A DNA stretch of 7,232 nt. Origin: a virus. Taxonomy: Duplodnaviria; Heunggongvirae; Uroviricota; Caudoviricetes. Positions 1-7,232 of this stretch are shown here, piece by piece. Below the pieces are notes generated by a model. The model was not told the DNA's origin and did not search any database. It was given only the letters and a program-made list of their open reading frames with translations. Location: the IMG/VR virus record IMGVR_UViG_2541047820_000004. The stretch is one strand, 5' to 3'. Position numbers and translations under genes: made by a program. Positions within the stretch are counted from its first letter, which is position 1. The number at the start of each line of letters is the position of its first letter.

Positions 1-423
1 CATCTCACCGGGCGGCGCTTTGAACACGGGGTGACGGACTGTTACACGCTGTTCCGGGATGCTTATCATCTGGCGGGGATTGAGATGCCGGATTTTCATC
101 GCGAGGATGACTGGTGGCGTCACGGTCAGAATCTCTATCTGGATAATCTGGAGGCCACAGGGCTGTATCAGGTGCCGTTGTCATCAGCACAACCGGGCGA
201 TGTGCTGCTGTGCTGTTTTGGTTCATCGGTGCCGAATCATGCCGCCATTTACTGTGGTGATGGCGAGCTGCTGCACCATATTCCTGAACAACTGAGCAAA
301 CGAGAGAGGTATACCGACAAATGGCAGCGACGCACACACTCCCTCTGGCGTCACCGGGCATGGCACGCATCTGCCTTTACGGGGATTTGCAACGATTTGG
401 CCGCCGCATCGATCTTCGTGTGA
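1..423 (+). CDS. K: Tail assembly protein K, 5'-truncated by the window edge (C-terminal NlpC/P60-type peptidase domain)
   Basis: Frame 1 is open from position 1 to TGA at 421-423. The translation (…HGVTDCYTLFRDAYHLAGIEMPDFHREDDWWRHGQNLYLDNLEATGLYQVPLSSAQPGDVLLCCFGSSVPNHAAIYCGDGELLHHIPEQL…) matches my recollection of the lambda gpK C-terminus, with a Cys (DCY) and downstream His residues consistent with an NlpC/P60 Cys-His-His arrangement. The listed ORF start at 31 (GTG) is internal; the true start is upstream of the window. Synteny K-I-J supports the call. Confidence 0.9.
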   Translation, partial: HLTGRRFEHGVTDCYTLFRDAYHLAGIEMPDFHREDDWWRHGQNLYLDNLEATGLYQVPLSSAQPGDVLLCCFGSSVPNHAAIYCGDGELLHHIPEQLSKRERYTDKWQRRTHSLWRHRAWHASAFTGICNDLAAASIFV

Positions 424-992
424 AAACGGGGGCTGAAGCTATCCGGGCGCTGGCCACACAGCTCCCGGCGTTTCGTCAGAAACTGAGCGACGGCTGGTAT
501 CAGGTACGGATTGCCGGGCGGGATGTCAGCACGTCCGGATTAACGGCGCAGTTACATGAGACTCTGCCTGATGGCGCTGTGATTCATATTGTTCCCAGAG
601 TCGCCGGGGCCAAGTCAGGTGGTGTATTCCAGATTGTCCTGGGAGCTGCCGCCATTGCCGGATCATTCTTTACTGCCGGAGCCACCCTTGCAGCATGGGG
701 GGCAGCCATTGGGGCCGGTGGTATGACCGGCATCCTGTTTTCTCTCGGTGCCAGTATGGTGCTCGGTGGTGTGGCGCAGATGCTGGCACCGAAAGCCAGA
801 ACTCCCCGCACACAGACAACGGATAACGGCAAACAGAACACCTATTTTTCCTCACTGGATAACATGGTTGCTCAGGGCAATGTTTTGCCTGTTCTGTACG
901 GTGAAATGCGTGTGGGGTCGCGGGTGGTTTCTCAGGAGATCAGCACGGCAGACGAAGGGGACGGTGGTCAGGTTGTGGTGATTGGTCGCTGA
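321..992 (+). CDS. I: Tail assembly protein I
   Basis: ATG at 321 to TGA at 990-992, 223 aa. The translation (MAATHTLPLASPGMARICLYGDLQRFGRRIDLRVKTGAEAIRALATQLPAF… glycine/alanine-rich hydrophobic centre …QVVVIGR) is essentially that of lambda gpI as I recall it. It overlaps the 3' end of K by 103 nt in a different frame, as in lambda. Confidence 0.92.
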   Translation: MAATHTLPLASPGMARICLYGDLQRFGRRIDLRVKTGAEAIRALATQLPAFRQKLSDGWYQVRIAGRDVSTSGLTAQLHETLPDGAVIHIVPRVAGAKSGGVFQIVLGAAAIAGSFFTAGATLAAWGAAIGAGGMTGILFSLGASMVLGGVAQMLAPKARTPRTQTTDNGKQNTYFSSLDNMVAQGNVLPVLYGEMRVGSRVVSQEISTADEGDGGQVVVIGR

Positions 993-1010
993 TGCAAAAT
1001 GTTTTATGTG

Positions 1011-1035
1011 AAACCGCCTCCGGGCGGTTTTGTCG
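1011..1035 (+). promoter_or_regulatory. Intergenic stem-loop between I and J (8-bp stem aaaccgcc/ggcggttt, loop tccg) followed by a T-rich tract; possible attenuator or RNA-stabilising hairpin
   Basis: Read directly: 1011-1018 aaaccgcc pairs with 1023-1030 ggcggttt, then ttgtcgttt. It lies 18 nt after the I stop and is followed by a GGAG Shine-Dalgarno at 1041-1044 and the J ATG at 1053. Function is inferred; late-operon read-through must pass it. Confidence 0.4.
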
Positions 1036-1052
1036 TTTATGGAGCATGACGA

Positions 1053-4000
1053 ATGGGTAAAGGCAGCAGTAAGGGGCATACCCCGCGCGAAGCGAAGGAT
1101 AACCTGAAATCCACGCAGTTACTGAGTGTGATCGATGCCATCAGCGAAGGGCCGATTGAAGGTCCGGTGGATGGATTAAAAAGCGTGCTGCTGAACAGTA
1201 CACCGGTGCTGGACAGTGAGGGGAATACCAACATCTCCGGTGTCACGGTGGTGTTCCGGGCAGGTGAGCAGGAGCAGACACCGCCGGAGGGATTTGAATC
1301 CTCCGGTTCCGAGACGGTGCTGGGTACGGAAGTGAAATACGACACGCCGATCACCCGGACCATCACGTCTGCAAACATCGACCGTCTGCGCTTTACCTTC
1401 GGTGTGCAGGCACTGGTGGAAACCACCTCAAAGGGTGACCGGAATCCGTCGGAAGTCCGCCTGCTGGTTCAGATACAACGTAACGGTGGCTGGGTGACAG
1501 AAAAAGACATCACCATTAAGGGCAAAACCACGTCGCAGTATCTGGCCTCGGTGGTGGTGGATAACCTGCCGCCGCGACCGTTCAATATCCGGATGCGCAG
1601 GATGACACCGGACAGCACCACAGACCAGCTGCAGAACAAAACGCTCTGGTCGTCATACACCGAAATCATCGATGTGAAACAGTGCTACCCGAACACGGCA
1701 CTGGTCGGCGTGCAGGTGGATTCGGAGCAGTTCGGCAGCCAGCAGGTGAGCCGTAATTATCATCTTCGCGGGCGCATTCTGCAGGTGCCGTCGAACTATA
1801 ACCCGCAGACGCGGCAATACAGCGGTATCTGGGACGGGACGTTTAAACCGGCATACAGCAACAACATGGCCTGGTGTCTGTGGGATATGCTGACCCATCC
1901 GCGCTACGGCATGGGGAAGCGTCTCGGTGCGGCGGATGTGGACAAATGGGCGCTGTATGTCATCGGCCAGAATTGCGACCAGTCAGTGCCGGACGGCTTT
2001 GGCGGCACGGAGCCGCGCATCACCTGTAATGCGTACCTGACCACACAGCGCAAGGCATGGGATGTGCTCAGTGATTTTTGCTCGGCGATGCGCTGTATGC
2101 CGGTATGGAACGGGCAGACGCTGACATTCGTGCAGGACCGACCGTCGGATAAGGTGTGGACCTATAACCGCAGTAATGTGGTGATGCCGGATGATGGCGC
2201 GCCGTTCCGCTACAGTTTCAGCGCCCTGAAGGACCGCCATAATGCCGTTGAGGTGAACTGGATTGACCCGGATAACGGCTGGGAAACGGCAACAGAGCTT
2301 GTGGAGGACACGCAGGCCATTGCCCGTTACGGTCGTAACGTCACGAAGATGGATGCCTTTGGCTGTACCAGCCGGGGGCAGGCACACCGCGCCGGGCTGT
2401 GGCTGATTAAAACGGAGCTGCTGGAAACGCAGACCGTGGACTTCAGCGTGGGCGCAGAAGGGCTTCGCCATGTACCGGGCGATGTCATTGAAATCTGCGA
2501 TGATGACTATGCGGGTATCAGCATCGGCGGGCGCGTGCTGGCGGTGAACAGCCAGGCGCGGACACTGACGCTCGACCGTGAAATCATGCTGTCATCCTCC
2601 GGCACCACGCTGATAAGCCTGGTTGACGGAAATGGCAATCCGGTCAGCGTGGAGGTCCAGTCCGTCACCGACGGCGTGAAGGTGAAAGTGAGCCGTGTTC
2701 CTGACGGCGTTGCCGGATACAGCGTGTGGGGGCTGAAGCTGCCGACGCTGCGCCAGCGCCTGTTCCGCTGTGTGAGTATCCGTGAGAACGATGACGGTAC
2801 GTATGCCATCACTGCCGTGCAGCATGTGCCGGAAAAAGAGGCCATCGTGGATAACGGGGCGTACTTTGACGGCGACCAGAGCGGAACGGTGAACGGTGTC
2901 ACGCCGCCCGCGGTGCAGCACCTGACTGCAGAAGTCACTGCAGACAGCGGGGAATATCAGGTGCTGGCGCGCTGGGATACGCCGAAGGTGGTGAAGGGTG
3001 TGAGCTTTATGCTTCGCCTGACTGTGGCAGCGGATGACGGCAGTGAGCGGCTGGTCAGCACGGCCAGGACGACGGAAACCACATACCGCTTCAGGCAACT
3101 GGCGCTGGGGAACTACAGGCTGACAGTCCGGGCGGTAAATGCGTGGGGGCAGCAGGGCGATCCGGCGTCGGTATCGTTCCGGATTGCCGCACCGGCAGCG
3201 CCGTCGCGGATTGAGCTGACGCCGGGCTATTTTCAGATAACCGCCACGCCGCATCTTGCGGTTTATGATCCGACGGTACAGTTTGAGTTCTGGTTCTCGG
3301 AAAAGCGGATTGCGGATATCAGGCAGGTTGAAACCACAGCCCGCTATCTTGGCACGGCGCTGTACTGGATAGCTGCCAGTATCAATATCAAGCCGGGCCA
3401 TGATTATTATTTTTACATCCGCAGTGTGAACACCGTTGGCAAATCGGCATTTGTGGAGGCTGTTGGCCAGCCGAGTGATGATGCATCCGGCTATCTGGAT
3501 TTTTTCAAAGGAGAGATAGGGAAAACCCATCTGGCTCAGGAGTTGTGGACGCAGATTGATAACGGTCAGCTTGCGCCTGACTTGGCGGAAATCAAAACGT
3601 CCATCACGGATGTCAGTAATGAAATCACGCAGACCGTCAATAAGAAACTGGAAGACCAGAGTGCAGCGATCCAGCAGATACAGAAGGTTCAGGTTGATAC
3701 AAATAATAACCTGAACAGCATGTGGGCTGTGAAGCTGCAGCAGATGCAGGACGGACGCCTTTATATCGCGGGTATTGGTGCCGGTATTGAGAATACCCCT
3801 GACGGTATGCAGAGTCAGGTGCTGCTGGCGGCGGACAGGATTGCGATGATTAATCCTGCGAATGGCAATACAAAGCCGATGTTTGTTGGTCAGGGCGATC
3901 AGATATTTATGAATGAAGTGTTCCTGAAATATCTGACGGCTCCCACCATTACCAGCGGCGGTAATCCTCCGGCATTTTCCCTGACACCGGACGGGCGGCT

Positions 4001-4535
4001 GACGGCGAAAAATGCGGATATCAGCGGTAACGTGAACGCGAACTCCGGGACGCTCAACAATGTCACGATTAATCAGAACTGCCGGATTCTGGGAAAACTG
4101 TCAGCCAACCAGATTGAAGGCGATATTGTTAAAACGGTGGGAAAAGCCTTTCCGAGAAATAGCAGTTATGCCAGCGGTACAATAACGGTCACGGTGTACG
4201 ATGACCAGGCTTTTGACCGTCAGATAGTAATCCCCCCCGTTCTGTTTCGCGGTGGTAAGCATGAAAACTTCAACAGCAACAACCAACAGTCATACTGGTA
4301 TTCAACCTGTAAGCTGCAGGTGCTGAAGAACGGACAGGAAATCTTTCAGCAACCCGCGACGGATGTCAGCAGGGTATTTTCATCAGTCATTGATATGCCT
4401 GCCGGACACGGCCATGTCACCCTGACTTTCAATGTTTCTTCATATGGTGCAAATAACTGGACGCCAACGACCAGTATCAGCGACCTTCTTGTTGTCGTGA
4501 TGAAGAAATCAACAGCCGGTATCAGTATCAGTTGA
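1053..4535 (+). CDS. J: Host specificity protein J (central tail fibre / tip attachment protein), 1160 aa, with a divergent C-terminal receptor-binding region
   Basis: ATG at 1053 preceded by GGAG at 1041-1044; TGA at 4533-4535. The N-terminus ([54 protein letters not shown]…) and about the first 820 aa match lambda gpJ by recall. From about nt 3515 (aa ~821) the sequence diverges, with conserved islands (MWAVK…, [34 protein letters not shown]) and a different extreme C-terminus. Position after K and I is the expected synteny. Confidence 0.95.
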
Positions 4536-4554
4536 ATTTTAAAACCCAAATTCG

Positions 4555-4582
4555 GGCACCAGAAATGGTGCCTTTTTTATTT
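4555..4582 (+). terminator. Rho-independent terminator candidate downstream of J
   Basis: Read directly: stem ggcacc (4555-4560), loop agaaat, stem ggtgcc (4567-4572), immediately followed by ttttttattt (4573-4582). It starts 20 nt after the J stop. Confidence 0.6.
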
Positions 4583-4593
4583 GTGGAGTGAAT

Positions 4594-6651
4594 ATGGCAG
4601 TACAGATTTCAGGTGTGCTGAAAGACGGTGCAGGAAAACCGATACAGAACTGCACCATTCAGCTCAAAGCAAAACGTAACAGCACCACGGTTGTGGTAAA
4701 CACGGTGGCCTCAGAAAATCCGGATGAAGCCGGGCGTTACAGTATGGATGTTGAGTATGGCCAGTACAGCGTTATCCTGCTGGTTGAAGGTTTTCCGCCT
4801 TCACATGCCGGGACCATCACCGTGTATGAAGATTCTAAGCCGGGGACGCTGAATGATTTTCTCGGTGCCATGACGGAAGATGATGTCATGCCGGAGGCAT
4901 TGCGTCGTTTTGAGGTAATGGTGGAGGATGTGGCACGCAACGCTGAAGCCGCCTCTCAGAGCGCAGCGGCAGCAAAGAAATCAGAAACAGCAGCGGCATC
5001 GTCCAGGAACGCGGCGAAAACATCAGAGACGAATGCAGGTAACAGCGCGAAAGCGGCAGCTTCTTCAAAAACAGCCGCACAAAACGCAGCAACAGCGGCA
5101 GAACGTTCAGAGACAAATGCCCGTGCGTCAGAAGAAGCCTCCGCAGACAGTGAAGAGGCTTCCCGCCGTAATGCAGAGTCAGCCGCTGAAAATGCCGGAG
5201 TCGCCACCACAAAAGCGCGGGAGGCTGCAGCAGACGCAACAAAGGCCGGGCAGAAAAAGGATGAGGCTCTGTCGGCAGCGACACGAGCTGAAAAGGCGGC
5301 AGACCGCGCAGAAGCCGCAGCGGAAGTGACTGCAGAGCCCTATGCGAATATAGTGCCGCCGCTGCCTGATGTGTGGATACCGTTTAACGATTCACTGGAT
5401 ATGATTACGGGGTTTTCGCCATCATATAAAAAGATTGTTATTGGTGACGATGAAATAACAGTGCCAGGCGACAAGATTGTTAAGTTTAAACGAGCTTCAA
5501 CAGCAACGTATATCAATAAGTCAGGCTCGTTTGTTGTGGCAGATGTTGATGAAGCCAGATTTGAAAAGTCTGGTTTACTGATAGAAGGGCAACGTACTAA
5601 TAATTTCATTAACAGTAATGCACCAGAAGCATGGAACTTTAATAATAAACGTCTTGATGTAAACAGTAATCTCGATCCATTTGGATTCAGCTATGGTGTT
5701 CTGACGTATAAAGATTCACCTGATACCGGGCCTGTGACGCTCATTTCAACAGGAACAGGTCGGGTTATCTCTGTGGAAAATGGTGACTCTGTTACAATTT
5801 CTGCCCGATTCAAGGGAAACGGAATCAGGGCGAGAATGCGCATATCGAAGCTGAATGATGATGGCGCAGGGAATACTTTTATAGCAGATGCGCTTCTGGA
5901 TTTGAGCAATCTGACATTAAAAAGTGATGTGCTTTCGTCATCTTTCGTAGTGGAAAACAGCGGATGGATATTCTTTCAGTCAACCTATAAATCTGATTCA
6001 TCACAAAATATATATGCCCGAATAGAAATGTATCAACAGGAAGGCAATGAAATTAAGGTCGGTGACAGTATATCAATGGCAACGCCTCAGGTTGAGAAAG
6101 GAACTGCTGCATCATCATTCATCATAACAGGGGGAACACCGGCAACGCGAGCCAGTGATATTGTGACAATCCCATTAAATAAAAACTGGGTGCGAAGGCC
6201 ACTGACAGTACTGACAGAGTGCAGTGTCTCATGGGACGTTATGCCAAATACCACGGGCGCAGCAAGGATATTAAATATTTCCACTACGGGAGACTCAACA
6301 GATATAGCTGACCAGAGTTATATGTATCTTGGTTTTATCTCAAAGGGCTCAAAAGCAATCATCACGAATGGAAAGGGAACTATGGCAGAGATAAAAAGTG
6401 ACATTGCTGTTTCAGGGCGAAAAAACATTATTGGCGGAAGGTTTAAAGAAGACGGGAGTCTGTCTGTAGTGGTAAATGGAAATATCGGTGGTGCATCGGT
6501 TTCGCCTTATAATGATACAAGATATCTTAATGGTTTCATGAATATAGGGGGGCAATCCTCCACCGGAGACAGGCATTTATTTGGACATGTCAGAAATCTG
6601 CGAATCTGGCACAGGGAATTGAATGACAGGCAATTAAAAGAGGCCGTATGA
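4594..6651 (+). CDS. stf: Side tail fibre protein (Stf-like): lambda-Stf-type N-terminal domain, Ala/Ser-rich fibrous shaft, and a distinct AT-rich C-terminal distal domain
   Basis: ATG at 4594 preceded by GGAG at 4585-4588; the listed ORF begins at an in-frame GTG at 4588, two codons upstream. Stop is TGA at 6649-6651. The N-terminus (MAVQISGVLKDGAGKPIQNCTIQLKAKRNSTTVVVNTVASENPDEAGRYSMDVEYGQYSVIL…HAGTITVYEDS.PGTLNDFL) matches my recollection of the lambda Stf N-terminal domain. It is followed by SETNA-type Ala/Ser-rich repeats as in lambda Stf, and from about nt 5340 by a different, lower-GC C-terminal region ending …GHVRNLRIWHRELNDRQLKEAV. Confidence 0.85.
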   Translation: MAVQISGVLKDGAGKPIQNCTIQLKAKRNSTTVVVNTVASENPDEAGRYSMDVEYGQYSVILLVEGFPPSHAGTITVYEDSKPGTLNDFLGAMTEDDVMPEALRRFEVMVEDVARNAEAASQSAAAAKKSETAAASSRNAAKTSETNAGNSAKAAASSKTAAQNAATAAERSETNARASEEASADSEEASRRNAESAAENAGVATTKAREAAADATKAGQKKDEALSAATRAEKAADRAEAAAEVTAEPYANIVPPLPDVWIPFNDSLDMITGFSPSYKKIVIGDDEITVPGDKIVKFKRASTATYINKSGSFVVADVDEARFEKSGLLIEGQRTNNFINSNAPEAWNFNNKRLDVNSNLDPFGFSYGVLTYKDSPDTGPVTLISTGTGRVISVENGDSVTISARFKGNGIRARMRISKLNDDGAGNTFIADALLDLSNLTLKSDVLSSSFVVENSGWIFFQSTYKSDSSQNIYARIEMYQQEGNEIKVGDSISMATPQVEKGTAASSFIITGGTPATRASDIVTIPLNKNWVRRPLTVLTECSVSWDVMPNTTGAARILNISTTGDSTDIADQSYMYLGFISKGSKAIITNGKGTMAEIKSDIAVSGRKNIIGGRFKEDGSLSVVVNGNIGGASVSPYNDTRYLNGFMNIGGQSSTGDRHLFGHVRNLRIWHRELNDRQLKEAV
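4981..5130 (+). repeat. In-frame periodic coding repeats (14-residue periodicity) in the Ala/Ser-rich shaft of the stf-like gene
   Basis: The motif tcagaRac… recurs at 4981 (tcagaaacagcagcggca), 5023 (tcagagacgaatgcaggt) and 5107 (tcagagacaaatgcccgt), at spacings of 42 and 84 nt. These encode SETAAAS / SETNAGN / SETNARA within an alanine-rich low-complexity segment spanning about 4930-5340. Confidence 0.6.
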
Positions 6652-6926
6652 AAGATTTAACTTTGAAGTTTCATGACAAACTGCAGTTTAAGGCCTTCCT
6701 GTCATCTCTTGGCTGGGCGGAAGATGAAGACCTCCAGAATAAACTGTTAGTTGATGAAATTGGTTTCACCTACACAGAAACAGGGGTAACTGAAGAGGGA
6801 GAACCTGTCTGTATCCGGAATGACGGTTATTTTGTCAACATTCGTATTCTTGATGACTTGTTTGATGTTTCTGTATTCTCTGATTATGTCGTGGAGCTGG
6901 AAACACCGCTTCGGGAATGGAGCTGA
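6648..6926 (+). CDS. Hypothetical small acidic protein (92 aa), translationally coupled to stf; possible fibre-associated chaperone or accessory protein, function unknown
   Basis: ATG at 6648-6650 overlaps the stf stop TGA at 6649-6651 (ATGA overlap). AAGAGG sits at 6638-6643, 4 nt upstream of the ATG. The ORF runs to TGA at 6924-6926. The product is rich in Asp/Glu with no obvious hydrophobic segment. I recognise no family; coding status rests on coupling, the Shine-Dalgarno and ORF length. Confidence 0.55.
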   Translation: MKDLTLKFHDKLQFKAFLSSLGWAEDEDLQNKLLVDEIGFTYTETGVTEEGEPVCIRNDGYFVNIRILDDLFDVSVFSDYVVELETPLREWS

Positions 6927-6938
6927 AAGGAGGAAATA

Positions 6939-7232
6939 ATGGATATAAGCCCCTTACTTCATGCACTTTGTGCTGTGGCTGCGCAGATACTGGTTGGTCT
7001 TTTTACCGGAAACTGGGCTTACGGAGCGATAGCCGGTTGTACGTTCTTCATTGCGCGTGAACATACCCAGGCAGAATATCGCTGGATTGAAATGTTCGGG
7101 CATGGCAAGCGAATGAATATGCCGTGGTGGGACGGTTTTGATCCGCGTGCTTGGGATGTGGCAAGCCTGATGGATTTTGCTGTGCCGGTGGTGGCGTGTC
7201 TGCTGGTCTGGCTGTTGGTTAATCGTGGGTGA
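6939..7232 (+). CDS. Hypothetical small membrane protein (97 aa, about 3 predicted hydrophobic helices)
   Basis: Strong Shine-Dalgarno AAGGAGG at 6927-6933, 5 nt upstream of ATG 6939; stop TGA at 7230-7232 at the window edge. Hydrophobic stretches LLHALCAVAAQILVGLF, AYGAIAGCTFFIA and FAVPVVACLLVWLLV suggest an inner-membrane protein. No family recognised. Confidence 0.6.
   Translation: MDISPLLHALCAVAAQILVGLFTGNWAYGAIAGCTFFIAREHTQAEYRWIEMFGHGKRMNMPWWDGFDPRAWDVASLMDFAVPVVACLLVWLLVNRG

Follow-up and report, generated by a model that had tools for sequence, protein, structure and literature searches.

The window, by which we mean the whole analysed stretch of 7,232 nucleotides, spans the last genes of a tail gene row of the lambda type (H-M-L-K-I-J) and the side tail fibre gene that follows it. 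The 3′ part of K (31–423) and gene I (321–992) precede J (1053–4535, + strand), which encodes a tail-tip attachment or central tail fibre protein of 1160 residues of the phage-21 type. A terminator-like hairpin with a T-run (4554–4583, + strand) lies between J and the side tail fibre gene stf (4594–6651, + strand), and the phage 21 genome is annotated with a terminator at the same place. No lom gene is present between J and stf, and stf is directly 3′ of J; its 685-residue product starts with the ATG at 4594, contains a Pfam phage_tail_N domain at residues 3–133, and has the same ATG called in contigs that are identical to the window. Two small open reading frames (6648–6926 and 6939 onward) occupy the right end.

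Several NCBI assemblies match the window at 100% identity and extend it on both sides. A full lambda-like head and tail module, from the head genes through J, lies upstream in these contigs, and the downstream region contains sitDCBA followed by the host genes ymgL, ycgX, bluR and bluF, where phage 21 has its icd-side attachment region (att site: PMC12803456). The source of J is a phage-21-like lambdoid prophage of E. coli, with which phage 21 itself shares the absence of lom, the terminator, stf directly downstream of J, the two small open reading frames, sitDCBA and icd-side integration. The lamB-repressing small RNA svsR of icd-integrated NC-SV prophages sits in the cI region, outside the window.

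The product of J belongs to the lambda-type tip attachment protein J family. It scores 2385 bits against NCBIfam NF049904 (lambda_TipJ; cut-off 1950), with residues 1–1160 matching positions 1–1163 of the 1163-position profile, and six Pfam gpJ domains (PF24801, PF13550, PF24421, PF24489, PF09327 and PF12421) are found in the lambda order, all far above their cut-offs. These comprise FNIII-A, the hub (Phage-tail_3), two Ig/FNIII domains, the tail-tip fibre and a C-terminal Ig-like receptor-binding domain. Lambda gpJ (structures 8iyk, 8xcg, 8xci, 8xcj and 8xck) has the same domain order of hub, FNIII-1 and FNIII-2, alpha-helical shaft, beta-prism and Ig-like receptor-binding domain, and all of the domains needed for a lambda-type trigger are present in J.

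Similarity to lambda J (NC_001416; gpJ NP_040600) changes abruptly along the gene. Amino acid identity is 88–100% in each 40-residue block up to residue 800 and falls to 55% at residues 801–840 and 12% at 841–880, where there is a 28-residue insertion; it is then 45–72% at residues 881–960, 95% at 961–1000 and 40–53% at 1001–1155. Nucleotide identity follows the same course, with 87–98% up to nt 3482, 52–73% for 3483–3932, 91% for 3933–4022 and 52–66% for 4023–4532. When a single breakpoint is assumed, a maximum chi-square scan puts it at nt 3461 (chi2 = 586), with 119 differences in 2408 positions to the left (4.9%) and 360 in 973 to the right (37%). Up to about nt 3460 the gene is about 95% identical to lambda J at the nucleotide level and 97% at the amino acid level. 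An initial annotation, made from the letters of the window, had read about 820 residues as lambda-like with a change near nt 3515 (residue 821), a fair estimate that lies about 50 nt downstream of the computed break.

The lambda-like body (1053–3460, + strand; residues 1–803) contains the hub domains, FNIII-1 and FNIII-2, with 4.9% nucleotide and 3% amino acid differences from lambda J and with FNIII-A_GpJ, Phage-tail_3, Ig_J and Ig_J_second all falling within residues 86–818. The breakpoint zone (3461–3515, + strand; residues 804–821), in which identity to lambda in 30-nt steps drops from 0.97 to 0.80, 0.77 and 0.67, coincides with the boundary between FNIII-2 and the alpha-helical shaft. In lambda the shaft starts at residue 809, where the second FNIII domain ends (PMC11101478), and its equivalent in the window protein is likewise residue 809 (nt 3477). 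The shaft of the window protein (3477–3719, + strand; residues 809–889) is 28 residues longer than that of lambda, whose residues 809–861 map to the same interval; in the alignment the extra residues stand opposite gaps in lambda at about residues 837–867 (nt ~3561–3653), and they would make the helical bundle longer. When the shaft is scored for heptads, amphipathic periodicity shows around residues 833–845, and the scoring is otherwise uninformative.

Beyond the shaft is a central straight fibre, or beta-prism (3720–4088, + strand; residues 890–1012, with domain limits carried over from lambda; PMC11101478, PMC10999833). It is a diverged homologue of the lambda fibre with 45–95% amino acid identity, and PF09327 Phage_Tail_Tip matches at residues 872–1000. 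Its distal part contains a conserved junction island (3933–4070, + strand; residues 961–1006, a segment that begins with a 21-residue string and ends in NNVTI), which over 3933–4022 has 91% nucleotide identity to lambda and 84% to phage 21. The codons for I1025 and V1026 (4125–4130, + strand) are at the joint between the fibre and the receptor-binding domain, within the motif GDIVKT (residues 1023–1028) that is the same in phage 21. The Ig-like receptor-binding domain itself (4140–4532, + strand; residues 1030–1160) is of the phage-21 type and matches PF12421 Ig_GpJ_C with E = 7e-38.

The C-terminal 360 residues align throughout with lambda J at 57% identity, and the last ~160 are about 47–53% identical (tblastn E = 3e-34). 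The C-terminal domain is thus predicted from its sequence to be a diverged copy of that of lambda with the same fold. Solved gpJ C-terminal structures (8xcj/8xck/8iyk and 9wca/9wcb) are matched by sequence, the best match being the lambda gpJ chimera A8 (E = 4e-154), with lambda gpJ713 at E = 6e-105. An AlphaFold2 monomer model of residues 801–1160, built from a five-sequence alignment, has a mean pLDDT of 42 and a pTM of 0.34; the helices that it places in the shaft (residues 811–821, 826–836 and 844–887) are unreliable at this low confidence, and the model falls short of what a fold search requires, so the fold assignment rests on the matches to solved structures. The initial annotation had reported only short conserved islands after the break, and a last ~130 residues unlike lambda. 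The islands it quoted are present (MWAVK at residues 890–894 and PAFSL...NNVTI at 973–1006), but both descriptions are overstated, the first because the region aligns over its whole length and the second given the 47–53% identity and the Ig_GpJ_C match.

Base composition shifts along with identity. GC content is 58.7% before the break and 49.2% after it, with GC3 at 71% and 57%, respectively; the drop in GC is milder in lambda's own J, from 58.4% to 53.9%. Two sampled 60-nt stretches given in the initial annotation were reproduced exactly (58.3% at 2401–2460 and 43.3% at 3661–3720). At four-fold degenerate sites the difference from lambda is lowest in the N-terminal part (13%), intermediate in the junction island (30%), and highest in the receptor-binding domain (60%) and the shaft and prism (64%).

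Relative to lambda, J is a recombinant with a lambda-like body and a divergent C-terminal receptor-binding region, as the initial annotation had proposed, and the join is sharp and located at the boundary between FNIII-2 and the shaft. Synonymous divergence rises five-fold and GC3 changes by 14 points, there is a 28-residue indel, and the transition is completed within about 60 nt; taken together, these features indicate that the two parts differ in ancestry, as opposed to a faster rate of protein evolution: the first ~805 residues come from the pool of about 95%-identical genes to which lambda belongs, and the distal fibre (longer shaft, beta-prism and Ig-like receptor-binding domain) is of different ancestry. 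Positive selection is known to act on the receptor-binding regions of phage fibres, and host-range mutations are concentrated in the J C-terminus (PMC11336670, PMC10999833), so that rapid diversifying selection acting in place, without recombination, might be invoked for the C-terminal divergence. That explanation has next to no probability left and is effectively refuted by the differences of 60–64% at four-fold sites in the C-terminal part against 13% in the N-terminal part, by the GC3 shift, by the abruptness of the change at a domain boundary, by the inclusion of an indel in the divergent part, by the presence of the same C-terminal module at 96% nucleotide identity in other phage backgrounds, and by the exchange of the receptor-binding domain alone in the Shigella sonnei protein P0001. 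The pattern of divergence favours recombination over local selection.

The conserved island that immediately precedes the receptor-binding domain (bounded by a 13-residue and a 12-residue string) is a second crossover point in the J family, because three kinds of exchange coincide there. The first is a lambda-like micro-patch at nt 3959–4002, inside otherwise phage-21-type sequence, where J agrees at eleven sites with lambda and not with phage 21. The second is the domain swap in P0001, which has a phage-21-type shaft followed by a different, 1A2-like receptor-binding domain. The third is provided by the Eligo Bioscience chimeras, which are fused at lambda residue 964 and are functional with both the A8 and the 1A2 domains (PMC11338833); this residue maps to window residue 992. 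The 1A2 chimera sequence, from the Nature supplement, was used qualitatively only, with P0001 serving as a clean 1A2-like example.

As judged by sequence comparison, J is an already described allele of the classical coliphage 21. It is identical to the J protein of Escherichia phage 21 (OL657228, CPT_21_21, UMO75436.1) at 1138 of 1160 positions (98%) with no gaps, and shares its length, its 28-residue-longer shaft and its type of receptor-binding domain. Over the last 175 residues the identity is 173/175 (98.9%), compared with 83.4% to A8 and 52.9% to lambda. The 22 substitutions that distinguish the two proteins include two in the receptor-binding region, S1037 and I1060 (G and V, respectively, in phage 21). 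At the DNA level the window is 95.9% identical to phage 21 over nt 1–5526; J itself differs in the lambda-like patch, and over the first ~450 nt of the gene it resembles lambda more closely than phage 21. Lambda gpJ shares about 97% identity over residues 1–805 and 95% in the junction island, whereas its shaft is 28 residues shorter and the distal 340 residues are only 40–70% identical.

The allele is widely distributed. The C-terminal region is present at about 96% nucleotide identity in mEp460, ev017, 1H12 and several lambda-like isolates, and about 1,680 of 5,426 complete E. coli genomes match at least 80% of it, with mixed identities. A protein search with J returned at least 8000 near-identical E. 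coli and Shigella fragments, so the allele is abundant, and the search added no diversity for modelling. Many E. coli lambdoid prophages are defective and partial J fragments are abundant in the database, and J could in principle be a relic that no longer specifies adsorption. We regard this as very unlikely: the reading frame is intact over 1160 residues and aligns gap-free along its whole length with phage 21 J, the contigs identical to the window have a complete lambda-type head and tail gene set upstream, and the exact J protein occurs on at least 16 contigs.

The explanation we favour overall, with reasonable though limited confidence, is a phage-21-like J, recombinant relative to lambda, whose porin is most likely LamB as it is for phage 21. 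LamB is the native receptor of phage 21 (OL657228), which gives no lysis of ΔlamB cells or lawns until it is mutated (bioRxiv 10.1101/2023.04.13.536812; PMC11336670), and by analogy LamB is the probable primary receptor of the window protein, a view we hold with some reserve. The case cannot be argued from lambda itself, as the lambda bottom-loop sequences, which are host-range hot spots, are not conserved in J; the loops of its receptor-binding domain are largely substituted, with indels of -4, +5 and -1 at the lambda hot spots. With loops remodelled in this way, recognition of LamB, if correctly assigned, would be achieved without lambda's contacts. The changes in loop sequence would argue against a lambda-like binding mode, not against use of LamB, because phage 21 has the same loops.

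The initial annotation had taken the divergent C-terminus to mean that a different outer-membrane receptor is probably used, while holding that strictly LamB-dependent adsorption would speak against this. Such dependence is documented for phage 21, the nearest relative, not for this phage itself; with J 98% identical to that of a LamB user the inference of a different receptor is unsupported, and is probably wrong. The literature search gave nothing usable on a classical statement of the phage 21 receptor, on mEp460 or on BASEL lambda-like isolates (Chlobot and others).

Retargeting to another porin by the exchanged C-terminus, for which OmpC is the realistic candidate either instead of or alongside LamB, is clearly the less probable reading but has several observations behind it. 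The receptor-binding domain is equally distant from those of lambda, which uses LamB (46.7%, tblastn), and lambda h434, which uses OmpC (47.0%). The J protein of lambda h434 and phage 434, a classical case of host-range swap by exchange of the J C-terminus (PMC11101478), has the same family membership and architecture as the window protein, but with only about 47% identity in the receptor-binding domain it belongs to another subfamily of that domain. A8 is closer. This chimera (PDB 9wca, 9wcb) delivers DNA through OmpC in ΔlamB cells, and works in a ΔlamB ΔompC strain complemented with ompC (PMC11338833); in 9wcb, A8 gpJ 713 is present together with three OmpC chains. Its receptor-binding domain is of the same subfamily as that of the window, with an identical C-terminal strand and several identical loop segments (an 18-residue segment is identical and a 10-residue segment nearly so). 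However, A8 has lambda's shaft and prism, and it is a documented OmpC user, whereas the phage 21 domain uses LamB. Against OmpC, the last 175 residues of the window protein differ from LamB-using phage 21 at 2 positions and from A8 at 29.

Phage 21 genetics bears on the same question. The single substitution I1025T, at the joint of the beta-prism and the binding domain and outside the contact loops, adds use of OmpC to phage 21, and further changes add OmpF (PMC11336670, Table 1; bioRxiv 10.1101/2023.04.13.536812). Both I1025 and V1026 are unchanged in the window, which argues against OmpC use as the protein stands, as does the failure of wild-type phage 21 to lyse ΔlamB lawns (bioRxiv 10.1101/2023.04.13.536812). 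A latent affinity for OmpC, one mutation away, is nonetheless probably present.

The two residues of the receptor-binding region that separate the window from phage 21 include S1037, located in the segment aligned with the lambda host-range hot spot around residues 1011–1012. A further position separates it from the phage that was tested: the laboratory stock of phage 21 carries G18903A relative to GenBank, which we computed to be E1071K in the receptor-binding domain. The LamB-only stock therefore has K1071, and the window, the GenBank phage 21 sequence and A8 all have E1071. It is conceivable, though rather doubtful, that in wild E. coli the natural phage-21-type domain with E1071 can already use OmpC, or binds both LamB and OmpC, and that restriction to LamB is a property of the E1071K laboratory stock; nothing was found showing that E1071K alters receptor use. 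If it were so, this allele, which is very common among prophages, would lie at a natural boundary between LamB and OmpC specificity, with one to three substitutions setting the receptor.

For the preferred reading, LamB as primary receptor, we infer both receptor and triggering mechanism from the lambda gpJ structures together with the phage 21 genetics, using the domain map and trigger mechanism described for lambda gpJ (PMC11101478). The hub and both FNIII domains would dock J into the tail tip, with three J chains forming the central tail fibre. The bottom loops of the three terminal Ig-like domains would enter a trimeric outer-membrane porin, and binding is expected to spread the Ig-like domains, twist the beta-prism, flip the helical shaft and open the tail tip so that the DNA can be ejected.

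That J genes of lambdoid phages are mosaic is textbook knowledge, and the J allele of the window is already known from a classical phage; E. coli prophages commonly carry it, and structures have been solved for close relatives. Of wider use is the comparison of receptors: phage 21 and lambda share LamB as receptor, so strong divergence of the receptor-binding domain (about 50% identity, with remodelled loops) is not in itself a sign that the receptor has changed, whereas the 83%-identical domain of A8 binds OmpC. Receptors of J proteins should thus be predicted from close relatives that have been characterized by experiment, and not from the distance to lambda. The receptor of so widespread an allele is also relevant to phage-based delivery vectors.

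The side tail fibre departs further from phage 21. The whole stf protein is 62% identical to that of phage 21, and its distal 345 residues (nt 5527–6561) are exchanged, with about 35–40% identity as estimated by eye from the alignment. In the phage collection these residues match nothing at more than 47% identity, and the distal half of stf is the less familiar module of the window.

In the side tail fibre gene stf, the distal half (window 5527–6561, plus strand; approximately residues 312–656) is, on alignment to the stf of phage 21 (GenBank OL657228), a second module swap. The first ~310 residues of the two proteins are nearly identical, whereas the distal part is only ~35–40% identical (as judged by eye from the alignment), giving 62% identity across the entire protein. 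The distal module has no counterpart with more than 47% amino acid identity in a collection of 50,697 phage records. Among complete E. coli genomes, only three match the window over its whole length, at ~97.5%. An NCBIfam GTA_spike_fiber domain lies at stf residues 329–520, together with a weak match to Laminin_G_3 in the distal half. Closer to the N-terminus there is an alanine-, serine- and glutamate-rich low-complexity stretch (AAAKKSETAAASSRNAAKTSETNAG...; window 4930–5330, plus strand; approximately residues 113–246), recognized in the composition profile with a very strong AT skew (+0.56), and which opens long spurious ORFs in other frames.

The short plus-strand interval separating J and stf (window 4536–4593) lacks lom and contains only a terminator-like hairpin (4554–4573) with its T-run and, preceding the stf ATG at 4594, a GGAG ribosome-binding site. 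Phage 21 has the same layout, whereas in lambda lom is present between J and stf.

The J gene itself has further patchiness. A 44 nt lambda-like patch (window 3959–4002, plus strand) lies within the conserved junction upstream of the receptor-binding domain, and 11 of its sites side with lambda against phage 21; the surrounding sequence is otherwise of the phage 21 type, and the patch resembles a short gene-conversion tract. Within its lambda-like body (window 1053–2500) J is patchy as well, with window nt 1053–1500 being nearer to lambda (96–98%, versus 90–94% for phage 21) and nt 1953–2492 nearer to phage 21 (97–100%, versus 92–98% for lambda).

The phage 21 stock used in all published receptor work differs from OL657228 by G18903A, which we translate as an E1071K substitution in the receptor-binding domain; the corresponding codon 1071 of J is at window nt 4263–4265 (plus strand). 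We found no discussion of the effect of this change in the phage 21 receptor papers examined.

In two J proteins from the database the shaft/prism segment is internally duplicated. P0001, a Shigella sonnei protein with a phage-21-type shaft and a 1A2-like receptor-binding domain, has a second partial copy at its start, and in P0002 the residues QQIQKV...MQSQV are repeated. Either artefacts of assembly or gene calling or true tandem duplications in J may account for these repeats.

In contigs whose sequence is identical to that of the window, the iron/manganese ABC transporter genes sitDCBA are located directly after the two small ORFs, as they are in phage 21, and the prophage adjoins ymgL, ycgX, bluR and bluF (region 16272–19697 and onward in contig L004).

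Follow-up and report, generated by a model that had tools for sequence, protein, structure and literature searches.

Lateral and side tail fibres determine the O-antigen or capsule types that a phage can get through, and host-range engineering is aimed mainly at them. Small accessory proteins, such as T4 gp57A and gp38 and the Tfa of phage Mu, are required for, or attached to, the tips of these fibres. In phage lambda, the side tail fibre gene is immediately followed by the gene for Tfa (PF02413, 194 aa), and the two are tightly coupled; the fibre tip concerned is of the lambda/T4 gp37 type. In the branched fibres of DT57C (LtfA–LtfB) and phiEco32 (gp14–gp15), the proximal fibre carries a separately encoded distal fibre via a short N-terminal region of the latter (PMC4728585).

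The window analysed here (7232 nucleotides from a virus of the Caudoviricetes, IMG/VR record IMGVR_UViG_2541047820_000004) carries a small open reading frame, ORF92 (6648..6926, plus strand), directly behind the side tail fibre gene stf. In position and coupling it resembles the lambda tfa gene, but its product is half the size (92 aa) and the fibre it accompanies has a LamG/galectin-like tip. A reading of the sequence alone had described the product as much smaller than Tfa and not recognisable as one, and the searches agree: PF02413 has no match to ORF92 at E ≤ 1 nor to 30 of its relatives at E ≤ 0.01, hhalign against lambda Tfa returns a probability of 0.06% and BLASTP yields no alignment.

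The stf and ORF92 genes

The stf gene occupies 4588..6651 on the plus strand (687 aa from the GTG at 4588; the ATG at 4594 is the likely true start). Its product consists, in order, of an N-terminal anchor of the lambda Stf type (residues 3–133 match PF08400, E = 2e-69), an Ala-rich coiled coil, a domain resembling GTA head spike fibres (residues 331–522 match NF048003, ‘head spike fiber’, E = 7e-18) and a C-terminal LamG/ConA-like domain, in which residues 546–682 match Laminin_G_3 at 22.5 bits, under the cut-off. The protein also matches phrog_1419 and is 62% identical to the Stf of phage 21. The ‘head spike fiber’ domain is held in common with the RcGTA head spike fibre Rcc01080, where it is a lectin-like capsule-binding module (PMC7296036, PMC10218006); it belongs to Stf, the partner of ORF92, and not to ORF92. 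The small, adjacent jelly-roll protein at the base of the RcGTA head spike, Rcc01079, was considered as a homologue of ORF92 and rejected as unrelated, its fold and position being different. Nor does the locus encode an intramolecular, autocleaved chaperone of the S74 type; a Pfam search finds no Peptidase_S74 match in Stf or ORF92, and ORF92 is an ORF distinct from stf, with an ATG and a Shine-Dalgarno sequence of its own.

The last ~30 codons of stf (6562..6651, plus strand; located by megablast and motif survey), which encode the end of the LamG-type domain (...GDRHLFGHVRNLRIWHRELNDRQLKEAV), are conserved. Nucleotide homology to phage 21-like phages resumes at 6562 (query base 163 in megablast), 3′ of the variable receptor-binding part, and identity is 73% over the last 40 residues of Stf as against just 45% over the 430-residue C-terminal part. 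Copies of ORF92 that are 100% identical can stand beside LamG domains sharing no more than 45% identity; any binding to the fibre would therefore have to be through the conserved C-terminal segment and not the variable body.

ORF92 itself is intact and begins MKDLTLKFHDKLQFKAFLSS. Its ATG (6648–6650) shares bases with the stf stop codon TGA (6649–6651; GTATGA), which confirms the ATGA overlap noted earlier, and the predicted 10.7-kDa protein is indeed acidic (pI 4.17; 20 D + E vs 8 K + R). A Shine-Dalgarno-like AAGAGG, read from the sequence at 6638..6643 (plus strand), lies within the 3′ end of stf, 4 nt 5′ of the ATG, and a ribosome binding site is annotated at the equivalent site in phage 21. 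Inspection of the sequence at the stf/ORF92 junction found no promoter-like or terminator-like site in between. ORF92 is probably cotranscribed with stf and its translation coupled to that of stf by the ATGA overlap. Downstream, a 12-nt spacer contains the Shine-Dalgarno sequence AAGGAGG of the next gene (6927..6933, plus strand; read from the sequence, with a ribosome binding site annotated in phage 21). That gene, ORF97 (6939..7232, plus strand), encodes a small membrane protein (phrog_1443). ORF97 has a GC content of 53% as against 42% for ORF92 and so probably lies outside the fibre module; the distal cassette of stf has 41–43%.

The ORF92 family and its predicted fold

Profile and structure-prediction searches gave no clear match to a characterized, unrelated family. 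Sequence and profile searches of Pfam, NCBIfam and PDB with ORF92 returned nothing significant, and to that extent the earlier statement that it matches no family stands. It is, however, a member of PHROG 1361 (related to PHROG 18574), a catalogued family without assigned function whose members have the same length, motifs and gene position: residues 1–91 align with positions 1–91 of the 92-position phrog_1361 profile (E = 3.2e-42), and all 30 of the diverse relatives aligned also match it. Named members are CPT_21_23 of phage 21, bas32_0023 of IrisVonRoten, gp24 of JenP2 and bas05_0030 of PeterMerian; some BASEL records call such proteins ‘tail fiber protein’, without evidence. The earlier suggestion of a novel protein is overstated, since it is already present as a hypothetical protein in phage 21, in mEp460-like phages, in BASEL phages and in roughly one in five complete E. 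coli genomes. The mEp460-like phages carry an identical protein (100%), CPT_21_23 shares 97% identity with it, and a count over 5426 complete E. coli genomes finds the allele in 1131. Its relatives, which number hundreds of homologues, are spread over T5-like, T1-like, Dhillonvirus, Nonagvirus/Seuratvirus, lambdoid, Mu-like and environmental phages. No experimental data for any PHROG 1361 member were found in the searchable literature, and publications on phage 21 stf, BASEL, the tail fibre atlas, DT57C, Laminin_G_3 fibres, 9g and ECOR13 contain no statement on a protein of this type.

Alignments define the family (~85–105 aa) by the motifs M[KR]D..L.F ... D.IG ... G[YW][FHY]VN[IVL]R ... P.R.W, all of which are found in ORF92 (MKDLTLKF, DEIG, GYFVNIR and PLREW). 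Residues conserved family-wide are M1, D3, L6, F8, D36, G39, G60, N64, R66, P87, R89 and W91. Among 13 distinct alleles dN/dS is ~0.28 and, judged by this ratio, ORF92 is under purifying selection; the value is 0.28 both in the clade of two-gene modules and in that of three-gene modules (see below). The full-length phrog_1361 match, the hundreds of homologues and the dN/dS value establish that ORF92 is more than a chance ORF.

The AF2 model of ORF92 is confident (pLDDT 88.7) and predicts a small α/β fold; the C-terminal tail P.R.W is conserved but modelled with lower confidence (pLDDT 63). Foldseek with this model against PDB found no solved-structure match (best E only 0.028), and the fold search against BFVD returned uncharacterized homologues only. 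Profile matches to giant PKD- and TPR-repeat proteins were discarded as spurious, the PKD motif Y.V.V.V.DDDGG resembling GYFVNIRILDD.

Gene order behind LamG-tipped fibres

Synteny was surveyed at 106 loci, which are not independent, many being near-identical prophages. At 102 of the 106 the start of the small gene overlaps the stop of a long fibre ORF or lies within 9 nt of it (4-nt overlap in 79, 1-nt overlap in 15, gap of 0–9 nt in 8). The upstream fibre protein ends in G.[IV]RN[LF]RIW...L.D.Q in 98 of the 106, with a variant form in four environmental loci, and the proteins encoded upstream in BRET, L085 and L099 have Laminin_G_3 matches above the Pfam cut-off. The fibre and small-gene pair occurs behind tails of widely differing kinds, in lambdoid, T5-like, Drexlerviridae, Dhillonvirus, Nonagvirus/Seuratvirus and environmental phages; in a Mu-like myovirus prophage it is located between gp43 and gp44. 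The small gene travels with the distal cassette of the fibre between siphovirus and myovirus tails. That ORF92 is associated with the fibre is strongly supported by this synteny, which is kept across unrelated phage groups.

Of the 102 informative loci, 44 have a distal fibre gene immediately 3′ of the small gene; this arrangement, the most informative feature, was not visible to the sequence-only reading. The distal fibres of these 44 loci start M.T.T.IP.DI..LK, and only the first ~20 residues are conserved. Such three-gene modules are found in T5-like and T1-like phages, in Nonagvirus and Dhillonvirus and in many prophages. The window, phage 21 and distant relatives have no distal fibre gene after the small gene; in the window its place is held by ORF97, and the phage 21 genome contains neither a Tfa gene nor any other fibre gene. 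Because phage 21 has no Tfa, ORF92 represents the positional replacement of Tfa in that phage.

The three-gene relatives follow the same proximal/distal logic as DT57C, with homologous distal fibre bodies. DT57C differs in that no small gene separates ltfA from ltfB and the family is not represented in it, its LtfB has a different N-terminus with docking proposed on the middle part of LtfA, and the window itself is without a distal fibre. Proteins of the fibre-to-fibre joint class (e.g. T4 gp35/gp36) are encoded between proximal and distal fibre genes, a placement that the small gene has in the 44 loci but not in the window, phage 21 or the distant relatives. In the model of the BASEL paper (PMC11990801), Gp24 of Iris is mounted on the galectin-tipped proximal fibre Gp22. 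Residues 1–26 of Iris Gp24 are matched in full only by records of the Iris/T5-like three-gene type, and all four of those individually examined (FFH1, APCEc03, phiG7 and SIA3lw) carry the small gene. On K-12 with restored O16, Iris depends on its fibres. The subtype of the docking peptide switches together with that of the small protein while the body of the distal fibre is unchanged. Covariation of this kind could also be simple genetic linkage of neighbouring DNA.

Proposed role of ORF92

We favour, with a probability of roughly 0.55, the reading of ORF92 as an accessory protein dedicated to LamG/galectin-tipped side and lateral fibres, in which it would serve as assembly factor or cap and possibly as a joint piece; what is established is the gene itself, its conservation and synteny, purifying selection and the lack of homology to known chaperones. 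ORF92 would bind the conserved C-terminal end of the fibre LamG domain and be needed for folding, stabilizing or capping of the tip. It probably remains there as a small structural piece; its presence in the virion and its stoichiometry are likewise predicted. In three-gene modules, the small protein and the fibre C-terminus may together form a socket for the ~20-residue N-terminal peptide of the distal fibre. The window would be the two-gene version, as in phage 21, with ORF92 in the position of lambda Tfa; because neither has a distal fibre gene, ORF92 would here be an assembly factor or cap only.

A broader proposal, which we put forward tentatively and hold to be possible rather than probable, is that the whole family is a structural adaptor, a universal socket on the C-terminus of LamG/galectin-tipped proximal fibres for the M.T.T.IP.DI..LK plug of interchangeable distal fibres. 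Such a system would be common to T5-like, T1-like, Queuovirinae, Dhillonvirus and lambdoid phages, and the window would hold the socket without the plug.

The position right after stf, together with the lack of Tfa in phage 21, would also suit a transient folding chaperone and nothing more, acting in the cytoplasm, functionally analogous to lambda Tfa or T4 gp57A, absent from the virion and not involved in docking of a distal fibre. The small size and acidity of ORF92 fit this, as does conservation that is equal where no distal fibre is present (dN/dS 0.28; Mu-like and environmental loci). In virions of vB_Eco_mar004NP2, the proximal fibre was detected by proteomics and the small protein was not, as a chaperone predicts, but the distal fibre was missed too and, with only eight proteins detected, the data are too shallow to count. 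However, LamG/galectin-type domains generally fold without dedicated chaperones, and the RcGTA head fibre, with which the stf product has a domain in common, was made alone in E. coli as a tagged fusion from a single-gene construct. A purely chaperoning role also leaves unexplained why the small protein strictly co-occurs with the docking peptide of the distal fibre and covaries with it in subtype; we consider such a role rather unlikely. ORF92 might instead inhibit or mask the lectin domain, occupying its sugar site in the producing cell or until deployment and so preventing sticking to host glycans, an idea to which we attach little probability.

The sequence-only reading had left the choice between a fibre chaperone or tip-associated factor and an unrelated moron. 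Its first branch is supported as far as fibre association goes. The second, in which a moron or anti-defence gene hitch-hikes behind the fibre gene, draws on the absence of domain matches and of an assigned function, and on the morons often carried by fibre-distal regions of lambdoid phages (sitABCD is just downstream in phage 21). Against it, ORF92 has no promoter of its own, shares the low GC content of the fibre cassette and travels with it, its pairing with LamG fibres is kept at 30% identity across sipho-, myo- and podovirus-like contexts, with the two genes always 0–9 nt apart, and in virulent phages the small gene sits between two structural genes; a moron is thus very improbable. Least probable of all, and largely refuted, is that programmed −1 frameshifting, as in lambda G-T, adds ORF92 to the C-terminus of Stf: ORF92 does lie in the −1 frame relative to stf, as do most homologues (4- or 1-nt overlap), but its frame is open for just seven codons 5′ of the ATG, the last 200 nt of stf contain no X XXY YYZ heptamer, the frame relation differs in homologues with gaps of 0, 1 or 9 nt, and ORF92 has its own Shine-Dalgarno sequence and ATG.

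The class of fibres tipped by LamG/galectin-like domains comes with an obligatory, uncharacterized partner of ~90 residues. Fibres of this class occur in several virulent coliphage groups and in the phage 21-type prophages that roughly one in five complete E. coli genomes contain. If this partner is needed for assembly, or if the joint proposal is true, fibre swaps that leave it out will fail, and the conserved block of fibre C-terminus, small protein and distal N-terminal peptide would offer natural splice points for modular fibre design.

The fibre module and its small gene

The window comes from a lambdoid E. coli prophage, of which it is the tail-tip end, and opens with the C-terminal part of K, followed by I, J (1053-4535, all gpJ Pfam domains present), the 687-aa side tail fibre gene stf (4588-6651), the 92-codon ORF92 (6648-6926) and ORF97 (6939-7232), a 97-codon membrane-protein ORF whose stop falls on the window's final base. 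From 4588 on, the window shares 99.4% identity with a prophage in E. coli DETEC-P881. The ~670 bp from 6562 to the window's end show 95.5% nucleotide identity with phage 21; sitABCD, encoding an iron/manganese transporter, comes next on the opposite strand in both relatives. A GC-rich terminator-like hairpin followed by a T-run lies between J and stf (4554-4573); phage 21 carries the same element with a terminator annotation, which places a terminator inside the late operon, upstream of stf, ORF92 and ORF97. The mechanical ORF start of stf is the GTG at 4588 (MNMAVQISG…); the PF08400 match and phage 21 Stf begin at the ATG at 4594 (MAVQISG…), the likely true start. The stf frame is intact through 687 codons, whereas RefSeq splits its 99.4% identical DETEC-P881 counterpart (NZ_CP116100.1, locus L095, 6007-8064) into an N-terminal pseudogene fragment and a separate 'phage head spike fiber domain' CDS, which may reflect an annotation artefact or a frameshift in the DETEC-P881 genome.

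Judged from its sequence, ORF92 is a real gene. As the sequence-only reading had it, the ORF is small and acidic and its ATG overlaps the stf stop; its pI is 4.17, the ATG at 6648 shares GTATGA with the stf TGA, and AAGAGG lies 4 nt 5' of the ATG. A search from stf to ORF92 and ORF97 saw no promoter-like or terminator-like sites in between. The same reading matched the protein to no family. This holds for Pfam and NCBIfam at permissive thresholds and for solved structures, among which no sequence relatives were found, but ORF92 matches phrog_1361 end to end (E = 3e-42) and so belongs to PHROG 1361, to which no function has been assigned. Searches bring up 47 close homologues and several hundred more distant ones; the median dN/dS over 13 distinct alleles is 0.28. 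The protein is common, not unique: of 5426 complete E. coli genomes, 1131 carry the phage-21-type allele at ≥90% nucleotide identity, annotated as hypothetical every time. The AF2 model (pLDDT 88.7) has a beta-alpha-alpha-beta4 topology with a short helix; the C-terminal tail is conserved in sequence, yet modelled with lower confidence. Profile matches to giant PKD-repeat proteins were rejected as motif coincidences.

A family that accompanies LamG-tipped fibres

An exhaustive HMMER search defines a broad family, 85-110 residues in length, whose members share the motifs M[KR]D..L.F, D.IG, G[YW].VN.R and a C-terminal P.R.W. Viral contigs, genomes, phage records and metagenomes together yielded 106 loci; many are near-identical prophages, so that locus counts overstate independence and the phage groups are the independent evidence. 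In 102 of the 106, the family gene follows a long fibre ORF, overlapping its stop codon or starting ≤9 nt from it. The upstream fibre protein ends in G.[IV]RN[LF]RIW…L.D.Q in 98 loci and in the variant I.K[IL]AYYP.R..N.QLQ.LTS in four environmental ones. The former motif is the terminus of a LamG/ConA-like domain: Laminin_G_3 scores above the Pfam threshold in three upstream fibre proteins and 22.5 bits in the window's Stf, and the homologous domain of IrisVonRoten Gp22 is described by the BASEL authors as galectin-like and protruding from the fibre C-terminus (PMC11990801). In a few prophage loci (L017, L004 and L068) the preceding fibre gene is truncated or displaced (gap of 36-167 nt, or no long ORF) and the small ORF intact; these look like decaying fibre modules.

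The pair is found on very different tails, in lambdoid phages, T5-like phages, Drexlerviridae, Dhillonvirus, Nonagvirus and Seuratvirus, freshwater phages with an SU10-type adaptor and a Mu-like myovirus prophage of Atlantibacter, where the DNA-circulation protein and baseplate hub genes flank it. Stf residues 255-366 (window 5350-5685) share 42% identity with residues 97-191 of the Mu-like prophage's LamG protein (L085, 4427-6004) and the C-terminal motifs match too; it seems that the whole distal cassette, small gene included, passes between the tails of siphoviruses and myoviruses. Stf residues 331-522 (5578-6153) match the RcGTA head-spike fibre domain, NCBIfam NF048003, with E = 7e-18; this links a coliphage side fibre to a gene transfer agent's head fibre, which binds capsule. 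The coliphage module also occurs in records named 'Campylobacter phage C13/C11/A134', in two that bear the name 'Listeria phage' and in a MAG contig assigned to Collinsella (phage records MG065692, MG065652 and MG065663 among others; locus L004); all are probably mislabelled or contaminated.

The junction with a distal fibre

At 44 loci a third gene follows the small gene by 9-12 nt; its product is a distal fibre 98 to 589 aa long (e.g. IrisVonRoten Gp24, JenP2 gp25, BRET_25). These distal fibres have just their first ~20 residues in common (M.T.T.IP.DI..LK…) and diverge completely beyond, so conservation peaks in a single block that runs from the final ~40 residues of the proximal fibre through the small protein to about residue 20 of the distal one, with variable receptor-binding parts on either side. 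The subtype of the docking peptide covaries with that of the small protein (MTTYTNIP… with MKDINLQF…, MVTKTVIP… with MRDIILKF…), and both switch with no change to the distal fibre body from residue ~27 onward. By tblastn, residues 1-26 of the Gp24 N-terminus are matched in full only in Iris/T5-like records of the three-gene type, and all four phages of this type checked individually carry the small gene. DT57C, whose LtfB is attached to LtfA through a phiEco32-type N-terminus (PMC4728585), has neither a small gene nor any member of the ORF92 family. This pattern is as expected if the small protein belongs to the physical joint; the covariation could alternatively stem from genetic linkage of adjacent DNA.

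The window lacks a gene with the docking peptide, as do the Mu-like prophage, the environmental loci and, on a scan of its whole genome, phage 21. The small protein of the phage-21 type has a dN/dS of 0.28, equal to that of the three-gene prophage clade, and the family-wide conserved residues, C-terminal tail included, are identical across all contexts, which argues that its universal partner is the LamG-tipped fibre, not the distal one. ORF97 takes the third-gene position in the phage-21 type, always 12 nt after ORF92 and with a strong SD; it has two TM segments, belongs to phrog_1443 (unknown function) and is a possible moron or exclusion factor.

A candidate tip protein

We propose that ORF92 would be co-transcribed with Stf and probably translationally coupled to it, bind the conserved C-terminal end of the LamG domain, be needed for assembly or stability of the fibre tip and likely stay there as a cap; in three-gene relatives, small protein and fibre end would form a socket for the N-terminal peptide of the distal fibre. 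We give this mechanism as a whole a probability of about 0.55. ORF92 can be 100% identical beside LamG domains of only 45% identity, except over their last ~30-40 residues (73%), so any contact with the fibre is likely at this conserved C-terminal segment. The main rival, a purely transient Tfa-like chaperone, is appreciably less probable. ORF92 holds exactly the position of Tfa in lambda, and phage 21 has no Tfa gene. ORF92 lies outside the Tfa family, since it lacks the sequence similarity that defines the members: direct comparison with lambda Tfa gave an hhalign probability of 0.06% and no BLASTP alignment, in line with the earlier view that it is no recognisable Tfa. The only proteomics found, for vB_Eco_mar004NP2 and AKFV33, is too shallow to be decisive: it detected the proximal fibre and missed both the small protein and the distal fibre.

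That ORF92 masks the lectin is improbable. A moron is slightly less probable again; the GC content of ORF92 (42%) is close to that of the distal half of stf (41-43%), that of ORF97 being 53%, and by composition too ORF92 is part of the fibre cassette. A frameshift extension of Stf is excluded in practice, because the ORF92 frame is open for just 7 codons 5' of its ATG and a slippery heptamer is absent.

The literature search found no paper addressing ORF92 or its family; some members carry the label 'tail fiber protein' in BASEL records, with no comment given, and the text of BASEL-2 covers Gp22 and Gp24 of IrisVonRoten, not Gp23 (PMC11990801). We infer that ORF92 works like a fibre accessory protein, one that is specific to fibres with a LamG tip and comes from a family so far uncharacterised. 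In frequency the gene is nothing unusual, but the conserved architecture of the joint is a testable lead, of use in fibre engineering.

Follow-up and report, generated by a model that had tools for sequence, protein, structure and literature searches.

A small gene with a strong ribosome-binding site ends a lambdoid fibre cassette

The stretch of DNA that we analysed (7,232 nucleotides; hereafter the window) corresponds to the late tail region of a lambdoid prophage of E. coli and contains the genes K (encoding a C40 peptidase), I, J (1053-4535), stf, orf92, and orf97. The gene of interest, orf97, occupies positions 6939..7232 of the + strand, starts with ATG, and encodes a 97-aa member of the family phrog_1443 that appears to be a three-helix membrane protein. 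Its TGA stop codon forms the final three bases of the window, as the initial annotation had noted; many IMG/VR prophage predictions terminate exactly at the orf97 stop codon, which accounts for where the window ends. In the 12-nt gap between the orf92 stop codon (6924-6926) and the orf97 start lies a Shine-Dalgarno sequence, AAGGAGG (6927..6933, + strand), that ends 5 nt before the ATG. Its predicted pairing with the 3' end of 16S rRNA (-11.6 kcal/mol) is the strongest in the window, the values for I, J, stf, and orf92 being -2.4 to -8.5 kcal/mol, so that the earlier description of this site as unusually strong is borne out.

Several findings establish that orf97 is a real gene rather than a chance open reading frame. 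In particular, its product matches phrog_1443 with an E-value of 5.9e-58 (residues 1-96 aligning with the first 96 of the 97 profile positions), a word-indexed search returned 247 homologues, an exhaustive profile search returned representatives of 452 clusters at 50% identity, and dN/dS among the E. coli alleles is approximately 0.18. No RNA families or tRNAs overlap the gene.

The gene directly upstream of orf92 is the side tail fibre gene stf (687 aa; 4588..6651, + strand), whose product has a phage_tail_N N-terminus and a GTA_spike_fiber / Laminin_G_3 C-terminal domain. The gene is composite: the part encoding the N-terminal 260 aa, which comprise phage_tail_N and a stretch rich in Ala, has a GC content of 55%, whereas that encoding the C-terminal 427 aa (StfC) has a GC content of 41.7% (GC3 36%), a contrast that argues for a recombination junction between the two. 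(Note that in RefSeq stf is split or pseudogenised in loci L004, L005, and L006; in the window it is one intact open reading frame.) The ATG of orf92 (92 aa, phrog_1361; 6648..6926, + strand) overlaps the stf stop codon (ATGA), and the AT-rich composition of orf92 (41.9% GC) matches that of StfC. The orf92 protein probably takes the place of Tfa for this type of fibre, as a partner or chaperone specific to it. A jackhmmer search with orf92 found no relatives in the non-Escherichia loci, and no link to orf92 was found for the small genes (72-103 aa) that precede orf97 in Comamonas. The GC content of orf97, at 52.4% (GC3 51%), is close to that of the window as a whole (52.5%; J, 55.8%) and unlike that of StfC and orf92, which argues that orf97 has a history separate from that of the fibre; by its composition it resembles an independent module that joins cassettes of many kinds.

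Two further observations concern the cassette itself. A terminator-like hairpin followed by a T-run lies between J and stf (about 4554-4583 of the window; 8555-8584 of L004) and corresponds to an annotated terminator in phage 21, which implies that expression of the fibre cassette needs late antitermination read-through. Moreover, half of the close E. coli loci (L009-L088) have an insert of 0.7-1.1 kb between orf92 and orf97, and in two loci (L090 7918-8958 and L092 8286-8990) an extra gene encoding a 234- or 346-aa Peptidase_S74 protein is found there. An S74-type insert would be a second small fibre or spike in the same cassette; the Peptidase_S74 domain is an intramolecular chaperone.

orf97 belongs to a large and strikingly conserved family of small membrane proteins

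The orf97 protein is hydrophobic at about residues 5-23, 26-39, and 74-94 and polar at residues 40-73, and an AlphaFold2 model made with a 24-sequence alignment (mean pLDDT 90.2) has helices at residues 4-23, 26-53, and 74-96. The two agree with each other and with the initial annotation, which had described a small multi-pass membrane protein of 97 aa with about three hydrophobic helices and had quoted the sequence of the central loop exactly. Helix 1 (TM1, aa 5-23; 6951..7007, + strand) carries the near-invariant H8, and Q16, G20, and G24 are conserved in this region. Helix 2 (aa 26-53; 7014..7097, + strand) is hydrophobic over residues 26-39 and then continues as a juxta-membrane extension, which contains the invariant block R40-EHTQAEYRW-I50 (7056..7088, + strand). 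It is followed by an aromatic and charged loop (aa 54-73; 7098..7157, + strand) with conserved G56, R58, P62, W63, G66, and F67 and an invariant W72, and then by helix 3 (TM3, aa 74-96; 7158..7226, + strand), which has a conserved D79 and a near-invariant P83. The protein ends in ...LLVNRG. According to the helix boundaries of the model, H8, R40/E41, W72, and D79 would lie near the membrane face that bears the N-terminus and the loop. The counts of Lys and Arg (loop 5.4, N-terminal tail 0.6, turn 0.04, C-terminal tail 0.6) favour a cytoplasmic location of the conserved loop; the TMHMM call in the phage 21 record and the basic C-terminal tails of chromosomal copies (see below) favour a periplasmic one. 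Fold searches returned no informative match.

All family members in the 452 clusters are stand-alone proteins of about 90-110 aa. They occur in Alpha-, Beta-, Gamma-, and Deltaproteobacteria, with hosts that include Escherichia, Salmonella, Leclercia, Silvania, Aeromonas, Comamonas, Acidovorax, Pigmentiphaga, Chelativorans, Sphingomonads, Desulfovibrio, and Desulfuromonadaceae. Among 24 members with identities down to 53% the block R40 to I50 is invariant. Among 56 distant members (31-56% identity) R40, E41, and W72 are still invariant, H8, Q44, A45, E46, and P83 are conserved in at least 90%, and D79, Q16, R58, and P62 are strongly conserved. The resulting signature (H8, R40, E41, Q44, E46, W72, D79, and P83) is kept in three alignments, and all of it is present in the protein encoded by the window. 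At the nucleotide level the invariant block comes in 31 versions, with variation at all of its synonymous sites, which indicates that selection acts on the protein; a conserved DNA element as the cause of the invariance is thereby ruled out.

Of the complete E. coli genomes, 35% (1903 of 5426, including those of REL606 and Nissle 1917) carry orf97, with a median of 2 and a maximum of 7 copies per genome. The presence of as many as seven copies shows that orf97 hitch-hikes with prophages rather than being selected as a trait. Searches of Pfam and NCBIfam gave no accepted match. (A match to the PhoR N-terminal Pfam domain, with an E-value of 0.026 and a score of 15 bits against a cut-off of 27, is below threshold and reflects a generic resemblance between transmembrane hairpins.) The only public names of the family are 'hypothetical protein' and 'Ybl63', and in the literature on phage 21, sitABCD, exclusion screens, and genes linked to receptor-binding proteins (RBPs) we found nothing on it. 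The closest described relative is CPT_21_24 of phage 21 (OL657228, 'putative membrane protein'), a member of the same family that is 99% identical to orf97 and lies in the same stf-orf92-orf97 order; its annotators, who used HHpred, InterProScan, and TMHMM, gave it no function. Thus, orf97 is part of a large, unnamed, and strikingly conserved family of small inner-membrane proteins, one found in a classical phage and in about a third of the complete E. coli genomes that nevertheless has neither a name nor a Pfam or NCBIfam model. The phage 21 protein, gp24, offers a tractable experimental entry point.

Two host assignments should be read with care. A 2.8-kb contig binned as a Collinsella metagenome-assembled genome (L091) carries an E. 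coli-type orf97 (92% identity) and is probably a case of binning contamination. In addition, the 'Pantoea sp. 18069' loci (L104, L108, and L117) have a Comamonas-like architecture, with a giant J-like protein and a LamG fibre, which suggests a mixed assembly.

Phage copies lie directly behind receptor-binding cassettes of unrelated kinds

The phage copies of orf97 are almost always found directly 3' of an RBP cassette, from which -4 to +27 nt typically separate them, and in many unrelated phages the orf97 start overlaps or abuts the stop codon of the upstream fibre, spike, or chaperone gene. The stf-orf92-orf97 order is that of the lambdoid phages, and the phage-plasmid PhiR41_1 has an identical arrangement. 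In the P22-like phage JEP4 the tailspike stop codon overlaps the start of the orf97 homologue, with int next, whereas in P22-like 611R6 the order is tailspike, OafA acetylase, fibre remnant, orf97 homologue, and int. In P2-like phiHAP-1 a fibre gene and tfa precede the homologue (with an overlap of -4) and a sheath gene follows. Other homologues lie between a tail fibre gene and a Peptidase_S74 spike gene (the podovirus contig L008, which has a P22-type portal), after a beta-helix tailspike (the Leclercia prophage L113), behind a DUF4376 Tfa-like chaperone (L108), after J, a 529-aa gene, and a 153-aa gene (Acidovorax L111), and behind LamG-type fibres or giant J-like proteins (Chelativorans and Comamonas). 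In the Aeromonas jumbo phage ACP1 the homologue lies directly before a beta-helix fibre gene. The family is thus present in a 236-kb jumbo phage, and is also found in other phages that lack a temperate annotation. All of these phage homologues keep the signature residues; a divergent Desulfovibrio copy located before a Mu-type portal gene is the exception.

In L115 and L118 (region of about 7785-11054), from Comamonas nitrativorans and Pigmentiphaga, the homologue lies between the gene for a phrog_2889 protein and avd of a diversity-generating retroelement (DGR). From its position, the phrog_2889 protein is probably the Mtd-like target of the DGR, and the orf97 homologue is thus located inside a DGR cassette.

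The RBPs that adjoin orf97 homologues are of mutually unrelated types. A LamG / GTA-spike domain is encoded upstream of orf97 in Escherichia, Comamonas, 'Pantoea 18069', and Chelativorans, and we entertained the idea that orf97 is specific to this fibre domain; we rejected it because other loci have unrelated RBPs.

orf97 resembles a terminal gene of the fibre cassette rather than a classical moron

The initial annotation had labelled orf97 a candidate moron. According to this explanation, orf97 would be expressed from its own promoter in the repressed prophage and would bring about lysogenic conversion, altering the surface of the lysogen or excluding other phages. The positions of the homologues in JEP4, 611R6, and phiHAP-1 accord with it, and the view that this is a place for cargo holds up, as the tailspike-to-int interval of P22-like phages and the tfa-to-sheath interval of phiHAP-1 are known cargo slots. 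Also in its favour are the difference in GC content between orf97 and the adjoining StfC and orf92, and the existence of solitary host copies under selection. The GC content of orf97 is nevertheless that of the phage backbone.

We looked for the transcription signals expected of a moron. Between stf and orf97 a consensus scan, which has limited power, detected no promoter-like site on the + strand, the total number of matches being that expected from shuffled sequence, so that the upstream promoter that the initial annotation had proposed looking for did not appear. No terminator (a hairpin with a T-run) was found after the orf97 stop codon, and the only terminator-like site on the + strand in the scan is the one after J. 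Among close E. coli viral loci with enough upstream sequence, a sample biased to close relatives, orf92 is upstream of orf97 in 78 of 78 and the fibre C-terminal domain in 77 of 78. In contrast, the sequence 3' of orf97 falls into 10 unrelated clusters among the 34 loci with downstream sequence. The constancy of the fibre and orf92, the variety downstream, and the scans together argue that orf97 is not a classical moron and place the boundary of the variable cargo just 3' of it. Further evidence against independent transcription comes from the start/stop overlaps with upstream late genes in many lineages, and the presence of homologues in the jumbo phage and in phages lacking a temperate annotation does not sit well with a lysogenic role. 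The moron label, which implies independent transcription and variable presence, is thus not one that we would keep, and we regard the explanation behind it as unlikely. Judged from sequence, orf97 has the character of the fibre cassette's final gene and would be part of the late transcript.

The initial annotation had also proposed that further cargo be sought downstream, and such cargo is present. The genome that matches best, at 99%, is that of E. coli DETEC-P881, where the prophage is located at icd; there sitDCBA is found on the opposite strand 91 nt after orf97, and the same holds for phage 21. In strain AVS0969 the stf-orf92-orf97 block is followed by genes for an HNH endonuclease and an AAA ATPase (a candidate defence system). 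A cargo hotspot directly 3' of orf97 is seen at 9583-12047 of L005 and 11325-14774 of L004, and in many phages it contains sitABCD.

The 3' flank of orf97 (11234-11330 of L004; 5295-5424 of L142) encodes a C-terminal remnant of Tfa, which marks the right-hand recombination junction of the fibre-cassette swap. In the Rac prophage of REL606 the stf-orf92-orf97 block is followed by such a Tfa remnant and then by pinR, which argues that the StfR C-terminus and TfaR were replaced there by cassette exchange.

Solitary chromosomal orthologues indicate that the family probably acts on the cell

Orthologues of orf97 are also found on chromosomes, where solitary copies have housekeeping genes as neighbours. 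Four Aeromonas species have a lone orthologue between pirin and RIO kinase genes, and in five Leclercia genomes an orthologue precedes a conserved Meth_synt_2 / periplasmic-binding-protein block and is itself preceded by a Peptidase_M3 gene (annotated in L101). In Alphaproteobacteria an orthologue adjoins ligA, pnp, or the gene for HerA. There are no phage genes around the solitary Aeromonas and Leclercia orthologues, and comparison of the syntenic copies gave dS values of 0.4-0.9 and dN/dS values of 0.09-0.25, indicative of purifying selection. That solitary orthologues are selected argues that the family acts on the cell and is not needed just for virion assembly; the initial annotation's judgement that a structural role in the tail is unlikely therefore stands. 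We consider it likely, with a probability of roughly three in four, that orf97 is a cell-acting accessory membrane protein that is neither a classical moron nor a part of the virion.

The solitary Aeromonas and Leclercia copies (L093, L095, L096, L100, L098, L101-L103, and L105) are longer than the phage copies by 8-18 residues at the C-terminus, an extension rich in Arg, Lys, and Ser. This basic tail may be a host-specific regulatory or topogenic element.

A tentative model in which orf97 modifies the envelope of the producing cell

The position rule, the residue invariance, and the selected host orthologues point to a conserved inner-membrane host target. In the model that we favour, orf97 would serve as an accessory protein of the inner membrane that is not part of the virion and whose conserved family spans the Proteobacteria. 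As the last gene of the RBP cassette it would be expressed along with the fibre genes on the late transcript, by way of a strong Shine-Dalgarno sequence in the window and of stop/start overlaps elsewhere. We infer that the invariant juxta-membrane RE..QAE..W surface, together with the polar pair H8/D79 near the same face of the membrane, would dock on a host component that is likewise conserved among Proteobacteria. The target would be in the producing cell's own envelope, and its function would be shut or altered while RBPs and progeny are made; as a result, secondary infection or DNA entry could be blocked, or a pathway of envelope precursors could be changed. That orf97 works by exclusion or as a shutter of the envelope in this way is a possibility that we put forward tentatively, and with some doubt.

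Small inner-membrane exclusion proteins have precedents in HK97 gp15 and T4 Imm. In addition, small receptor-blocking or exclusion genes are located by the tail or RBP clusters of several phages, namely cor (phi80, N15, and T1-like phages), llp (T5), Z/fun (P2), and the gene for gp15 (HK97). Cor and Llp are FhuA-specific lipoproteins of the outer membrane, and P2 Z/fun and HK97 gp15 are phage-specific. The position between tfa and the sheath gene that the homologue occupies in phiHAP-1 is the slot of P2 Z/fun. Unlike these proteins, orf97 has no lipobox, adjoins unrelated RBP types, and has chromosomal orthologues, and no homology to any of them was detected. Nor was homology to described exclusion or defence families detected with PHROGs, Pfam, or NCBIfam, and PADLOC gave 0 matches; the only PHROG matches obtained here were to two families that have no function assigned.

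A further precedent is SieA of P22, an inner-membrane superinfection-exclusion protein of 162 aa with three predicted transmembrane helices (PMC10883804). Like orf97 it is a small phage-encoded inner-membrane protein with three predicted transmembrane segments, and it acts on the cell rather than in the virion. SieA differs in being longer (162-164 aa), in being expressed from the prophage, and in being encoded elsewhere in the genome, and the two share no PHROG or Pfam match. Moreover, the SieA types are less than 30% identical (PMC10883804), and known exclusion proteins are fast-evolving and phage-specific, whereas orf97 is coupled to late RBP genes and its conservation extends across bacterial classes. 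It is this conservation that speaks most strongly against a conventional exclusion factor: the family keeps an invariant 11-residue block from one bacterial class to another, a pattern that suits an enzyme or a housekeeping partner at least as well as it suits an exclusion factor.

The O-antigen conversion genes (gtrABC of P22 and those for OafA/Oac) share the tailspike-int slot with orf97 in P22-like phages, and in 611R6 the orf97 homologue is one gene away from that for the OafA acetylase. However, orf97 has no similarity to GtrA (four transmembrane segments), GtrB, or acyltransferase_3 and, at 97 aa and with three helices, is too small to be likened to any of these.

A bolder version of the model is that a proteobacterial membrane-protein family was captured by tailed phages of every morphotype as a near-obligate companion 3' of their RBP genes and, by way of its invariant interfacial motif, switches a universally conserved envelope machine, or a pathway of lipid-linked precursors, late in infection. 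We rate this version as quite unlikely; if true, such a receptor-independent 'envelope shutter' would define a new class of proteins at the phage-host interface, one that a third of E. coli genomes encode. The identity of the target would explain a recurrent feature of fibre-cassette exchange, and could bring to light a mechanism of broad exclusion or else a small proteobacterial envelope factor that is new. Since swapped RBP cassettes usually carry orf97 along, it also has relevance for host-range engineering. Should orf97 be a neutral passenger or a minor modulator of lysis, the finding would be an ordinary one.

Other explanations

One alternative is that orf97 is a small membrane enzyme or lipid binder, in which H8, R40, E41, Q44, E46, and D79 would form a polar cluster near one membrane face and serve as a catalytic or ligand site for a lipid or a lipid-linked envelope precursor. 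Invariance of the protein at the level of single residues across bacterial classes, the conserved polar residues within transmembrane helices, and the retention of the gene on chromosomes in the manner of a housekeeping gene are what this explanation would predict. That a membrane enzyme can be very small is exemplified by DgkA, at 121 aa. However, orf97 matches no enzyme family or fold, and its chromosomal loci share no conserved metabolic neighbour, so that we find this explanation rather unlikely.

A role for orf97 as an accessory factor of the RBPs, that is, a membrane-anchored chaperone or tether for the maturation or loading of fibres or spikes, would account for its invariable adjacency and frequent translational coupling to RBP and tfa genes. 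It would likewise suit the REL606 Rac prophage, in which stf-orf92-orf97 stands in place of the StfR C-terminus and TfaR, and of the latter a C-terminal remnant alone is left. Although orf92-orf97 there fills the place of the lambda-type tfa gene, Tfa proteins are soluble whereas orf97 is a predicted integral membrane protein, profiles of Tfa, DUF4376, and Caudo_TAP gave no match to orf97, and in phiHAP-1 and L108 orf97 homologues co-occur with genuine tfa genes. Against such a role stands the diversity of the adjoining RBPs, which include LamG proteins, tailspikes of the P22 Head_binding type, Peptidase_S74 proteins, beta-helix proteins, a P2-type fibre that has its own Tfa, and a probable Mtd-like DGR target; a chaperone specific for partners so diverse would not stay so conserved. 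The selected solitary orthologues in phage-free chromosomal surroundings are a second objection, and a third is the composition of orf97, which is unlike that of StfC and orf92, apparently the true fibre-plus-chaperone pair. We consider it improbable that orf97 serves the RBPs in this manner.

Finally, we regard it as very unlikely that orf97 has a part in lysis, whether as a holin, an antiholin, or a factor that sets lysis timing. In favour of such a part, orf97 is small, late, and has several transmembrane segments, its Comamonas homologue in L007 overlaps the first gene of a cassette that ends in an Rz-like spanin, and in Acidovorax L111 the homologue is the sole membrane protein encoded upstream of the endolysin, which has an N-terminal signal-anchor. 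Against it, the lambdoid phage 21 carries orf97 and has its S21/R21/Rz lysis cassette elsewhere, L007 already has two candidates of the holin type with two transmembrane segments, the phage copies lack a charged C-terminal tail and match no holin family, and selected chromosomal copies and an invariant loop motif are atypical for holins. Lysis genes near orf97 were found neither in the window nor in phage 21, their adjacency being confined to the Comamonas and Acidovorax loci. In L111 there is no separate holin gene between the orf97 homologue and the endolysin gene; the region from 9417 to 10640 encodes the signal-anchor-like endolysin and then a 93-aa lipoprotein that is a candidate spanin.
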